A stretch of DNA of 64,000 nucleotides, taken from NCBI GenBank assembly GCA_021323945.1, contig JAJPKA010000017.1:31990-95989 (forward strand), read 5' to 3'. Positions 1-64,000 of this stretch are shown piece by piece. The DNA is from Pseudomonadota bacterium (GTDB lineage Bacteria > Desulfobacterota > Binatia > Binatales > Binataceae). Under the pieces are notes generated by a model that saw only the letters and a program-made list of their open reading frames with translations, did not search any database and had not been told where the DNA came from. How positions within the stretch are numbered: the first letter of the stretch is position 1; every line of letters begins with the position of its first letter. Position numbers and translations under genes: made by a program.

Positions 1-874
1 TTTTGTCGGGATACGCACGCGATGCCTGGGCTGCAAGCCAGATCAGTTCCCGTTGAACCGAGCGCGGCGGAGCCAATGCCAACGCTCTTCTAATCTCGTC
101 CAAAGAGCCTCGATTTTGACCCTCGCGCAACAGTAACGCTGCCTCGCCTCGATGATACTCAAGGGGCGCGACTACAATAATTTCCGGGTGTGAGCCAACA
201 ATAGCGTGAGCAAGCTTCCTGGCAGCTGCGTCGACGGGCCCGGTCGGAAATTTCTGACGAATGCTCTGAGCCTCGGTGTACGCGGCACGCCAATCACCGG
301 CGGCAAGCAGAGCAGAGGCGAGGACTAGGCGTGCATCCTGTTCGATGGCGTCGTCTTTGGTGATCCTGACGACCTCGGTCGCCGCTGCCAACGCGTAGTC
401 TGGGCGTCCAAGCTTAAGTTGCAAGCGCGCATATTCCAGACCGGCCTGATCGCGCCAGACACTCTGCGGGTAATTCAGCGTCAAGCGGCGAAAATCATTA
501 GCCGCGTCGTTGCTGTCACCGCTATCGCGCTCGGCGGATGCCAGGTAGAAAAGCGCATAATCGGCGAGGGTGGGGCATTGCCGGACGGCGATGCGCATGC
601 GTTGGATCGTAATTCGCGGGTCGCGCTGCTGATAGGCATGATAACCCTCCACAAAAATCCTTGCAGCTGCTGATTCAGCCGCTGCGCAGTCCGACGCCCG
701 CACCGGCGTGAATTCGACTGGCAGTTGCCGCGGTGGAGTCGCTTCCGATGGATAAGCGATAGCCGCAGGACTTCCTCCGGGTACGGCTGTAAAGATCGAG
801 CACCAGATCAACAGCCATGTCCAATGGAAAACTCGCGCCGTCAATTGGTTAGTTTTCTGCTCAGGAAGTTTCAA
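1..874 (-). CDS. Secreted helical-repeat protein, N-terminal part (gene continues left of the window); possibly a soluble lytic murein transglycosylase
   Basis: Absent from the ORF track because its stop lies outside the window. My translation of the minus strand from TTG at 844 (or TTG at 874, right after an in-frame TAG) stays open to base 1, more than 280 codons. It starts with a signal-like TARVFHWTWLLIWCSIFTAVPGGS. Ala/Leu/Arg-rich helical repeats follow (DYALFYLASAERD..NDFRRLTLNYPQSVWRDQAGLEYARLQLKLGRPDYALAAA). The function is only an architectural guess. Confidence 0.55.
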   Translation of the reverse strand, partial: MKLPEQKTNQLTARVFHWTWLLIWCSIFTAVPGGSPAAIAYPSEATPPRQLPVEFTPVRASDCAAAESAAARIFVEGYHAYQQRDPRITIQRMRIAVRQCPTLADYALFYLASAERDSGDSNDAANDFRRLTLNYPQSVWRDQAGLEYARLQLKLGRPDYALAAATEVVRITKDDAIEQDARLVLASALLAAGDWRAAYTEAQSIRQKFPTGPVDAAARKLAHAIVGSHPEIIVVAPLEYHRGEAALLLREGQNRGSLDEIRRALALAPPRSVQRELIWLAAQASRAYPDK

Positions 875-950
875 CTAAGCTGGCTACGCCGTCGTTTCCT
901 ACCCCAACTGAAGTTTTCCTTCTAAGATCCTAACTGTAGACTAAGGTGCG

Positions 951-1532
951 ATGTCAGTTACTAGTTTGATTCTGGCTTCGGCATCGCCCCGGCGCAAGGC
1001 GCTCCTCAGCGGCGCCCGACTCGCATTTGAGACAATCGAGAGCGGCATAGACGAGCAAGTCGTCCCGGGCGAACCCGCGCGCCATTATGCTCTGCGCATG
1101 GCTCGCGCCAAGGCGCTCGCGGTTTCGAAGCGGGCCCCGCAGGCGCTCGTCCTCGGCGCGGATACGGTTGTCGTGTGTGGAGATGAAATCCTGCTCAAGC
1201 CGGTCGACGAGCACGAGGCGCATCAAATGCTCGCCCGACTTTCGGGCCGCACTCATGAAGTTATCACGGCCTACGCTTTAGCCTCGGCGGAAACTATTCT
1301 CGAGGCTAACGCGGTTGTCAGTGAGGTTACATTCCAGCCGCTCAGCGACCAGCAGATCGCAGAATATATCGCGACTGGCGAACCTTTCGACAAGGCTGGC
1401 GCCTACGGCATTCAGGGTAAAGGAGCGCACTTTATTGCGAAACTTAAAGGATCGCGGGAAAACGTGATGGGCCTGCCGGTTCGCGAGGTCGTCTCGGCCC
1501 TCGCCCGTTTTGGTGTGGTGCCGGAAACATAA
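951..1532 (+). CDS. maf: Maf-like nucleoside triphosphate pyrophosphatase (septum formation protein Maf)
   Basis: LILASASPRRKALL at the N-terminus, GADTVV, and FDKAGAYGIQG near the C-terminus are the typical Maf motifs. Length is 193 aa. Confidence 0.9.
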   Translation: MSVTSLILASASPRRKALLSGARLAFETIESGIDEQVVPGEPARHYALRMARAKALAVSKRAPQALVLGADTVVVCGDEILLKPVDEHEAHQMLARLSGRTHEVITAYALASAETILEANAVVSEVTFQPLSDQQIAEYIATGEPFDKAGAYGIQGKGAHFIAKLKGSRENVMGLPVREVVSALARFGVVPET

Positions 1533-1546
1533 ATAGCAAACTTGCG

Positions 1547-2233
1547 ATGCTACCGAAAAATCAGATCGCCGAGCGCCTCGCCGCGGTGCAGGTCAGAATG
1601 GTTGATGCGGCGAGGCGGGCGGGCCGCGAGCCGAGCTCAGTGCGGCTGGTGCTCGCGAGCAAGACCCAGCCACCAGAAGCGCTAGCGGCTGCTTTCGCTG
1701 CTGGTGCGCGCGAGTTCGGGGAAAATTACGTGCAAGAGGGGGTAATTAAACGCGCCGCGCTGAGCGAATTGGACATTCGCTGGCACCTGATCGGGCATCT
1801 GCAGACCAACAAGGCCCGCGCTGCAGTACGAACCTTCAGCCTTATCCAGACGCTCGACAGTGAACGGTTAGCAGCTGCGCTGTTCCGCTTACATCCGACG
1901 CCCCTAATGCCCGTGTTAATCGAGATCAATTTGGCGGGTGAAAGCTCGAAAGCCGGGATCTCTCCGGAACGAGCTGAGGCATTTATTAATTCGGTTCGTC
2001 AGCAGGTTGATATCCAAGGGCTGATGGCGATTCCCCCGCCTGTGGCTGAGGATAGAGCGCGCCAGTTTTTCAGGCAACTGCGAGAGCTTCGCGACCGCCT
2101 CGCCGCTCGAACCGGTCTGACCCTGCCCGAACTATCAATGGGTATGACTGATGATTTCGAAGCGGCGATCCTTGAGGGGGCTACAATAGTGCGAGTCGGC
2201 CGAGCTGTTTTTGGTGAACGCAAAGAGGGTTGA
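1547..2233 (+). CDS. yggS: YggS-family pyridoxal-phosphate homeostasis protein
   Basis: LVLASKTQ (PLP lysine), FGENYVQE, WHLIGHLQTNK and LSMGMTDDFEAAI..GATIVRVGRAVFG match the YggS/YBL036C family. It sits in the usual yggS-proC-yggT context. Confidence 0.9.
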   Translation: MLPKNQIAERLAAVQVRMVDAARRAGREPSSVRLVLASKTQPPEALAAAFAAGAREFGENYVQEGVIKRAALSELDIRWHLIGHLQTNKARAAVRTFSLIQTLDSERLAAALFRLHPTPLMPVLIEINLAGESSKAGISPERAEAFINSVRQQVDIQGLMAIPPPVAEDRARQFFRQLRELRDRLAARTGLTLPELSMGMTDDFEAAILEGATIVRVGRAVFGERKEG

Positions 2234-2293
2234 CGCCGCCCATCGTTCAATCTGTTCAATCAAGGCGATGTCCTTCAAGTGGGAGAAGACCGA

Positions 2294-3181
2294 ATGAAGA
2301 AGCTGGGCTTCGTCGGTGGTGGGAATATGGCCGAAGCTTTAATCCGAGGCCTCATCAACAATCGCGTGTTTGCGGCTTCTGATTTGATCGCTTCGGATGT
2401 CGACCCTAGCCGCCGACAGCGCCTTAAACGACTCTTCAAGTTGGAGGTTACGGATACCAATGACAGGCTGGTACGCGAGGCCCGCGCTCTGGTGCTAGCC
2501 GTCAAACCGCAGAACATCGCCGAGGCATTGACCCAAATTCGGGCCGCGGCGGAACAGCAGGTTGCTGACCGGACCAACAAAAGCGAGCGCGTCTCCCGAC
2601 GGCACACCAAGCGGCAGTCGCCGGGAACTCTCCTCCAGCAACGGCTGTTCATCTCGATCGTGGCCGGCGTGACCATCGCACGCCTAAGCGACGCACTTGG
2701 GCCGCGCGTCCGCATCATCCGGGTGATGCCGAACGCGCCCGCGATGGTCGGTGAGGGGATGGCTGCCATCGTGCGAGGGGCCGCCGCAACCCGCGCTGAC
2801 GAAGCATTCACCCTAAAAATCTTCAAGGCGGTAGGCGATGCCGTCGTTGTTAGGGACGAAAGGATGCTGGATGCGGTTACCGCGCTCAGCGGAAGCGGAC
2901 CGGCGTATGTTTATCTGTTCGCCAAGGCGTTGGCCGATGCGGCTGTGGCCGAAGGATTACCGCCGGAATTGGCGCTGCGCATGGCATTGAAGACTATTCG
3001 CGGTGCAGAGAGTAACATGCGCCAGTCGAAACTGGATGCAACCGAACTGATCCGACTCGTTGCGTCGCCGGGCGGGACCACCGAAGCCGCCTTGCGTAAG
3101 TTCGTCGAAGCCCGCTTTTCTGATATTGTAGCAGACGCATTACATGCGGCCGCTGAACGGTCGCGCGAGCTCGGCCGATAG
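2294..3181 (+). CDS. proC: Pyrroline-5-carboxylate reductase
   Basis: MKKLGFVGGGNMAEALIRGL (Rossmann loop), VKPQ, RVMPNAPAMVGEG, LSGSGPAYVYLF and VASPGGTTEAAL. ATG at 2294 follows GGGAGAAG, whereas the track ORF starts at GTG 2279. It contains an unusual insertion of about 25 aa (see findings). Confidence 0.9.
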   Translation: MKKLGFVGGGNMAEALIRGLINNRVFAASDLIASDVDPSRRQRLKRLFKLEVTDTNDRLVREARALVLAVKPQNIAEALTQIRAAAEQQVADRTNKSERVSRRHTKRQSPGTLLQQRLFISIVAGVTIARLSDALGPRVRIIRVMPNAPAMVGEGMAAIVRGAAATRADEAFTLKIFKAVGDAVVVRDERMLDAVTALSGSGPAYVYLFAKALADAAVAEGLPPELALRMALKTIRGAESNMRQSKLDATELIRLVASPGGTTEAALRKFVEARFSDIVADALHAAAERSRELGR

Positions 3182-3214
3182 CAAATAGCAGAAGATGATG
3201 GAGATGTCGCAGTC

Positions 3215-3532
3215 GTGCTTCATCCAAGCTTGGCTCAAACCATAGTCTATATATTGTCGAGCTTACTTCAGCTATATCTTTGGCTTGTGATAATCTCGGC
3301 GATCCTGTCCTGGATTCAACCCAGTCCGTACAGCCCGATTTACCCATTGGTAAACTTTGTCTATGCGGTAACTGACCCGGTCTTTGACTTCGTCCGTGAG
3401 CATCTGCCTGTCGTGTTTGGCGGTATTGACCTGTCACCGATGGTAGTGATCGTGGTAATTTGGTTTCTCCAAATGTGGCTGTTGCCAACATTGGGGAATC
3501 TGCTGACTCCGGGATCTTATGGGATAGGTTGA
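3215..3532 (+). CDS. yggT: YggT-family integral membrane protein
   Basis: 105-aa hydrophobic protein directly after proC. It has two TM segments and the YggT-like pattern (LLQLYLWLVIISAILSW..P..NP). Confidence 0.8.
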   Translation: MLHPSLAQTIVYILSSLLQLYLWLVIISAILSWIQPSPYSPIYPLVNFVYAVTDPVFDFVREHLPVVFGGIDLSPMVVIVVIWFLQMWLLPTLGNLLTPGSYGIG

Positions 3533-3627
3533 ATTTCAGCGCTGGTAACTCTGGTAACTATCGTCGCGCAGGGCAGTCGATGGACGAATCTTACTTTTAA
3601 TAACTAGGTTTGAGGGGAGATACTTCA

Positions 3628-4713
3628 TTGAAAGTTGGTGGCGCAGTCATTTTCCAAAACCCGTATGATCAGCTCTCTGATTACGACGTATACCGAAACG
3701 AGCTCAGGATCGGTGACCTTTACGAGCCGCTTGGCTTTGACTCGCTCTGGAGTGTCGAACATCATTTCGATGACTACACGATGTGTCCGGACGTGCTTCA
3801 GTTTTTGAGCTACTACGCTGGTCGCACGAAAAACATTCAGCTCGGTTCGATGGTGGTGGTCTTGCCATGGAACAATCCAATGCGGGTGGCGGAGCAGGTT
3901 TCAGTCGTCGATCATTACTCTAACGGCCGAGTGATACTCGGTTTGGGTCGCGGGCTCGCGCGGATCGAGTTTGAGGGTTTCGGTGTGAGTCTGTCGGAGT
4001 CGCGCGAGCGCTTTATCGAGTATGCCACGATGATTATCGAGGGGCTCGAAAGAGGATACTGCGAGTTCGATGGTAAGTACCTCAAGCAGGTCCGACGCGA
4101 TATTCGCCCCAAGCCATTCAAGTCGTTTAGGGGCCGGACATACGCAGCAGCAGTATCGCCCGAATCAGCGCGCATTATGGCGAAGCTAGGAATCGGCATC
4201 CTGCTTATTCCTCAGAAGCCGTGGGAGGCGGTGGCGCAGGAACTATCCGAGTATCGGACAATCTACAAGCAGGTAAACGGCGGGGAAGCCCTGCCAACCA
4301 TCGCGGCTGGTTGGGTTTTCTGTGACAGGAATGCCGAGAAGGCTCGCGAAATGGCGTTCAAGTACATCGGGGGCTATTGGAACAGCGCTTTGCGCCATTA
4401 TGAGATGACGAGCGAACACTTCGGCAAGGCCAAAGGCTATGAGTATTACGAGCAGATGGCCAAAAACCTCCAAGGTGCCGGCAAGGACGCTTCAGTTGAG
4501 TATTTTCTGAACTTGCAGGTCTGGGGCACGCCTGAGATGTGCTTCAACAAGATTAACGACATCCGAAAGCGGGTTAATGCAGACCATTTTACCGGCGTAT
4601 TCAGTTACGCCGGAATGCCATACGAGCAAGCTGAGGCGAGTCTCCGGCTATTTGCTCAAGAAGTAATGCCTGAACTCAAAAAGCTCAATGGGACTCAAGC
4701 CGAAGCAGCCTGA
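3628..4713 (+). CDS. LLM-class (luciferase-like) flavin-dependent oxidoreductase
   Basis: GFDSLWSVEHHF, GRVILGLGRG and an overall size of about 360 aa fit a luciferase-like monooxygenase. The start is probably TTG 3628, preceded by GAGGGGAGA. The track ORF starts at 3610. Confidence 0.8.
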   Translation: MKVGGAVIFQNPYDQLSDYDVYRNELRIGDLYEPLGFDSLWSVEHHFDDYTMCPDVLQFLSYYAGRTKNIQLGSMVVVLPWNNPMRVAEQVSVVDHYSNGRVILGLGRGLARIEFEGFGVSLSESRERFIEYATMIIEGLERGYCEFDGKYLKQVRRDIRPKPFKSFRGRTYAAAVSPESARIMAKLGIGILLIPQKPWEAVAQELSEYRTIYKQVNGGEALPTIAAGWVFCDRNAEKAREMAFKYIGGYWNSALRHYEMTSEHFGKAKGYEYYEQMAKNLQGAGKDASVEYFLNLQVWGTPEMCFNKINDIRKRVNADHFTGVFSYAGMPYEQAEASLRLFAQEVMPELKKLNGTQAEAA

Positions 4714-4855
4714 GGACCCTGCGTCGCCGGCGCCACCGGACGTATCGTGGTCTGGCGGCAGCGCCGTGATAACCGGGTTATCTCTGGTCATGGGCTCGCT
4801 CTCGGGCGGTTAGCTTGCCGCCTCAGGAAAGGTTATTCGGGCAGTGGTGCCAGAC

Positions 4856-5767
4856 TCACTCTCGGGCCATTGCTCGGATAGCTTCCTCAGTCTCAATTTG
4901 AGGTTCCCACCCTAGAATCTCACGTGCCTGAGTAAGATCTGCCAGAGTATCTCGTGCGTCGCCGGGCCGCGGCGCCACGTGGATCGTGGAACCGCCGACT
5001 AACTCTGCGACCCGGTTCACGCTGAGATTGCGGCCTCGGCCGATGTTAATCGCGCGGCCGTCGGCCACTTTACTATCCATGGCGAGAATATTAGCCCGCA
5101 CAACGTCGCTTACGTGTGTGAAGTCGCGCGTCTGCGTACCGTCGCCGTGGATCGTCAGTGGCTCGCCGGCGCGCTTCTGGCGAAGAAATACACTAATTAC
5201 CGTAACGTACGCACCCTCAGTGGCCATTCGCGGACCGAAGACGTTGAAATAGCGCAGAACAAGGGTCTCGAGGCCGAACAGTCTATGAAAAATACGCATG
5301 TAGTGTTCGCCCGTCAGCTTTTGCAGCGCGTACGGATTAAGCGGATTCGGCGCCATGGCTTCTGTCAACGGCAAGACCGGCTGATTGCCATAAACTGAGG
5401 ACGAACCGGAGTAGATCACGCGGCGCACTCTGCAGTCGCGCGCCGCGACCAGCACATTGAGGGTTCCCACCACATTTACAATGTGTGTTTCCACCGGACG
5501 CTCAATCGAGAGCATCACGCGCGGCATCGCCGCTGTGTGGAAAACGCACTCCGCATTATTGAATGCCGGGAGCAAGGATTTGGGATCGCGGATATCGGCG
5601 ACCACCAGTTCCGCTGCAGGATGCAGATACTCCCGTCGACCGGTTGCCAGATTGTCGACTACACGCACGCGCAGGCCTTTGGCGATCAGTGCTTCGACCA
5701 GGTGGGAGCCTATAAAACCGGCCCCGCCCGTTACCACTACTGTTCGCGGCGATCGACCCTCAGACAT
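4856..5767 (-). CDS. NAD-dependent epimerase/dehydratase (UDP-glucose 4-epimerase-like SDR)
   Basis: VVVTGGAGFIGSHLVEAL glycine loop, a YxxxK-type segment (YALQKL) and 303 aa. Confidence 0.85.
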   Translation of the reverse strand: MSEGRSPRTVVVTGGAGFIGSHLVEALIAKGLRVRVVDNLATGRREYLHPAAELVVADIRDPKSLLPAFNNAECVFHTAAMPRVMLSIERPVETHIVNVVGTLNVLVAARDCRVRRVIYSGSSSVYGNQPVLPLTEAMAPNPLNPYALQKLTGEHYMRIFHRLFGLETLVLRYFNVFGPRMATEGAYVTVISVFLRQKRAGEPLTIHGDGTQTRDFTHVSDVVRANILAMDSKVADGRAINIGRGRNLSVNRVAELVGGSTIHVAPRPGDARDTLADLTQAREILGWEPQIETEEAIRAMARE

Positions 5768-5794
5768 GCTGAATTGTTGTTGAGCTCGGAAAGA

Positions 5795-6358
5795 TCAGAG
5801 CGAGAATCCAAAACCGCCACCAACAAACCCAATGCCGGGACCAAAGCCGAAACCCACACCTGGACCAAATCCTCCACCTGGAGGTCCCCAGGGCCCAAAC
5901 GCCTGTTGGTAGCGTCGGGCCTCCAATGCCTGCCGGTCATTTTTTGCAGTCTGGTTATCCTTTTTCAGCAGCTCAAACCGATCGTACGCGGCCTGATCGC
6001 CATGAAAAAGGCAACCACAATAAGCAGGGTCCGCCAACCAATAATTCGTTACCCCATGTTGGTCGACATAATAACCTAGCTTCATTGCGGGCAGTGTTTC
6101 CAACCGACTCTTCTGCTCTGGGGTGGAAGCGGGAAGAGACTCAAAACCCGCGGTCTCGAGCATCGGCTCAATTTCTTGGGCCACCTCTTGAGGGGTCTCC
6201 GTTGGGCTGACACCTATGAGCGGATTGCTGCTAAGCGGGTTGCTGGTTGCGCAGCCTCCCAGCAGTAACATCACGATACCTGAGCAAATCGCGGCAAAGC
6301 GCCTAACCCGCGCGCTCCTGTCTGCTTCCCGGAGAGAGTCTGTCGGTCTTCGACGCAT
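5795..6358 (-). CDS. Hypothetical lipoprotein with a glycine-rich C-terminal tail
   Basis: The signal peptide ends in the lipobox LLLGGC. The C-terminus is GPWGPPGGGFGPGVGFGFGPGIGFVGGGFGFSL. I recognise no family. Confidence 0.6.
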   Translation of the reverse strand: MRRRPTDSLREADRSARVRRFAAICSGIVMLLLGGCATSNPLSSNPLIGVSPTETPQEVAQEIEPMLETAGFESLPASTPEQKSRLETLPAMKLGYYVDQHGVTNYWLADPAYCGCLFHGDQAAYDRFELLKKDNQTAKNDRQALEARRYQQAFGPWGPPGGGFGPGVGFGFGPGIGFVGGGFGFSL

Positions 6359-6519
6359 AATCTAGAACCTAGCATCTCATGCACGTGGATGGCTGAGCAA
6401 ATGCTGCTGTTCGTGACATCAGCTGGGACAGGCGGAGTTGGATGCGAGACAGTGTGCAGCTTCTTCATAAGACAAGATTGAACGTCCGGTAGGCTACAAT
6501 AACAGCCAGGCAGTGAATA

Positions 6520-7245
6520 TTAATCGGCGGTCGTGCCGCTGCAGTCGCATGGGATGTCAACCTGCCTCCGACGCAATTGACGCGCGACACAAGCGAAACC
6601 ATCGAACTCCAGCAGGGTCGGAGAGGGAAGCGGGCGTACCTTTGAAAGTATTTTGAACGCCTCAGTTGCTGCGACCATGGTGACGAAACCGCTATTGCTT
6701 TCCTCGGGAGCCGCCGACCCTAAGAGATCGACGTCGGCACAAGCGGGACAGGGCGGAAGCGCTGTCATCATCGCGATGCGCCCAGGCTGGTCGCGACGGC
6801 AGAAGAGGACTGGAATTTTCGCACGAAAGAGCCCCGGCACAAGCAGCGCGGGCTCCGGGCTCCGGCCGACTAGAACCGCCAGGTCTAAACCACTGAAGCT
6901 TTCCAAGGCGGGCTTGACGGTTGTTTCAGGGTTGAGCTGAGATGCGCCCGTGGCCAGATCGTCCAGTTTAGATTCCTCACCAGGTGGAAGCTGCAAGCGG
7001 ATTTCACCGACACCGGCGCCGACCATGTATGAGAGAACCGGCGCTACGTCAGCGGCCCTGCCAACCAGTAGAAGTCGCGATGATAGAAGGCGCTCCTGTG
7101 CAGTTCCGCCGACACCTGGGACGATAATCTGGCGTGCGTAGCGATCTATCTGTTCGTTGTTCAGGACCATCCGATTGTTGTTCAGACCGAACCTGATATC
7201 GATATGTCCCCCCGTTCCCGGCGAGGCTGAATGTTGTCCGGTCAC
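6520..7245 (-). CDS. ThiF/MoeB-family paralogue with a degenerate nucleotide-binding site (probably non-catalytic)
   Basis: It keeps the N-terminal IDRYARQI motif and two Cys pairs (CPAC, CDC). The GxGxxG loop reads VGRAADVA. The DxDxVxxSNLxRQ and DxTDN motifs are absent. It is the last gene of the sulfur-carrier operon. Confidence 0.65.
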   Translation of the reverse strand: MTGQHSASPGTGGHIDIRFGLNNNRMVLNNEQIDRYARQIIVPGVGGTAQERLLSSRLLLVGRAADVAPVLSYMVGAGVGEIRLQLPPGEESKLDDLATGASQLNPETTVKPALESFSGLDLAVLVGRSPEPALLVPGLFRAKIPVLFCRRDQPGRIAMMTALPPCPACADVDLLGSAAPEESNSGFVTMVAATEAFKILSKVRPLPSPTLLEFDGFACVARQLRRRQVDIPCDCSGTTAD

Positions 7246-7312
7246 CCCTTAATCGGGCTCGACGTTAATGCAACGCGATGGTGAGCCGGTCGCCGAGACA
7301 ACGGATCAAGGA

Positions 7313-7558
7313 TTATTCGATAATATTTTTCTCGATGGGCTCGACGGTTACCCCGATTTGTCTGAGCCACGCCAAAGCGCGTTCGATCTGCTCCTGTGTC
7401 CCTTCGAATTCGACGGCCACCAAGCCCATATCTTCGGAGACGCTTGCACCCCGGATGTTGAACATGAGGTCGAACTTTTTGACCAGCTGGTAGAGAATAG
7501 GCTCTTTAATCAGAACCTTGGGATAACTCAGGTAATAGCGCTCGCGGGTACGTTCCAT
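7313..7558 (-). CDS. Stand-alone NIL-domain protein
   Basis: MERTRERYYLSYPKVLIKEPILYQLVKKFDLMFNIRGASVSEDMGLVAVEFEGTQEQIERALAWLRQIGVTVEPI has the beta-alpha-beta NIL pattern known from the MetN C-terminus. ATG at 7558 was verified in the sequence. It overlaps the cysM-like stop (7528-7530) by 31 nt. The track ORF starts at 7612. Confidence 0.65.
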   Translation of the reverse strand: MERTRERYYLSYPKVLIKEPILYQLVKKFDLMFNIRGASVSEDMGLVAVEFEGTQEQIERALAWLRQIGVTVEPIEKNIIE

Positions 7559-8574
7559 TTGTCCATGAACCGCTGCATCCGTTCGCGGCGCCAATCTTGC
7601 CATCCGATCCATAAATTCGTCGAGAGGTACTTGTCACCGAAGTCTGGAAAAACCGTGACCACGCATCCTTCCTTCAATTTGCGCGCAAGGCTTAGCGCGG
7701 CGACCATTGCTGCGCCCGAGGATTGGCCGACCAAGAGACCTTCCACTTGGCCTAGACCGTAAACCATTTCGTAAGCGTCGTCGGTGCTGACCTGAATCTT
7801 CTCATCGATCTCATCCTCGTGATAGATCCCGGGAACGATGGAGCTGGCCATGTGCTTGAGTCCTTCCAAGCCGTGCATGGCGTCGTCGGGCTCGATTGCG
7901 ATAACCCTGATCTCGGGATTTCGCGACTTGAGATAACGACCTGTTCCCATGATGGTACCGCCAGTACCAATCGCAGCGAGGAAGTGAGTTATTCGGCCCT
8001 CGGTCTGGCGCCAAATCTCAGGGCCCGTCGATTCGAAGTGGGCCAGTGGATTGGCTTCGTTATTGTATTGATCGGGCTTGAAGTAGCGCTGCGGATCGCT
8101 GGCAACTATTTTACGCGCCAACAAAATAGCGCCATCGGAGCCTTCCATCGGATCGGAATAGATTACCTTGGCGCCGAAAGCCTGAATAATTCTTTTACGT
8201 TCGCGGCTAACGTTTGCGGGAATTACGATTTCGACCGGATAGCCAAGTACGCTCCCGATCATCGCCAACGCAATGCCGGTATTGCCGGAACTCGAGTCAA
8301 TGATGGTTTTGCCCGGTCTCAGATCACCGCGCGCCAAGGCGACTTCGATCATCTTGCGGACCGCACGATCCTTGACTGATCCTCCCGGATTAAAGCCTTC
8401 GAGCTTCGCGTACAGACGCACGCCCGGTCGGAGTAGACCGGCCGTCAAGCGCGTGATCTCCAGGAGAGGCGTATTGCCGATAAGTTCTAGCACGCTAGCG
8501 GCTCGTAAGGTGGGGACCGCCTCGCTGCTAGTTGCCGCCGGCGATCGCCGGAACGATTGAAATGTCGTCGCCAT
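7528..8574 (-). CDS. cysM: Cysteine synthase family PLP enzyme (CysM-like, candidate carrier-thiocarboxylate-dependent sulfhydrylase)
   Basis: LIGNTPLLEI, LEGFNPGGSVKDRA (PLP lysine), SSGNTGIALA and GTGGTIMGTGRYLK. It sits immediately downstream of a MoaD-like carrier, as cysO-cysM does in Mycobacterium. The start is uncertain because 8574 overlaps the carrier gene by 47 nt. Confidence 0.8.
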   Translation of the reverse strand: MATTFQSFRRSPAATSSEAVPTLRAASVLELIGNTPLLEITRLTAGLLRPGVRLYAKLEGFNPGGSVKDRAVRKMIEVALARGDLRPGKTIIDSSSGNTGIALAMIGSVLGYPVEIVIPANVSRERKRIIQAFGAKVIYSDPMEGSDGAILLARKIVASDPQRYFKPDQYNNEANPLAHFESTGPEIWRQTEGRITHFLAAIGTGGTIMGTGRYLKSRNPEIRVIAIEPDDAMHGLEGLKHMASSIVPGIYHEDEIDEKIQVSTDDAYEMVYGLGQVEGLLVGQSSGAAMVAALSLARKLKEGCVVTVFPDFGDKYLSTNLWIGWQDWRRERMQRFMDKWNVPASAIT

Positions 8575-8806
8575 CCTTCACCTTGGAGGTGAGCTGGTCG
8601 AGGAAGCGGATGTCGTCACCGTTCAAGTAGATATTAACGAACCGGCGCAACTCGCCTTTGTCGTCAAGCAGTCGTTCGCGCATTCCGGGGTGGCGGCGTT
8701 CCATATCCTCGATCACGGCCAGAATCGAGTCACCCTCAGCCGTAATTTCATCGTTGCCACCAGTGAAACGCCTAAGCGGTGTGGGAACACGAACTCTGAT
8801 TGGCAT
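8528..8806 (-). CDS. MoaD/ThiS-family sulfur carrier protein
   Basis: 92 aa with a beta-grasp pattern (VRVPTPLRRFTGG..., VNIYLNGDDI, DGDDISIVPAIAGGN). The Gly-Gly is followed by one extra residue (Asn) before the stop. I verified this by translating 8528-8560. Confidence 0.8.
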   Translation of the reverse strand: MPIRVRVPTPLRRFTGGNDEITAEGDSILAVIEDMERRHPGMRERLLDDKGELRRFVNIYLNGDDIRFLDQLTSKVKDGDDISIVPAIAGGN

Positions 8807-8829
8807 ACCTTAAACTTAACCTCCTCTGT

Positions 8830-10089
8830 CTATGCGGCACCAGCCAGCGACCTGCGGCCGTTAAGCTGCTCGAATAGGGCATCGAATTCCCTAAGCCGCG
8901 CTTCGATTACGTAGGGCTGGGTTATCGCATTACCGACCGCCTCCAGCGTCTTGTATCCATTGCCAGTTATCGATACTACCACGGTTTCGTCACCATTTAT
9001 GCGCTTCTGGGCGAGCAGTTTGATGGTGACAGCCAGGGTAGTACCTCCGGCCGGTTCAGCGAAGACCCCTTCGGTGCGTGCCAGCAATTTTATCGCTTCA
9101 ATGATCTCCGAATCCGAGGCGACCTCTCCCCATCCCCGTGATTCACGTACGGCGCGCAGCACATAGAAGCCATCGGCCGGGTTTCCGATGGCGATCGACT
9201 TGGCGATAGTGTTGGGTTTGACCGGTGTGATCAGGTCCGCGCCCTTATGCAGGGCCTGAATGACGGGTGCAGCGCCGGCGGCCTGAGCACAATGCACCCG
9301 GCACTCGCCCTCACTAATCAGCCCGACTTCCTTCAATTCACGAAAAGCCTTTGCGACTTTGGGCAGGATCGTTCCGCCCGCTGTCGGCAGTACGATATGT
9401 TGCGGTAGCCGCCAACCGAGCTGTTCCGCCACTTCGAAGCCAAAGGTCTTGGCCCCCTCCGTATAATAGGGGCGCAGGTTGATGTTGACGAACGCCCAGC
9501 CGTACTTGTCCGCAATTTCGCTGCATAGCCGGTTGACGTCATCGTAATTACCCCGGATTATAACGACCTGCGCGCCATAGATCGTCGAACCCACTATTTT
9601 GCCGGCTTCAACCCCTTCCGGCATAAAAATCACGCATTGGAGGCCGGCGCGCGCCGCATGAGCCGCCACCGCTGTGGCCAGGTTGCCAGTCGAGGCGCAC
9701 GACACGGTCTTAAAACCAAATTCGCGTGCTTTGCTGATTGCGACTGAAACGACGCGGTCTTTATAGGACAGAGTCGGATGGTTAACGGTATCATCTTTGA
9801 TGTAGAGATTTCTGATTCCAAGTTCGGCACCAAGCCGCTCGACCTTCAGAAGCGGTGTAAAGCCCGAGTTAGGCCCGATTTGGGGTGGTGCATCGACCGG
9901 CAACAATTCGAGATAGCGCCAAAGATTATGCGGCCTCTGCTCGATCGCCGCAGGAGAAACCGCCTTCCTGATGGCAGCATAGTCATAGGCCACCTCTAGT
10001 GGCCCGAAGCAAGTCTCGCAGACGTGTAACGGACTTATCGGATAATCCTGCCCGCACTCGCGGCACTTCAAACCCGTAACGTAACTCAT
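8830..10089 (-). CDS. Threonine-synthase-family PLP enzyme with an N-terminal zinc ribbon (candidate MetM-like O-phosphohomoserine sulfhydrylase)
   Basis: CRECG..x..CETC ribbon, NHPTLSYKDRV (PLP lysine), CASTGNLA and 419 aa. The family assignment is confident. The MetM-like role is inferred from context (carrier gene next door, SAM riboswitch upstream). Confidence 0.8.
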   Translation of the reverse strand: MSYVTGLKCRECGQDYPISPLHVCETCFGPLEVAYDYAAIRKAVSPAAIEQRPHNLWRYLELLPVDAPPQIGPNSGFTPLLKVERLGAELGIRNLYIKDDTVNHPTLSYKDRVVSVAISKAREFGFKTVSCASTGNLATAVAAHAARAGLQCVIFMPEGVEAGKIVGSTIYGAQVVIIRGNYDDVNRLCSEIADKYGWAFVNINLRPYYTEGAKTFGFEVAEQLGWRLPQHIVLPTAGGTILPKVAKAFRELKEVGLISEGECRVHCAQAAGAAPVIQALHKGADLITPVKPNTIAKSIAIGNPADGFYVLRAVRESRGWGEVASDSEIIEAIKLLARTEGVFAEPAGGTTLAVTIKLLAQKRINGDETVVVSITGNGYKTLEAVGNAITQPYVIEARLREFDALFEQLNGRRSLAGAA

Positions 10090-10116
10090 CGTTTGCCCAA
10101 CCTGTTTCCTCTGCGG

Positions 10117-10848
10117 CTAATCAAGCGGCGCCTTGGTCATTACCTTGTCTGCGGCACCACATCTGCATCCCGGTCGCGCGGCTATCGGTGTCAGCCTAAT
10201 GCCTCCTGTTGCGCTGGCATCATAAGTTAGCATCCTGCCGGCGAGTGCTGGCATTTTGCCCGCGAGGCAGCAGAGAGCCTCGGCCGCCTCGACTTCACCA
10301 ATCGCTCCAGCGACTGGCCCGATAATGCCGGCGTCGCGGCACGAAGCGATTTCATCGTCCTCGGGTGGTTCCTCGAAAAGGCATCGCAGGCATGCACTGT
10401 ATCCCGGCAACACCGTCATCGCTTGTCCGGTCATGCCGAGTACACCGCCATAACAGAAGGGGCGCCCCAGCGCTACGCAGATATCATTTATCAGAAACTT
10501 CGTAAGCGGATTGTCCGTCGCATCGATTGTGAAATCGTACTGGTCGATTATCGACTCTGCGTTCGTCAGGTTCAGCCCAGAATGGTAAGACTGGATTTCT
10601 ACCTGATCGCTGATCCTTCGAAGATGACGCTTGGCCGCGCTGACCTTCGGCTGCTCCAAATCGGCAACCGTGTAGAGCACCTGCCGATGAAGGTTGGAGA
10701 GTTCTATGGGGTCAGGATCGATCAGACCAAGGCGACCGACCCCGGCACGAACCGCGGCGACCGCGGCGGGCACACCAAGTCCCCCGAGTCCTACGATTAG
10801 AATGCCGGCTCGAACCTGATTAATCGGTCTCGGCACATGGGTCGTCAC
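10117..10848 (-). CDS. MoeB/ThiF-type adenylyltransferase (E1-like), with a short N-terminus lacking the RYxRQ motif and no rhodanese domain
   Basis: ILIVGLGGLGVPAA, LIDPDPIELSNLHRQ, IDATDNPLTKFLIND, and the Cys pairs CLRC and CRC. The GTG start at 10848 lies just downstream of the riboswitch terminator, so the N-terminus cannot extend further. Confidence 0.85.
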   Translation of the reverse strand: MTTHVPRPINQVRAGILIVGLGGLGVPAAVAAVRAGVGRLGLIDPDPIELSNLHRQVLYTVADLEQPKVSAAKRHLRRISDQVEIQSYHSGLNLTNAESIIDQYDFTIDATDNPLTKFLINDICVALGRPFCYGGVLGMTGQAMTVLPGYSACLRCLFEEPPEDDEIASCRDAGIIGPVAGAIGEVEAAEALCCLAGKMPALAGRMLTYDASATGGIRLTPIAARPGCRCGAADKVMTKAPLD

Positions 10849-10880
10849 TTTTTGGCTCTCATTAAAATAAAACCAAAATT

Positions 10881-10914
10881 AAAAAACCCTCGCCGTCGAT
10901 ATGGCGAGGGTTTT
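10881..10914 (-). terminator. Intrinsic terminator (expression platform of the SAM-I riboswitch)
   Basis: The minus strand reads AAAACCCUCGCC-AUAUCGAC-GGCGAGGGUUUUUU. This is a perfect 8-bp GC-rich stem, an 8-nt loop and a U6 tract. Confidence 0.8.
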
Positions 10915-10927
10915 ACGTTTACACTCG

Positions 10928-11040
10928 CCTTATCTTTCAGGGTCTCCGTAAAGGGGCCCCGCAGGAGTTAGCACCAGCACCTTGCGCAGGCCGGTTGCTG
11001 CGGCATCACCGGGCCAGTCCCTCCGCCGCTCTGGATAAGG
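10928..11040 (-). promoter_or_regulatory. SAM-I (S-box) riboswitch
   Basis: The minus strand reads CCUUAUCCAGAGCGGCGGAGGGACUGGCCCGGUGAUGCCGCAGCAACCGGCC...AAGGUGCUGGUGCUAACUCCUGCGG...CCUGAAAGAUAAGG. The conserved S-box blocks appear in canonical order and P1 closes as CCUUAUC/GAUAAGG. Confidence 0.85.
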
Positions 11041-11311
11041 TCGTAAAGTTCTGAACACTCACACTGATACAGGCCGTGCCGCGTGTCAAGCCGACCATTC
11101 GGTCAGCCTTAGGAGGCGATTCGAACTCCAATAGTGAAATGAGGTTCTTGCGAGACTGCAATTGGCTCGTCTTGAACATTCGGGCTCGAGGAACCTTCGC
11201 CAGATTTGCACTATTTGGTTGCTTGCGGTCGCTGGGGCGAGGGTGCTTTAAAGGGCTGAACACTTCGGTATTCGGGCACTGCCCGCATGACTTTGCTCGA
11301 TGGAGGGCGAA

Positions 11312-12220
11312 ATGCGTATCGGATTCATTGGATTGGGCAACATGGGCGGGCCAATGGCTCTCAACCTCATCAAGGCCGGCCATTCACTGGTAGTTAACGA
11401 TATTCGCCGCGAAATGGCCGAGCCCCATCTCGCCGCCGGTGCACAATGGGGCGACACGCCAGCTGACGTGGCGCGCGACGCTGAATTAGTGCTGACCTCG
11501 CTCCCTGGCCCCAAAGAGGTTGAGCAAGTTTGCTTGGGAGGTGAAAACGGCATCATTCATGGCATCCGCAAAGGGGCTGTTTATGCTGATCTTTCAACCA
11601 ATTCACCTACGGTGGTCCGCCGGTTACACGCGATCTTTGCTGAAAAGGGAATCGCAATGCTTGATACCCCGGTCAGCGGCGGTACTCCGGGCGCGCGAGC
11701 CGGTACGCTTTCGATAATGGTCGGAGGCGATGAGGCCACCTACAACCGGATCAAACCTGCCCTCGATAATCTTGGCGACAAGGTGGCTTATTATGGCCCG
11801 ATCGGTGCAGGGACGGTGGTCAAATTAGTCCACAACATGATCGGCATCTGTACGCTCCAACTGCTCGCTGAAGGATTTACTTTGGGCGTCAAAGCGGGTG
11901 TATCACCCCAGGCTTTACTTACTGGCGTCCAGAATGGCGCTTATGGGCAAGGGCTGTTTCTCAAGGCAACGATGCCACGGATGATCTTCAGAGGGAACTT
12001 CGATCACGTGACCTTCGCCCTTAAGCTGGCACGCAAAGATGTCGGTCTGGCCACCGAACTGGGACGTGAGATTGGCGTGCCATTGCCGATCGCCAATCTG
12101 GTCGAGCAAGATTTGCTAGAAGCCCTTGTCCATGGCTTGGCAGAGAAGGATTCGACCGTGGCGTTCACCGTTCAAGAGCAGCGAGCTGGTGTCCAGGTTC
12201 GGGACAACGTCAAGCGCTAA
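11312..12220 (+). CDS. NAD(P)-dependent oxidoreductase, 3-hydroxyisobutyrate / 6-phosphogluconate dehydrogenase-like family
   Basis: MRIGFIGLGNMGGPMALNL, DTPVSGG and KLVHNM. ATG at 11312 lies 5 nt after GGAGGG. The track ORF starts at 11300. Confidence 0.85.
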   Translation: MRIGFIGLGNMGGPMALNLIKAGHSLVVNDIRREMAEPHLAAGAQWGDTPADVARDAELVLTSLPGPKEVEQVCLGGENGIIHGIRKGAVYADLSTNSPTVVRRLHAIFAEKGIAMLDTPVSGGTPGARAGTLSIMVGGDEATYNRIKPALDNLGDKVAYYGPIGAGTVVKLVHNMIGICTLQLLAEGFTLGVKAGVSPQALLTGVQNGAYGQGLFLKATMPRMIFRGNFDHVTFALKLARKDVGLATELGREIGVPLPIANLVEQDLLEALVHGLAEKDSTVAFTVQEQRAGVQVRDNVKR

Positions 12221-12278
12221 TGTTGCGTGCGGAATTGGCGCCGCCAAGTACCATCAAAATGGAAGCGGAGGACAGCAG

Positions 12279-12653
12279 ATGGCCGACGATCTACAACGCA
12301 AGGGAATGGAACTGCGAAGCCGACTTTTCGGTGAGAAAGCCGCTCAAGCTGGCCACCAGTATTTGAAAGAATTCGACGAAGATTTCGCCAATTTTCTTAA
12401 TGAACAGGTGTTTGGCTCGATCTGGACTCGACCGGGATTGGAGACCAGGACCCGCTCGTTCATTACGATGGCGGCGCTGATGGCGTTGGGGCGGACTCCC
12501 GAATTAAAAATTCATATGCGCGGTGCACTGAACCTCGGCATTAGCAAAGATGAGATTAAGGAATTGATAATCCATCTCTCGCAGTATAGTGGTGTACCGA
12601 CTGCAGTAGAGGCTATTCGTACATTGCGCGAAGTGACCGAGCCCAGAAAGTAG
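12279..12653 (+). CDS. Carboxymuconolactone decarboxylase (CMD/AhpD-like) family protein
   Basis: FANFLNEQVFGSIWTRPGLETRTRSFITMAALMALGR..ELKIHMRGALNLGISKDEIKELIIHLSQYSGVPTAVEA is typical of gamma-CMD. ATG at 12279 follows GGAAGCGGAGGA. The upstream part of the track ORF overlaps the previous gene. Confidence 0.8.
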   Translation: MADDLQRKGMELRSRLFGEKAAQAGHQYLKEFDEDFANFLNEQVFGSIWTRPGLETRTRSFITMAALMALGRTPELKIHMRGALNLGISKDEIKELIIHLSQYSGVPTAVEAIRTLREVTEPRK

Positions 12654-12775
12654 CCGTCAGTGGGCGAGGTCGACGAGCCGAGGCAGAACGAAGCCGCCTG
12701 ACGAATTCCCTCCAGTCAGTTTTGCGCGAAGTAATTAGTTCTCAGTGCAAGGCTCGATACGAGAAGAGACCGGAT

Positions 12776-12834
12776 GATCGGAGATTTGGCCTTTAACTTG
12801 TCGAATGCAGGAAGCGATGGGCTAATCTCCGATC
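12776..12834. repeat. Perfect 11-bp inverted repeat (GATCGGAGATT ... AATCTCCGATC) with a 37-nt spacer, between convergent genes
   Basis: Read directly from the sequence at 12776-12786 and 12824-12834. There is no adjacent T-tract, so a terminator role is uncertain. Confidence 0.5.
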
Positions 12835-12841
12835 TCCTGGT

Positions 12842-14044
12842 TCAGTTGAGTTCCTTACTGCTGTATCCGAGGATGCGACGAGCGATTATGAGCAGATTGA
12901 TCTGCTGAGTACCCTCAAAGATGTCGTTAATCTTTGCGTCTCGCATCCATTTCTCGACCAGTTCCTTGCGCGAATAACCCAACGGTCCAAGTAGCTCGAC
13001 CGCTTTTTGGGTAATCAGAGTGACTACACGGCCAGCTTTGGCTTTGGCCATCGAAGCTTCAAGACTGTTGCGCAGGCCGGCGTCGAGCATCCAGGCCGCC
13101 CGCCAGGTGAGCAGGCGGGCCGCCTTCAGCTGGGTCTCCATCTCAATGAAATCGCGCTCGATGGCAGTCTGCCGACGAGTCGAAATGCCGTAACGCACGG
13201 GGACATTATTTCGCTGAAAGAATTCGCGCACGAAATCCAAAGCCGCGCGGCCGACTCCAATCGCCATTGCGGCAACGATGGGACGCGTGGCGTCAAACGT
13301 CGCCATAACGTCCTTGAAACCACCTTCAGGGGTGACTTCCGGGCTGCCAAGCAGATGATCCAACGGCACTCGGCAATCCTCGAAGGACAACATTGCGGTA
13401 TCCGAAGCCCGAATACCGAGCTTGTTTTCAACTCGGACGACGGTCATTCCCGGGGTGTTGTGCTCAACCACAAAGGGCTTGATACCGGCTCGTCCCGCAT
13501 TCCGATCCACCGAGGCCCAAACAACGACGAAACCTTCCGATTTTTCCGCTGACATCAGACCCGCGGTACAGAAAATCTTGGTCCCGTTAATCACCCAGTG
13601 GTCGCCCTCACGCCTTGCAGTAGTCGATATGGCTGCCGAATCCGAACCACATCCGGGCTCGGTAATAGCCATTGCGGCCCATTTCGGCTTTCCGTCACGA
13701 AAGCGGCTGAGGAATCGGGCCCTCTGCTCGGGGGTGCCAGCCGCGGCGACCGCGGCTCCGCCTAAACCCGGATTGGGGATCGAGAGAAACAGGCCGGCGT
13801 CGCCCCAGCATAATTCTTCGGTCGTCAGGCAAGTAAAGAGATTTCGCGCGCTGGCCGGTGGCGGTTCAACCCCCTGCGCGCTTCGATTGCGCGAGGCCGA
13901 CCAAATCGCATTCCAGAACTCCCACGGTTCCTCGTGTTCATGCTCATCATATCGCCTCGAGATCGGGCGCATCAGGTTTTCGGCCGTAGCGTGATAGACG
14001 CTCAGTAACTTCACGATTTGAGGCTCTAATTCGAAGTCAATCAC
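12842..14044 (-). CDS. Acyl-CoA dehydrogenase (canonical FAD-binding subunit)
   Basis: AMAITEPGCGSDSAAI, DHWVINGTKIFCTAG and RDAKINDIFEGTQQINLLIIAR (catalytic Glu context). 400 aa. Confidence 0.85.
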   Translation of the reverse strand: MIDFELEPQIVKLLSVYHATAENLMRPISRRYDEHEHEEPWEFWNAIWSASRNRSAQGVEPPPASARNLFTCLTTEELCWGDAGLFLSIPNPGLGGAAVAAAGTPEQRARFLSRFRDGKPKWAAMAITEPGCGSDSAAISTTARREGDHWVINGTKIFCTAGLMSAEKSEGFVVVWASVDRNAGRAGIKPFVVEHNTPGMTVVRVENKLGIRASDTAMLSFEDCRVPLDHLLGSPEVTPEGGFKDVMATFDATRPIVAAMAIGVGRAALDFVREFFQRNNVPVRYGISTRRQTAIERDFIEMETQLKAARLLTWRAAWMLDAGLRNSLEASMAKAKAGRVVTLITQKAVELLGPLGYSRKELVEKWMRDAKINDIFEGTQQINLLIIARRILGYSSKELN

Positions 14045-14069
14045 TGTTTCCCCTCAAGATCCTCAGGGG

Positions 14070-15179
14070 TCAGACTATGGCCACCCCCTCGATCACCCCA
14101 AATAAGCGCGCATTGCGCAACCACATCTCGACCGGATGTTCCCGAATGTAACCATGACCGCCCAGAACCTGGACGGCGTTATCGGCGACCGTTAATGCGG
14201 CGGAGGCAGCGTAGTTGCGGGCCTGGGAACTCTCCTTGAGGGCATCGAGGCCTTTGTCGAGCCACGAGGCTGCCTCCCATGTCAGAAGCCGCATCGCGTC
14301 GATCTCGATTGCCATGTCAGCCAACATGAAAGCGATTGCCTGCTTGGTAGCTATAGGCACCCCGAAGGCCTTTCGCTCTTTTGCATAATCACGTGCATAT
14401 TCGAAGGCGGCACGCGCAACCCCGACGGCCATCGCCGACATCGCGACGCGTGACTCGCTGAGGAGTCGGGCAAAGTTAATCCCGCGTTCGCCACCGAGTC
14501 GGTTTTCGCTCGTCACTCGGCAGTGCTCGAACAATACTTCATAGGTGGCGACAGCCTTGAGACCCATGTGCTTCTCACGCTCCGAAATCCTTACGCCTTC
14601 GGCGTTGCGCGGGACCAGAAAAGCCTCGACAGGAGATAACCCATCCTTTGTGCTGGCCGACACATACGTTAGGAGGGTTTCCGACTCCATCGCTAGCGGC
14701 ACGCAGCACTTCACCCCGGTTATGACATAATCTCCGCCGGATCGAAGAACGGTGGTTCTCATTTCAACCGGGTCAAAATCAAAGTAGGGTTCCATCAGCG
14801 CCGCTGTGGCGGCGACGAATTGGTCACCGGCCAGGGGTGATAGGCAGCGATGCTGCTGTTCCTCGGTCCCCATTTCAAGCACTGGAAAAGCAAGCAGCCG
14901 GGGAGCGAGCGCGTGCACTGCGAAAGAGAGATCGCCATAGGCCAGTTCCTCGGCGACTATAGCTCCGGTCACGGCGATTCGGGGATCTCCGTAGCCTCCC
15001 ACGTTCTCGGGCAGGCAACCGCGTACCAGGCCTAGATCCCAGGCCTTACTCAGGAGCTCGAAAGGGATTACGCCCGTTTCATCGCTGGCGCGCGCCGCTG
15101 GTCGGACTTCGTTCCCGGCGAACCCGGCGACCGTGTCGCGCACCATTTTCTGTTCGTCACTGAGTTCGAAGCTAATCAT
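14070..15179 (-). CDS. Acyl-CoA dehydrogenase family protein with degenerate FAD and substrate motifs (possible beta subunit of a heteromeric ACAD)
   Basis: The ACAD fold is evident (ELSDEQKMVRDTV.., GGHGYIREHPVEMWLRNARLFGVIEG). The TEPxxGSD motif reads LMEPYFDFD, and the WITNG-like motif reads YVITGVKCCV. It lies 25 nt upstream of the canonical ACAD. Confidence 0.75.
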   Translation of the reverse strand: MISFELSDEQKMVRDTVAGFAGNEVRPAARASDETGVIPFELLSKAWDLGLVRGCLPENVGGYGDPRIAVTGAIVAEELAYGDLSFAVHALAPRLLAFPVLEMGTEEQQHRCLSPLAGDQFVAATAALMEPYFDFDPVEMRTTVLRSGGDYVITGVKCCVPLAMESETLLTYVSASTKDGLSPVEAFLVPRNAEGVRISEREKHMGLKAVATYEVLFEHCRVTSENRLGGERGINFARLLSESRVAMSAMAVGVARAAFEYARDYAKERKAFGVPIATKQAIAFMLADMAIEIDAMRLLTWEAASWLDKGLDALKESSQARNYAASAALTVADNAVQVLGGHGYIREHPVEMWLRNARLFGVIEGVAIV

Positions 15180-15348
15180 GCAAACCAGCCTTATGCTTGA
15201 AGATGGCTACCTCAGAACTCGCTTCTGCGCAAAAGCTGATGTTCGCGAGCGCGCTTGTACCTCCGCTTGTCCTCACGGACTTTAATGGGTGGTGGTAGAG
15301 GCTTGCGAAGCTTCCGAACAAGGGCACCCTTTGAAATGGAGATAGCGT

Positions 15349-16176
15349 TTAGTTTTCCGCGAGCCATGAGTTGGTTTGCTTCCGCCAGCCGATAAAACTC
15401 ATTTGCAGACCGGTAGCTGCCCCGGCAGCCGCGCGTCGGGAAAAGAAGCGATCCGAGTTGCACCGCGTACAGGGGCCTACGTCTATGATTAAGTGCGAGG
15501 GGATTCCTGCGTCTGCCAGTTGCGAGCGGATTATTGCACGTAAGTTCAGGTAATCTTTGCCTGTGGCTCCCGAGCGGCGAAATCTCTTCGCGGCTGGTAG
15601 CTGCGCAACAAACGTGTCGGCGAGCGTCCTATCTACCTCGAAACAGCAGGCCCCGATCGCTGGCCCCAGAGCGACATGAGTTCGCTCAACGCTCGCGCCC
15701 AGCGCGACCATCGCTGCCAGGCCCCGAGTCGCGATGCCGGCCAGCACACCCCGCCAACCCGCGTGAAGTGCGCCGACCACCGCGGCTTTCGGATCGACCA
15801 TCAGAATCGGCACGCAGTCGGCGGTGAAGACAGCGAGCACGATCCCCAAGGCCTTTGTCACCATTCCATCGCCCGTGCTGCGCTCAGCCTGATTCGAGCT
15901 CGCGATCTGGTGCACCTGGTTTCCGTGAACTTGCTGCACTCGAGCAACCTGTACCCCGGGATAAGCCGAGTGCCAGCGGGACCAATTCGCCCTGACAGCC
16001 GCAGGATCGTCGCCGACATGCTCGGCGAGATTGAATGAGCTGTAGGCTCCTGTACTGACTCCACCTTGGCGAGTCATGAACCCGTGTACGAGGTCACGAA
16101 AGTCCCAGGCGCGGAGAATAGGAAGCGGGGGATGGGTGTTCGTGGCGTCGCTGCTGGGTTTCTGGGCCAAGGCCAT
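15349..16176 (-). CDS. pgeF: Laccase-domain protein of the YfiH/PgeF family (peptidoglycan editing factor / purine nucleoside phosphorylase)
   Basis: QVHGNQV, DGMVT, FTADCVPI, HAGWRG and CTRCNSDRFFSRR are the family hallmarks. Confidence 0.85.
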   Translation of the reverse strand: MALAQKPSSDATNTHPPLPILRAWDFRDLVHGFMTRQGGVSTGAYSSFNLAEHVGDDPAAVRANWSRWHSAYPGVQVARVQQVHGNQVHQIASSNQAERSTGDGMVTKALGIVLAVFTADCVPILMVDPKAAVVGALHAGWRGVLAGIATRGLAAMVALGASVERTHVALGPAIGACCFEVDRTLADTFVAQLPAAKRFRRSGATGKDYLNLRAIIRSQLADAGIPSHLIIDVGPCTRCNSDRFFSRRAAAGAATGLQMSFIGWRKQTNSWLAEN

Positions 16177-16241
16177 TTCTTAATACTTGCCATCCAAAGT
16201 ATAATCTACTGCGCTAATCTTGTCTGCGTGGATTCTAGGGT

Positions 16242-16463
16242 ATGAACGGCTATCAGTACCTCGTGCAGCGAAACCGTTTGATGTGGCAACTCGAGGACGA
16301 GCTCAAGAAGATCGAACATCTGCCCCAGGACGAACGACTCGCTGCGACTCAGCGGCTGGAGGCCCAGTTTGACATAAAACTCCGCGAGCTTTACGCCCAA
16401 GTGGCGTCAGAATATCCAGGGGAACGCAAGATTAGAGCGCGACCGCTGAACGACCCGCGTTAG
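16242..16463 (+). CDS. Hypothetical small charged (coiled-coil-like) protein
   Basis: 73-aa ORF in an otherwise empty gap. An equally long antisense ORF exists (16206-16400), there is no recognisable family, and the RBS is weak. Confidence 0.3.
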   Translation: MNGYQYLVQRNRLMWQLEDELKKIEHLPQDERLAATQRLEAQFDIKLRELYAQVASEYPGERKIRARPLNDPR

Positions 16464-16566
16464 CTGGCGCGCGGTAGCATAGCTACCCCGCTCGCGGTCA
16501 TGGAACGCGACGATTTAAGGAGACGCCCGGCCTGCGGCTCGGATCGCTGATCGATGGTTAGAAAGG

Positions 16567-19563
16567 GTGCCACGCAGGGGATCATCGAGGCAGACGGAGA
16601 GTGACTCACAGTCGCGTGCGCCCGAGGCTGAGGAGCTCCGCGCAGGCGATGTGCCGACGCCAGAACCGCAACGCTTGGGGCGTGCGATTCGCATCCACGG
16701 GGCGCGCACTCATAACCTTCGCAATATCTCGCTGGATATTCCCCATTGCAAACTGATCGTCGTAACCGGGGTCTCTGGCTCCGGTAAATCGAGCCTGGTA
16801 TTCGACACAATTTATGCTGAGGGGCAGCGCCGGTACGTGCAGAGCTTGTCCACTTACGCTCGCTTGTTTCTCGAGCGGATTGATCGGCCCGACGTGGACT
16901 CGATCGCTGACATCCCGCCAGCCCTGGCGCTGCGCCAAAAGAACACAATAAAAAATGCGCGCTCCACCGTAGGCAGTGTCACCGAGATCAGCGATTATTT
17001 ACGGTTGCTGTTCGCCACGGTTGGTAAAACAATCTGCCCCCAGTGCGACATTGAGGTTAACCGCGATTCGGTCGAGACGGCCGGAGCCCAGGTTCTGAAT
17101 GCGCCAGGCATTTACTTGTTCCTGGCGCCCCTGGACCCAGCTAGCCGTTCTCTACGCGAGACAACCACTTCCCTGGCGCAGCATGGATATCATCGTCTTT
17201 ATCTGGACGGCGAAATTGTCGAAGCCTCCGACCTCCAAAGCGGCAGGCCTGTGAGCGGCCGGCTCGAGGTTGTGGTCGACCGGGCGGTGGTCTCCGGCCC
17301 GGCTCAAGCCGAACGAGTTCGCGAAGCCCTGGAGAAAACCTTCCAGATCGGCGGCGACCGTGCGCGTGCAGTTCGGGTAGAGCGACAAGGCGGTAGCTTG
17401 CGAGAAGTCGCCGCGTTTTGGTTCGACCGCGGCTTTAATTGCGCTCGCTGCGGTCGAAGTTTCCCCACGCCTGTTCCGGCCTTGTTCTCCCCCAACAGTC
17501 CGATTGGCGCATGTCCCCAATGTGAGGGGTTTGGTCGTACGGTTGAAATTGACTTGGAAAAGGTGCTTCCCGACCCCTTACTGTCTCTGCGGCAGGGTGC
17601 GGTAGTACCGTGGCGCACGCCTGCGTACCGCGAGATGCAGGACTGGATGTTGCAATGCGCGCGGCGAGCGCGCGTCCGAACCGCTGTCGCGCTGCGCGAT
17701 ATGACGGCTGAGGAGTACAGCTGGTTGCTCGACGGGGAAGCACCGAGGGAGGGCGCAAGTGGTGACGAACGCTGGCCCGGAATAAGGGGTTTCTTTCGCT
17801 GGCTCGAGCGTAAGCGCTACAAGACTCACGTTCGAATCCTGCTCGCTCGGTATCGCCGATTCGTAACTTGTCCAACGTGTCGAGGTACCAAGCTTAAACC
17901 TGAGGCACTCAATATTAAAATCGATGGCAAGTCGATCGCAGAAATAGGGCAGATGCCCGTGCGGGACATCCCGGCATGGCTGAACCGACTGGGCAATGAC
18001 GGCAATTTGGCGCGCCGTTCTAAGACCGTGCTCCGCGGCTTGCTCGATAGGCTGGAATATCTCAACGAGGTGGGACTGGGGTATCTGACACTCGAGCGGC
18101 AGGCACGTACGCTTTCAGGCGGAGAGGCGCAGCGCATTCACCTCGCGGGCGCACTTGGCAGTTTCCTTTCAGGTACCCTTTATGCCTTGGATGAACCGAC
18201 CGTTGGACTCCATCCCGCCGACTCGCGCCGACTGCTCAGGGTCCTGCGTCACCTGCGTGATTTAGGAAATACCGTGGTCGTGGTCGAGCACGATCCTGCG
18301 ATGACGGCAGGTGCCGATTGGATTATAGAGCTTGGTCCTGGTGGAGGCCGAGACGGAGGCCAGGTGCTGACGGCAGGCGAACCTGGTCAGAAGCGGTCCG
18401 CTCAGCCCGATCCTAAAGCCGGGCGCCTTTTATTGATGCGGGCACTTTCGCGTCAAAAGCGTAGCACCGGGTCGCGTCAGGCCGTGCGCATCATCAAGGC
18501 CCGCGAACACAATTTGCGCAATATTGACGTTTCGATACCGCTGGGTCGTTTCGTATGCGTAACGGGCGTGTCGGGCTCGGGCAAGTCCACGCTCGTCGAA
18601 AATGTCCTTTACAACAATTATTTGCGCTACCGCGGCGAGCTGGTTAGCGAGCCGGGTGCCTGCGAAACCATCGACGGGCTGGGGCAGATCAGTGACATGG
18701 TCCATTTGGGGCAGGAACTCCCGGCGCGTTCCCTGCGCTCTAACCCGGCGACCTATTTGAAGATCTACGATGAGATACGCAAGCTATTGGCGGCCAGTGC
18801 CGAAGGACGGCGCCTTCGCATCAAGCCCCGGGATCTTTCCTTCAACGTTGAGGGCGGCCGCTGCGAAAAGTGCCACGGAACCGGAACGATTACCATTGAG
18901 ATGCATTTCATGGCTGACCTCGAGGTGAAATGCGACGCGTGCGAAGGGCGCCGCTTCCAAGCGCACGTTCTCGGGATCCGACTGGGCGGCCGCAATATCA
19001 ACGAGATCCTTGACCTCACAGTCGACGAGGCGATGCGCTTTTTCGAGAAGCATCGCGCAATTACTCGCCGCTTGGAGCCGTTATCGGCGGTAGGGCTCGG
19101 ATACCTTCAACTGGGACAGCCGACTTCGACCCTCTCAGGTGGAGAGGCGCAGCGGCTGAAATTGGCGCGCTTTCTCCTCGCTGACCTGGAGCCGGCGCCG
19201 GAAAATCAGAGCGGCAAGCGGCTACCGCGGATGTTCCTGCTCGATGAACCAACTACCGGGCTGGCTTCCAGCGATATTCAACGTCTGCTGAGAGTTTTGT
19301 TAAGGTTAGTTGCGGAAGGCAATACTTTGGTTGTGATCGAGCATAACCTCGAATTCATAGCGCATGCCGACTATATAATTGACCTGGGGCCCGGTGGTGG
19401 TGATGAGGGCGGGCGGGTTGTGGTGGCTGGCGACCCCTTGGAAGTCGCTGCATGTGAAAGGTCTGCCACTGGTCGCGAACTGAGAGCGATGTTCGGACTG
19501 CCCGAAAGTGGACAAGGCCCGTGGCCCAAAGCGGCATCCGGGTACTTTCATGAGATCCCTTAG
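16567..19563 (+). CDS. uvrA: Excinuclease ABC subunit A (UvrA family)
   Basis: Two Walker A motifs (GVSGSGKSSL and GVSGSGKSTL) and two LSGGEAQR signatures. Zinc modules are CPQC...CARCG, CPQCEGFG and CEKCHGTG...CDACEG. 998 aa. The start is ambiguous because an in-frame GTG lies at 16651. Confidence 0.9.
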   Translation: MPRRGSSRQTESDSQSRAPEAEELRAGDVPTPEPQRLGRAIRIHGARTHNLRNISLDIPHCKLIVVTGVSGSGKSSLVFDTIYAEGQRRYVQSLSTYARLFLERIDRPDVDSIADIPPALALRQKNTIKNARSTVGSVTEISDYLRLLFATVGKTICPQCDIEVNRDSVETAGAQVLNAPGIYLFLAPLDPASRSLRETTTSLAQHGYHRLYLDGEIVEASDLQSGRPVSGRLEVVVDRAVVSGPAQAERVREALEKTFQIGGDRARAVRVERQGGSLREVAAFWFDRGFNCARCGRSFPTPVPALFSPNSPIGACPQCEGFGRTVEIDLEKVLPDPLLSLRQGAVVPWRTPAYREMQDWMLQCARRARVRTAVALRDMTAEEYSWLLDGEAPREGASGDERWPGIRGFFRWLERKRYKTHVRILLARYRRFVTCPTCRGTKLKPEALNIKIDGKSIAEIGQMPVRDIPAWLNRLGNDGNLARRSKTVLRGLLDRLEYLNEVGLGYLTLERQARTLSGGEAQRIHLAGALGSFLSGTLYALDEPTVGLHPADSRRLLRVLRHLRDLGNTVVVVEHDPAMTAGADWIIELGPGGGRDGGQVLTAGEPGQKRSAQPDPKAGRLLLMRALSRQKRSTGSRQAVRIIKAREHNLRNIDVSIPLGRFVCVTGVSGSGKSTLVENVLYNNYLRYRGELVSEPGACETIDGLGQISDMVHLGQELPARSLRSNPATYLKIYDEIRKLLAASAEGRRLRIKPRDLSFNVEGGRCEKCHGTGTITIEMHFMADLEVKCDACEGRRFQAHVLGIRLGGRNINEILDLTVDEAMRFFEKHRAITRRLEPLSAVGLGYLQLGQPTSTLSGGEAQRLKLARFLLADLEPAPENQSGKRLPRMFLLDEPTTGLASSDIQRLLRVLLRLVAEGNTLVVIEHNLEFIAHADYIIDLGPGGGDEGGRVVVAGDPLEVAACERSATGRELRAMFGLPESGQGPWPKAASGYFHEIP

Positions 19564-19865
19564 GAAGCGCGGTCCCCTAGGCAGCGTAAATGGGTGTTAA
19601 TGGATTGATCCGGCGGTTGGAGCCCGGCGCAGTGCGGCCGGGATTGCTCGATATCCTGACGGCATTAATTTTGCTCGCAATTCTGTTATGGGCGTCGTGG
19701 ATGCAATCTTCAGTCTACGAAGACCGTTCGTCGGCAGGCTCAACCCTCTCATCCGCTACGTCGCGACAATCAAGGATTTATTAGCTGAGCAACTTTGCTA
19801 CTACTAATATTGGCGCGAGACCAACTGCATGCAGGTAGTTTCCGGAGAGGAGGTTCGGATCCTTT

Positions 19866-20441
19866 ATGCCCGTGCAGCAATCTTCTTCGGAGAAGCTCAA
19901 AGGCTTCTTTCTTCAGCTAGTCCGCAAGAGTTTCAGTCAGCTTGGGATTGGTGACCAGCAGATTGCTGAATATGTTGCCAGCGTGCTGGCCGATTTTAGC
20001 CATTCGGCGAGATGGCTGAGGCTGCGTGGCCTCGACGGCCGACGGCTTACCAGTGTGGTGGAGATGATGCTCTCCCAGGCCGGCCTCAACACTGACGAAC
20101 TGGCGCGAATCCAGGGAGAGCGAGAATTGCGCAAGTATGTAGGCGATTACACTCTTTTTATGTCGGGGCTGTTTCGGCGCTATGTCGAGCGTGGAGGTTA
20201 CCTCGGCTATTACCTGGAAGAAGGAGCTCGTTCCTATCGAACCGTCTCTGAACTGGACGTCTCCTTGTATAACCCGGGATTCCTGGTCTTCGAGGAATTG
20301 AGTAAGCGATTCGAACATTACTCTGGGGCCCTCGACTTCATGCGTAAGTGCTACTTCGTGCCGGCGCCACACGAGGATCCGTTTGCCGGTTTCTTTAAGC
20401 AGATCGAGGGCTGGGTGCGGCACGGAATCTCACAGAATTAG
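19866..20441 (+). CDS. Hypothetical protein (191 aa), no family recognised
   Basis: Long ORF with balanced, globular-looking composition and an ATG start. Its 3' end overlaps the annotated start of the following pseudouridine synthase ORF. Confidence 0.5.
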   Translation: MPVQQSSSEKLKGFFLQLVRKSFSQLGIGDQQIAEYVASVLADFSHSARWLRLRGLDGRRLTSVVEMMLSQAGLNTDELARIQGERELRKYVGDYTLFMSGLFRRYVERGGYLGYYLEEGARSYRTVSELDVSLYNPGFLVFEELSKRFEHYSGALDFMRKCYFVPAPHEDPFAGFFKQIEGWVRHGISQN

Positions 20442-21357
20442 CGCAACGCCCGATTCGCGTACAATCAAACGGCTCGATCTCCTGCTGGTAGAGCGCGGAC
20501 TTGCGCGTTCGCGTCGCCATGCCCGCCGGCTTATCGAGAACCACAAAGTCCTGGTCAACGGCAGGCATCTGCGTAAAAGCGCAATGGTACTCGCTGAAGA
20601 TGATATCCGCATCAGCGAGCCCAAGCAGGCCTTAGTTCTCCGGCCCGATCCTGCACTCTGCATCGAAACCGTTTACGAGGATGAGTCGGTGCTGATCGTC
20701 AACAAGCCCGGCTTGATTCCCTGCCATCCTCTTCGCGCGGACGAGGTCGGGACCGTTATGAATGCAGTGGTGGCAAAATACCCCGAGGTGGCACTAGCGG
20801 GACTCCAGCCGCTGGAGGGCGGCCTCGTTCACCGCCTTGACAACGGGACATCCGGCGCTCTGATTGTCGCGCGCAACGCTCGAGCATTTGCAGCGGCGCG
20901 TCTCGCGATTCGTCGCGGCGAGGTTTTCAGACGCTATCTTGCGATATGCTTGGGGACCATTGACAAGCCGGTCGAAATAGCGAGTCCGATTGCGCACCAT
21001 CCAAAAAATCGGCGCAAAATGATTACCGTGCCTGCCCCGGCAGCTCCAATGCTAAAAGCGAGACCGGCAGCGACCGAAGTTAGGCCGCTTTCGAATTTTC
21101 GCGGGTTCTCGCTCGTAGAAATACAGCCTCGTACAGGTTGTCGGCATCAGGTGCGTGTGCATCTTTCAGCTCTGGGCCATCCGCTGCTGGGCGACGCGCT
21201 CTATGGGGGGCCGCAGCTAGCTGAACTGGCTCCTGGGCGCTTCTGGTTGCATCTGAGCGAGCTCGCCTTTATTTCACCAGCCGGCAGTGAGATTAAAGCA
21301 GAGGCCCCGCTTTTTCCGGAGCTTGAGGCCAGCCTCACGCGAATCGTTTCTGAGTAA
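20383..21357 (+). CDS. RluA-family 23S rRNA/tRNA pseudouridine synthase with an N-terminal S4 domain (RluD-like)
   Basis: S4-like LDLLLVERGLARSRRHARRLIENHKVLVNG, the catalytic HRLDNGTSGALIVA, and RYLAI, HQVRVHL. The true start may lie downstream of 20383, which overlaps the previous ORF by 58 nt. Confidence 0.85.
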   Translation: MPVSLSRSRAGCGTESHRISATPDSRTIKRLDLLLVERGLARSRRHARRLIENHKVLVNGRHLRKSAMVLAEDDIRISEPKQALVLRPDPALCIETVYEDESVLIVNKPGLIPCHPLRADEVGTVMNAVVAKYPEVALAGLQPLEGGLVHRLDNGTSGALIVARNARAFAAARLAIRRGEVFRRYLAICLGTIDKPVEIASPIAHHPKNRRKMITVPAPAAPMLKARPAATEVRPLSNFRGFSLVEIQPRTGCRHQVRVHLSALGHPLLGDALYGGPQLAELAPGRFWLHLSELAFISPAGSEIKAEAPLFPELEASLTRIVSE

Positions 21358-21395
21358 GAGTCGCTCTTGCTGCTCGTCAACTGTGGTGTAACCGA

Positions 21396-21902
21396 ATGAA
21401 AGTCCTGCAGTTTGCCGCGATCGTAATGACCGCCGTGATGCTCATCCCGACAGGCGCCCACTTCTTTGAGCTATCGAACAAAATAGGCCTGCCCCGCGAA
21501 CAATATTTCATAGTTCAGCGGATCTATCTTGGATGGGCCTACTTTGGGATACCGCTCATCGCCAGCATTATCATCGATCTCGCTTTGGCGATCATGTCAC
21601 GGGAGCAGGGGGCGGCGATGTGGTTCGCGTTCGGCGCTTTTGTCCTTATGACAGCGACTCTTGCAATTTTTTTCATCTGGACCTATCCGGCAAACCAGGC
21701 AACCGGTAACTGGAGTGTGGTTCCGGACAATTGGCGGCAGCTGCGACGACAATGGGAATATTCACATGCCGTCAACGCATGTCTGACTTTCGGCGCCTTA
21801 TGCTCACTGGTAATTGCAGTGTTGACAACACCAGCGGTAAGGTTGGGGCGCGAGGCACCGGGCAAAGGGGCGACTAAAGCGACAAATCCTGAAGCGGCCT
21901 AA
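21396..21902 (+). CDS. Integral membrane protein (about 4 TM; possibly DUF1772-like)
   Basis: 168-aa ORF with four hydrophobic segments (VLQFAAIVMTAVMLIPTGAHFF..., WAYFGIPLIASIIIDLALAI...). The family guess is tentative. Confidence 0.6.
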   Translation: MKVLQFAAIVMTAVMLIPTGAHFFELSNKIGLPREQYFIVQRIYLGWAYFGIPLIASIIIDLALAIMSREQGAAMWFAFGAFVLMTATLAIFFIWTYPANQATGNWSVVPDNWRQLRRQWEYSHAVNACLTFGALCSLVIAVLTTPAVRLGREAPGKGATKATNPEAA

Positions 21903-21958
21903 ACTGTGCTCTGAGGGCAGCAGCGGAGCGAAAAAGCACAGACCGGCGCAACCGGCCC

Positions 21959-22369
21959 TCAGGCATGGCCATCGATGAACACGCGCCTACGGGCGAACAG
22001 CCACTTACCCTCGACCTTGCGCAACTCATCCTCGTAGCGGCCGATCGCCTCGAGTATCGCCTTGCCGTTCTTGCAGTGATAGTAAGTCAGGTAACATCCG
22101 CCGGTGGCCTCGTCGCCGTTGATGCGAAAGCTGACATTGCTCATCATGTGGCGCACCGCTGCATCCCCGTTCGCGCCCCGATAAATGGCAGTAAAGTTCA
22201 TCAGCGCCCGATGCCCGGCATGGCGTCCGAAGCGTGGGCTCTCAAAGACACCATCCTCGGTGAAACATTTAACCCAATCCTCGTAGGGACCATGGTCAAT
22301 GGTATAAGCGTAGCGAGCGTATAGCTCGCGGATCTGTTCGCGATCCTCCAAGCTTCCTGTGAACGACAT
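21959..22369 (-). CDS. SnoaL-like / NTF2-superfamily protein
   Basis: 136 aa. DREQIRELYARYAYTIDHG..EDWVKCFTEDGVF...GKWLFARRRV is the typical SnoaL_4 pattern. Confidence 0.7.
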   Translation of the reverse strand: MSFTGSLEDREQIRELYARYAYTIDHGPYEDWVKCFTEDGVFESPRFGRHAGHRALMNFTAIYRGANGDAAVRHMMSNVSFRINGDEATGGCYLTYYHCKNGKAILEAIGRYEDELRKVEGKWLFARRRVFIDGHA

Positions 22370-22445
22370 GCCACAAACTCCCTTCGCGTTGTGCGTTCGG
22401 GCAGGATTCAGTTCGCCCCATTCAACTTAACTCTCCGACAATAAA

Positions 22446-23663
22446 CTAAATGACTTCGGCTTCGTGTAACCTCGCGACCTCATCCCAACTATAACCGAGC
22501 AATTGAGTGAGAACGGTCTCCGTGTGTTCCCCTAACTCCGGTGCGCGCCCGCGCGGGTTGCCGGGAGTTTCTGTCAAGATCACCGGCACTCCTACCAGAC
22601 GGGTGGGGCCAATCGTGGGATGGTCATAGTCGACAATATATTGGTTTGCGATTACCTGCGGGTCGTCAGGCAAGTCGGAGATCGTGTTGACTATTGTGTA
22701 GATGAAGTCCCCGCCTTCTTTCAAAATCTTCAGCCATTCTGCCCGGGACTTGGTGGCAAAAACCCGGTCAAGAATTGCAACCAGCTCCCGATGGTTTCTG
22801 GTCCGGGCTCGCATGTCTCGGAACCGTTCATCATCGATCAATTCGGGGATGCCCAGGGCGTGGCAGAAATCTTTCCAATAACGATCGGTTTGTAACATTC
22901 CCAGACAGATCCAGGAACCGTCGGCGCAACGGTAGTGGTTCCAGAGAGGATTGTAAGCGTCATCGCTCGGGGCACGCGGCATCTCCTTGCCCAGAATCGT
23001 TCGCATCGAGACGTTGAGGCCTTGGAGCGCAATCATGGAGCCCAAATGCGAAGCGTGGATCTCCTGGCCAATTCCTGTGCGCTCGCGCGCGACCAGTGCG
23101 GTCATCACCCCATACGCCAGCATGATCGCCCCCATTTGGTCGGCGATTCCACCGGTCAAATAGATCGGTTCTTCAGTCCGCAGACACGCGATGTTCATCA
23201 GACCGGACCGCGCCTGAGCCATGTAGTCAAAGGAGGGTTCGTTACTATCCGGGCCGTAAGGCCCGTAGCCAGTCGAGTTAGCGTAGATAATCTTGGGGTT
23301 GTGCGCCCGGAGGTCCTGATAGCCGAGGCCCAGTCGTTCGGCGACCCCTTTGCGAAAATTCTGCACAAAGACATCGCTTTTGGCCGCGAGTTTGTAAACG
23401 ATCTCGCGCGCCTCAGGCTTGCGCAAATCCAACGTAATGCTCTGTTTGTGCCGGTTATTGGCCTCGAAATAGTAATTTGTGCCGCTTTTGGCCGTGGCCG
23501 ATGCACCACCCATCGACATGACTGCACGCCCTGGGTCGCCTTTGCCGCGTTCCTCGATCTTGATAACCTCGGCACCCATGTCGGCTAACATGGCAGTGGC
23601 CACTGGTCCCTGCTGCCAAATGGTCCAATCGATAATTCTGATCCCGTGTAGTGGTCCGTTCAT
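22446..23663 (-). CDS. CaiB/BaiF family III CoA-transferase
   Basis: GPLHGIRIIDWTIWQQGPVATAMLADMGAEVIKIE, and the catalytic-Asp region GGIADQMGAIM. ATG at 23663 gives the usual size of about 405 aa. The track ORF extends to 23765. Confidence 0.85.
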   Translation of the reverse strand: MNGPLHGIRIIDWTIWQQGPVATAMLADMGAEVIKIEERGKGDPGRAVMSMGGASATAKSGTNYYFEANNRHKQSITLDLRKPEAREIVYKLAAKSDVFVQNFRKGVAERLGLGYQDLRAHNPKIIYANSTGYGPYGPDSNEPSFDYMAQARSGLMNIACLRTEEPIYLTGGIADQMGAIMLAYGVMTALVARERTGIGQEIHASHLGSMIALQGLNVSMRTILGKEMPRAPSDDAYNPLWNHYRCADGSWICLGMLQTDRYWKDFCHALGIPELIDDERFRDMRARTRNHRELVAILDRVFATKSRAEWLKILKEGGDFIYTIVNTISDLPDDPQVIANQYIVDYDHPTIGPTRLVGVPVILTETPGNPRGRAPELGEHTETVLTQLLGYSWDEVARLHEAEVI

Positions 23664-23765
23664 GAAGTTGCCTATAGCACAAATCCCGCGTATTCGTTGA
23701 GCGACCGCGAGGGTGGCGCTTGATGGTTTTGATTTGCGCAGTAACTCGAGTGCGCGCTTCGGCAT

Positions 23766-24569
23766 TTGCCCTCAATCGCGCAATATCTGATTATTTCTTT
23801 CTTCGGGATGCTCCATTGTTTTCTAAATTTCATTTATCCGCCGCGATGTGGTGGATGTAATGCTCGGCTGAGCATTGATACCGACGCCAGGCTTTGCGGA
23901 GCTTGTTTAAAGCTCATCGAGCGCGTGCCGGAGCCGATTTGCGAACTCTGCGGAACTCCCCTACAGGTCCCGTCCTCGATAGCGGCTACCATCACGCCGG
24001 GCGTGCCGCGCGAAAGTGCCAGGTGCCCAGCGTGTACGGATTCTCCTCCTTATTTCAGCCGGGCACGAGCACTGACTGTTTATCGTCGTGACCTTGGGGA
24101 GGACAATCAAGTTGTGCCTTCGATCCTTCGACGGCACAAGTATGGACGCAATCTGTCGTTGTCACGCGCTCTGGTCGAATGCCTGGGCAGTATGCTGCCA
24201 ATAAATGGTGTTGACTATGATCTGGTGATCCCGGTCCCACTGCATCGGCGGCGCTTGCGGTGGCGTGGTTTCAACCAAGCGGCGTTGCTGGCCCTGGCGA
24301 TCGCACGCAAGATAGGATGCAAGATTGACGTAACAGCGTTGAAACGAGTTCGCGACACACCGCCACAAACTTCCCAAAATCGCCACGAGCGGCGTCAAAA
24401 TGTTCGCGGGGCTTTTATTGTAACCCGACCTGATCGGATTGCCCACCGTAGGCTTCTGCTGGTGGATGACGTGATGACGACAGGTGCGACGCTCGATGAA
24501 TGTGCCCGTGCGCTGCTGGCCGCTGGTGCGAGACGGGTCGAAGTTCTAACTTTGGCACGCGCGATATGA
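23766..24569 (+). CDS. comF: ComF-family phosphoribosyltransferase-domain protein
   Basis: N-terminal Cys motifs (PPRCGGC...CGAC...CELCG) and the C-terminal PRTase loop LLLVDDVMTTGATL. The start could be at 23808. Confidence 0.8.
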   Translation: MPSIAQYLIISFFGMLHCFLNFIYPPRCGGCNARLSIDTDARLCGACLKLIERVPEPICELCGTPLQVPSSIAATITPGVPRESARCPACTDSPPYFSRARALTVYRRDLGEDNQVVPSILRRHKYGRNLSLSRALVECLGSMLPINGVDYDLVIPVPLHRRRLRWRGFNQAALLALAIARKIGCKIDVTALKRVRDTPPQTSQNRHERRQNVRGAFIVTRPDRIAHRRLLLVDDVMTTGATLDECARALLAAGARRVEVLTLARAI

Positions 24570-25138
24570 ACCAGCGAGCCCGAGCCATTTGGGACGAGAG
24601 GCATGACAGTGGCGATATCGGACGACCCGAGCCTTCCGTCCTCGAGTTCCTGCCGCTGTTACCTCGAGGCTCCACGCTGGATATAGCCGCCGGCAAGGGA
24701 CGCCACAGTATATTGCTGGCGCGGCACCAAATGCGCGTGGTCGCGGTGGATTGGTCACGCTTAGGCCTGGAGGCGTTGGCGGTTGCCGCTCGAAAGGAGA
24801 GACTGCCAATCGAGGTGGTAGTTGCCGATCTCGAGCAGTCTCTGCCTTTTCGAGCGGGTACGTTCGACGTGGTATTGAATGTAAACTTTCTGGTGCGTGC
24901 GCTGTTTCCGTCGCTGAAAAGCGTCCTGCGCATTGGAGGGATGTTGCTGTTTGACACTTTTCTGATCGATCAGGCGACGTTGGGACATCCGCGCAACCCG
25001 AACTTCCTGCTGGGGCACTACGAGCTCCGCAATTGGTTGTCCGACATGGAACTGCTTCGTTACAGAGAGGGCATCGTCGATTATGGTGACGGCAAGCGCG
25101 CGTGGCGGGCGACTGCGCTGGCGCGGCGCGCGGCTTAG
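24566..25138 (+). CDS. Class I SAM-dependent methyltransferase
   Basis: STLDIAAGKGRHSILLA (motif I) and VVAVDWS. ATG at 24566 overlaps the comF stop (ATGA). Confidence 0.75.
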   Translation: MNQRARAIWDERHDSGDIGRPEPSVLEFLPLLPRGSTLDIAAGKGRHSILLARHQMRVVAVDWSRLGLEALAVAARKERLPIEVVVADLEQSLPFRAGTFDVVLNVNFLVRALFPSLKSVLRIGGMLLFDTFLIDQATLGHPRNPNFLLGHYELRNWLSDMELLRYREGIVDYGDGKRAWRATALARRAA

Positions 25139-25185
25139 CTTCTTCATTGCTGCCAATTGGTCAACGTTGTGAACACGGCGTCTTT

Positions 25186-25863
25186 ATGAGTTTCAACTCC
25201 CAATCGCGCCCGCCGGTGAGGCTGGGTGTTCTGATCTCTGGTGAAGGGACCAACCTTCAGGCGATTATTGATGCAGTCCGAAAGGGTGCACTTTGCGCAG
25301 AGATTCGCGTCGTGATCTCGAATCGAAAGGAGGCGCGAGGCCTTGAGCGCGCGCGCCAGGCTGGTATCCCCACCTGTTTTATCGACCATAGGACTTACCG
25401 TTCTCGCGAGGAGTTTGATCGCCATTTGGTTGAGGCGCTGCTTGCACATCAGGTTGAACTGGTCGCCTGTGCTGGATTTATGCGGCTGCTTTCGCCCGTG
25501 ATGCTCCGGGCCTTTCCCAACCGCATCATGAACATTCACCCCGCATTGTGTCCGGCTTTCCCTGGGCTCAACGCCCAGCGCGCAGCGTGTGACTATGGTG
25601 TGCGGTTCAGCGGGTGCTCCGTTTTCTTCGTCACCGAGGGGGTGGATGACGGCCCGATCATCGTGCAGGCGGTGGTCCCGGTGATGCAGACCGATAGTGA
25701 GCAGACACTGGCCGCGCGAATTCAAGCTGCTGAGCACCTGATTTATCCGTACGCGATTCGACTGTTTCAGGAGGGCCGGCTCGAGGTCCGCGGTCGTAAG
25801 GTGTGGATTGACGGCGTGTCCCCGGTCGAGAATCAGATGCTTATCAATCCGCCCCTGGAATGA
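25186..25863 (+). CDS. purN: Phosphoribosylglycinamide formyltransferase
   Basis: RLGVLISGEGTNLQAIIDA, VACAGFMRLL, MNIHPAL and VTEGVDDGPII. ATG at 25186 was verified. Confidence 0.9.
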   Translation: MSFNSQSRPPVRLGVLISGEGTNLQAIIDAVRKGALCAEIRVVISNRKEARGLERARQAGIPTCFIDHRTYRSREEFDRHLVEALLAHQVELVACAGFMRLLSPVMLRAFPNRIMNIHPALCPAFPGLNAQRAACDYGVRFSGCSVFFVTEGVDDGPIIVQAVVPVMQTDSEQTLAARIQAAEHLIYPYAIRLFQEGRLEVRGRKVWIDGVSPVENQMLINPPLE

Positions 25864-26540
25864 GACTCTCCGTAGTCATTCCCACCCTGAACGAGGAGCA
25901 TGAGATCGAGGCTACGATCGATGCGATTCGCGCCGGCGCGCCGAATGCCGAGATAATCGTCGCCGATGGTGGCAGCTCCGATCGTACCGCCGAACTCGCG
26001 ATGAGCCGTGGAGCACGGCTTCTCAGAGTTCAGCGGGGCCGTGCCCGCCAGATGAACGCAGGCGCCGCCGCCGCGCATGGCGATGTCCTAGTATTCGTTC
26101 ATGCCGATACCAAGGTTCCTCGGACCTTTGAGTGGGACCTGGCTGCGGCGCTCAGCGACCCTTTAGTGGTTGGAGGGCGTTTCGACGTGGCGCTTGATGG
26201 GTCTTCGACCGCCCTTCGCCTGCTAGGCAGGTTAATCAGTCTTCGCTCGCGCTTGATGCGCAGTGCGACGGGTGATCAGGCGATTTTTGTCCGCCGGCAG
26301 GTTTTCGACACAATGGGGGGGTTCGCTGAGATTGATTTGTGTGAAGACGTCGATTTTGCGCGCCGTCTCAAGCGTAGCGGGCGTGTTGCCTGCCTGCGTT
26401 CTCGGGTCATTACCTCTGCGCGGCGATGGCGCCAAGAGGGAACGCTGAGGACAGTTCTTAGGATGTGGCTAATTAAGCTGCTTTTTCTCAGTGGAGTTTC
26501 TCCCTCAAAACTGAGGCGCCACTATGCCGACGTTCGCTGA
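25860..26540 (+). CDS. Family 2 glycosyltransferase
   Basis: LSVVIPTLNEE, IIVADGGSSDRT and FVHADT (DxD-like). The start overlaps the purN stop (ATGA). Confidence 0.75.
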   Translation: MRLSVVIPTLNEEHEIEATIDAIRAGAPNAEIIVADGGSSDRTAELAMSRGARLLRVQRGRARQMNAGAAAAHGDVLVFVHADTKVPRTFEWDLAAALSDPLVVGGRFDVALDGSSTALRLLGRLISLRSRLMRSATGDQAIFVRRQVFDTMGGFAEIDLCEDVDFARRLKRSGRVACLRSRVITSARRWRQEGTLRTVLRMWLIKLLFLSGVSPSKLRRHYADVR

Positions 26541-26648
26541 AGCGCTCATTTGACGGCCTCGGTGTTTAGCCTGACTGCGCAACGTTGCACAGAAGTGTGA
26601 TTGAAACATCACTCTCAAGCGCCGAAGATTAGACTGAGGCAAGTATCA

Positions 26649-26912
26649 GTGGCCAGGGTGGAGATTTATACGACCAGCTATTGTCCTTACTGTACGCGGG
26701 CCAAAACCCTGCTACGCAGCAAAGGGGTGAAGTTCGACGAGATTGACGTCACTAATGATCCAGCGCTGCGAGCCAAAATGGTTGAATTAGCTGGAGGTCG
26801 ACGAACCGTTCCAGAAATCTTTATAAACGGCCGTATCATCGGCGGCTGGGACGAACTGTACATGCTTGAGCGCAACGGAGAACTGGATCTCTTGTTGGCT
26901 GAACCAGGATGA
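26649..26912 (+). CDS. grxC: Glutaredoxin (Grx3-type)
   Basis: VEIYTTSYCPYCTRAKTLL (CPYC active site), TVPEIFINGRIIGGWDEL. The start is probably GTG 26649. The track ORF starts at TTG 26601. Confidence 0.9.
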   Translation: MARVEIYTTSYCPYCTRAKTLLRSKGVKFDEIDVTNDPALRAKMVELAGGRRTVPEIFINGRIIGGWDELYMLERNGELDLLLAEPG

Positions 26913-27301
26913 GTGAATCGCGATCAGACACGGGCTCATCGGGCGGTGCTCGATCGACCGCGGAGCGCCAGCCTGCTGGACTGACTGAGGGTCAGCCCTC
27001 TGACCAGAAGTCGCCAAGGCCCGATAGCCAGACGGAAGCATTCGACCGTGCTCAGTTCCCGGACGGCTTCTACTTGGGAGTTATCGTGTCGTTCGACCGC
27101 GTGCGCGGCCGCGGTGTGATCCGCTCCCGCGGAGGACGCGAAATCCGCTTCGAGTTTCCTTTTGTGAGCGTTGTCGGGGCGCCGATCGGCGGACGCTTTC
27201 CAGGCATCGACTTGCTGCATCAGGGCGATACCGTTGGATTCGACGTCGGATGGACCTCGAGAGGTCTTCGGATTACCAAGATCAAGCCGAGAACGCTCTG
27301 A
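26909..27301 (+). CDS. Hypothetical protein with a disordered N-terminus and a cold-shock-like (OB-fold-like) C-terminal region
   Basis: ATGA overlap with the grx stop. The C-terminal GVIVSFDRVRGRGVIRSRGGREIRFEF...LHQGDTVGFDV loosely follows the CSD pattern. This is only a weak similarity judged by eye. Confidence 0.5.
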   Translation: MSESRSDTGSSGGARSTAERQPAGLTEGQPSDQKSPRPDSQTEAFDRAQFPDGFYLGVIVSFDRVRGRGVIRSRGGREIRFEFPFVSVVGAPIGGRFPGIDLLHQGDTVGFDVGWTSRGLRITKIKPRTL

Positions 27302-27377
27302 GAAGTGGTCGACTTTAACCGACTCTTTTGGTGCCCACGGGATTGCACTGGCCCTCGGGCCAAGGTGACTGAGCAGT

Positions 27378-28856
27378 TTACGAGCGCACTCGATTCACTG
27401 CCGAATGCCATCCGGCAATAAGTTCGTCGCGCTCGCTCACCGGCATCCTCGGTTCAAACAATCGCGCGCCCTGCGCTGCCATAATTGGAGCATCGGCATC
27501 GCGCCAGACCCCGGCACTAATTCCCGCCAACATAGCAGCGCCGAGGGCTGTGGTCTCGACCATTCGCGGCCGCCGCACTGGGCATTGGAGCAAATCAGCC
27601 TGGAACTGCATCAGGTAATCGTTGGCGGATGCGCCTCCATCGACCCTGAGTTCCGTGACTGGACGGCCGGTATCAGTGCCAAGCGCCGCAATGACATCGC
27701 AGACTTGATAGGCAATACTATCAAGCGTGGCGCGCACTATATCGGTTTTGTTTGTATCGGGCGTTATGCCGACTATGGCGCCGCGCGCCCGACTATCCCA
27801 ATACGGCGCGCCTAAACCCACGAACGCCGGTATCACATAAAGCTGAGACTGCCGCTTGCTCCTGCGGGCTAGTGCGGCGGTCTCGGAGGATCTGTCGATC
27901 AGCCCGAGCCGGTCGCGCAGCCACTGCACGGCAGCGCCAGCTATAAAAACGGACCCTTCAAGCGCGAATCCCGGTTCACCCGTCTTCGTGAGGGCAATCG
28001 TGCTCAACAAGCGGTTGCGGGAATATACCCGTCGATCTCCAGTATGCATCAGCAGGAAAGCGCCGGTACCGTAGGTCGCCTTGAGATCGCCGGAGTTGAA
28101 GCAACGCTGCCCGAACATGGCAGCTTGTTGGTCGCCTATCGCTCCACCAATTGGAATCGACCGCGATGCAATCGTGCCGGGCGCAGTCTCACAGATGGGG
28201 CCGCGGGAGGCAATTGCTCGTGGCAGCAGCCGGGGTGGCACTGTTAACTCACGGCACATGAACTCATCCCAGGTGCGCGATTCCAGATTGAACAAAAGGG
28301 TACGTGACGCATTCGTGAAATCACTCACGAAAGCCTCGCCCCTTGAGAGTTTGTAAATGAGCCAGCTTTCAATCGTGCCGAAGCAGGCTTGGCCTCGTTC
28401 GCATTGGCGGCGCAGGTCAGGGTGCTGATCCAGGAGCCATTTCAGCTTCGTGCCGGAGAAGTAAGGGTCAACCAGCAGTCCGGTTCGCTGAGTTATTTCC
28501 GGTTCCTTCGCCCGGAGCCGGTCGCAAATTTCAGCACTGCGCCTGCATTGCCAGACGATCGCTGGGGTAAGAGGCCGCCCGCCTTTTCGTTCCCAGACGA
28601 CGAAAGTCTCACGCTGATTTGCGATACCAATCGCGGCGATCTCCCGCGAGTCAAGTCTGGCCTCGGCGATGGCTTGCCGACCTAAACTGATAACCGAGCG
28701 ATAGATCTCATCGGGGTTATGTTCCACCCAGCCAGGCCTCGGGTAGTACTGGCGGATCTCGCCGTAGGTCCGGGCGCGAACCCTCCCTCGTGAATCGATC
28801 AATAGGACTGTGGTACCCGTGGTGCCCTGATCAATCGCCAAAACGTGGCTGGCCAT
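27378..28856 (-). CDS. glpK: Glycerol kinase
   Basis: VLAIDQGTTGTT, NQRETFVVWE, GAIGDQQAAMFGQ and VDGGASANDYLMQFQADL. ATG at 28856 gives the usual N-terminal length. The track ORF starts at TTG 28877. Confidence 0.9.
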   Translation of the reverse strand: MASHVLAIDQGTTGTTVLLIDSRGRVRARTYGEIRQYYPRPGWVEHNPDEIYRSVISLGRQAIAEARLDSREIAAIGIANQRETFVVWERKGGRPLTPAIVWQCRRSAEICDRLRAKEPEITQRTGLLVDPYFSGTKLKWLLDQHPDLRRQCERGQACFGTIESWLIYKLSRGEAFVSDFTNASRTLLFNLESRTWDEFMCRELTVPPRLLPRAIASRGPICETAPGTIASRSIPIGGAIGDQQAAMFGQRCFNSGDLKATYGTGAFLLMHTGDRRVYSRNRLLSTIALTKTGEPGFALEGSVFIAGAAVQWLRDRLGLIDRSSETAALARRSKRQSQLYVIPAFVGLGAPYWDSRARGAIVGITPDTNKTDIVRATLDSIAYQVCDVIAALGTDTGRPVTELRVDGGASANDYLMQFQADLLQCPVRRPRMVETTALGAAMLAGISAGVWRDADAPIMAAQGARLFEPRMPVSERDELIAGWHSAVNRVRS

Positions 28857-28890
28857 TAAGAGTCGAGACTTCCTCAACCAGCTGGAGGGA

Positions 28891-29835
28891 TCACGCCAGC
28901 GCGGACAATGCCTGGATGGTGGCTCGGACGGATTTTGGATCGCTCGCGGAGTGAACTTTGATAGAGCGGTTAATCCGCCTCATCAGGCCGCCGAGCACGC
29001 GACCTTCGCCGAATTCGATGGCATCAGTGACGCCGAGTTGGGCCATTCGCGTCATAGATTCTTCCCATCGTACTGGAGCGGTTACTTGCTCAAGCAAGAG
29101 CGGCTTAACACGCTCCGACTCAAGATTCACTTCTGCGGTTACATTCGCGATCACTCCGAAGCGCAGAGGATTGATTGCAATTCGCTCTAGGACCGCCATC
29201 AAACCTTCACGTGCCGGGCGCATCAAGGGACAGTGAAATGGGGCGCTTACTTTAAGCTCCATCGACCCGGCCCCGCCCCGGCTCTTGGCCAGTTCCACCG
29301 CGCGACGAACTGCTGAAGTATGTCCTGAGATCACCACCTGGCCCGGTGCATTGAGGTTTGCGGGAACAGCCAACTCTTTGTCGGTCGAGACCTCGGCGCA
29401 CACTGCCTCGACAGCGGGCATATCGAGACCGACAAGTGCTGCCATGGTGCCTTCACCAGCGGGGCACGCCTGCTGCATGAGACGTCCTCGCTCTCGTACG
29501 GCTGCAATAGCGTCCGCAAAATTTAGGGCCCCCGCCGCTACCAGCGCACTGTACTCGCCCAGACTGTGACCTGCTGCGACGGCGGGAGACAGCCCACACT
29601 CGGCTTCAAACACCCGCAACGCCGCTATCGAAGTGGCCAGAGTCGCGGGCTGTGTGTTCTCAGTAAGCCGAAGTTTTTCCTCGGGCCCTTCGAAACAAAG
29701 AGAGGAAAGCGGGAAGCCTAAAACCGCATCTGCTTCCTCAAACACTCGCCGAGCTGGCGCGAACTCGCGCACCAATTCAGCCCCCATCCCAACTCTCTGA
29801 GCTCCCTGCCCAGGGAATAAGAAAGCAAGCTTCAT
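28891..29835 (-). CDS. fabD: Malonyl CoA-ACP transacylase
   Basis: AFLFPGQGAQ, GHSLGEYSALV (active-site Ser), and VSAPFHCPLM. The start is ATG 29835 or GTG 29844. Confidence 0.9.
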   Translation of the reverse strand: MKLAFLFPGQGAQRVGMGAELVREFAPARRVFEEADAVLGFPLSSLCFEGPEEKLRLTENTQPATLATSIAALRVFEAECGLSPAVAAGHSLGEYSALVAAGALNFADAIAAVRERGRLMQQACPAGEGTMAALVGLDMPAVEAVCAEVSTDKELAVPANLNAPGQVVISGHTSAVRRAVELAKSRGGAGSMELKVSAPFHCPLMRPAREGLMAVLERIAINPLRFGVIANVTAEVNLESERVKPLLLEQVTAPVRWEESMTRMAQLGVTDAIEFGEGRVLGGLMRRINRSIKVHSASDPKSVRATIQALSALA

Positions 29836-30020
29836 GGTCCTCACAAATCCCGGTTCGGTAAGACCTTTAGTTTGTCACAGAGTTCCCTTCAACTCTGTAG
29901 GGCACATGCCCTGCCCGAGGCTGATGAGCAAACAGTCCCCGTTCGGCTTAATCGGTTACAAAGCTTAGTCTCGTTGCTCCTGTACATCCTGACTTAAAGC
30001 GGTTTTCAGGCTAAACGCGC

Positions 30021-31376
30021 TTAAGCCGGCTTAGGCTTGCCGTTCTTTTCGGGCTGGTCGCTGGCGTCGGTGACATCTGATTCCCCGTCTCGCGGGGCGC
30101 CGTTGGAGAGTCCTGGCCGTGTCGTAGGAGGCTTGAAGCTATTGGCGGCCTCTGAGCGGGGCGAGTCAGCCCCTTTGGGATCGGTTCTCACACTAGCCAT
30201 TAGAGCCGTGCTCTCGCGTCGGCCGCTTCCTGATCCCCGCTGCAAAGCAGTTTCGAGGTGAGGTTCCGACCGTCTAGGGGTGTGTGTGTCGCGGCTACCA
30301 TGAAGACGTTCGCGCATTCGCTCGAGCACGCCCCGAAGACCACGTCCCGAACTGGGCTTGGCCATCACGCCAAGCGGGTTGGCGGCTAACACATCCACAA
30401 TTTGCGCGTTAACTTGACGAACTAATGACTCGTTGGCCGCCGTTCGAATAGCGTTTCGGATTGCACGTGCGGTTGACGAGCCGTGAGCGATGATCGCGAC
30501 TCCGTTGACGCCGAGCAGGGGCGCGCCGCCATACTCGGCAGGATCGAGTCGCTGGCGGATTGAGTTGATGCGCCGTCGAAAGAAGAGAAAATAGAGAATA
30601 CGCCGTAGCAGGCCGTTGTCGAAGAGCTCGCGTAAGTTTCCAAGCAGGAACGCGGCAAAGCCCTCCATCGTCTTCAGTGTCACGTTGCCGGTAAAGCCGT
30701 CAGTGACCACCACGTCGGCCTTGGCACGATTGATATCGCGACCCTCGACGTAGCCAATGTAGTTTACATGCACGCCCATCTGCAGCAGGGCTGTAGCGGC
30801 CGCACGAGTCAGCTCGGTGCCTTTAGAGGCCTCTTCGCCATTGGATAAGATACCGACGCGCGGGTGAGCAACCCCGTGCACTTGGCGCCAGTAAACACAG
30901 CCCATTACGGCGAACTGGACGAGATTAAGCGGCTTGACCTCGGTATTGGCCCCGGCGTCAATCAACAGGCTCAACCCGCTCGTGGTCGGCACTGTTGAGG
31001 CGATTGCTGGCCGGTCGACCCCGGGTAGATTGCCTAACGTCGCCATTGCGGCCGCCATCACGGCTCCGGAATTGCCGGCGCTCACGAATCCATCGACCTT
31101 GCCGTGCTTAACGAGGTCGAGGCCAACGTGGATCGATGACTCCGGCTTGGCGAGGACCGATTCGACTGGCGACTCGTCCATCGCCACACTCTCAGCGGCG
31201 TGCTCTATCGTGATCGGCAGTCCGCGGGCGTCGTAGTCCGACAGTTCCCGAGCGAGCAGCTCGCGATCGCCGACCAGCACTACCTCGATGCCGAAATCTC
31301 GGGCCGCTGCGATGGCGCCTTCAAGGGTAGCCTTGGGCGCGAGATCTCCTCCCATCGCATCGAGTGCGATTTTCAA
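30021..31376 (-). CDS. plsX: Phosphate acyltransferase PlsX with a disordered C-terminal extension of about 105 aa
   Basis: MKIALDAMGGDLAP, GNSGA, VTDGFTGNV and the yceD-rpmF-plsX gene order. The tail is rich in R, S, P, G, D and E. Confidence 0.9.
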   Translation of the reverse strand: MKIALDAMGGDLAPKATLEGAIAAARDFGIEVVLVGDRELLARELSDYDARGLPITIEHAAESVAMDESPVESVLAKPESSIHVGLDLVKHGKVDGFVSAGNSGAVMAAAMATLGNLPGVDRPAIASTVPTTSGLSLLIDAGANTEVKPLNLVQFAVMGCVYWRQVHGVAHPRVGILSNGEEASKGTELTRAAATALLQMGVHVNYIGYVEGRDINRAKADVVVTDGFTGNVTLKTMEGFAAFLLGNLRELFDNGLLRRILYFLFFRRRINSIRQRLDPAEYGGAPLLGVNGVAIIAHGSSTARAIRNAIRTAANESLVRQVNAQIVDVLAANPLGVMAKPSSGRGLRGVLERMRERLHGSRDTHTPRRSEPHLETALQRGSGSGRRESTALMASVRTDPKGADSPRSEAANSFKPPTTRPGLSNGAPRDGESDVTDASDQPEKNGKPKPA

Positions 31377-31418
31377 GGAGCAATCCTCAACACGCTGTCA
31401 AAGGTAGTTTCAACCGGC

Positions 31419-31601
31419 TTAGGCTTCTGCGGGCGTGGCCAGCTCGCGGCCCCGGTAGGTGCCACAATGACGACAGACGCGGTGGGGGAGGGTAGGCTCA
31501 CCACAATTCGGGCACGCGACCGGATTCACCGGGCGTAAGGCGTCGTGGGCACGGCGCTTATCGCGCTTGGAGCTCGATGTACGGCGCTTGGGTGCTTGCA
31601 T
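31419..31601 (-). CDS. rpmF: 50S ribosomal protein L32
   Basis: [19 protein letters not shown]...[17 protein letters not shown] at 31601 was verified. The track ORF is extended upstream. Confidence 0.9.
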
Positions 31602-31645
31602 GCTGGATTTTTCCTCTCTGATTGAGCCGCAACGGATGATGGCAG

Positions 31646-32179
31646 TCAGCGAGCGACTTTTAAAGTCCGCAACACGGCGAGTCGTGGGTCCAGGCCTCCG
31701 CTGGTACATCGGCAGCTAATCTCGTTGAGATTTGCCCCGCATTGTGGACAGAGCCCACGACATTCTTCGCGGCACAGCGGCCGCTCCGCCATGGCCAAAA
31801 GTGCCTGCTCGCGGATAAGCGGGCTGAGGTCAATCTCGTCACCTTGATAGAATGACAGTTCGAGGTCCTCGGCGGTTAGCTCGAGGTCGCGGTTATCGCT
31901 CATGGCCTTCGGTGCCAGGACATAGCGAAACCGGCGGTAACTGGGTCGACTAAACTCCTCAGCGCAGCGGGCACAGGCAGCGGTTGCCTCCGCCTCGAGC
32001 GTCCCGCTGACGAAAATGTCGGTTCCTGCTCGATAGTAGGAAAGCGAGACCTGGAGCGGCGCTGTGACGAAGTATTCACGCAGGTTACCCCGGGTCAGGG
32101 TCCGATTGAGTTCCTGCTCCGGCTCGGCAAAGGAGATTTCCCGCCCCTCGGCGGTGATATCATCGATGCGGAGTTTCAC
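31646..32179 (-). CDS. yceD: YceD/DUF177 family protein (large-subunit rRNA accumulation protein)
   Basis: 177 aa immediately upstream of rpmF, with the C-terminal Cys motif [20 protein letters not shown]. Confidence 0.85.
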
Positions 32180-32228
32180 GGGAATGCACCGTCTCAGGTA
32201 AGATATAGTTCATCATTATGTCATGACC

Positions 32229-32927
32229 TCAGACACGGTCAAATACGGTGCTTGGCCTACTAACAGTTATGCGTGGGCAATCCGACCTGAGCGAACATTC
32301 CGCACAGCGCGGAGAGCGCGCATGACAGACGCGCCGTCCGTGCAGGATGAGCCGCATGGAGAAGGGTGTCCAATCACTGGCCGGCACAAGCTGTTGCAAG
32401 TCCTGCTCGATCGCGTCGGCCTCACGCTGGACCGTGAAACCCAGACGCAGCGCTAATCGCCGGACGTGCGTGTCAACCACCAAGGCTGGCTGGCCGAACA
32501 CGTGGCCCAGTAGCACGTTGGCGGTTTTGCGGCCCACCCCTGGCAGTGTCAACAGGTCCTCCATGCTGTCAGGCACCTGGCCCTTGAAGCGTTGCTGAAT
32601 CGCGGAAGCGGCCGCCTTGAGCGCTTTGGCCTTTTGTCGAAAGAAGCCAGTCGGTCGAATCAGGGACTGAATTTCTTCGAGTGGTACGTGACTCATCGCG
32701 TCAGCGTCCGGAAAACGGCGGAATAGTTCTGGCGTTGTGCGATTGACGCGCTCGTCCGTGCACTGAGCGGACAAGACAGTGGCGACCAGGCACTGCCAAG
32801 GAGTGGTGAAGTCCAGCGTGATTCGGGCTTGCGGATAAAGTCGGGCGAGAGCGGCGCAAACACGCCGGGCGCGGGCGCGCCGCGCGCCCGGTGACTCTTG
32901 CAAGCAACGGTCTGGCTTTTTTCTCAT
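32229..32927 (-). CDS. nth: Endonuclease III
   Basis: LVATVLSAQCTDERVN, the HhH motif LPGVGRKTANVLL, VDTHV, and the 4Fe-4S motif CHARSPRCAECSLRSDC. ATG at 32927 sits just after the upstream gene's stop. The track ORF is over-extended. Confidence 0.9.
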   Translation of the reverse strand: MRKKPDRCLQESPGARRARARRVCAALARLYPQARITLDFTTPWQCLVATVLSAQCTDERVNRTTPELFRRFPDADAMSHVPLEEIQSLIRPTGFFRQKAKALKAAASAIQQRFKGQVPDSMEDLLTLPGVGRKTANVLLGHVFGQPALVVDTHVRRLALRLGFTVQREADAIEQDLQQLVPASDWTPFSMRLILHGRRVCHARSPRCAECSLRSDCPRITVSRPSTVFDRV

Positions 32928-32932
32928 AGCGC

Positions 32933-33859
32933 TTAGGGCAAGCCCATCCAGTCGGGTTGCGCAACTGCACGCCAGCGTTGTCGAATCGCATCGAACTCCG
33001 CCTGGGGCAGGGGGCCAGCTTTCAGCAGTGCGGCGTTCTGCTGCCACCTCGACGCCTGCGTGGTGCCGACGATGGCCGTATGCACCCCCGGAACGCTTAG
33101 CGTGAAGCGCAGCGCAATTCCTACTGCAGCCTTCGGATCGCGGTTGAGGAAATCGTAGTTCAACCTCCGCAGCCGCAGCCGATAAGACCGGGAATACAAG
33201 GCGCGCGACCACCAGCTCCCGCTTAGCCAAACCGCATTCGCTATCGGTCGCTTGGCGATGACCCCGATATCGTGAGAACGCGCTGCTGGTAATACCCCGT
33301 CGAGGGCCGCCTGGTCAGCGATACTTATCGAAATCTGCAGAGTATCGAATACGCCACAGGTGATTGCGAACAGAGCCGCTGCCCCGTCGCCACTATAACC
33401 CAGGTACCGTACCTTGCCTTTGTCGCGAGCGCGCTGCAGCGCCTCTATCAGCTCGCCTCGGCGCAGATACCGTTCATCGCACGAGTGCAGCTGGATCACA
33501 TCAACATAAGTGGTACGCAGCCGTTGCAGACTGCGGTCGATGCTGGCTTCGATGAGAGCGGGGGTCCAATCCCGCATAGGGAGCCCTGCGGCATGCCCAC
33601 ATTTGGTCAGGATATAGAAGTCGTTGCGGCGATGTCCGACGGCGCGGCCGATAAGCTCCTCACTGTTGCCGTAGCACTCGGCAGTGTCGATGACGTTGAG
33701 GCCGGCATCGAGTGCTCTGCCGAGAATTGACTCGGCCAGTTTGAGCCCAACGCGTTTCTGGCCCAACTCGGAGGCACCGAAGCCAAGCGCGCTCACCATG
33801 AGTCCTGTCCGGCCAAGGCGCCGCTGTTCGATTTGGCTTTCGTAAGATGCGTCTTCCAT
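32933..33859 (-). CDS. Aldo/keto reductase
   Basis: RRLGRTGLMVSALGFG, IDTAECYGNSEELIG, DVIQLHS and VRYLGYS. ATG at 33859 shares one base with the upstream stop. Confidence 0.85.
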   Translation of the reverse strand: MEDASYESQIEQRRLGRTGLMVSALGFGASELGQKRVGLKLAESILGRALDAGLNVIDTAECYGNSEELIGRAVGHRRNDFYILTKCGHAAGLPMRDWTPALIEASIDRSLQRLRTTYVDVIQLHSCDERYLRRGELIEALQRARDKGKVRYLGYSGDGAAALFAITCGVFDTLQISISIADQAALDGVLPAARSHDIGVIAKRPIANAVWLSGSWWSRALYSRSYRLRLRRLNYDFLNRDPKAAVGIALRFTLSVPGVHTAIVGTTQASRWQQNAALLKAGPLPQAEFDAIRQRWRAVAQPDWMGLP

Positions 33860-34755
33860 CAGGGTTTGCCACCGGAGGGTTTGGCAAAAGTTTGCAGAGT
33901 CGCGACCCATTCGCTGGTAGAATTGTCCTGGAATTCTGCGGCGATCTGCTCGTACAGCCGGGCAGCTCCTCGATAGATATCACCTCCTCTCGCATCGTCC
34001 CCGACGAAATCGGCGATCTCTTCCATCTCGGCCACCCATCGGTAGGCCTTGTGCAGCATGCCCGGTAGAAAGCGCTCAAGGCGCGCCAGAAGATCCGGTT
34101 GCGACCGCGCCAGTTCGGCCCGCAAGGGGCCGTCAAGACGCTGACTGGCAGCCACACGCATCATGGCGGCCCCCAGGGCGGTAAAGCCTTTCGTGAGGCC
34201 AGCATAGGCGAGCTTCAAACCTGATGCGGCTCCGATCGGACCGTCGAGGACCCAAATGTCGAGGCCGTACGCGCCCAGGCTGGCAAACTTATTGGCCTGT
34301 GGGCCAGAGGCATAGAAGCGGGGACCCTTCGTGAGATCGTCGAGCGACGGAGGGCCTCCGATTATCCCTGCGTCGACGAAGATACACCCGGTATCTTTCA
34401 GCAGCGCGTCGATAACGCGCACGCTCGAGGGCGCGATCGCATTGCAGTCGACGAAAACGGGCTTGCGAGTCGCTCTAGTCAAGGGTGCATGAAAACGCTC
34501 GGCGACAGCGCGCGCGACAGCCGGCGGCACGATCGAGAGGATGAATTCGGCTCGTTGGACCAAGGAAGCGTCGTCGTTAATAACTTCAAGTCCTGCATCC
34601 AAGGCTCGGCGGACACTCTGGCCGCTTCGCCCCTTGAGCTCAGTCATCACGTGCGCACCCATCTGGCGCAGGCGCCGACCAACTGCGCTACCCATTTCGC
34701 CGGCGCCGATTATCGCGACGTCCACGGGACCCTGCGAGTATGAACCGACTGCCAT
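33859..34755 (-). CDS. NAD(P)-dependent oxidoreductase (6PGDH-type NAD-binding domain, DUF1932-like C-terminus)
   Basis: VDVAIIGAGEMGSAVGRRL glycine loop. ATG at 34755 is preceded by GCGGAGGCAAAG. The track ORF starts at 34857. Confidence 0.7.
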   Translation of the reverse strand: MAVGSYSQGPVDVAIIGAGEMGSAVGRRLRQMGAHVMTELKGRSGQSVRRALDAGLEVINDDASLVQRAEFILSIVPPAVARAVAERFHAPLTRATRKPVFVDCNAIAPSSVRVIDALLKDTGCIFVDAGIIGGPPSLDDLTKGPRFYASGPQANKFASLGAYGLDIWVLDGPIGAASGLKLAYAGLTKGFTALGAAMMRVAASQRLDGPLRAELARSQPDLLARLERFLPGMLHKAYRWVAEMEEIADFVGDDARGGDIYRGAARLYEQIAAEFQDNSTSEWVATLQTFAKPSGGKP

Positions 34756-36220
34756 CTTTGCCTCCGCGGCTGAATCATAATGCGATCTGAAGGACGTTGG
34801 GGAGTCTCTGGTGGACGGATTTGCAGGAAGGAAATTACAACCCATAACCATATACATAATGAAACCACTGCTGTGCCCGGTCTTTTAACATTTGATACTG
34901 CTAGAACGACGGTAGTCCCAGGCTGCGAGGTCGCACAGTTGACTTTCGAGAGATGGTGGCGGGGCTAGGTGACCGGCATCAGGACGCGGTCGCATTCTGC
35001 CTTGTCAAGATTAAGTCGTCAGCATCTTTAGCTGGGATGCTTTGGGCTCGTCCATTCACGCCCAGCTTTAGTCATCCGGTGCAGCGGTGCGACGAAGCGA
35101 GCCCGAATTTTGACCACGCGGATCACCGGATCGCTTGATTGGATCGTCAGTCATTGCCCAAGCGCCAATAAAATGCCGCTTAGGGCACTGTTCAATGCGA
35201 CTCCGAATCGCTGCGGACCTCTCTAACGAGCGTGGACTTAGGCGATGGACGGTTTTGTTTCCAAGATGAGTGTCCCCATTCAGGCCACTGTGTCACAGAG
35301 TATGCACCCGATCCGTACTTTAAAGACCCAAGAAGTGAAGTTTCTACTCGGCATGGATTCTGCGTCCCGAGCCTAAACGACTGGACCAGAAAAAGATCGG
35401 GCCGGATTTCGAGCAGCCACGACCAATGCCTCTCGAGGGGACAATACTGAGCTCTGCCGAAGAATTGGGGGGGACTTTTCGAGAGGGGGGACTTCGGATG
35501 GGAGCGAGAGCGGCCGGAACAGACCCTCTTTCCTCCCTCCGAAGGCCTGCAAAGTCGCAAATCGATTGGCTGGCAGTCGCAAGACCTGGGTGTTCACTGG
35601 ACTCAGATTTCGCTCCTCTGACGGGCCCCGACTGTGCCGCGGGCTCGGGCTTCGGCGAAAGCGCGAACTCGCAGGACGTTGTGGTCGGCGTGACGTGGTT
35701 GAGGAACCCGCTGGCGTGGTTAATGCTGGCTGTCTCGGGAAGTGTTTATGGCGTGTTGGCCTACGCGATAATTCAACTTTGGCATTGACCCATCTGCCGT
35801 TTCCTTCTTAAAAGATTCCACCCAACATCGCTCTGGCATCGGTCGATGCGCCGACGTGGTCCGGGGGCCATCGGCAATTAGGGCAGGTCCGCTTTGGCTC
35901 TCTATTCAGGCCGAGCCGGTGAGCAACCTTTCTCAGAAGCCAACCATAGGCTTGACAGCTGCCTCGAGAGCACGCCCCTTAGCTGGCTCCTCTGAATAAG
36001 TCGTTTATATCCGCGAGACTCATCTGGCCCGACTTCAAATCGACGACTGGGCGGCAGAACACGTCGAGGGCCGCCTGATGAACGCAAACAAGTCAGGCGC
36101 CAGCGGGCTGCGATGGGCGGATGTTATAGCTATGAGCCCTGAATCAGGCGCGCTATGTTACGAGAGCTTGTGAAGTCGAAGCTGTCGTCGGCAACAAGGC
36201 CAGCATAAAGGAGATTCAAC

Positions 36221-37003
36221 ATGGGACGCCTGGAGGGAAAGGTCGCTTTTATTACGGGCGCGGGTTCCGGCATTGCTCGGGCCGCTGCACGTCTGTTTGC
36301 GCAAGAAGGCGCTCGTGTCGTGGTAGCGGAATTAAAGCCAGAGTTAGGACGTTTGACTGAGCAGTGGGTGCGTGACACCGGCGGCGAAGCCAAATTTGTC
36401 GAAACCGACGTCACCAAGGAAGACAGCGTCAAAAACTCGATTCAGGAAACGGTCAGTCAATTCGGCAAATTGGACATCCTGTATAACTGTGCGGGCGGCT
36501 CCATCGTTCAGGATGCGCCAGTGACCGAGGTCGACATGTTTGTGTGGCAGCATACGATCTCGCTTGATTTACTCGGCACCTTCCATTGCTGCCGGCACGG
36601 CATTCCAGAGCTGATAAAAGCGGGCGGCGGCGCCATCGTGAACATGTCCTCGGTCGCCGCGCTACGCGGATTTCCCGCGCATGTCTACGTTGCGGCCAAA
36701 GGGGGCATCATTTCATTGACCCGTGCCTTGGCGGGTCAATACGCGAAGAATGGGATTCGGGCGAACGCCATCTGTCCGGGATTAGTGAAAACTGACCGTG
36801 TACTTCAACGCTTTGGCGATCCCAATGACCCCAACTCGGGATCGCCCCAGGCACAGGCGATAAAACATCAATTTCAGCGCTATCCATTTTCGGTGGGAGA
36901 GCCTGAAGATATTGCCCGCATTGCCTTGTTCCTGGCCTCAGATGAGGCGCGGATGATTACCGGCGCAATCATACCGGCCGATGGAGGTCTAACCGCATAT
37001 TAG
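36221..37003 (+). CDS. Short-chain dehydrogenase/reductase (SDR)
   Basis: GKVAFITGAGSGIARA, NCAG, and SS..YVAAKGG (YxxxK), PG.V.T. Confidence 0.85.
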   Translation: MGRLEGKVAFITGAGSGIARAAARLFAQEGARVVVAELKPELGRLTEQWVRDTGGEAKFVETDVTKEDSVKNSIQETVSQFGKLDILYNCAGGSIVQDAPVTEVDMFVWQHTISLDLLGTFHCCRHGIPELIKAGGGAIVNMSSVAALRGFPAHVYVAAKGGIISLTRALAGQYAKNGIRANAICPGLVKTDRVLQRFGDPNDPNSGSPQAQAIKHQFQRYPFSVGEPEDIARIALFLASDEARMITGAIIPADGGLTAY

Positions 37004-37084
37004 TCAAGAGAGCAGCGGACCGCTTAACCACCCGATCGCCAGCCCCGTACTATCGGCAAATCGGACTGACCTCGAGAGCTTGCC

Positions 37085-38053
37085 GTGCGGAATACTGTTC
37101 ACAAACCGGTACTTATTGCGCATGGCGGTGCGGGCGTACGCACACCAGTGTCGGAACGTGCAGAACGTCGGCGCGCCCTCATATCGGCTGTAGAAACTGG
37201 ACTCGTCGTCCTGCGCGGAGGTGGCAGTGCGCTTGATGCTGTCACCGCGACGGTGGCCGCTCTGGAGAATCATCACCTCTTCAATGCCGGATTTGGCTCC
37301 GTGCTCACGCGCGAGGGCAGGGTTGAAATGGACGCAGCAGTTATGGTTGCGGAATGCCAGGACTCAATTGCTGAAGGAAGCGCGGACGCGCAGAAGAGAG
37401 CCATAACTCGGATACGAGCTGGCGGCGTGGTGTTAGTTAGTCGAGTCTACAATCCAGTCCTGCTTGCGCGTTGCGTCATGGAGCGTACGCCCCATGTCCT
37501 GATCGCGGGTTCTGCGGCTGAGCGCCTGGCGCGGGAAGCGGGAATACGAATGTGTCGACCAGAGCAACTCATCACCGATCGTGCCCGCAGTAGGTGGTTC
37601 GCTTCGCTCAAAAGCCCTAAAAGCGCCTTGCAAGAACATGGAACCGTTGGTGCCGCGGCGCTGGATCGCGCCGGAAATCTCGCGGCAGCAACCTCCACCG
37701 GCGGCGTTTCGGGGAAGATGCCTGGGCGCGTTGGCGATTCTGCGCTCATCGGCGCCGGGTTGTTTGCCAACTCGCGCGGAGCGGCATCGGCGACAGGTGC
37801 CGGTGAAGCAATAATGAAAGCCGGGTTGTGCCGCGAGGCGGTGCGTCTGACGCCGCGGCTTGGGGTGCAGGAAGCTGCTCAACGCGCCATAGAGGAACTT
37901 CATGGAGCAACGGGCGGGGAGGCAGGGGTGATCATTGTAGATTCCCGGGGGCGTTTGGGATATGCCCATAACGCCCAGGCGATGGAGATCGCGCTTTTAG
38001 CTCCTTCTGGAGAAATTGAGCATCTGGCGGTACCTGCGACAAAAAAGGTTTAG
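37085..38053 (+). CDS. Isoaspartyl peptidase / L-asparaginase (Ntn hydrolase)
   Basis: LIAHGGAG, NAGFGS, HGTVGAAALD (autoprocessing Thr nucleophile), and TSTGG, GAG. Confidence 0.85.
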   Translation: MRNTVHKPVLIAHGGAGVRTPVSERAERRRALISAVETGLVVLRGGGSALDAVTATVAALENHHLFNAGFGSVLTREGRVEMDAAVMVAECQDSIAEGSADAQKRAITRIRAGGVVLVSRVYNPVLLARCVMERTPHVLIAGSAAERLAREAGIRMCRPEQLITDRARSRWFASLKSPKSALQEHGTVGAAALDRAGNLAAATSTGGVSGKMPGRVGDSALIGAGLFANSRGAASATGAGEAIMKAGLCREAVRLTPRLGVQEAAQRAIEELHGATGGEAGVIIVDSRGRLGYAHNAQAMEIALLAPSGEIEHLAVPATKKV

Positions 38054-38358
38054 TGGAGGGTTAACGCCAGCAGCCATGACCGGGGCAGCCTCAGTTAGTT
38101 AAACCTTCGGGGTCGTCACTGTTCCCACTTAGCGGTAAATCAGTACGCTCGAGAACAAATACCTGACAAGCAAGAATCTTCGACACTAATTGCCGAACTC
38201 TGCCATTGGTTTTGGTTAGGCTGCAGCAGTTGGTCGCCATTCTTGCCTCCAGCGAAACGGGCCTCGCCGCTTCTGTGAGCTCGCGCTTTTGCCCCGCAAG
38301 ATATGACCGGTGAGGCTTGAATTGCTCATATTCAGCGACTCGACTATCCTTGTGAGTG

Positions 38359-38694
38359 ATGCCCATCTACGAATACGAATGTGCTGTGTGCGGTTTCACG
38401 GCGTCACATGTAGTACTCGGTTCCGAGCAGCTGGAGCATCCTCATTGTCCCGATTGCGGCTCAGTCGAGACGCGTCGCATTATGTCCTCGTTCGCGGTCG
38501 TGGAAAGTGAAGCAGCACGCTTGGAAAATTTCGACACACGCAAGCCTAGGGACGAATCCTTCTATCGCGACGCTCGCAATGTTGGGCTTTGGGCCAAGAA
38601 ACGCGCGCGTGAGTTGGGGGTGGATCTCGGCTCAAAATTCGATGAGACAGTCGAACAAGCACGCAGTGGCAAGTTAATTAAGGATATGATGTGA
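38359..38694 (+). CDS. FmdB-family zinc-ribbon protein
   Basis: MPIYEYECAVCG....CPDCGS is the signature N-terminus of the FmdB/CxxC_CxxC_SSSS family. Confidence 0.8.
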   Translation: MPIYEYECAVCGFTASHVVLGSEQLEHPHCPDCGSVETRRIMSSFAVVESEAARLENFDTRKPRDESFYRDARNVGLWAKKRARELGVDLGSKFDETVEQARSGKLIKDMM

Positions 38695-38739
38695 CGGAGT
38701 TGATTCGCTGTTCCAGTAATCGTAACCGCCGGGGATAGG

Positions 38740-38997
38740 ATGGACGATCAAAAAGACCGGTTCGGCGATAAGATTCGCGACCTGGAAAAGGCGCGCGAGG
38801 ATCAATGGGCACGCGAGCAAGATTTGGCGCTAATCGAAAAGATGCGGGCCCGTCAACGTGGGTTGCAATGTCCACGCTGTGCCGCGGGGTTGGTTGCGCA
38901 GAGCCGCGGTGGTGCCGCCGTGATGGCGTGTCCCAATGGTCATGGGGGGTGGCTCGAGGCGGATGCACTCGAACGACTCGGTGAACCAGCGAAATAA
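38740..38997 (+). CDS. Small zinc-finger protein (TFIIB-type zf-like, CPRC...CPNGHG)
   Basis: 85 aa, with a charged N-terminal helix followed by LQCPRCAAGL...MACPNGHGGWLEADAL. It resembles the bacterial zf-TFIIB domain family. Confidence 0.6.
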   Translation: MDDQKDRFGDKIRDLEKAREDQWAREQDLALIEKMRARQRGLQCPRCAAGLVAQSRGGAAVMACPNGHGGWLEADALERLGEPAK

Positions 38998-39042
38998 AAG
39001 TCTCAGACCGAGCCTCTGGCCGGCGTATCAAGAGCTCATTAT

Positions 39043-39444
39043 ATGTATGCAGACTACGGCGTCCCGTTAGCACTGGTCATCATTGGCTTGTTGTTCATGG
39101 CGGCCATGATGGGCTTGCAGAAGCTGCTTGCTCCTACCAACCCCTTCCGCCGTAAACTGATGCCGTATGAATGCGGCGAACCGCCGACCGGTAGCGCCTG
39201 GATTAACTTTAATGTGCGGTTTTACCTGATTGCACTGGTCTTCGTTATTTTCGAGGTGGAAGTCGCATTTATCTATCCAGTTGCGACGGTCTATTTGGAC
39301 TGGATAAGAAGAGGTCAACGATGGTTTGCGCTAAGCGAGCTGCTGATATTTTTGTTCATTCTCTTTGTGGGGCTTGTTTATGTTTGGGTCAAGCGCGACC
39401 TTGAATGGATAAAGCGAATTCCTGATCAGGATAGTGTGAATTAA
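39043..39444 (+). CDS. nuoA: NADH-quinone oxidoreductase (complex I-type) subunit A
   Basis: YECGEP, FYLIALVFVIFEVEVAFIYP, three TM segments, and first position in the nuo gene order. Confidence 0.9.
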   Translation: MYADYGVPLALVIIGLLFMAAMMGLQKLLAPTNPFRRKLMPYECGEPPTGSAWINFNVRFYLIALVFVIFEVEVAFIYPVATVYLDWIRRGQRWFALSELLIFLFILFVGLVYVWVKRDLEWIKRIPDQDSVN

Positions 39445-39951
39445 ATGTCACTGCTCAATACATTGCCGGATTACGTGCTCACCACCAAGACCGACGAGCT
39501 GCTCAATTGGATGCGCAAATCGAGCTTGTGGTATATGCTTTTTGGCCTTGCGTGCTGCGCAATCGAGTTGATGCATACAGGTGGGCCGCGGGCCGACATC
39601 GAGCGCTTCGGCGCGACGCCAAGGGCTTCAGCCCGCCAATCAGACCTGATGATTATTGCCGGTACCTTGACTTTGAAAATGGCGTTGCGTACCCGCCTGC
39701 TCTACGATCAAATGCCTGACCCGAAGTACATAATCTCGATGGGTAGTTGTTCGAACTGCGGCGGACTGTTCCAACTAGCTTATTCAGTGTGCGACGGGGT
39801 CGACAAAATCTTGCCGGTAGACGTTTACGTACCCGGATGCCCGCCGCGTCCGGAGGCGCTGACCGAAGGATTACTCAAGCTCCAGGAAAAAATCATGAGC
39901 GAGCGGTGGCTTGCCCGCGAGCGGCGCCTGAGCGAAAGGGCGCAGGCTTGA
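39445..39951 (+). CDS. nuoB: Complex I subunit B (N2 cluster subunit)
   Basis: [17 protein letters not shown] and VPGCPPRPE. All four N2 ligand positions are present. Confidence 0.95.
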
Positions 39952-39952
39952 G

Positions 39953-40456
39953 ATGGAGCCGGTCCAGATCTACGAGCGTCTCAAGCAGCGCTTCCCGGAA
40001 CAAATTCTCGAGGTTGGCGGGAAGCCCGACGTGTTCGCTGTGGTCGACCCCGGCGCGATAGTTGAGATCTGCGAATTTTTGCGCAACGAACCCGAACTTT
40101 GGTTCGATTGCCTGAGCAATGAAACCGGGGTCGATTACAAGGATCGCATCGAGGTCGTCTACCATTTGTTTTCCTATAGGCACCGCCACGGCTGCGTGCT
40201 GAAGGTCAAACTGCCGCGCGAGAACCCCCAGGTCGCTACCGTTGAGACTATCTGGCGCTCAGCCAACTGGATGGAACGGGAGATTTTTGACCTGCTCGGC
40301 GTGACATTCCTCGGTCACAGTGATCTCAGGCGGATACTTATGCCCGAGGACTGGCCAGGTCATCCGTTACGCAAGGATTTTGTGGAACCACAGGAGTACC
40401 ACGGTATCTCGACTGTACGCGAAAGTCCGATAATCCGTCTTGATCAGAAGCATTAG
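39953..40456 (+). CDS. nuoC: Complex I subunit C (30-kDa subunit)
   Basis: WMEREIFDLLGVTFLGHSDLRRILMPEDWPGHPLRKDF. Confidence 0.9.
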   Translation: MEPVQIYERLKQRFPEQILEVGGKPDVFAVVDPGAIVEICEFLRNEPELWFDCLSNETGVDYKDRIEVVYHLFSYRHRHGCVLKVKLPRENPQVATVETIWRSANWMEREIFDLLGVTFLGHSDLRRILMPEDWPGHPLRKDFVEPQEYHGISTVRESPIIRLDQKH

Positions 40457-40553
40457 TAAACCGCAATAAATATCACAAGCCGATCGGGATCGGGCCGGCA
40501 CTCCCCCCAATCCGACCAACCGATTCGGCATCAAAGCAGAGCTGCCAACCACG

Positions 40554-41672
40554 ATGTCCACGCTACGCACCGAAGAAATGACGCTCAACATGGGTCCCCA
40601 GCATCCCTCGACCCATGGGGTGCTGCGCTTTGTAATCAAGGCTGACGGTGAGGTGATGCGCGAAGCCATTCCCGACGTCGGTTACCTTCATCGCTCAATC
40701 GAAAAGATTGCTGAGAAGGTCGGCTACCACGGCTTCATGCCGTATACCGATCGGGTTGATTATGTCTGCGCGATGTTCACCAACCAGGGTTGGGCCATGG
40801 CCTGCGAGAAGCTGGCCGGAATAGAAGTGCCGCGCCGGGGCGAGTATTGCCGTGTCATCGCCGCCGAGTTCAACCGTCTGGCGTCGCATCTGCTGACCGT
40901 GGGACTTATGGGCATGGACATTGGCGCAATGACGCCTTTTCTGCATGCCTTGCGCGAGCGTGAGATGATCAACGACCTGATCGAGGAGCTGTGTGGTGCG
41001 CGGCTGACCTTCAATTACATGCGCATTGGCGGGGTGGCATGGGACCTGCCACCGGGCTGGCGCGAAAAAGCGCTCGCCTACCTTGATCATCTCGATCCCA
41101 TCCTCGACGAATTCAACGCGCTCTTCTCCTACAACAAGATCTGTATCCAACGTCTCGCGAACGTCGCCGTGATCAGCGCCGAAGACGCGATAAACTACAA
41201 TCTCGTCGGCCCGAATCTGCGCGCTTCCGGTGTTAAATGGGATGTGCGAAAGGACATTCCCTATTCCGTCTACCCTGAATTCGATTTCGAGATCCCAATC
41301 GGTCGGGGCGAATGGGGCACGACCGGCGACGCCATGGACCGCTACATGATGCGGATCCGAGAGATGGTGCAATCGTCACGTATTCTGCGCCAGGCGCTGA
41401 CCCAAATCCCCGATGGGCCGGTCCTGGCTAAAGTCGTGCGCAATTTCAAGCCGCCGGCGGGCGAATGTCAGGTCCGAGTCGAAAGTGCACGCGGTGATCA
41501 GGGATGGTATGTGGTCAGTGACGGGAGCAGCTATCCGTGGCGGGTGCACGTACGCACCGGTTCCTTCGCCGCGATGGGCATTATCCAGAAATTGAGCAGA
41601 GGACTAATGATCGCCGACCTGGTGGTTTTGATCGCCAGCCTCGACGTGATCGCGCCTGAAATCGACCGTTAG
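40554..41672 (+). CDS. nuoD: Complex I subunit D (49-kDa subunit)
   Basis: [25 protein letters not shown], and the C-terminal DVIAPEIDR. Confidence 0.95.
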
Positions 41673-41694
41673 CGACGAGTCGGAGTGACTCGCG

Positions 41695-42885
41695 ATGAAC
41701 AATTCGTTGGTCACATTAATCGGTCGGGCGATGTTTGGACCTGCCCCCTTGGATCACACGGACCAAGCGGCTGCGATCGCAGTCGCCTGCGCTGTGGTGT
41801 TGTTTGCGATTGCGGTTCCGTTTGCGTCAATCGTCACTTGGGTGGAACGCCGCGTATGGGCGCGGATTCAGTCCCGCGTAGGCCCTAACCGGGTGGGTCC
41901 GAATGGGTTTCTGCAGTGGCTGGCAGATGGAGTCAAACACGTTTGCAAGGAGGATGTCATCCCCGAAGAGGCCGATGCCCCACTCTTCAAATTAGCGCCG
42001 TACTTGGTGGTGTTGGCCTTCATTTTGCCGTGGGCCGTGATGCCGTTTTCATCCATGCTGATCTTGGCCGACCTCAACATCGGCATCCTCTATATGACCG
42101 CTATAACGGCGCTTACGGTAGTCGGGGTGCTGATGGCGGGTTGGTCGTCGAACAACAAATGGTCGCTGATTGGCGGCATCCGCTCCGCCGCTCAGATCAT
42201 CAGTTATGAGATTCCGGCCGGTCTTTCGATTTTCCCTGCCGTGCTGATGACCGGCACGCTCTCGATGCAGGGACTGATTCGGGCCCAAAAGTGGGAGCCG
42301 TATCACTGGTTTATTTTTGCCAACCCTTTCTGTTTCGTTGCGGCAATAATTCTGTTCGTGTCGACTCTTGCTGAGAACAATCGTACGCCGTTCGATCTGC
42401 CGGAGGCAGAGTCAGAACTGGTCGCGGGGTTCGCGACCGAATATTCGAGCATGCGCTACCTGTTTTTTTTCATGGCTGAATGGGGAAACATGTTCATTGC
42501 GGCAGCCATCCTTGTGACACTCTATCTGGGCGGATGGCAGATTCCGCGCTTCAATTGGAGCCCCGCGCTGATGAATCTACTTCAGTTCATCTGCTTTTTG
42601 GTCAAGGTTTTGGTCCTGGTGTTTGTCTCGATGTGGATTCGCGGTACACTGCCGCGCGTCCGCATCGATCAGATGATGTCGATTTGCTGGAAATATTTCG
42701 TGCCGATCGGCTTTATCAACATGATCGGCACTGCAATCTGGGTAGCGTTCTTCCCGCATGGTAGCCGGCTCATGGAAATGGCCATGTTCGCCCTGGCGCT
42801 CGCGATCGTTGCCGCCTTCGCCTGGCGTGTCGCCTACTTCACTCGGCGTTCGCGAATGGAACTATATTTTCACCCGACGATCTAA
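41695..42885 (+). CDS. nuoH: Complex I subunit H
   Basis: ERRVWARIQSRVGPNRVGPNGFLQ, AENNRTPFDLPEAESELVAGF.TEYS. It begins only 22 nt after nuoD. Confidence 0.95.
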   Translation: MNNSLVTLIGRAMFGPAPLDHTDQAAAIAVACAVVLFAIAVPFASIVTWVERRVWARIQSRVGPNRVGPNGFLQWLADGVKHVCKEDVIPEEADAPLFKLAPYLVVLAFILPWAVMPFSSMLILADLNIGILYMTAITALTVVGVLMAGWSSNNKWSLIGGIRSAAQIISYEIPAGLSIFPAVLMTGTLSMQGLIRAQKWEPYHWFIFANPFCFVAAIILFVSTLAENNRTPFDLPEAESELVAGFATEYSSMRYLFFFMAEWGNMFIAAAILVTLYLGGWQIPRFNWSPALMNLLQFICFLVKVLVLVFVSMWIRGTLPRVRIDQMMSICWKYFVPIGFINMIGTAIWVAFFPHGSRLMEMAMFALALAIVAAFAWRVAYFTRRSRMELYFHPTI

Positions 42886-42891
42886 AATCCG

Positions 42892-43707
42892 ATGGGCGTA
42901 GCAGCTTACTTTCGGCACATCAAAGAGGCGGTAGTCACTATCTTCGACGGAATGGCGGTTACTGCCTCGCACCTAATTCGCAAGCCCTATACGATTCAGT
43001 ACCCCGATCGCATCCCGGCTCGGGTCCAGGACAGGCTGCCATTTCGCTACCGCGGCATTCTGGACGTCGATTTGGAAATCTGTACAGGTTGTTTGGCGTG
43101 TGATCGGGCCTGTCCCATCGATTGCATCGCGATGGCAATCGAAAAAAACGCACAGACCCGCGAAATCATCATCTCACAGTTCGACATCGATATCGCAAAA
43201 TGCATGTATTGCGGGCTTTGTAGTGAGCCTTGCCCAACCGGCGCCATCCATCACACCACCGAGTTCGAAGGTGCCGACTATTCGCTGGAAAGCCTGATTC
43301 GCCGCTTTGTGGTTGAACCTGTAGTCGCCTACAAGCCAAAGAAGGGGCCTGAGCCGGATCCAGCGGTCGCCAGTCTGCTAGAGCGGGGTATGAAGTACGT
43401 CGACCAATGGGCTCAGCCTGGGAGCGATAAACCGCCAACGCCCAAGGCCGCATCCAGCGCTCAAACGGCCACTCCACAGCCTGCGAAACCCGCGGCGAAC
43501 CCGGCGCGGATGCCCGCCAAAGGCGCCGCCGCGGCGGCGCCGAAACCCTCGGCCGCGCCGGCGCGGAAAGGAGCCGACGGCCAAGCGGTGACCCAATCTC
43601 CTCCCGCTGAGGCGAGCGTCGATAATCGGGAGGCTACCGGGGAGGCCGCGAATCCAGCAATTGATACCGCGGGAGTTCGCCAGCGCGACAAAACCCCTGC
43701 TTCGTGA
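42892..43707 (+). CDS. nuoI: Complex I subunit I (2x[4Fe-4S]) with a Pro/Ala-rich C-terminal extension of about 125 aa
   Basis: CTGCLACDRACP and CMYCGLCSEPCP. The extension runs in frame up to 9 nt before nuoJ. Confidence 0.9.
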   Translation: MGVAAYFRHIKEAVVTIFDGMAVTASHLIRKPYTIQYPDRIPARVQDRLPFRYRGILDVDLEICTGCLACDRACPIDCIAMAIEKNAQTREIIISQFDIDIAKCMYCGLCSEPCPTGAIHHTTEFEGADYSLESLIRRFVVEPVVAYKPKKGPEPDPAVASLLERGMKYVDQWAQPGSDKPPTPKAASSAQTATPQPAKPAANPARMPAKGAAAAAPKPSAAPARKGADGQAVTQSPPAEASVDNREATGEAANPAIDTAGVRQRDKTPAS

Positions 43708-43716
43708 TCACTCGAG

Positions 43717-44214
43717 ATGGGACCGCTAATAACTTTCTACGCGCTCGCACTGCTCGCCATAGTATCCGCCGCCATCACCGCTTTCTCCCGCAATATAGTC
43801 CATTCGGCGTTCGCCCTGTTCGGTGCCCTGGCTGGGGTGGCCGGAATCTACGTGCTACTCGGGGCGGATTTTCTCTTTATCATCCAAATCTTCATCTACA
43901 TCGGCGGTATCCTGGTGGTAACGATTTTCGCCGTGATGCTGACGCAGGGAATTGCCGATGTAAACGTGTCTAATCGCGCGGTTGGCGTGCTGCCAGCACT
44001 CGTGACCGCCGGAGTTGCGGGAGGTGTCATGTTCTACGCGATAATCCACAGTTCCTGGTATCATGCCCGTCCGGGCTCCGCGACACCAACCACGTACTGG
44101 ATTGGAGACGCGTTTTTGGGTCCATACGTTCTGCCCTTTGAGGTCGCTTCACTTGTACTTTTGGCAGCCTTGATTGGCGCGATAGTCATTTCGCGGCAAG
44201 AGGTACGGGAGTAG
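43717..44214 (+). CDS. nuoJ: Complex I subunit J
   Basis: 165-aa polytopic membrane protein with YIGGILVV.IF and VLPFE..S..LL.ALIGA motifs, in the expected position in the operon. Confidence 0.9.
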   Translation: MGPLITFYALALLAIVSAAITAFSRNIVHSAFALFGALAGVAGIYVLLGADFLFIIQIFIYIGGILVVTIFAVMLTQGIADVNVSNRAVGVLPALVTAGVAGGVMFYAIIHSSWYHARPGSATPTTYWIGDAFLGPYVLPFEVASLVLLAALIGAIVISRQEVRE

Positions 44215-44218
44215 AGCT

Positions 44219-44536
44219 ATGGCAGGGCTGACTTTGAATCATTTCCTGGTTTTGGGCTTGATTCTCTTTCTGCTGGGGGGCTATTGCGTACTGGCGCGCC
44301 GGAATGCAATTGGCATCCTGTTGGGAATCGAGTTGATTCTGAATGCTGCCAACATCAATTATGTCGCATTTTCTTTCTATGGTGGCCAGGCGGCCAAATA
44401 TGACGGCCAGGTGTTCGCGATCTTTGTGATCATGCTAGCGGCAGCCGAGGCCGTGATCGGTCTCGCAATCGTTTTGGCGATTTACCAGAACCTTCGTACT
44501 ATTGACGTTAGTGCAACTGAGAGCCTGAGCGGGTGA
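44219..44536 (+). CDS. nuoK: Complex I subunit K
   Basis: 105 aa with three TM segments, GIELILNAANIN and AAAEAVIGLAIVL. Confidence 0.9.
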   Translation: MAGLTLNHFLVLGLILFLLGGYCVLARRNAIGILLGIELILNAANINYVAFSFYGGQAAKYDGQVFAIFVIMLAAAEAVIGLAIVLAIYQNLRTIDVSATESLSG

Positions 44537-44552
44537 CGGGTGCGGGTGAGGA

Positions 44553-46610
44553 ATGAACAATCCGCAGACGGTCGATTTCATCCGCTGGATAGTGGTGCTG
44601 CCGCTCCTCGGAGCAGCATTTAACTTTCTTCTTGGAGCTACTCTTCAAAAAAAGCTCGGGCGCTTTGCGGTAAGCATCACCGGATGCGGCGTGGTTATCG
44701 CCAGCTTCGCCCTCGCGGTGGCTGCTTTCTTGCGGATGCTCGAGCTCGTGCCCAGCCAGCGTTTCCTGCTGGATGATCTCTGGAGATGGTTTGATATCGG
44801 CGGGCTCAGACTGGACATCGCTTTTTGGCTCGACCCGCTCTCAATAGTGATGACGCTGATCGTGACTGGCGTCGGCGGATTGATCCATTTGTACTCAACC
44901 GGTTACATGCACGAAGACCCCTCGTACTGGCGATTTTTTGCCTGGCTGAACCTGTTCACGTTTGCGATGCTCACGCTGGTGCTGGCCGATAATCTGTGGC
45001 TGATGTTCGTCGGATGGGAAGGAGTTGGGCTGTGCTCGTTCGCTTTGATCGGCTTCTGGTATACGGACCAGGTAAATACGTCGGCTGGTAACAAAGCGTT
45101 TATCTTCAACCGGGTGGGCGACTGGGCGTTCGTCGTCGCGCTCTATTCGTTGTTTAGCGGTCTCAGTAAGGTTGGTCATCCGACCTTGATCATCCGCGAG
45201 ATCGCACGCTATGCGCCGTTATTGGGGACGCAACACGCCTATGCCGGCATCTCAGTGGCGACCTTCGTGACTCTGCTACTGTTTCTCGGCGCGACCGGGA
45301 AGTCTGCCCAGATTCCGCTCTTCGCCTGGCTGCCGGATGCAATGGCGGGACCCACGCCCGTCAGCGCGCTGATCCACGCGGCAACCATGGTTACGGCTGG
45401 CGTCTATATGATAGCGAGGCTGAACTTTCTTTTTTCGATGGCGCCGCTCACCATGCTCGTGGTGGCCACCATCGGCGCTGTCACCGCACTGTTCGCGGCC
45501 ACCATAGGCATTACCCAGAACGACATTAAACGGGTGCTTGCCTATTCGACTATCAGCCAACTTGGCTACATGTTTGTCGGCGTCGGTGTCGGGGCTTATA
45601 CCGCTGGCGTCTTTCACCTGATGACGCACGCCTTCTTCAAGGCCTGCCTGTTTTTAGGTTCAGGCTCGGTGATTCATGCATTGGGGGGCGAGCAGGACAT
45701 GCGCAGGATGGGAGGCTTGTGGCACAAGTTGCCCGTCACCTTCTGGACCTTCCTTGTGGCAACACTGGCGATTTGCGGAATTCCACCGTTCGCCGGTTTT
45801 ATGTCCAAGGACGAAATAATCTGGAGCGCCTTCGACACTGGCCATCCGTGGATCTGGTCGTTGCTCTGGATCGCTGCGGGGCTCACCGCATTTTACATGT
45901 TTCGCCAAGTTTACATGACCTTCTTCGGTGAGTTTCGTGGTACTGATGAGCAGGCGCATCATCTGCACGAGGCCCCGCCATCGATGTCGGCGGTCCTGGT
46001 AGTTTTGGGTCTGCTATCGTTCGCTGGGGGAGCCGTAATGCTACCGCGGTTCATCGCGACTTTTTCGCCCTTTGAGGTTTTCCTGGCTCCCGTATTCGAT
46101 TCACCCCAAACTTTGGCGGTCACTGCCCAAACTCACCATCAGGGCTTGGAGGGATATTTTGCGGCACTCTCTCTGCTGCTGGTGGCAGCTGGATGGCTCC
46201 TTGCGGACCTGACATATCGTCGCAAAATACTCAGTGCCGACCGCATGAGTCGGTTTCTTGCGGGGGTGCCTTACACACTCTCTTTCCACAAGTATTATGT
46301 TGACGAACTGTATGATTATGCAGTGGTTCGCCCTTATATGATGGCGACCCGAGCGGCTGGCTGGTTTGATTTGCATATAATTGACGGGCTGGTCAACCTT
46401 GCGGCGGCAACTACTGTATTGGGTTCTTGGCTCTCGGGATTGTTCGATAACTATGTCGTCGATGGACTTGTCAACCTGGCGGCAGATGCCACGCTGGCCG
46501 CGGGTGGCCGTCTGCGCCGGCTCCAGACCGGTTCAATCAATGGTTATTTGTACGGCCTCTTGGCGGCGGTGATGGTAATTCTGCTCGTGCGAGCTGTGTT
46601 GCACACATGA
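44553..46610 (+). CDS. nuoL: Complex I subunit L (antiporter-like, with a long C-terminal amphipathic arm)
   Basis: 685 aa. VGWEGVGLCSFALIGFW, GKSAQIPLFAWLPDAMAGPTPVSALIHAATMVTAGVY. Confidence 0.95.
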   Translation: MNNPQTVDFIRWIVVLPLLGAAFNFLLGATLQKKLGRFAVSITGCGVVIASFALAVAAFLRMLELVPSQRFLLDDLWRWFDIGGLRLDIAFWLDPLSIVMTLIVTGVGGLIHLYSTGYMHEDPSYWRFFAWLNLFTFAMLTLVLADNLWLMFVGWEGVGLCSFALIGFWYTDQVNTSAGNKAFIFNRVGDWAFVVALYSLFSGLSKVGHPTLIIREIARYAPLLGTQHAYAGISVATFVTLLLFLGATGKSAQIPLFAWLPDAMAGPTPVSALIHAATMVTAGVYMIARLNFLFSMAPLTMLVVATIGAVTALFAATIGITQNDIKRVLAYSTISQLGYMFVGVGVGAYTAGVFHLMTHAFFKACLFLGSGSVIHALGGEQDMRRMGGLWHKLPVTFWTFLVATLAICGIPPFAGFMSKDEIIWSAFDTGHPWIWSLLWIAAGLTAFYMFRQVYMTFFGEFRGTDEQAHHLHEAPPSMSAVLVVLGLLSFAGGAVMLPRFIATFSPFEVFLAPVFDSPQTLAVTAQTHHQGLEGYFAALSLLLVAAGWLLADLTYRRKILSADRMSRFLAGVPYTLSFHKYYVDELYDYAVVRPYMMATRAAGWFDLHIIDGLVNLAAATTVLGSWLSGLFDNYVVDGLVNLAADATLAAGGRLRRLQTGSINGYLYGLLAAVMVILLVRAVLHT

Positions 46611-46731
46611 TCGTGGCAAGAGCGCCTAAATCGAAAGCGCGTCCTGAATGCTCGCTGAATGGTCAATTGCGTCGTAATGCGTTCGGTGGAGTGGTTGGTG
46701 ACGCGGAGCACAAGCGGTTGGCTGCAGACTC

Positions 46732-48231
46732 ATGAACCATCCTCTGACCCTGATCACGTTTATACCCCTGATCGGAATGGCGCTGATCCTGGTATGTCCA
46801 CCGGCGTTCAAAGCTGGCTACAAATGGATCGCCGCGGCCACTACTTTGCCGCAGTTAATTATTGCTGGCTGGTTGGTCCATAACTTCAGTACCAACACTG
46901 CTGGTATTCAATTTGTCGAGCGCTATCCGTGGATACGTGCTTATCACATCTTTTACTTCATGGGTGTCGACGGCATCAGCATCTCGATGGTGCTGCTAAC
47001 TGCGATAATTTGCTTCATTTCGGTCTTCGCCAGTTTCAGTATTGAACACGGCGAAAAAGGTTATTACGCGCTGCTGATGCTGCTCGATACCGGAATGATG
47101 GGGGTGTTTGTCGCCCTGGATTTCTTCTTGTTTTACATCTTTTGGGAAGTGATGCTGCTGCCGATGTATTTTCTGATTGGGATCTGGGGCGGACCCCGTC
47201 GGGAGTATGCGGCCATAAAGTTCTTTCTTTATACACTACTCGGCTCGGTGCTGATCCTGTTAGTGATGCTGGGCCTGTACTATTACGGGGTAACCCCTAC
47301 CTTCGACATGACGCAACTAGCGGCCCAGTCGAGTAGCTACTCGATGACATTCCAGCGGATCTGCTGGGTCGCTCTTTTCATCGGCTTCGCTATCAAAATC
47401 CCGGCTTTCCCATTTCATACTTGGTTGCCTGACGCTCACGTCGAGGCCCCGACCGCTATCAGCGTGATTCTCGCCGGCGTTTTGTTGAAGATGGGGACCT
47501 ATGGAATACTGCGGGTGAACTACGCGATTCTGCCTGCCGCCAGTCACGAGCTGGCGTGGTTTTTTTTAGGCGTCATCGGAACCGTCAACATTGTCTATGG
47601 CGCAATGGTGGCGATGGCGCAGACCGACTATAAGAAGCTTGTGGCCTATTCGTCGATTAGTCATATGGGCTACGTGATGCTCGGCATGGCGTCGTTCACA
47701 GCAGCCGGAATTAACGGCGCGGTGCTGCAAATGTTCAATCATGGCACGATTACGGCGATGCTGTTTATTCTGGTCGGGGTGATCTATGACCGCGCCCACC
47801 ATCGCGAGATTAACGGTTTTGGTGGACTCGCACAGCAGATGCCGCTCTACACCGGGATAACCGGCCTCGCTTTCTTTGCCGCTTTAGGGTTGCCGGGGCT
47901 TTCGGCGTTTATCTCGGAAGTGCTGGTCTTGATTGGTGCGTGGCAGCGCCATCCGGTGATGACAGTATTCGGCGCCGGAACCGCGATCCTGACGGCGGCC
48001 TACCTGCTTTGGTGTTTCCAGCGAATCTATCTGGGACGTTTGGACGAAAAGTATGCAAGCTTGCCCGATCTCAGCTTGCGCGAAGGTTTTACGCTGGTGC
48101 CGCTCGCAGTCATAGTGATCGTGCTTGGTTGGTATCCCCATGCGATTTTGGGTTTGCTGCAGACTTCATTAAACCATCTTAACCGAGTAGTGCTCGCTGC
48201 CACGCCTGCCCAAGCGGTTGCCTTGCACTAG
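46732..48231 (+). CDS. nuoM: Complex I subunit M
   Basis: 499 aa. FYIFWEVMLLPMYFLIGIWGG, KIPAFPFHTWLPDAHVEAPTAISVILAGVLLKMG. Confidence 0.95.
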   Translation: MNHPLTLITFIPLIGMALILVCPPAFKAGYKWIAAATTLPQLIIAGWLVHNFSTNTAGIQFVERYPWIRAYHIFYFMGVDGISISMVLLTAIICFISVFASFSIEHGEKGYYALLMLLDTGMMGVFVALDFFLFYIFWEVMLLPMYFLIGIWGGPRREYAAIKFFLYTLLGSVLILLVMLGLYYYGVTPTFDMTQLAAQSSSYSMTFQRICWVALFIGFAIKIPAFPFHTWLPDAHVEAPTAISVILAGVLLKMGTYGILRVNYAILPAASHELAWFFLGVIGTVNIVYGAMVAMAQTDYKKLVAYSSISHMGYVMLGMASFTAAGINGAVLQMFNHGTITAMLFILVGVIYDRAHHREINGFGGLAQQMPLYTGITGLAFFAALGLPGLSAFISEVLVLIGAWQRHPVMTVFGAGTAILTAAYLLWCFQRIYLGRLDEKYASLPDLSLREGFTLVPLAVIVIVLGWYPHAILGLLQTSLNHLNRVVLAATPAQAVALH

Positions 48232-48285
48232 CCCGATGCCGTAAATGTCTGCGGTCAATTCACTGCCGGGCGAGCAATTCTCGGG

Positions 48286-49782
48286 ATGCCTATGGAACTA
48301 GGAAATCTGGCGAGCCTCCAAGCCTTTTATCCCGAGTTACTGTTGACAGCAGCGACCCTGGTCATCGTACTCATCGATCTTTTGACCTCTGACAAGTCAT
48401 GGCTGGGCGAGGTAGCGCTCATCTCGACCAGCGGTGCACTGCTTTTAATTGGTGTCGGACCGCTCGATGGGGGCGCATGGCTCTTCAGGCGCATGCTGGT
48501 CTACGACTCCTTCAGCATCTTCTTCCGAGCCTTGATCGCGCTGGCAGCCCTGGTGGCGGTGTGGATGTCAATTGGTTCGCAGGAGGTGCGTCGGTGCGAG
48601 CAGGGTGAATACTATTCTATTCTTCTCGCTAGCGCCCTGGGGATGCTCCTGATGACCGAGTCGGCCAACCTCTTAATGGCGTATTTATCGCTTGAATTTG
48701 TCAGTCTAACGTCTTACGTGCTGACCGGAATACTGCGGCATAACCGCCGGTCACAGGAGGCTGCGCTCAAGTATTTGATTTACGGCGGAGTTGCTTCCGG
48801 AACGATGATCTATGGAATGAGTTGGATCTTCGGGATGGCAGGCTCGCTGGATTTCATGGCCATCAATCGCGCTTTGTTTGCGACATCGCATATACCGGTG
48901 CTGGCCGTATTTATTGCGCTGGTCCTAATCCTGAGCGGATTGGGCTACAAGGTGGCCTCTGTTCCCTTCCATATGTGGGCCCCTGACGTCTACGAAGGTG
49001 CACCTATTCCGATAACGACGTTTCTCGCGGTCGGTTCAAAAGCTGCCGGATTCGCCTTGATGACGCGTTTTTTCTATCCGGCAATTTCACATCTGGGCCC
49101 CGATGGGAACTGGCAGCCACTTAACCAAGTCGCCTGGCCACAGCTGCTGCTGGTCGTCTGCATTATAACGATGACCTTGGGCAATCTGGCTGCGTTGCAA
49201 CAGCAAAATATGAAGCGAATGCTTGCCTATTCGAGCATTGCGCAGGCTGGGTACGCGTTGATGGGGTTTGTTCTGCTTTCCAACGACGGGCTCATCGCAA
49301 TGCTAGTCTATTTGTTCGCCTACTACGTGATGGACGCCGGCGCCTTTCTCGTAGTAATGATTGTGGCTAATCTGACTGGCAGTGAAGATATCAGTGCCTA
49401 CAGAGGGCTGGCCTGGCGTCGTGGCGGTGCGCTATTGGCGATCAGCTTGACTATTTTTCTTTTGTCATTGACCGGCATACCGGCGACAATAGGGTTTATT
49501 GGCAAGTTCTACGTCTTTGCGGCGGCAATCCGTGAGCGATTTTACATTCTTGCCGTCATTGGAATACTCAATTCCGTAGTTTCCCTCTACTATTACATGC
49601 GGCCGGTTAAGGCGATGTTTTTGGAACAGCCGGTCGACTCTGTCAGTGCGGTCACAGTCGAATATTGGAACTATGGACTGATGGGGGTGCTGGCGCTGGC
49701 AACCATCTTTCTGGGATTGTATCCGCCGCCTATTATCAGTTTCGCGTCAAACTCTTTGCGTTTCTTCATCAGCTCATCCTGA
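48286..49782 (+). CDS. nuoN: Complex I subunit N
   Basis: 498 aa. YKVASVPFHMWAPDVYEGAPIPITTFLAVGSKAAGF, and MLAYSSIAQAGY. Confidence 0.95.
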   Translation: MPMELGNLASLQAFYPELLLTAATLVIVLIDLLTSDKSWLGEVALISTSGALLLIGVGPLDGGAWLFRRMLVYDSFSIFFRALIALAALVAVWMSIGSQEVRRCEQGEYYSILLASALGMLLMTESANLLMAYLSLEFVSLTSYVLTGILRHNRRSQEAALKYLIYGGVASGTMIYGMSWIFGMAGSLDFMAINRALFATSHIPVLAVFIALVLILSGLGYKVASVPFHMWAPDVYEGAPIPITTFLAVGSKAAGFALMTRFFYPAISHLGPDGNWQPLNQVAWPQLLLVVCIITMTLGNLAALQQQNMKRMLAYSSIAQAGYALMGFVLLSNDGLIAMLVYLFAYYVMDAGAFLVVMIVANLTGSEDISAYRGLAWRRGGALLAISLTIFLLSLTGIPATIGFIGKFYVFAAAIRERFYILAVIGILNSVVSLYYYMRPVKAMFLEQPVDSVSAVTVEYWNYGLMGVLALATIFLGLYPPPIISFASNSLRFFISSS

Positions 49783-49805
49783 AGGATCTTCGGGCCAAGG
49801 CGAAG

Positions 49806-50969
49806 ATGATGGAAAGGACCGGGCGCCAGCTCGAGACAAAATTGATTCACGCCGGTGAACCGTCCCCACTGATCGAAGGCGCAGTGAGCATGCCGATTTT
49901 CCAGTCGGCCACTTTCGAATACCGCGGGGAGCAGGACTATCACAGCCTTCGCTACATTCGCCTCAACAACACGCCAAACCATGATGCATTGCACCAAAAG
50001 CTCGCTGCGATCGAGAATGCCGAGGCCGCTTTGGTGACCTCGAGCGGTATGGCCGCAATTGCCACCACATTGCTAGCGCTGCTCGGAGCCGGGGATCATT
50101 TGTTGGCACAGAACTGCCTCTATGGCGGGACATACGGCTTGCTAGTAAATGACTTCCCTCTGCTCGGCATCGGGGTCGATTTCATCGACGGCAATAGACC
50201 CTCAGACTGGCAACCGAGGTTAAAGCCTCGAACGAGAGTCATCTATGTCGAAACGATCGCAAACCCGCTAATTGAAATCGCTGATCTGAAGGCGGTGGTC
50301 GAATTCGCCAAAACCCATCATCTGATTAGCGTTATCGACAACACCTTTGCGAGCCCGGTGAATTTCCGCCCGAGCGAATGGGGGTTCGACCTGTCTTTGC
50401 ATAGCTGTACCAAGTATCTTAACGGCCACTCGGACATTGTTGCGGGGGCTGTGATCGGGCGTGCTTCCCTGATCGAAAAGATTAATCGCAAGCTGGCTCA
50501 TCTGGGCGGCGCACTCGATCCACACGCCTGTTTCCTGCTGCAGCGCGGCTTGAAAACCCTCGCGGTTCGCGTGCGCCATCAAAACCAGACGGCGCTCAAG
50601 ATCGCTCGCTTTCTCGAAGCGCACCCCGCGATCGAGGCCATTAACTATCTGGGGCTCGAAAGGCACCCTAACCACGCACGCGCCCGAGAGCTCTTTGATG
50701 GCTTTGGCGGAATGCTGAGCTTCGAGCTCCGTGGGGGTGTCAAAGAGGCGGAGGAGTTTATTGCGCGCCTGTCATTACCAATTTCAGCTCCGAGCCTGGG
50801 GGGTGTCGAAAGCCTCATTACCAGGCCGGCGGCCACCTCGCACGCGGGCCTGAGCGCGGCCGAACGACTGCGCGCACGAATCGCCGACCGCCTCATTCGA
50901 CTCTCCGTCGGACTCGAATCCGCTGATGATCTCATCGAAGATCTCGACAGAGCGCTTGAGCAGGGCTGA
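49806..50969 (+). CDS. Cys/Met-metabolism PLP-dependent enzyme (cystathionine gamma-synthase/lyase or beta-lyase family)
   Basis: TKLIHAGE, SSGMAAI, DNTFASP, and HSCTKYLNGHSD (PLP lysine), SLGGVESL. ATG at 49806 lies 23 nt after the nuoN stop. The track ORF is over-extended into nuoN. Confidence 0.85.
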   Translation: MMERTGRQLETKLIHAGEPSPLIEGAVSMPIFQSATFEYRGEQDYHSLRYIRLNNTPNHDALHQKLAAIENAEAALVTSSGMAAIATTLLALLGAGDHLLAQNCLYGGTYGLLVNDFPLLGIGVDFIDGNRPSDWQPRLKPRTRVIYVETIANPLIEIADLKAVVEFAKTHHLISVIDNTFASPVNFRPSEWGFDLSLHSCTKYLNGHSDIVAGAVIGRASLIEKINRKLAHLGGALDPHACFLLQRGLKTLAVRVRHQNQTALKIARFLEAHPAIEAINYLGLERHPNHARARELFDGFGGMLSFELRGGVKEAEEFIARLSLPISAPSLGGVESLITRPAATSHAGLSAAERLRARIADRLIRLSVGLESADDLIEDLDRALEQG

Positions 50970-51117
50970 GCCGTTTAACGGCGCAGCACAACCGAGCGAG
51001 ATCGGCCACAATGGCACGGCGCTGTCCCAGGTTGCGACATCGCCGACGAATTAGTCATCGAAAGCTGACGTTCGCGCGGCACCGCGCTTGCTGACAGCCG
51101 GTCATTAGAGCGCCAAT

Positions 51118-51423
51118 ATGAAAACGTTCATTGCCCGTGTAGATCCCGACCTGTCTGACCTGATCCCGACCTTCCTTGAGCGAAAACGAAGGGACGCCCG
51201 AGCAATCCTATCCGGCGTTACGGTCGAACCAATCGATTTTGAGACGGTGTCGAGAATCGCCCACAATCTCAAGGGCGAAGGGGGCAGCTACGGCCTCGAT
51301 GTCGTTAGTCTCTACGGCGCCGCGATCGAGGCTGCCGCCCGCCAGCACGATGTGGAAGCGATTCGCGGCTACGCGAACGAACTCTCGGCCTATCTCGATT
51401 CGGTCGAAATCAAATACGAGTGA
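51118..51423 (+). CDS. Stand-alone histidine phosphotransfer (Hpt) domain protein
   Basis: 101-aa helical protein with AHNLKGEGGSYGL (HxxKG phospho-His motif). Confidence 0.7.
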   Translation: MKTFIARVDPDLSDLIPTFLERKRRDARAILSGVTVEPIDFETVSRIAHNLKGEGGSYGLDVVSLYGAAIEAAARQHDVEAIRGYANELSAYLDSVEIKYE

Positions 51424-51624
51424 CGGAACAGGCCAAAGGCGGTCTCCCAGACTAAGGTTCGCAAAAGTTGCTAACGGTTGTCCGGCGTCGAGACAGCCTC
51501 CTTCCCTCCCTCTCACTAAGCCCCGCGCAGCGTACTCCATTGCGCAGGTAGCCGGCCGAGTGCCCAAACGAAAACGCATTGGCTCGAAGATTGTTCCGCT
51601 TACTTACCCCTGCATTGGACCTGT

Positions 51625-53481
51625 TCAGAATTTAGTGTACCAGGGCTCGACGTGCGGGTTCTGCACCTGAAAATTGATGTTGAAGACATTCATCAGCGTC
51701 CCTTCCGCGTGCCAAAGAGCGAGCCGGGCGTTTTCCAGTCCGACATCGGCCTGCACCTCGTTTCCTTGGGCTGTCACCAACTCCGCCTGGTATTGCAGCA
51801 GGTCGTGCGTAGTCGCCATGCCGACGCGAAATTCGAGCTCCTCATCGTGGAGTGACTGCTCCGCGTAGTAGGTCGCATTTCGGGTAGCTTCCACCTGTTT
51901 TTCAAAGGCATGGAGATTGGCAATTGCGCTCTCGACTTGTACGACCGCTTGTGACAAGGCTTCGCGATACTGCATTCGAGCCTGTTCGTAGGCAATTCTT
52001 GCCTGAGCCAGCGCGGCCTTTGCCGCCGCGTTGTCCAACGGCATCTCAAACGACAGCACTGCGGCGTAGTTATAGAAGCGTGCGTCGAGCAGACGGTTTA
52101 GCGCGTCTCCATAAATCCCCCCGAACGGCAGCTTGATACCCGGCTGCTCGGCGATTGTGCAGTTACTTGGCCCGGGTCGAAAGTTGGCGATGCAATGGCT
52201 GGTGCCGGCGACTGCCGTAACGCCAAATTGAGTGCCAAGATTCAACTCTGGCAAGGTCTGGTTCTCGGCGTACTTAACCTGTAGCAACGCCGTGCGAATC
52301 GCCTCGCGCAATCCACCCAAAGCCGGGCTATACTCGACCATCTTTTCGAGCGCCGTTTCTTCGGTATCGTTGATGACGAAGTTAGGGTTGGGAGCCTCCG
52401 CAGGCTCGACGTCCTCCGGCACGAAGGTACCCGCCGGATTGAGCATGACGTCCTGTCGCAGTTGCGCCCGCGCCGTTTTAAGTGCTGCTTCCGCCGCATA
52501 GACATTCGCCTCGGCGGTTGCTGCGGCTGACTGCGCTTCCTGCAAATCGATCGGTGCCAACGTGCCGACTTGCAAACTGACCCGATTGACACGCACCAAG
52601 TCGTTGTTGAATTTCAGCGCTGCTTCCGCCACCCGCAGATTCTCCTGCGCCTGGACCACCGCCCAATAGTCATTGCCGATGCGTTGAATAAAGTCATTCA
52701 GCGAAGCGCCGTAGTTCCATTGCGCACTTCTCTGCGCCGATTCGGCAAGAGTTACGTTGAGGGTCGCAAACTTCCACCCAAAATTACGCAGCAATGGCTG
52801 GGCAATCGAGGCTTCGAGGAGCGGAGTATAGACGGGATTGACCGAAGAGAAAGTTGAATTGCTCAGCGTCCGATTGTTGTCAAAAGTGATTCCAAGAGTG
52901 CCGTTTGTATACGCCGAGACCTTGTTGATGGCGAAATTCCAATCGTACATTTTTTGGGTAAAAGCCTCGCTGTTCACCACCTGAAACGGCGATGACACTG
53001 GCACCACCGACTTGGTGACATCCAACTGTGAGGTCAAGTCCGGATCGAAAGCGGCGTTGGCGAGTTTGACGCTCTCCTCGGCGGCAATCGGGTCGAGTTG
53101 GACTGCAATCAGCCCGGGATTATTGCGGATGGCGATATAAATCGCCTCTTTCAGAGTCAACTTCCGTGCCAAATTGTCCTGGGTGCGTAGGTAACGCTCG
53201 CTGATGAGAGATTCCGGCGGGATCTCATGAGTGAGTGACCATTGCCGGGCGAAGACCTCAGGCAGCGAAAGCACAGGGTTCTGTTCGAAACGCGAGGTGG
53301 CTTGAGCGGAAATATTCACTTGCGGGCGCAGGGCTGGCGGCAACACCGTGGGCGCAGTCTGATTGCTTAGTGACGGCGCCTGAATGCCGCTAGTTCCGTA
53401 CTGACTCGAGGATCTGTACTGAGCCCACGCCGATGGGGTTCCGATCACCAACGCAAGTAATAGCCAAACGCTCCAGATCAT
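51625..53481 (-). CDS. TolC-family outer membrane channel protein (large, 618 aa)
   Basis: Signal peptide (LLLALVIGTPSAWAQ). Two long repeats of the coiled-coil and beta-barrel pattern are typical of the outer membrane efflux protein family (LTLKEAIYIAIRNNP..., repeated A/Q/L-rich helices). Confidence 0.8.
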   Translation of the reverse strand: MIWSVWLLLALVIGTPSAWAQYRSSSQYGTSGIQAPSLSNQTAPTVLPPALRPQVNISAQATSRFEQNPVLSLPEVFARQWSLTHEIPPESLISERYLRTQDNLARKLTLKEAIYIAIRNNPGLIAVQLDPIAAEESVKLANAAFDPDLTSQLDVTKSVVPVSSPFQVVNSEAFTQKMYDWNFAINKVSAYTNGTLGITFDNNRTLSNSTFSSVNPVYTPLLEASIAQPLLRNFGWKFATLNVTLAESAQRSAQWNYGASLNDFIQRIGNDYWAVVQAQENLRVAEAALKFNNDLVRVNRVSLQVGTLAPIDLQEAQSAAATAEANVYAAEAALKTARAQLRQDVMLNPAGTFVPEDVEPAEAPNPNFVINDTEETALEKMVEYSPALGGLREAIRTALLQVKYAENQTLPELNLGTQFGVTAVAGTSHCIANFRPGPSNCTIAEQPGIKLPFGGIYGDALNRLLDARFYNYAAVLSFEMPLDNAAAKAALAQARIAYEQARMQYREALSQAVVQVESAIANLHAFEKQVEATRNATYYAEQSLHDEELEFRVGMATTHDLLQYQAELVTAQGNEVQADVGLENARLALWHAEGTLMNVFNINFQVQNPHVEPWYTKF

Positions 53482-53812
53482 TGAACGACCTCCTTCTCTC
53501 CGACCTCTTCGTGAGGTAGGATTCGTCCCGGATTGTCGAGCGATGTCGTGGCGGGGTTACAAGCACAACGGGCTTGTCGTCGGCAGAGGTTGAGCAACTC
53601 GCAAATACCACCGCTTCCCGCTTCGGCTCGGCAGCCGTACCACGGTTTTGGAAATCGGCCCCAAGTCGTTTTCGGGAAGTCACAGGCTTAATACCTGTGC
53701 CACACACCGAGCGTTACACTTGAAACGTAGCAACCGGGGGATTATAGCCAATGATTCCGCTTGGCTTCTACTCGCAAGCGCCGAATCGCGCAACGGCCGA
53801 GCAGGTAGCTGA

Positions 53813-54361
53813 ATGCGTGTAACAAAAACGATTACCATCTTTTTCCTACTGCTGCTGGCGGCGGATTTGATCGCTGCGGTTACGCTCTGGCCACTGTGGG
53901 CACAACTGCCACCGAGTAACCCGAACCTTGGTCCGGCTGCGACTCCCAGCGCCCCTCCGCAGTTGTCGCAACCCGCCGCGACTATCGGCATTCCCCCCTT
54001 GGCGACAATTCCAACCCCGGCTGTGCCGACTCCATCTCCCACCGCACGAGCCTTCAGTTGCTCGTGCTTCGGGCGAGCAAGTGGGACGAGTTGGATAGGA
54101 TCGGTGAGCGCATCAGGATATTTCACGGCACGTCAGGCGGCTACCAGAGCTTGTCTTTCTGCAAATCAACTAAAGCACGTTCCGTCGCCATTCATTTCGC
54201 CCAGCCTGGTCGGCGGAGCCGCCATTGCCCAGAACGGAACGGCGGTTCTGCCAGGGGCTACTTTGCCCGCCGATGCAGCAGCGGCTCAAGTGCTGCCGGG
54301 CACGCTGAGTTTTTCGACTCCACAGGAATTGCAGATGTGCTCACAATGTACTTGCAACTAA
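53813..54361 (+). CDS. Hypothetical secreted or membrane-anchored protein with a Pro-rich linker and a Cys-containing C-terminal domain
   Basis: N-terminal hydrophobic segment ITIFFLLLLAADLIAAVTLW, then a P/A/T-rich stretch, then a domain of about 100 aa with 7 Cys that ends QMCSQCTCN. No family recognised. Confidence 0.5.
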   Translation: MRVTKTITIFFLLLLAADLIAAVTLWPLWAQLPPSNPNLGPAATPSAPPQLSQPAATIGIPPLATIPTPAVPTPSPTARAFSCSCFGRASGTSWIGSVSASGYFTARQAATRACLSANQLKHVPSPFISPSLVGGAAIAQNGTAVLPGATLPADAAAAQVLPGTLSFSTPQELQMCSQCTCN

Positions 54362-54370
54362 AGCAGGACA

Positions 54371-55021
54371 ATGATTAGCGACATCGAAGGTGGCGGCCTG
54401 GATTCAGCCGCTAGCGGCAAGTTCATTATGGTGCGGCATGGTGAGAGCGAAGGCAATCGCGATCGCCGTTTCACCATTTCGTCCGAAGTGGGCCTCACCG
54501 AGCTAGGTGTGCGCCAGGCACACCAGGTGGCCCAACGAATCGGACAACTTTTCAGTCCTACAGTGGTTATCTCTAGTCCCTTTCGCCGGGCTCGTCAGAC
54601 CAGCGAAATTATCGCACGCTACCTCAATCTCCCAATCGAAACGGTATACGATTTGCACGAGCGTGACCTCGGGTGCTTGAAGGGGCATTCGTACGATGAC
54701 CTACGTGCTCTCGTTTCCAAGGATCCCTCGTACGATCCCGCGCGCGGCTGGTGCTGGAAACCCGCTGGTGGGGAAAGTTATGAGGACGTGCGTGTAAGAG
54801 TCATCGCTGCCATCGAGCAGCTACTGCACCGCTATCCTCGCGAAGAGATTGTTATTGTCAGCCACGGCGGCGTAATGCTTTCAGTCTGGGCGCATATCAC
54901 TGGGCAGTGGCACGGCGCACATCTCCCACCAAATTGCGGTATTGTGCTGATTGAGCATGATGGCCGCCGGATGAGGCTTCCGAAAATCGTCCTCGGACAA
55001 GAAGAGGGCGAGCTAGGCTAG
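54371..55021 (+). CDS. Histidine phosphatase family protein (phosphoglycerate mutase-like)
   Basis: FIMVRHGESEGN (RHG catalytic motif), SSPFRRARQT and VSHGGV. Confidence 0.85.
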   Translation: MISDIEGGGLDSAASGKFIMVRHGESEGNRDRRFTISSEVGLTELGVRQAHQVAQRIGQLFSPTVVISSPFRRARQTSEIIARYLNLPIETVYDLHERDLGCLKGHSYDDLRALVSKDPSYDPARGWCWKPAGGESYEDVRVRVIAAIEQLLHRYPREEIVIVSHGGVMLSVWAHITGQWHGAHLPPNCGIVLIEHDGRRMRLPKIVLGQEEGELG

Positions 55022-55117
55022 CTGCTGTTGACGTGCCGTTGTCGGGATTATCCTCCAGAGCAGCGAGAAGACCTCTGAGTGCTTGCGGGCCGCGCCGTGC
55101 CTCAGGACCGCACTGAT

Positions 55118-56350
55118 TTAAACACCAATCACAAAAACGCAACTCGTGGTAGCGCTGCCGCCCAGGTTAAGCATCGCGAAGCGCTTCGCGCCCCGTACCT
55201 GGTAATCACCCGCCGAATCCGTCACCTGTCTGTAGCAGTCGAGCATCTGGCGCACCCCAGTAGCACCTACAGGATGACCGACCCCGATGAGTCCGCCGCT
55301 AGGATTAATCGGCATCTTACCGCCAATTTCGATCACGCCCTCTTCGATAGCCCGCCATGACTCGCCCGGCTTGGTTATGCCGAAATGGTCGATCGCCATG
55401 TACTCCGAGGTCGTGAAACAGTCATGTGTTTCGATCCCGTCGAGGTCCCACACGGAGTTGATCCGGGCGCGTTCAAACGCGTCAAGAATGGCGCGCCGAG
55501 TTTGCGGCAAAACGTAAAGATCATTTTGGCTTTCGGCGATCTTTTTGTCGAATTCGATATAAGCTGTGCGATGGCCCCAGCCAAGGATGCGCGGTACGCG
55601 CTCCAGCTTTAAGCCCCGCAATTGGGCGTAGCTAGCGGCGTATTTCTCCGAAGCGAGCAACAGCACGGCACAACCATCAGTCACTTGGGAGCAGTCGCCG
55701 ACCCTGATCCGTCCGGCAAGCACCTGGTCGAATTTGCTGCGCTGCCGGGGGTCAGCTTCGACCGACGGCCAAGTGCGTGTCTGGGCGAGGGGATTGCGCC
55801 GCGCATTGGCGTAATTGATTTGCGAGATGCGGGTCAAATATTCGGCCCTAAGACCGAAGCGCCGATCGTATTCGTCACCGAGCCGGCCGAACAGCCGGGG
55901 AAATGGGTAATCCTTTCCCTTGCACTCGCGTTCATACCACGCCGCTGTCCCGAGGAAATCGCCCCCCGTCGCAGTATCCACGGTCTTCATCTGCTCCAAT
56001 CCAATCACCGCAGCAACGTCGTAGCGACCAGCTTCAATCTCTGCCGCTGCCGCCATGATTGCGATTGAGCCCGAAGCGCAAGCAGCCTCGTGGCGGCTGG
56101 TGGGCAAACCGCGGAAATCCGGCGCGGCCTCGAGAAAAAACGCACCGAGCTGACCTTGATGGGCGTAGAGCTCGCCTGCGAAATTGCCGACGTGGGCGCT
56201 CTGAATTGCACTGGGCTCAAGCTTTGAATTCTCCAGCGCGGCCATCACGGTTTCTCGCATAACTTCGGAAAAATGCTTGCCTTCTTTTTGCCAGTTGCGG
56301 GCGAAATCACTCTGAGCCCCGCCCAGGATAAAGACAGATGTCCGATTCAT
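55118..56350 (-). CDS. Thiolase-family protein (SCP-x / lipid-transfer-type thiolase)
   Basis: 410 aa. EAACASGS (active-site Cys region), and C-terminal NPSGGLIGVGHPVGATG and NLGGS. Confidence 0.8.
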   Translation of the reverse strand: MNRTSVFILGGAQSDFARNWQKEGKHFSEVMRETVMAALENSKLEPSAIQSAHVGNFAGELYAHQGQLGAFFLEAAPDFRGLPTSRHEAACASGSIAIMAAAAEIEAGRYDVAAVIGLEQMKTVDTATGGDFLGTAAWYERECKGKDYPFPRLFGRLGDEYDRRFGLRAEYLTRISQINYANARRNPLAQTRTWPSVEADPRQRSKFDQVLAGRIRVGDCSQVTDGCAVLLLASEKYAASYAQLRGLKLERVPRILGWGHRTAYIEFDKKIAESQNDLYVLPQTRRAILDAFERARINSVWDLDGIETHDCFTTSEYMAIDHFGITKPGESWRAIEEGVIEIGGKMPINPSGGLIGVGHPVGATGVRQMLDCYRQVTDSAGDYQVRGAKRFAMLNLGGSATTSCVFVIGV

Positions 56351-56477
56351 TTTGCAGCCTCCACTTCAGCTTGCTTGTCCGCTGACCCTATCAGCTGCCT
56401 CACGCTGTTAATCGGCGAGGCTACGCTGGAGTCCATTATGTTGATGGCCCTCGCCAGTCTTCAGGGAAATTCGATTT

Positions 56478-57995
56478 TTACAAAATCAGCCATCGCCGGC
56501 CATCTGCTTCAATCAGGTGGTCTGCTGCTGGCGGTCCCATGGCGCCGGCCGGGTACTCGTACAAGGGCAGATCGGGGTTGGTCGCCCACTGGTCGAGAAT
56601 CGACTGGACGAAGGCCCAGGCCTGCTCGACGAACGAGTCAGTCACGAACAGCGTATGATCACCAGCCATCACATCGAGTAAGAGACGCTCATAGGCATCC
56701 GGGACCGGCCCTTCAAACTCACTCTGATACCGCAGATTCATTTGTACCGGGCTAATAGTCACACCTGGTCCAGGATGCTTGGCTAGTACCCCGAAAGAAA
56801 ATCCTTCATCGGGCTGGATCCGCAAGGTTAACGCGTTGGCCGGCAGGAATCCGGCTCGATTGAACAAAATGCGGGGGACCTCTTTGAATTGAATGTGAAT
56901 CAGGCTTTCCCGCGCATGCATCCGTTTGCCGGTGCGGAGGTAGAACGGTACCCCGGCCCATCGCCAATTATCGACAAATGCCTTGAGCGCAACGAAGGTC
57001 TCCGTGCGTGAGTTGCTGGGTATATCTTTCTCGTTCAAATAACCAGGGACTTCGACGCCGCCGACCTTACCGCGGCTATAGCGCCCTCGTACGACCCGGG
57101 TAGCAGCATCACCAGGCCCGATAGGCCGTAGTGCGCGCAGCAGGTTAAGTTTAGCTTCGCCGACTGCCTCAGCTTCGAGCGAAACCGGAGGTTCCATGGC
57201 CAGCAGCGCGAGCAACTGGAGCATATGATTCTGCACCATGTCGCGCAGGGCCCCAGCCGGCTCATAGTACATGGCGCGCGAGCCCACGCCTTCGCTTTCT
57301 GCCACGGTGATCTGGACGTGGTCGACATTTCGCGCACCCCACATCCGCTCGAAGATCGTATTGGCAAATCGCAGCACGAGCAGGTTCTGCACCGTCTCCT
57401 TGCCCAGATAATGGTCAATACGGAAGACCTGCGACTCAGCGAAATGCTGCAGAATGGCGCGATTGGTCAGACGAGCGCTTTCCAAATCATGCCCGATAGG
57501 CTTCTCGACCACCACCCGAGTGAAGTGGGGCGCTTCGGGCTTGGCGATAAGACCGGCGCGGTCCAGGCGAGCGACAGTTTCATTAACTGCCTCTGGCGGA
57601 ATGGAGAGATAGTAGATGCGATTGGGTGGCAGGTGAAAGGCTGCTTCCAAGTCTTCCAGTTTTACTCGCAGCCGGTCGAATGCCTCCGGCTGATCCAGGC
57701 CTCCCAGGTAATCGAGCCGAGCGGCGAAATCTGCCCAGCACGCGTCGTCCAGGTCCAGCCGCGAGAACTTGATCACCGCGTCCCGCATCTGTGCACGAAA
57801 GGCATCCGGCGCGATTGGCCGGCGGGCGAACCCGAGGATTGCATAATCATGAGGAGCCATCCCGCCCCCGCAGCTCCGCAAGTTGTACAAGGCTGGCACC
57901 AGCTTCCGCCGGGCCAAATCTCCGGATGCGCCAAAAATCACGATTGTACAGGGCGGGGCAGGTGAGGCCTGGGCAACCTGATACGTCTGTTCCAC
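56478..57995 (-). CDS. zwf: Glucose-6-phosphate dehydrogenase
   Basis: IVIFGASGDLARRKL, RIDHYLGKE and FANTIFE. Confidence 0.95.
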   Translation of the reverse strand: MEQTYQVAQASPAPPCTIVIFGASGDLARRKLVPALYNLRSCGGGMAPHDYAILGFARRPIAPDAFRAQMRDAVIKFSRLDLDDACWADFAARLDYLGGLDQPEAFDRLRVKLEDLEAAFHLPPNRIYYLSIPPEAVNETVARLDRAGLIAKPEAPHFTRVVVEKPIGHDLESARLTNRAILQHFAESQVFRIDHYLGKETVQNLLVLRFANTIFERMWGARNVDHVQITVAESEGVGSRAMYYEPAGALRDMVQNHMLQLLALLAMEPPVSLEAEAVGEAKLNLLRALRPIGPGDAATRVVRGRYSRGKVGGVEVPGYLNEKDIPSNSRTETFVALKAFVDNWRWAGVPFYLRTGKRMHARESLIHIQFKEVPRILFNRAGFLPANALTLRIQPDEGFSFGVLAKHPGPGVTISPVQMNLRYQSEFEGPVPDAYERLLLDVMAGDHTLFVTDSFVEQAWAFVQSILDQWATNPDLPLYEYPAGAMGPPAADHLIEADGRRWLIL

Positions 57996-58128
57996 TCAAT
58001 GCTCCAGCATTACGCTAAGGTTGTCGCTGTCGACCAGATTATCGGTGTGCGGGCCACAGACCTAAGGCGAAGAGCGCCGGGGTCCGCTCAATGAATCTCA
58101 ATCGATCAATGATTGATACTAGGATATC

Positions 58129-58635
58129 ATGTCTGCTGCCGCCGAGGTCCATCAGACGCAAACCGGCAACTCAAAGACAGGAATGAACCAAGATACCAGC
58201 ATGAGCGATAATTCTGCGGCGCTCCGGCAGCAGAGCAGACTAAAGCTCTGGCTGCCCACGATAGCGTGGCTAATCACGTTATTCGTGCTTTCGACGTCGC
58301 TGTTCTCGGCAGCGAACACTTCCAGAGTGATAGTCCCCATACTTCGGTTCTTACTACCTGGCGCGGCTGACCCAACCATCATGATCCTGCACGGCTTGAT
58401 TCGAAAGGCCGCGCATTTTGCCAATTATGGTGTTCTGTTTTGGATCTTAATTCGGGGTCCGATGGCGGGGCGTCCCTATGCAGCTCTGATGCTGTGCATC
58501 TGCTATGCCTTCTTCGACGAAGCACATCAGATTCTGGTGCCCGGCCGAACCCCTTCTCTCTTCGACGTCGCGGTCGATTCCAGCGGAGCCCTGTTCAGCC
58601 GGTTCCTTAACGAGGCAACGAGTGGTGCATCGTGA
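58129..58635 (+). CDS. VanZ-family membrane protein
   Basis: Four hydrophobic segments with KAAHFANYGVLFWIL and DEAHQILVPGRTPSLFDV, typical of VanZ-like proteins. The true start may lie further downstream. Confidence 0.65.
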   Translation: MSAAAEVHQTQTGNSKTGMNQDTSMSDNSAALRQQSRLKLWLPTIAWLITLFVLSTSLFSAANTSRVIVPILRFLLPGAADPTIMILHGLIRKAAHFANYGVLFWILIRGPMAGRPYAALMLCICYAFFDEAHQILVPGRTPSLFDVAVDSSGALFSRFLNEATSGAS

Positions 58636-58669
58636 AATAAACCGCGCCTGACCGATTGATGCCGAGCGA

Positions 58670-59701
58670 ATGAGATGCAAAGGCGCGACTTCAAAAGCTT
58701 ACCAAGCCGTGGCTGAAGATCCTATCCGGTTCGGAGTCCTTGGTGCTGCACGGATCGTCCCCAAGGCGTTAATCCAGCCAGCACAACAGCTCGACAAGGC
58801 GAAAGTTGTGGCGATCGCCGCGCGCGATCCGGGGCGAGCGCGGAACTTTGCGATGCTCAACGGAATTCCCCATGTTGTGCCCTCGTACCGCGACCTCATC
58901 GAGGCGCCCGAGATAGAGGCTGTCTATATTGCGCTTCCAAATTCGCTCCACGCGTATTGGACGATCGCCGCCTTGCGAGCCGGCAAACACGTGCTGTGTG
59001 AAAAGCCATTGGCGTCGAACGCGGTAGAGGCGAGCCAAATGGCTCGAACCGCCGGCGAAACTGGCCGAATTCTGGCCGAGGCTCTCCACTATCGATATCA
59101 TCCCCTGGCGGTTCGCATCCGCGATCTGCTCCGGAGCGGATGCATTGGCCGGTTGCGGGAACTCCAGGCACATTTTGCGGCACCTGGTATCCCCGGCGAC
59201 ATCCGCTTCGATTGGAAGCTCTCCGGCGGTGCGCAGATGGACCTGGGATGCTATACGCTTGACATGGTCCGCTACTTTTCGGGGCAAACGCCCGTGGTTC
59301 GTCGAGCGCGAGCCCGGGTCGGCCCGCCGAACGTCGATCTCGAAATGACAGCCGAACTGGAGTTCGGCGACGGCGTCAAAGCGCACATCAGCTGTTCAAT
59401 GGCACCGGAGGCGCAGGCTGGCGCCTGGTTTCGGGCAACGGGCGACGGCGGCGAAATCGTGGTGACCAATCCTGTTGCTCCCCAGATCGGTCATTTGATT
59501 AGGCTACGCACGCCTCGCGGTGAGAAGCGCGAAGTGGTCGAGGGCAAGGCCACCTACTTCTACCAGTTGCAGGCTTTTGTCGCCGCCATCCGCGATAACC
59601 AGCCGATCGCGACGCCCTTAGCCGATAGCATCGTCAATATGCAGTTGATTGATGATGTTTACCGAGCAGCTGGACTGCCACCCAGGGGCGCCTTCGGGTA
59701 G
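58670..59701 (+). CDS. Gfo/Idh/MocA family oxidoreductase
   Basis: IRFGVLGAARI, AVYIALPNSLH, and GKHVLCEKPLA. Confidence 0.85.
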   Translation: MRCKGATSKAYQAVAEDPIRFGVLGAARIVPKALIQPAQQLDKAKVVAIAARDPGRARNFAMLNGIPHVVPSYRDLIEAPEIEAVYIALPNSLHAYWTIAALRAGKHVLCEKPLASNAVEASQMARTAGETGRILAEALHYRYHPLAVRIRDLLRSGCIGRLRELQAHFAAPGIPGDIRFDWKLSGGAQMDLGCYTLDMVRYFSGQTPVVRRARARVGPPNVDLEMTAELEFGDGVKAHISCSMAPEAQAGAWFRATGDGGEIVVTNPVAPQIGHLIRLRTPRGEKREVVEGKATYFYQLQAFVAAIRDNQPIATPLADSIVNMQLIDDVYRAAGLPPRGAFG

Positions 59702-59825
59702 CGACCTGATCGTTGCAGCAGCGAAAGAAGCTACGCTAAAGTAGCTACCAGTTAAAAATAAACTTTGCTAAACGACGCCGATTGCGCGTGAGACTCTCGG
59801 GCGCCCATGGGCGTTAGTTTGCGAG

Positions 59826-60299
59826 ATGACTCGAGGAGCGAACAATATGCATTTCCATGCCGGCGGCGCGGTGGCAGCCGCGGTCCGCAATGCAGCACGC
59901 CAACCTACCAAGACACGCCTTTTGGCGACAATGCTAGCTCTCACTACGGTCCCAGCATTTTTCCCAGCGCCTTCCGCGCATGCGGCCGACGCTCCTAGTG
60001 TGGTCGTTAAGATGAGTGATAAACCGCCGAAGTTTATCCCCGACAAGGTGACGATAAAGGCTGGGCAGACTGTCGAGTGGATCAATAACGCAAAAACACT
60101 GCACTCGGTCGATGGCGATCCGTCGATGGCGCTGAAGCCTTCCGACGTTTCGCTGCCGAAAGGGGCGACCCCTTTTGATTCGGGCTTCATGAAGCCCGAG
60201 ATGACTTGGCAATACACCTTTAAAATCCGGGGCACTTACAAGTATACCTGCGTTCCCCATGAGAAAGACGGGATGAATGGAGAAGTAATTGTCAAGTAA
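59826..60299 (+). CDS. Type-1 copper (cupredoxin, plastocyanin/pseudoazurin-like) protein
   Basis: Signal peptide ending in AHAADA. The copper ligand pattern is H (TLHSV) ... C-x2-H-x4-M (YTCVPHEKDGM). Confidence 0.8.
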   Translation: MTRGANNMHFHAGGAVAAAVRNAARQPTKTRLLATMLALTTVPAFFPAPSAHAADAPSVVVKMSDKPPKFIPDKVTIKAGQTVEWINNAKTLHSVDGDPSMALKPSDVSLPKGATPFDSGFMKPEMTWQYTFKIRGTYKYTCVPHEKDGMNGEVIVK

Positions 60300-60374
60300 C
60301 GAGGACTCGGTGGAACGACAAGCTGGATCAATTGCAGGCTGCGCGTTAATCTGGCGGGCGATTTCATTGGTCGA

Positions 60375-61205
60375 ATGCAAAGGGATGAAATGAGGCGTCA
60401 ACTTGCGATGCGGGCAAGCACGATATGGTCGAGAACCAACGTAACCTGGCTCGGGCTGGCTCTCGCCTTATTGTTCACATTGGGAACCGTACCCAAAGCC
60501 TATGGCTTTCCGTGGAGCACGGATATGTATCAAGGAGCCGCGGTGCAGCCGCTGGAGATCGCTCCACGTGTAATGCCGAATGGGACGCTGCCAGTTCCGG
60601 GCATCCACTACAATATCCATTATGGTCAACCTCAGGGAATGCCCACTACCGCCGCGATTTTGCCGATGAAGCTCGAATTGATGACGGTGCGAGAACGCAA
60701 CCCTTTACAGCCGACCCCTGAAAATCTGGCCCACGGTAGAGTGTTATTTGAAACGGTCTGCGCTCCTTGCCATGGCCGAATCGGTAAGGGTGACGGCTCG
60801 GTGGTCCATTTGCTCGCCCACAAACCCGCCAACCTCTTGACGGGTGTTAGTACCAATCTGCCCGATGGCTACGTCTTCGGTTATATCCGTAACGGCGGTA
60901 TCTGGATGCCGTCGTACGACGACGCGATGTCGGCGACGGAGCGCTGGCAAATCGTGCTCTATATGCGCGACTTGGAGAAGAAATATGGCGAGCTGGCAAG
61001 TAAGGGCACGTCGAGTCAGCCAGTCTCCCAAAGCGAATCTAATCTTGGCGAAGGTCAGTATCAGCAATACGAGCCGGGCAAAATGGTGTCGGGCAGGAAC
61101 CCCGAGCAGCAGGGACGGTCAGGCTTGGCGGCCGAACCAGGATTGTTTCAGCCTGGCTTGGACGAATCGGGTACTCCAGCGTCACTCGGAGCCCCGCAAG
61201 AATAG
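60375..61205 (+). CDS. Membrane-anchored monohaem c-type cytochrome with a disordered C-terminal tail
   Basis: TM segment WLGLALALLFTLG and a single CAPCH haem motif with a distal Met candidate (IWMPSY). The N-terminal WSTDMYQGAAVQP..MPNGTLP resembles the monohaem subunits of alternative complex III (by eye only). Confidence 0.75.
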   Translation: MQRDEMRRQLAMRASTIWSRTNVTWLGLALALLFTLGTVPKAYGFPWSTDMYQGAAVQPLEIAPRVMPNGTLPVPGIHYNIHYGQPQGMPTTAAILPMKLELMTVRERNPLQPTPENLAHGRVLFETVCAPCHGRIGKGDGSVVHLLAHKPANLLTGVSTNLPDGYVFGYIRNGGIWMPSYDDAMSATERWQIVLYMRDLEKKYGELASKGTSSQPVSQSESNLGEGQYQQYEPGKMVSGRNPEQQGRSGLAAEPGLFQPGLDESGTPASLGAPQE

Positions 61206-61267
61206 AAAAGAACCGAATGAAATTATCGGCCGCTACCAACTGGAGTGACGACGCCGGTGATCGCTCT

Positions 61268-62185
61268 CTAATGACCAACGCGAGGATTGCGGGCATAAAG
61301 TTCCATGCTATTTGCCCAGTTGAGTAGATGCGGGTGGTGACGCTGCCAGCCCTTGATCAACTTTCCTATCAGACCACCTGGCCGTAGCCTGCGGCCCCGT
61401 CGAAATGGTTCAAGAGCCTTGACCAGGAGGCGCGGCAGCGGCATCTCGTCTGCTTCGAGCACGCCTCTGATTTGAATGGCTTCGAAACCCGCTCGTGCAA
61501 TGCAAGCGTGTAGTGTGGCCGGCGTGAAGTAGGAAATGTGTGCGGGTGGGCAGAACCAATGATGGCTGTGGGGGTTGCGTAAAGCTTCCGGCGCACCGAA
61601 GTTGGGGGTGCTGAGCAACAGTACGGCCTGCGGATTCATCAAACCTCGCACGTCGCTCATGAAAGTTAACGGATCGTCTAGATGCTCGATCACCTCGAAC
61701 AAAGCCACACAATCAAATCTTAGCTCAGCGGCGGCTGCCTCTTGCAGAGAGGCGAAAACGTGGCAACCAAGCTGCCGTTCGCAACGCCTTCGCATCGTCG
61801 GTGACAATTCCACTCCATAGATCTGCCACGCATGAGATCGCGCCTCGCGCAAAAAGTCCCCGGCCGCACACCCAATCTCAAGCATTCTGCCCGGTGATGT
61901 GATTTGGTCGAGCCGGTTCAGTCGCTCCAACACGAGCCGTCGAGCGTCTCGCGACGCTTGCTCGTAATCCGGATATCCGTAGGCACGACCACCGTTCCAA
62001 TAGGCGTCATCCATGTAGACGGTGCGCAGATCATAATTCTCCGGTAGCAGCGCGAACATAAACTCGCAGCCAGCGCAGCGGACGATCTGGAAGCCATTGT
62101 TTGCCATCAGCGGCTTGGTCAAGCCGCCGCACAGTTTGCAGTCGGGCAAAGCGCGATTAGTCTCAACTCCTGCTGCACGTTCCAT
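61268..62185 (-). CDS. Class I SAM-dependent methyltransferase with an N-terminal zinc ribbon
   Basis: CKLCGG...CAGCEF ribbon, then LEIGCAAGDFL (motif I). ATG at 62185 was verified. The track ORF extends to 62272, inside the upstream gene. Confidence 0.8.
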   Translation of the reverse strand: MERAAGVETNRALPDCKLCGGLTKPLMANNGFQIVRCAGCEFMFALLPENYDLRTVYMDDAYWNGGRAYGYPDYEQASRDARRLVLERLNRLDQITSPGRMLEIGCAAGDFLREARSHAWQIYGVELSPTMRRRCERQLGCHVFASLQEAAAAELRFDCVALFEVIEHLDDPLTFMSDVRGLMNPQAVLLLSTPNFGAPEALRNPHSHHWFCPPAHISYFTPATLHACIARAGFEAIQIRGVLEADEMPLPRLLVKALEPFRRGRRLRPGGLIGKLIKGWQRHHPHLLNWANSMELYARNPRVGH

Positions 62186-62213
62186 CGATCTTGGCTCGGT
62201 TTGGGGCAGTTGG

Positions 62214-63368
62214 TTAGCGGGACCTGCCGGAGCGAAGACACGCTTGATACACATCCAGGTAACCGGCAGCACATTTTTCCCAAGTATAATTCGCGGCGAC
62301 TAGCCGCTGACCGGCTGCGCCCATCTCTGTCCGCATCCGCTCATTGGCGAGCAGTCTTCGAATAGCCCCGATGGTGCCATCGACGTCTTCCGGGGGCAGC
62401 AGGTAACCATTGACGCCGCTATGAATTACCTCGCGCGCCCCCCCGGTGTCAGTTCCGATTACCGGTGTCCCAGCCGCCATCGCTTCAAGGTAGACCAGCG
62501 GCATGCATTCGCCCGGCCGGCTGGGCAGGACAAACATTGTGGCCCCGCGGTGCAGTGCCCGCAGCTCATCACGGGACTTGACCCCGAGTAGATGGATGCG
62601 CTCCTCACACCCGGAACTTTTGGCCAATTGCTCGACACGACTCAGGTCGGGGCCGCCACCCGCAATCAAAAGATCGATCTCAGTGAAATCTTTTGCAACC
62701 ACCTGGAATGCCTTGATCAGCAGATCGAGGGCCTTGTGTTCAAGGTTGAAACGACAGGCGCAGAACAAGTAAGGGCGCGCAGCTCTGTATGGTGCTGTGT
62801 TCACTGCGCTGATAGCATCGACTCCGCCGATAATCACATGGGCGCGCCGTGCCGCCGCCAATCGGTTTGAAAAGAAATCGCGCGTAGCCGCTGAGCCGGT
62901 AATGATCGCGGCAGACCGTTCGAGGGCAAGCAATCCTCGCTCCCCCAGGCGGCCACGGCCCCGTTCGTCAGTCACATGGAAGCTCTGGACCAGCGGAACG
63001 CGGGCGCCCCGGCAGGCGCTTACGACCGTCGGGTAACGATCCCATGCCCAAAGGTGACTGTTCACGACGTCCGGTTGCCAAGCGCGCAAGACATGCGCCA
63101 ATCCGCCGAACCGTGCATACCAGGGGATTCGCACAAGTGTTTCGAGATGGCGCAGGCCGATGGGCTTGCGGTTCCAGATCTCGTGGTAGATACATTCGAC
63201 TCCGGGATCGGGCGAGCGTTCATACCCGGATGCCCCAGCACGGGGATCGTGGGTTGAGACAACAGCGACCGTATGGCCGGCATGCTTAAGCTGGAGCGCC
63301 AGGCTCTGGACAATCTCGGCGATACCTCCTAGAGCGTTGTAACCCTCGACCAACATCAGGATGCGCAT
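62214..63368 (-). CDS. GT4-family (GT-B fold) glycosyltransferase
   Basis: MRILMLVEGYNALGGI and the EX7E-type region LVYLEAMAAGTPVIGTDTGGAREVIHSGVNGYLL. Confidence 0.85.
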   Translation of the reverse strand: MRILMLVEGYNALGGIAEIVQSLALQLKHAGHTVAVVSTHDPRAGASGYERSPDPGVECIYHEIWNRKPIGLRHLETLVRIPWYARFGGLAHVLRAWQPDVVNSHLWAWDRYPTVVSACRGARVPLVQSFHVTDERGRGRLGERGLLALERSAAIITGSAATRDFFSNRLAAARRAHVIIGGVDAISAVNTAPYRAARPYLFCACRFNLEHKALDLLIKAFQVVAKDFTEIDLLIAGGGPDLSRVEQLAKSSGCEERIHLLGVKSRDELRALHRGATMFVLPSRPGECMPLVYLEAMAAGTPVIGTDTGGAREVIHSGVNGYLLPPEDVDGTIGAIRRLLANERMRTEMGAAGQRLVAANYTWEKCAAGYLDVYQACLRSGRSR

Positions 63369-63531
63369 CGTCGCAATTTGCCACCAATCTTCTCAGGCTC
63401 GGCCACAGACAGACCGAACGACTATATAACGACGAAACGACGCGTTATATTTCAATGGCTTGCGCTTCTCCAAGGGCGGATGCTTGAAACCCCTTAAGCA
63501 GTAGGATTGAATGCCCCAAGGCAATTGACGG

Positions 63532-64000
63532 ATGGTGACAGATCCGAAACCGGATGCTGCTCAAAGCAGTCGTGGGCCCACGGTTCTTGTGATTCACGGA
63601 CCCAACCTTAACTTGCTCGGCACGCGTGAGCCTCACCTCTACGGGTCCGTCACGCTCGATGAGATTAACCGGCAGCTAATTGCGCTTGGCGTTGAGCTGG
63701 GCCTTCGGGTCGAGACCTTCCAGTCCAACAGCGAGGGTGCTTTGGTTGATCGCATCCAACAGGCACGCGGCCTTGTTGACCTGATTATTATCAATCCAGC
63801 TGCCTACACCCACACAAGTATCGCGATTCGCGATGCGCTGCTCACGGTCGGGGCTCCGGTGATCGAAGTTCATCTGTCCAATGTCTACAAGCGCGAGTCG
63901 TTCCGGCATCATTCAACTATAGCCGATGTGGTGGAGGGGCGGCTTATGGGATTTGGCGCCGATGGGTATCTTTTGGCTTTGCGGGCAGCCGCCAAGCTGC
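63532..64000 (+). CDS. aroQ: Type II 3-dehydroquinate dehydratase (3' end outside the window)
   Basis: Absent from the track because no stop falls in the window. My translation from ATG 63532 is [39 protein letters not shown]...[17 protein letters not shown]...[18 protein letters not shown]. All are AroQ hallmarks. Confidence 0.9.

Follow-up and report, generated by a model that had tools for sequence, protein, structure and literature searches.

Complementary motif losses in two ThiF/MoeB-type paralogues of a SAM riboswitch-controlled sulfur-carrier operon of Binataceae suggest an asymmetric, two-subunit E1-like enzyme

The window, that is, the whole stretch of 64,000 nucleotides (64 kb) analysed here, carries on its minus strand an operon with the order riboswitch-A-MetM-ThiS-CysM-NIL-B, in which A and B are two proteins related to ThiF and MoeB (Table 1). 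The terminator hairpin lies directly downstream of the SAM aptamer and is followed, after ~35 nt, by gene A with its GTG start. A SAM riboswitch was present upstream of A in all six of the six-gene loci tested.

Table 1. Features of the operon, with positions in the window and the evidence for each assignment.
Feature	Position	Strand	Evidence
SAM-I riboswitch aptamer (RF00162)	10927..11041	-	87.1 bits (gathering score 44.4); full model 1-108 matched
Expression platform: intrinsic terminator, a 12-bp hairpin (7 GC pairs) with a T-run behind it	10883..10914	-	Terminator scan and the sequence itself
A: catalytically complete ThiF/MoeB-type adenylyltransferase without the N-terminal RYxRQ helix	10117..10848	-	Pfam ThiF, alignments, motifs
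MetM-like threonine-synthase homologue with N-terminal Cys4 zinc ribbon	8830..10089	-	PALP and a small zinc-ribbon match; threonine synthase family models
ThiS/MoaD-type sulfur carrier (MetO/CysO-like), C-terminus AGG-N	8528..8806	-	Pfam ThiS; NCBIfam SAMP1/MoaD_arch
CysM-like cysteine synthase (PLP enzyme)	7528..8574	-	TIGR01138 cysM, E=7.5e-112
Small NIL-domain protein	7313..7612 (likely start ATG 7558)	-	Pfam NIL, E=7e-16
B: degenerate ThiF-fold paralogue keeping the RYxRQ helix	6520..7245 (likely true start ATG 7170)	-	Residues 27-84 match known proteins; AF2 fold

Four genes separate A from B. The MetM-like protein, which is 78-85% identical among Binataceae orthologues, is a predicted carrier-thiocarboxylate-dependent homocysteine synthase. 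In 42 orthologues the carrier ends in AGG followed by one variable residue, and this extra C-terminal residue would need trimming. The first 47 nt of the CysM-like gene lie within the carrier gene, an overlap that is kept in orthologues. Orthologues of the NIL gene were called at 78-81 aa, and an ATG is found at codon 19 of the ORF in the window. A role for the NIL protein as an additional carrier on which B would act was rejected because the protein has no GG terminus and because some operons with a B-type gene lack NIL. Searches of the 64-kb window with tblastn revealed no further ThiF paralogue and no JAMM or TusA homologue (one Prok-JAB query being used for JAMM). Searches with domain and family models detected no rhodanese domain in A or B.

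Protein A (243 aa) matched positions 21-237 of the Pfam ThiF profile (PF00899) with E=1.3e-63. It aligned to residues 29-245 of E. coli ThiF; its identity to this enzyme and to E. coli MoeB was 35-37%. The alignment with these two enzymes showed the motifs GLGGLG, DPD, SNLHRQ, DATDN and CLRC, a conserved Lys, and the crossover-loop Cys (SCRDAG); the second Cys pair is CRC, i.e. CxC instead of CxxC. Among 119 A homologues, SNLxRQ was present in all and DxTD in 118. A is predicted to adenylate the C-terminal glycine of the carrier with ATP. The initial annotation had described A as an adenylation core devoid of the N-terminal RYxRQ motif, and this description agrees with the ORF and its alignment. 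RYxRQ was found neither in the 44 A orthologues, which were searched in frame, nor in the 119 homologues, and the orthologues typically have only ~5 codons ahead of the first strand. The further proposition that the riboswitch terminator bars a longer N-terminus also holds, as 10848 is the first in-frame start codon after an upstream stop and the hairpin, too, lies immediately upstream. An equivalent Arg was searched for elsewhere and was found neither in A nor in any orthologue. The Arg that immediately precedes the first strand of A ('..R-ILIVG') was rejected as a substitute, given that MoeB has the same residue (SRVLIVG) besides its Arg14.

The ORF of protein B comprises 241 aa; homologues begin at its Met26, and from there the protein is about 216 aa long. 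Only the segment of residues 27-84 has sequence matches among known proteins; it aligned to residues 4-61 of Uba4, ThiF and MoeB, and only positions 1-49 of the Pfam ThiF profile were matched (29.9 bits, cut-off 28.1). The view of B as a mirror image of A was confirmed. B carries IDRYARQII and, in this genome, keeps its Zn cysteines, with both CPAC and CDC present; its glycine loop is replaced by VGRAADVA. Both the family alignment and the alignment with E. coli MoeB and ThiF showed that GxGxxG, the ribose Asp, SNLxRQ, DxTDN and the crossover-loop Cys are all absent from B. R35, Y36, R38 and Q39 show little or no variation across the B family, and mean column conservation at the N-terminal RYxRQ region was 0.81, the highest in the protein, as compared to 0.49 mid-protein. 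That this helix is the most conserved segment of B, although B has no ATP site, is difficult to account for if the helix has no role at the active site of a partner. In the B subclade of Ca. Binatus the Zn cysteines are gone and the proteins measure 171-201 aa; RYSRQIIVP is still kept.

The AlphaFold2 (AF2) model of B (pLDDT 85.4, pTM 0.78) has the ThiF/MoeB fold along its full length. Foldseek matched this model to ThiF, MoeB and Uba4 with E values of ~1e-10 to 1e-12 over ~240 columns, and the structural matches ranking next after ThiF, MoeB, Uba4 and PaaA were the inactive subunits APPBP1 and SAE1. The B family comprised 82 clusters in the first search and >100 clusters at 50% identity, with the ORF intact. 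It had 100 representatives at E<=1e-30, and 123 of the 129 full-length top matches showed the B-type motif pattern. By the measure of its sequence conservation, B is a conserved family under selection and not a relic.

Co-occurrence of the two paralogues was surveyed across genomes, and the complementary pattern was seen to recur in >100 of the related ones. They were operon partners in ~47 Binataceae species, nearly always in the arrangement seen in the window, and the six-gene order is kept in ~40 Binataceae loci. In most genomes A and B are non-adjacent, lying at opposite ends of the operon. In three species (loci L015, L018 and L028) the four intervening genes are gone and A directly abuts B. 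Analogous complementary pairs were detected in two further lineages, namely other Binatia (L087, L088, L090 and L091) and Symbiobacteriaceae (L092 and L093). The genes of the Symbiobacteriaceae pair overlap by 4 nt and adjoin a cysteine-synthase-like gene; cultured Symbiobacterium terraclitae is among the carriers of this pair. The A partners in Binatia-2 and Symbiobacterium have the same N-terminal truncation, and the B-type motif pattern recurs in the other Binatia and in Symbiobacteriaceae at lower sequence identity. Operons of the same type with a single ThiF gene (L067, Ferroglobus; L072, an unclassified bacterial MAG) encode a complete ThiF in which RYxRQ is kept. B is the faster-evolving of the two proteins (mean pairwise identity 0.46, vs 0.60 for A). 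Pairwise identities of A and B correlate with r=0.93, which is expected from shared descent and is no proof of interaction. All B types grouped together in a crude neighbour-joining tree, a grouping for which long-branch attraction is a possible cause; for Symbiobacterium B, comparison with canonical ThiF and MoeB gave better scores than comparison with Binatia B.

The initial annotation had stated that the Arg of RYxRQ in MoeB reaches the ATP site of the partner subunit, and that the dead subunit of eukaryotic E1s is the one keeping this finger. Both statements are in line with published work: Arg11 of ThiF and Arg14 of MoeB have been characterised as arginine fingers contributed by the adjacent subunit (PMC13139853), and the key arginine of BilD, Arg9, comes from the inactive domain, 'like these eukaryotic E1s' (PMC10557695). 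We consider it probable, and the most likely reading of the locus, that A and B form a heterodimer with one active site, in which B gives an arginine finger in trans and which activates the ThiS-like carrier for homocysteine and cysteine synthesis of the MetM and CysM type. We infer the physical association, the trans finger and the single site, as well as the substrates and the sulfur source. A would be the active adenylation subunit, binding ATP-Mg and the C-terminus of the carrier. B would be a non-catalytic structural partner whose N-terminal helix provides R38 of RYARQ and thereby replaces what A has lost, such that the complex would have a single active site, as in the inactive/active domain pair of eukaryotic E1s. 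In the putative pathway, the extra C-terminal residue would be trimmed off the carrier, which would then be adenylated by the A/B complex and converted to the thiocarboxylate. The thiocarboxylate would be used by the MetM-like enzyme for homocysteine and by the CysM-like enzyme for cysteine formation, and SAM would turn off the entire operon via the riboswitch terminator. A fused B+A AlphaFold2 model (pTM 0.52), with 2 A and 42 B homologues in the alignment, yielded a good B half, an unfolded A half (pLDDT 30-60) and no information on the interface. N-terminal helices also help to pack the dimers of ThiF-family enzymes, and the conservation seen in B could reflect dimerisation alone and not catalysis.

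Other explanations of the complementary motifs were weighed. As a general possibility, the short N-terminus of A might be an artefact of assembly or gene calling and A might really have its own RYxRQ. The in-frame stop and the riboswitch terminator immediately upstream, and the recurrence of this truncation across 44 independent genomes, 119 database homologues and the partners from Binatia-2 and Symbiobacterium, speak against it; these sequence data refute an artefact, to which we give practically no weight. B might also be a decaying duplicate, a functionless pseudoenzyme relic that is in the operon by chance only. Its faster evolution and the loss of the Zn cysteines in one subclade would fit such a fate, but its ORF is intact in ~47 species and >100 clusters at 50% identity, its N-terminal motif is invariant, its fold is predicted with confidence, and the B-type pattern is not confined to Binataceae. 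The conservation of B thus effectively refutes decay, which we regard as very improbable.

More serious is the alternative that A alone is a homodimeric E1-like adenylyltransferase without a finger, like TcdA, and that B has a separate non-catalytic job, e.g. as a scaffold holding the carrier, the sulfur donor or the MetM/CysM enzyme. Every other catalytic residue is kept in A, and as A has no rhodanese domain an additional sulfur-transfer partner is needed. MoeB and ThiF are reported not to require their arginine finger, and TcdA does without one (PMC13139853). Moreover, UBA3 activates NEDD8 on its own, APPBP1 only speeding up the reaction (PMC6031683). These reports weaken the term 'obligate' that the initial annotation had applied to the heterodimer, and A could be active as a homodimer; the complementary split and the conserved partnership continue to favour a single-site heterodimer. 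Activity of A alone would leave unexplained why a protein devoid of an ATP site conserves the finger motif more strictly than any other part, and why loss of the motif from A is constantly coupled with the presence of B in three lineages; it is also at odds with the retention of the motif in single-ThiF operons. We judge this alternative possible but rather unlikely.

If the A/B heterodimer is real, E1 functions would be divided over two polypeptides in an ordinary biosynthetic operon, and subfunctionalisation would seem to arise readily from a homodimeric sulfur-carrier E1. The pair would then also be a minimal system of ~460 residues to probe the contributions of the arginine finger and of the 'dead' subunit, for which cultured Symbiobacterium is an experimental handle. 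The annotation of A and B, now labelled generic ThiF/MoeB adenylyltransferases or hypothetical proteins, would be corrected. The operon would also bring Binatia into the range of the recently described MetM/MetO methionine route. A more speculative proposition, which we hold to be unlikely, is that the sulfur metabolism of bacteria gave rise to asymmetric two-subunit E1s of its own, separately from eukaryotes and perhaps repeatedly (Binatia, Symbiobacteriaceae). Two roles would then make the dead subunit indispensable: it would be the source of the finger, and its vacated carrier/ATP face would be a docking site for a sulfur donor or for the PLP synthases, with the carrier being channelled from activation to sulfuration and on to use. 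If true, this would offer a prokaryotic metabolic model for the rise of the inactive/active domain architecture of ubiquitin E1s.

With regard to known pathways, the operon resembles the MetM/MetO thiocarboxylate route to homocysteine of Streptomyces albulus (Hasebe et al. 2024). As described, that route relies on one MoeZ, in which an E1 domain is fused to rhodanese, and on the Mec (JAMM) hydrolase, which matures the carrier and releases the product. Here, too, the genes for a ThrC-like enzyme and a ThiS-like carrier are neighbours and lie downstream of a SAM riboswitch; by analogy the operon is predicted to make homocysteine from O-phosphohomoserine and the carrier thiocarboxylate. It differs in that A and B divide the E1 between them, no rhodanese domain is present, a NIL-domain gene is added and the single Prok-JAB query found no JAMM match in the window, a gene that may lie elsewhere in the genome. 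The CysM-like enzyme adjoining the carrier is reminiscent of CysO/CysM of Mycobacterium tuberculosis.

In SAE1/UBA2 (SUMO) and NAE1(APPBP1)/UBA3 (NEDD8), the N-terminal arginine of the inactive chain reaches the ATP site of the partner, resulting in a single active site. A and B likewise are two paralogous chains of the ThiF/MoeB type, one of which lacks the nucleotide site and keeps the N-terminal arginine. Unlike in these E1s, the finger helix is wholly deleted from A, the subunits are minimal (~216 and 243 aa), their pairing is putative, and A/B is predicted to yield a thiocarboxylate on the carrier, destined for amino-acid synthesis, and not a protein conjugate. The homodimers of ThiF and MoeB, with which A shares fold and adenylation chemistry by sequence, as it does with TcdA, consist of identical subunits with both sites active, each having its own RYxRQ. 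A split of this kind is not known to have been described for prokaryotic sulfur-carrier E1s; no such description was found in the literature searched, but there are close precedents. The yeast Tcd1-Tcd2 heterodimer (ct6A tRNA modification) also consists of ThiF-family proteins with complementary losses: the finger comes from Tcd1, which lacks a catalytic Arg, and Tcd2 has the catalytic residues and no finger; a Tcd1 R59A exchange had little effect (PMC13139853). That system is eukaryotic and mitochondrial, and its substrate is tRNA t6A instead of a ubiquitin-like carrier. BilD of the Bil antiviral ubiquitination-like system is bacterial and also combines an inactive with an active adenylation unit. 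It is, however, a single chain that includes a CYS domain, and its partners in the defence against phages are an E2 and a deubiquitinase, whereas A and B are encoded by two genes of a biosynthetic, riboswitch-controlled operon. Neither a catalytic-Cys domain nor a ubiquitin-fold domain is part of A/B; the alignment showed no catalytic-cysteine domain insertion in the crossover loop of A, and a Pfam search showed no E2-like gene encoded in the operon. A/B would therefore resemble the core of an asymmetric E1 in its mode of action, without being a canonical E1 of the conjugating kind.

The operon under study (see table) lies in DNA with a G+C content of 57% across the window, and its named close homologues all belong to Candidatus Binataceae or to MAGs labelled 'Deltaproteobacteria bacterium'. 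The carrier and CysM-like genes share a 47-nt stretch that is read in different frames (8528-8574), an arrangement that is kept in orthologues. An ORF of 187 aa located 3' of gene B (5795-6358, minus strand) has a glycine-rich C-terminus with GFG repeats and no Pfam match; the same position in other Binataceae is taken by genes for a HAD hydrolase, APS kinase and ATP sulfurylase.

Features of the six-gene operon and its leader
Feature	Position	Strand	Remark
SAM-I riboswitch	11041-10927	-	RF00162, 87 bits
Riboswitch terminator	10914-10883	-	12-bp hairpin and T-run
A, ThiF-family gene	10848-10117	-	first of six
Threonine-synthase homologue (MetM-like)	10089-8830	-	N-terminal zinc ribbon
ThiS/MoaD-type carrier	8806-8528	-	
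CysM-like cysteine synthase	8574-7528	-	
Small NIL-domain protein	7612-7313	-	
B, second ThiF-family gene	7245-6520	-	last of six

When aligned with E. coli MoeB and ThiF, protein A displayed the glycine loop, the ribose Asp, SNLHRQ, Lys, DATDN, CLRC, the crossover-loop Cys and a C-terminal CRC, and had no counterpart of the first ~30 MoeB/ThiF residues bearing RY(N/S)RQ, the N-terminal helix motif that carries the arginine finger. Its match to the Pfam ThiF profile begins only at profile position 21, and its alignment to E. coli ThiF at residue 29 of the latter. A longer ORF is impossible: beyond the preceding stop, the earliest start codon in frame is at 10848, and the terminator lies ~35 nt upstream of A. 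At 44 loci the likely start of A typically precedes ILIVGxGGLG by ~5 codons, and at none of them was RYxRQ encoded in frame 5' to the glycine-loop sequence. SNLxRQ is present in all 119 nearest database homologues of A, and DxTD in all except one (118/119); an N-terminal RYxRQ occurs in none (0/119). Loss of RYxRQ is universal across the A family. Both statements of the initial annotation on A, namely that it combines complete adenylation motifs with a missing RYxRQ and that a longer N-terminus is ruled out, were thus borne out. An equivalent Arg elsewhere in A, which had been named there as evidence against the proposal, was not found: many A proteins carry an Arg immediately preceding strand 1, but it was rejected as a substitute finger since this residue also occurs in MoeB, alongside Arg14.

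By sequence, residues 27-84 of protein B are its sole match to known proteins and align to residues 4-61 of Uba4, ThiF and MoeB. B reads IDRYARQIIVPGVGG, followed by VGRAADVA at the glycine-loop site, and R38 corresponds by alignment to the arginine finger. An alignment to the E. coli proteins MoeB and ThiF agreed with the earlier description of B as having kept RYxRQ and both Cys pairs (CPAC and CDC) and lost the glycine loop, SNLxRQ and DxTDN; the ribose Asp and the crossover-loop Cys are missing as well. Homologues of B form 82 clusters (39-71% identity, ~220 aa) and begin at its Met26, the ATG at 7170. Searched against 1.8 billion representatives, a profile of B returned 100 matches at E≤1e-30, with the tail continuing. 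Among the best 150 matches, 123 of the 129 full-length proteins had RYxRQ without SNLxRQ and without DxTD, and none had the canonical ThiF/MoeB pattern. An AlphaFold2 model of B based on the 82-sequence alignment (pLDDT 85.4, pTM 0.78) was least confident in the N-terminal helix, as expected of an element packing on a partner. Foldseek matched the model full-length to ThiF, MoeB and Uba4 (E 1e-10 to 1e-12), followed by PaaA, the inactive subunits APPBP1 and SAE1, MccB and UBA5. B is a genuine conserved protein with, as modelled, a ThiF fold.

Family alignments revealed (nearly) invariant positions in B at L28, Q32, R35, Y36, R38, Q39, I40, I41, V42, P43, G46, E51 and L53; a YxxGAGVGxI stretch, N105 and the cysteines are further conserved. 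In 31 genome-derived orthologues mean column conservation was 0.81 for residues 26-56 versus 0.49 in mid-protein. B proteins of a Ca. Binatus subclade (loci L015, L022, L023, L028, L031, L034, L035, L041, L044 and L046 from other genomes; B near position 8001) comprise only 171-201 aa and have lost both Cys pairs, and RYSRQIIVP is kept. The conservation pattern points to the arginine-finger helix. With a mean pairwise identity of 0.46 versus 0.60 for A, B is the faster-evolving protein, which fits the role of a non-catalytic partner. The second zinc Cys pair is CxC instead of the usual CxxC in both Binataceae paralogues (A, 10160-10168; B, 6535-6543; minus strand), i.e. the same unusual change occurred in both; other Binatia and the Symbiobacterium pairs keep CPxC.

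Scanning a single genome from each species detected the B type in ~47 species, all of them Binataceae, Binatus or MAGs of 'uncultured delta proteobacterium'. The order A-MetM-ThiS-CysM-NIL-B was kept in nearly all loci on sufficiently long contigs, A and B being conserved operon partners in relatives, and a SAM riboswitch was present at all six six-gene loci tested. At L015 (7229-8675), L018 (7304-8636) and L028 (7280-8579) A abuts B directly, and MetM, ThiS, CysM, NIL and the riboswitch are all absent from these loci; the pair therefore stays together when the remaining operon does not. The L015 pair is flanked by an aspartate-semialdehyde dehydrogenase gene and, on the other side, by HAD hydrolase, APS kinase and ATP sulfurylase genes.

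Loci of more divergent B-like representatives outside Binataceae were arranged as (i) ThiF-MetM-ThiS-CysM-(NIL)-B (L087 and L088, the latter from Candidatus Binatia); (ii) ThiF-ThiS-CysM-B (L090 and L091); and (iii) two ThiF genes overlapping by 4 nt in Symbiobacteriaceae, including the cultured Symbiobacterium terraclitae (L092, 2375-3867; L093, 6243-7747). The third type adjoins a cysteine-synthase-like gene, and no ThiS-like gene was seen directly beside the pair at either locus; L093 also has genes for PAPS reductase, ATP sulfurylase and a sulfate transporter, and L092 has PP-loop ATPase and JAMM genes. In every outside pair (L087, L088, L090-L093) the first ThiF possessed all catalytic motifs and no RYxRQ, and the second possessed RYSR(Q/H) and lacked SNLxRQ and DxTD, a pattern found in all 68 proteins of the Symbiobacteriaceae-type family. 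Where operons of the same type have a single ThiF (L067 of Ferroglobus; L072), that protein is complete. At the 30 non-Binatia loci, matched via the N-terminal motif alone, the A and B queries both mapped to one gene. In L072, from an unclassified bacterial MAG, a ThiS-like domain is fused in frame to the complete ThiF (7695-8819, plus strand; '...PAIAGGNGFSEEQIERYSRQ...') and is followed by a NIL gene; carrier and activating enzyme would form a single polypeptide requiring cleavage after GG.

The carrier of 42 Binataceae orthologues ends in AGG plus one variable residue (N in the window; R in 30 of 42, otherwise E, Y, C, D, L or H), so that GG must be exposed by protease trimming. A tblastn search with one Prok-JAB query found no JAMM/Mec homologue in the 64-kb window, and family-model searches found a rhodanese domain in neither A nor B. 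The stand-alone NIL-domain protein, which has no GG terminus, is conserved in MetM/ThiS operons of several lineages (window; L072, 8764-9066; L087, 6722-6991). NIL domains are linked to MetN. They have also been linked to another homocysteine route (DUF39; PMC5764234). A MetM route from O-phosphohomoserine to homocysteine has been described for Streptomyces albulus, and SAM control through a riboswitch fits a methionine pathway.

A and B most likely form a heterodimer resembling the dimers of ThiF and MoeB, in which A would hold the single active site and R38 of B would complete it. B would play a structural part, corresponding to an inactive adenylation domain. The substrate of the complex would be the ThiS-like carrier, activated after trimming of its extra C-terminal residue, and the carrier thiocarboxylate might then serve the MetM-like enzyme in forming homocysteine from O-phosphohomoserine and the CysM-like enzyme in forming cysteine. 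In ThiF and MoeB the arginine fingers, Arg11 and Arg14 respectively, are contributed by the adjacent subunit (PMC13139853), and in BilD it is the inactive domain that provides the key arginine, 'like these eukaryotic E1s' (PMC10557695); the statement in the initial annotation that the finger reaches across the dimer and is kept by the inactive subunit of eukaryotic E1s was accurate.

The comparative evidence is strong and partly supports the heterodimer proposed in the initial annotation. That it is obligate, as also proposed there, is doubtful in view of several precedents: the arginine finger is reported as non-essential in MoeB and ThiF, TcdA has none, and an R59A substitution in yeast Tcd1 has little effect (PMC13139853), and NEDD8 is activated by UBA3 alone, APPBP1 only accelerating the reaction (PMC6031683). 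By analogy, A could be active by itself, and B could stimulate it or act as a scaffold. The main rival explanation, in which A needs no partner and the role of B is non-catalytic and unrelated, is less likely: it leaves unexplained both the strict coupling of A's motif loss with the presence of B and the conservation of the finger motif in B, which lacks a nucleotide site.

Databases label A and B as generic ThiF/MoeB family members or hypothetical proteins, and full-text literature searches retrieved no account of a prokaryotic sulfur-carrier E1 composed of two subunits. The claim of novelty holds to this extent and is tempered by the close precedents Tcd1-Tcd2 and BilD. Yeast Tcd1-Tcd2 is a ThiF-family heterodimer with complementary losses, as in A/B, while BilD is bacterial like A/B yet a single chain. 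The predicted architecture would work like that of SAE1/UBA2 and NAE1/UBA3; A/B differs from a canonical conjugating E1 in having neither a catalytic-Cys domain nor an E2. The pathway would represent a variant of MetM/MetO and CysO/CysM in which the E1 is divided between two proteins and lacks a rhodanese domain.

Follow-up and report, generated by a model that had tools for sequence, protein, structure and literature searches.

The stretch of DNA analyzed here, referred to throughout as the window, comprises 64,000 nt of contig JAJPKA010000017.1 (assembly GCA_021323945.1) from Candidatus Binataceae, a soil bacterium. On its minus strand, at positions 6520–11041, we identified an operon in which a SAM-I riboswitch with its own terminator is followed by six closely packed genes. 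From the 5′ end, the features are:

10927..11041, minus strand: SAM-I (S-box) riboswitch aptamer (Rfam RF00162)
10876..10914, minus strand: expression platform, an intrinsic terminator followed by a ribosome-binding site (read off the sequence)
10117..10848, minus strand: E1a, putatively the active adenylating subunit, MoeB/ThiF-type, 243 aa (ThiF Pfam domain)
8830..10089, minus strand: MetM-type ThrC homologue, a PLP enzyme of 419 aa (PALP Pfam domain plus an N-terminal Cys4 ribbon)
8528..8806, minus strand: CysO/MetO-type sulfur carrier with a ThiS/MoaD fold, 92 aa (ThiS Pfam domain)
7528..8574, minus strand: CysM-like beta-replacement PLP enzyme of the CysK/M family, 348 aa (TIGR01136, TIGR01138)
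7313..7612, minus strand: stand-alone NIL domain protein, 99 aa (PF09383)
6520..7245, minus strand: E1b, a degenerate E1-fold subunit, 241 aa (ThiF profile positions 1–49 only)

Rfam, Pfam and NCBIfam profiles recovered the SAM riboswitch and all six co-directional genes that a preliminary description of this DNA had named. Its statement that the genes overlap or lie no more than 67 nt apart is accurate for the starts listed above, which give successive gaps of 27, 23, −47, −85 and 67 nt from E1a to E1b, but not if E1b truly begins at Met26 (position 7170), the equivalent of the residue at which its homologues begin; the gap between NIL and E1b would then be 142 nt. A check of gene-neighbourhood conservation found the full gene order kept in 28 of 40 GTDB Binatia species loci, so the arrangement is not due to chance.

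The aptamer matched RF00162 over the full model (positions 11041..10927, model 1–108) with a score of 87.1 bits (E = 2.7e-19; gathering threshold 44.4). The terminator hairpin downstream of it (10914..10883; ccctcgcc-loop-ggcgaggg) has a 12-bp G+C-rich stem with 7 G-C pairs, followed by a T tract, and is the sole strong terminator-like site on the minus strand within 6200–11200. An aptamer lies 213–312 nt 5′ of the codons for the E1a GxGGxG motif in 27/27 assessable GTDB Binataceae loci, and the riboswitch is also present in the window, in L004 (duplicate record L005), in L093 and in L094. None of the seven Binatia loci that encode the E1 pair without MetM carries it, and L092 is the sole MetM locus lacking one; with this single exception, SAM control follows the presence of MetM across Binatia.

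The preliminary description had argued that the ThrC-like enzyme makes homocysteine rather than threonine. The protein combines a PALP domain (E = 3e-73) with a Zn ribbon, and it could be an ordinary threonine synthase that resides by chance in a CysO/CysM operon: it scores above the cut-offs of the threonine synthase profiles NF006050 (326 against 303) and TIGR00260 (285 against 167), and all public annotations label it as such, although GapMind notes that MetM is frequently misannotated in this way. We consider this reading highly improbable in view of the phylogeny that we ran against canonical ThrC and MetM, for which a Nonomuraea locus served as a proxy for Streptomyces albulus MetM. The window protein fell within a clade made up exclusively of carrier-linked homologues (bootstrap 100/100), namely those of Binatia, one unclassified bacterium, two archaea and Nonomuraea; the solved canonical ThrCs and carrier-less paralogues lay outside, and the protein thus does not group with canonical ThrC. 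Its identity was 51% (381 bits) to the Nonomuraea homologue and approximately 39–40% to solved ThrCs. Every sampled member of the MetM clade has an adjacent carrier gene, while none was found beside homologues at 36–40% identity, and the control element upstream responds to SAM rather than being threonine-related, occurring only where the MetM gene is present. Clade placement and riboswitch together favor the earlier argument, and we predict that the enzyme is a carrier-thiocarboxylate-dependent homocysteine synthase with O-phosphohomoserine as its substrate.

The single carrier gene in the operon lies between those for MetM and the CysM-like enzyme. Its product is most closely related to M. 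tuberculosis CysO (3dwg_C, E = 1.4e-23; 4n6e_B, E = 1e-23), shares 44% identity with the MetO-like protein of Nonomuraea, and ends in AIAGG-N; AIAGG plus one variable residue ends 34/34 Binataceae carriers. No gene for a JAMM/Mec peptidase was found in the operon or elsewhere in the 64-kb window, and among the related loci a JAMM motif occurred in only two, approximately 8 kb away.

The CysM-like enzyme is a predicted cysteine synthase fed by the carrier thiocarboxylate, and the simplest reading of the gene arrangement is that one carrier is common to MetM and CysM. Alternatively, the carrier might supply MetM or CysM but not both; for example, CysM could be a classical cysteine synthase using sulfide or thiosulfate, or a cystathionine beta-synthase, leaving MetM alone to take the thiocarboxylate, or the roles could be the other way round. 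In keeping with this, the CysM-like protein passes TIGR01136 (cysKM, 344.3 against a cut-off of 344.15) but falls just under the TIGR01138 cut-off (cysM, 373.6 against 394.2), it scores equally high against OAS-type CysK/CysM chains and M. tuberculosis CysM in the PDB (236–203 bits, 3dki included), with no preference for the OPS-type M. tuberculosis enzyme, and it has K239-H240 at the position of R210-R211 in Salmonella CysM. Set against these features are the start of CysM within the carrier gene (a 47-nt overlap that recurs in other Binataceae, e.g., L004 and L006), the close relationship of the carrier to CysO, the adjacent carrier in all sampled MetM-clade members, and the minimal Binatia cluster, E1a-carrier-CysM-E1b, which offers no other candidate carrier user. 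We therefore regard use by one enzyme as improbable and retain the shared carrier.

The operon core, then, is known chemistry, a MetM/MetO system (Hasebe et al., 2024) combined with a CysO/CysM-type pair, because the ThrC homologue belongs to the MetM clade, which also holds the actinomycete locus with the published layout. The preliminary description had known of no described system with the full combination; this has to be narrowed, since an unrelated bacterium (L070) has CysM, MetM, carrier, E1 and NIL together and the core of SAM riboswitch, MetM and MetO, which that description itself listed among its precedents, was published in 2024. What is new here is the splitting of the E1 into an active and a degenerate gene, each seemingly retaining what the other has lost.

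E1a matched the ThiF Pfam profile strongly (E = 1e-63) but only over positions 21–237, and it aligns with residues 29–245 of E. coli ThiF. All ATP-site residues are kept, and G20/G22/G23/G25, D44, N52, R55, Q56, K68, D109 and D112 were invariant in 31 sequences. The RYxRQ arginine-finger helix was absent 5′ of the G-loop in 33/33 complete E1a ORFs, and in the window the ORF cannot be extended upstream because the riboswitch terminator occupies that stretch. E1a contains no rhodanese domain.

E1b shows the converse pattern. At the sequence level, it aligns with ThiF, MoeB and Uba4 solely over their first 57–63 residues (residues 2–57 of E. coli ThiF). The arginine-finger helix at its N terminus and a Cys4 zinc site are retained, but the ATP site is gone, which, with the restricted profile match, bears out its earlier description as degenerate. 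RYxRQ is present in 41/42 loci (HYSRQ in L049), and by alignment R38 of E1b corresponds to ThiF Arg11; ThiF Arg11 and MoeB Arg14 are the precedents for an arginine finger acting in trans. The AlphaFold2 model of E1b (pLDDT 86.6) matched ThiF over its full length in Foldseek (1zud, E = 7e-11, TM 0.62–0.66), along with, among eukaryotic structures, the inactive subunits APPBP1 and SAE1, which indicates that E1b has an E1 fold. The complementarity of E1a and E1b did not feature in the preliminary description.

From alignments, the model and the analogy with eukaryotic active/inactive pairs, we infer that E1a and E1b may form a heteromeric E1. However, ThiF and MoeB reportedly do not need the arginine finger for catalysis, and it is missing from TcdA; therefore, E1a might act by itself as an ordinary homodimeric E1, with E1b employed elsewhere, either as a pseudoenzyme that holds or delivers the carrier to MetM/CysM or regulates them, or as a decaying duplicate. 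The rapid evolution of E1b (40–57% identity, compared with 82–90% for MetM) and the presence of E1b without E1a upstream or nearby in L014 and L040 fit such a scenario. Decay is difficult to reconcile with the retention, across the whole class and in over 100 clusters at 50% identity, of the Cys4 site, an E1 fold predicted with confidence and a helix in which 18/26 columns are at least 90% conserved (5/76 for residues 85–160). Moreover, this best-conserved part of E1b is exactly what E1a has lost in every genome, and the two genes remain adjacent in L020, L023 and L031, where the other four operon genes are missing. On balance, we judge E1a acting alone to be somewhat unlikely, and we favor the heteromeric E1.

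The NIL protein (81 aa from the gene callers’ start at 7558) scored 58.3 bits against PF09383 (cut-off 24), and its closest solved relative is the C2 regulatory domain of E. coli MetN (3dhx, E = 0.002). NIL domains are reported in the literature to bind methionine and regulate activity, and we predict that this one is a methionine-sensing regulatory subunit. Among Binatia it is a Binataceae-specific addition; in L070 and L068, NIL adjoins E1 within CysM-containing clusters. The E1 is full length in non-Binatia MetM/CysM clusters. Sulfate uptake and activation genes adjoin the E1 pair in related loci, and MetM-less E1a-carrier-CysM-E1b clusters adjoin a sulfate symporter or ATP sulfurylase gene. 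This minimal cluster may represent the basic form, into which MetM and the riboswitch would have been inserted later, with NIL added in Binataceae.

Taken as a whole, the sequence evidence makes it likely that the operon is switched on when SAM is scarce and makes homocysteine and cysteine via a protein thiocarboxylate. Aptamer and terminator are both in place; SAM binding would allow the terminator to form, and its absence would permit read-through into the six genes. The carrier would first be trimmed of its single extra C-terminal residue, probably by a JAMM/Mec-type peptidase encoded elsewhere, after which E1a would adenylate the terminal glycine, with E1b replacing its homodimer partner and supplying the helix in trans, the part played by SAE1 and APPBP1 in eukaryotic E1s and by Tcd1 for Tcd2. 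Sulfide or a persulfide would then convert the acyl-adenylate to the thiocarboxylate. Going by orthology and gene context, the MetM-type enzyme would combine this with O-phosphohomoserine to yield homocysteine, and the CysM-like enzyme would draw on this carrier as well, making cysteine from O-phosphoserine or O-acetylserine. Methionine sensing by NIL could add post-translational feedback, the weakest step of the scheme.

Among known systems, the nearest is metM/metO of S. albulus, an O-phosphohomoserine route to homocysteine (Hasebe et al., 2024, Appl Environ Microbiol 90:e01247-24). In that account, a SAM riboswitch precedes metM and metO, so that a ThrC-family enzyme adjoins a ThiS/MoaD-type carrier of approximately 91 aa as in Binataceae; the Nonomuraea locus, with a SAM riboswitch, a Zn-ribbon ThrC homologue and then a 91-aa carrier, matches this layout. 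The S. albulus E1 is given there as MoeZ and is not named within the metM/metO pair, whereas the Binataceae operon encodes its own E1, in two genes and without a rhodanese domain, and adds CysM and NIL, with an apparently common carrier and no linked Mec peptidase. The CysO-CysM-Mec-MoeZ system of M. tuberculosis shares a CysO-related carrier, a CysM directly after the carrier gene and activation by an E1, and its direct counterpart is the MetM-less Binatia cluster; it differs in that the Binataceae cluster lacks JAMM/Mec, has a split E1 without rhodanese and is under SAM riboswitch control. Wolinella succinogenes HcyS/HcyF/HcyD/MetY, which Krishnamoorthy and Begley are said to have described in 2011, reportedly makes homocysteine by a thiocarboxylate route in which a residue after Gly-Gly needs removal by a cluster-encoded protease and the condensing enzyme is MetY (PF01053), acting on O-acetylhomoserine. 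A protein thiocarboxylate as the homocysteine sulfur donor and the extra residue past Gly-Gly are common to both, but in Binataceae the condensing enzyme is a ThrC homologue and the cluster holds no processing protease. MetN and the NIL/ferredoxin subunit of aspartate-semialdehyde sulfurtransferase (methanogens, Desulfovibrio) share the Pfam domain and the methionine/homocysteine context with the Binataceae NIL protein, which is free-standing (approximately 81–99 aa) rather than fused to an ATPase or ferredoxin. For the E1 itself, the closest parallels are the heteromeric E1s SAE1-SAE2, APPBP1(NAE1)-UBA3 and yeast Tcd1-Tcd2, together with the bacterial single-chain BilD, in which one full ATP site is likewise accompanied by an E1-fold partner that lacks this site and retains the N-terminal arginine-finger segment. 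Compared with these, E1a and E1b are minimal (approximately 220–240 aa, without catalytic-cysteine or ubiquitin-fold domains), and as the products of two separate bacterial genes, the putative pair would activate a sulfur carrier for metabolism instead of acting in protein conjugation.

The SAM riboswitch and six co-directional genes proposed in the preliminary description were borne out on the minus strand by Rfam, Pfam and NCBIfam matches. Across all 64 kb of the window, Rfam matched nothing but the riboswitch, a SAM-I element (RF00162, 11041..10927, minus strand), whose 87.1 bits lie above the gathering score of 44.4 and whose match covers the full aptamer (model positions 1–108). An intrinsic terminator (ccctcgcc-atatcgac-ggcgaggg-tttttt) lies 13 nt past the aptamer, followed by a ribosome-binding site and a GTG start, and its 12-bp hairpin and T tract are predicted to form an expression platform that could shut off the genes behind it. 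The genes are, in order of transcription:

10848..10117, minus strand: E1a, 243 aa, ThiF family
10089..8830, minus strand: ThrC homologue, 419 aa, PLP enzyme with an N-terminal Cys4 ribbon
8806..8528, minus strand: carrier, 92 aa, ThiS/MoaD fold
8574..7528, minus strand: CysM-like protein, 348 aa, CysK/CysM family
7612..7313, minus strand: NIL protein, 99 or 81 aa, NIL domain
7245..6520, minus strand: E1b, 241 aa, ThiF, matching the N-terminal 49 profile positions only

Successive intergenic gaps in the operon are 27, 23, −47, −85 and 67 nt. The previously described limit of 67 nt therefore holds for the genes as called; homologues of E1b start at the equivalent of Met26, and with that start the gap between NIL and E1b would be 142 nt. 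Promoter- and terminator-like matches inside the cluster did not exceed the level found in shuffled sequence. A contig of NCBI assembly GCA_037025245.1 matches the window without difference, and the closest homologues carry the name Candidatus Binataceae. At 5795-6358 (minus strand), an ORF of 187 aa starts 161 nt downstream of E1b; its N-terminus resembles that of a lipoprotein, its C-terminal tail is rich in Gly and Phe, and there is no Pfam hit for it. We found no terminator separating this ORF from E1b, and the two may be co-transcribed.

Comparison of the two E1-like proteins revealed complementary losses. E1a aligns to residues 29–245 of E. coli ThiF and keeps every ATP-site residue examined (GxGGxG, D44, N52, R55, Q56, K68, D109 and D112), all of them invariant in 31 sequences. 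It also carries the Cys4 zinc motifs, and its C170 is aligned with the cysteine of the ThiF “NCRTAG” segment. The counterpart of ThiF residues 1–15 is missing from E1a, and the riboswitch terminator upstream leaves no room for an equivalent. An RYxRQ motif upstream of the G-loop was found in none of 33 complete Binataceae E1a ORFs, and in none of the six wider-Binatia loci with an identified E1a gene.

In E1b, sequence similarity to ThiF, MoeB and Uba4 is confined to the first ~60 residues. The protein has lost the G-loop as well as the DxD...NLxRQ...K segment, and with the latter the equivalents of ThiF Arg70 and of the catalytic Lys. Its N-terminal helix (“QI[ED]RYxRQI...GG..QERL”) is at least 90% conserved in 18 of 26 columns, compared with only 5 of 76 columns across residues 85–160, and R38, which alignment offsets identify as the counterpart of ThiF Arg11, is among the positions conserved at this level. 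An AlphaFold2 model of E1b (pLDDT 86.6) superposed over its full length on ThiF, MoeB and Uba4 (E = 7e-11, TM 0.62–0.66), and among eukaryotic structures it matched the inactive subunits APPBP1 and SAE1. ThiF and MoeB each have an arginine finger (Arg11 and Arg14, respectively) that projects into the ATP site of the neighbouring subunit and that has been reported to be non-essential in both proteins. E1a and E1b are co-located in about 35 loci and directly adjacent in three of these. Judging from these sequence patterns, we lean, with some reserve, towards E1a and E1b forming an obligate heteromeric E1 for a metabolic sulfur carrier, a pair that would go back to a duplication with complementary loss and would have persisted across the whole class Binatia.

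We then compared the loci in which this pair occurs. When each GTDB species, represented by a single genome, was scanned for the E1b family, a full-length E1b turned up in 40 loci (L011–L049 and L053), all of them from Binatia MAGs. The full order E1a-MetM-carrier-CysM-NIL-E1b, MetM denoting the ThrC homologue, was present in 28 of the 40, so the gene neighbourhood recognized in one sequence is a conserved one; in seven the contig was too short to judge the order, and in two (L014 and L040) there was no E1a upstream. In the remaining three, E1a is followed directly by E1b and then by APS kinase and ATP sulfurylase, with asd (aspartate-semialdehyde dehydrogenase) upstream, and MetM, carrier, CysM and NIL are absent from between the E1 genes:

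L020, 7962-9408: E1a-E1b
L023, 9292-10651: E1a-E1b
L031, 9184-10606: E1a-E1b

None of these three Binataceae species has a SAM riboswitch at this locus, and in L020 and L031 a HAD gene stands between E1b and the APS kinase and ATP sulfurylase genes. Among the other Binataceae, APS kinase and ATP sulfurylase lie past E1b in L004 (9696-12400), L006 (9711-12268), L020 (9405-11925) and L023 (10791-12517), all of which also have asd upstream; a HAD-IA phosphatase-like gene precedes APS kinase in L004, L006 and L020. The window has no APS kinase, ATP sulfurylase, HAD gene or asd at this site. We considered whether the HAD gene encodes a ThrH-like phosphotransferase, and rejected this, as only generic HAD-IA matches were obtained, all below cut-off. 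Inserted sequence was also seen between NIL and E1b: a 337-aa ORF with no match in Pfam or NCBIfam in one Binataceae species (L017, 8918-9931), and about 0.4–1.2 kb of extra sequence in L025 and L041.

When a wider set of 1.84 billion representative proteins was searched by profile, and source names were obtained in a second search, a larger and more divergent E1b-like group emerged, whose named members are Binatia. All seven genomic contexts sampled from this group hold a cluster of the same type. Four of them read E1a-carrier-CysM-E1b, with neither MetM nor NIL, and include a sodium/sulfate symporter in three cases and ATP sulfurylase in two; MetM is also present in the other three. The SAM aptamer was detected in all 27 assessable GTDB Binataceae loci, in the window, and in L004 (of which L005 is a duplicate), L093 and L094, and it was absent from all seven loci that have the E1 pair without MetM. 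The aptamer thus tracks MetM, with the single exception of L092, a Binatia lineage with E1a-MetM-carrier-CysM-E1b, where no riboswitch was detectable in the 228-nt leader (region 4200-4460) and Rfam returned no family even at E <= 1; a different control element may be present there. A CysO/CysM core seems to have been extended stepwise into the present cluster; in the simplest history, a split-E1 cysteine cluster of this type gained metM and the riboswitch, and later, in Binataceae, NIL. In wider Binatia we also noted a conserved gene for a protein of 406–422 aa directly after E1b (in the regions L091, 3407-6716; L094, 8727-11928; L096, 6741-11186; L097, 6645-11209), with a faint or weak radical-SAM match or none. 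Next come genes for a sodium/sulfate symporter, for a universal stress protein and, in two of the four loci (L096 and L097), for ATP sulfurylase; the 406–422-aa protein itself may be a further uncharacterised sulfur-supply component.

Full-length weak matches to E1b outside Binatia, in Rhodobacter, Sphingorhabdus, Planctomycetota and others (L050, L054, L064, L078 and L086), were rejected as E1b-like, since these proteins keep the G-loop and NLxRQ and are therefore ordinary active E1s. A related gene set occurs in an unclassified bacterium (L070, JBDRRS010000014.1, 3623-12105), where we found a small sulfite-reductase-like protein, ThiS+CysM, TusA, a Zn-ribbon MetM followed by a PAS histidine kinase and a response regulator, ThiS+ThiF, NIL and a ThiI-like protein. 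ThiF is full length in this locus, ThiS+CysM and ThiS+ThiF each read as one ORF, and no riboswitch was found. Two archaeal loci, from Ferroglobus sp. (L065, 1086-3376) and an uncultured archaeon (L080, 8519-10792), consecutively encode a MetM-like protein (408–422 bits), an 88–89-aa carrier and a full-length E1, which suggests that Archaea also have a MetM/MetO-type route.

The preliminary description argued from SAM control that the ThrC homologue makes homocysteine rather than threonine. Two papers that summarise Hasebe et al. (2024) report that MetM of Streptomyces albulus, itself a ThrC homologue, forms homocysteine from O-phosphohomoserine and the thiocarboxylated carrier MetO, and that metM has a SAM riboswitch upstream. 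A tblastn search of annotated records located an independent actinomycete example in Nonomuraea gerenzanensis, in which a SAM riboswitch (68.7 bits) lies directly 5′ of a ThrC homologue with a Zn ribbon (51% identity to that of the window, 381 bits), followed by a carrier of 91 aa that is 44% identical to the window’s. The PLSDB record concerned (NZ_LT559118.1) is labelled a plasmid, is 11.85 Mb long and has only 10 annotated features; it is evidently a chromosome filed as a plasmid. To examine how the ThrC homologues group, we built a neighbour-joining tree with bootstrap, in which the Nonomuraea homologue served as the MetM comparison sequence in place of S. albulus MetM itself. All carrier-adjacent homologues sampled formed one clade (100/100 bootstrap), made up of the window, four other Binatia, the unclassified bacterium L070, Nonomuraea and the two archaea. 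Outside it fell the solved ThrCs of Aquifex and Bacillus (39–40% identity to the window’s), as did carrier-less paralogues from Chlorohelix, Azospirillum and Salinigranum. The window’s protein thus stands apart from canonical ThrC; the grouping with canonical threonine synthases that would have spoken against the earlier assignment did not occur, and the tree supports that assignment and the identification of the protein from sequence as MetM, a predicted homocysteine synthase acting on O-phosphohomoserine and the carrier thiocarboxylate.

Two further ideas were discarded. A Zn ribbon does not mark MetM, as the carrier-less Chlorohelix homologue has one too, and the ThrC homologues of 36–40% identity on plasmids or chromids of Chlorohelix, Azospirillum and Salinigranum have no carrier nearby and so do not represent the same system. 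Within the 64-kb window, no second thrC, metX/metA or cysE was found. The window does contain, 39 kb from the operon and directly after nuo (complex I) genes, a Cys/Met-metabolism PLP enzyme (49665-50969, plus strand; PF01053, E = 4e-125), which stays below all NCBIfam equivalog cut-offs, with its highest scores for methionine gamma-lyase (342 vs 550) and cystathionine gamma-synthase (328 vs 513). Its product could serve a second route beside that of the operon, by transsulfuration or as a sulfhydrylase.

The best solved relatives of the carrier are M. tuberculosis CysO (3dwg_C, E = 1.4e-23) and an Amycolatopsis CysO-like protein (4n6e_B). Its gene overlaps the CysM start by 47 nt, as it also does in other Binataceae, e.g., L004 and L006. 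The CysM-like protein passes the cysKM subfamily cut-off (344.3 against 344.15) and comes close to that of the CysM equivalog; it gave similar scores (236–203 bits) to O-acetylserine-type enzymes and to the O-phosphoserine-type CysM of M. tuberculosis, and in it K239-H240 take the place of R210-R211 of Salmonella CysM. In each of the 34 Binataceae carriers, a C-terminal AIAGG is extended by a single variable residue (R in 24, E in four; Y, N, C, D, L and H in one carrier apiece), and carriers outside Binataceae end in GG, or GGG in L094. The extra residue after GG in the Binataceae carriers implies that a trimming peptidase is needed. The JAMM motif (HxH...SxxD) occurred in no window ORF of at least 80 aa, and a true JAMM motif was present in only two of the 40 Binatia loci (L029 and L039), ~8 kb from the cluster. 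The NIL protein matched PF09383 with 58.3 bits (gathering cut-off 24), its nearest solved relative, by weak similarity, being the C2 methionine-binding domain of MetN. NIL domains elsewhere have been reported to bind methionine and regulate activity, and by analogy our guess is that the window’s NIL protein might take part in methionine feedback.

The chemistry of MetM/MetO and CysO/CysM and the control of metM by a SAM riboswitch have been described before. The novelty lies in the merged architecture around one carrier, the recurrent free NIL protein and, above all, the complementary two-gene E1 conserved across a bacterial class. As the locus is laid out, a single protein thiocarboxylate may supply both PLP enzymes, for cysteine and for homocysteine, and the free-standing NIL in such clusters of unrelated lineages points to an unstudied layer of methionine feedback. 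“Threonine synthase” is the name used in NCBIfam and in every public record that names the ThrC homologue, and GapMind reports such misannotation of MetM to be common. In Binatia, an abundant uncultured soil lineage, this name hides a predicted methionine pathway, and genome-based metabolic models would predict false gaps as a result.

Compared with the MetM/MetO system, the window shares a ThrC-family PLP enzyme that joins the carrier-linked homologues rather than canonical ThrC, a ThiS/MoaD-type carrier that lies 23 nt downstream of MetM and ends in GG and one residue, and SAM riboswitch control of metM in the layout reported for S. albulus. Like CysO-CysM-Mec-MoeZ, it places a CysO-like carrier next to a CysK/CysM-family enzyme; unlike that system, it encodes no JAMM/Mec peptidase, and the 243-aa E1a has a ThiF domain only, without rhodanese (153.6 with the MoeZ model NF005902, cut-off 647). 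It differs from the HcyS/HcyF/HcyD/MetY system of Wolinella in lacking both a MetY (PF01053) enzyme and a JAMM protease within the operon. Heteromeric E1s are known from eukaryotes, where the SUMO and NEDD8 E1s pair an inactive with an active adenylation subunit and the ThiF-like heterodimer Tcd1-Tcd2 of yeast has one subunit that donates only the arginine finger. Of bacterial E1s that join an inactive and an active part, the literature that could be searched mentions only BilD, a single chain of a defence system, and no description of a split sulfur-carrier E1 was found there. The window resembles the heteromeric E1s in that E1a has a complete ATP site and E1b, with a fold predicted as E1, does not, and in that the finger is found by sequence in inactive E1b and is absent from active E1a. 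If E1a and E1b do form a heteromeric E1, they would represent the active/inactive adenylation-domain architecture in a bacterial form encoded by two genes, and a minimal model, taken from nature, for the way in which a MoeB/ThiF homodimer can evolve into the asymmetric core of eukaryotic E1s. The complementary pair, two proteins of ~25 kDa, is a small and tractable system for the origin of asymmetric E1s from symmetric MoeB/ThiF dimers and for the question of whether the trans arginine finger matters.
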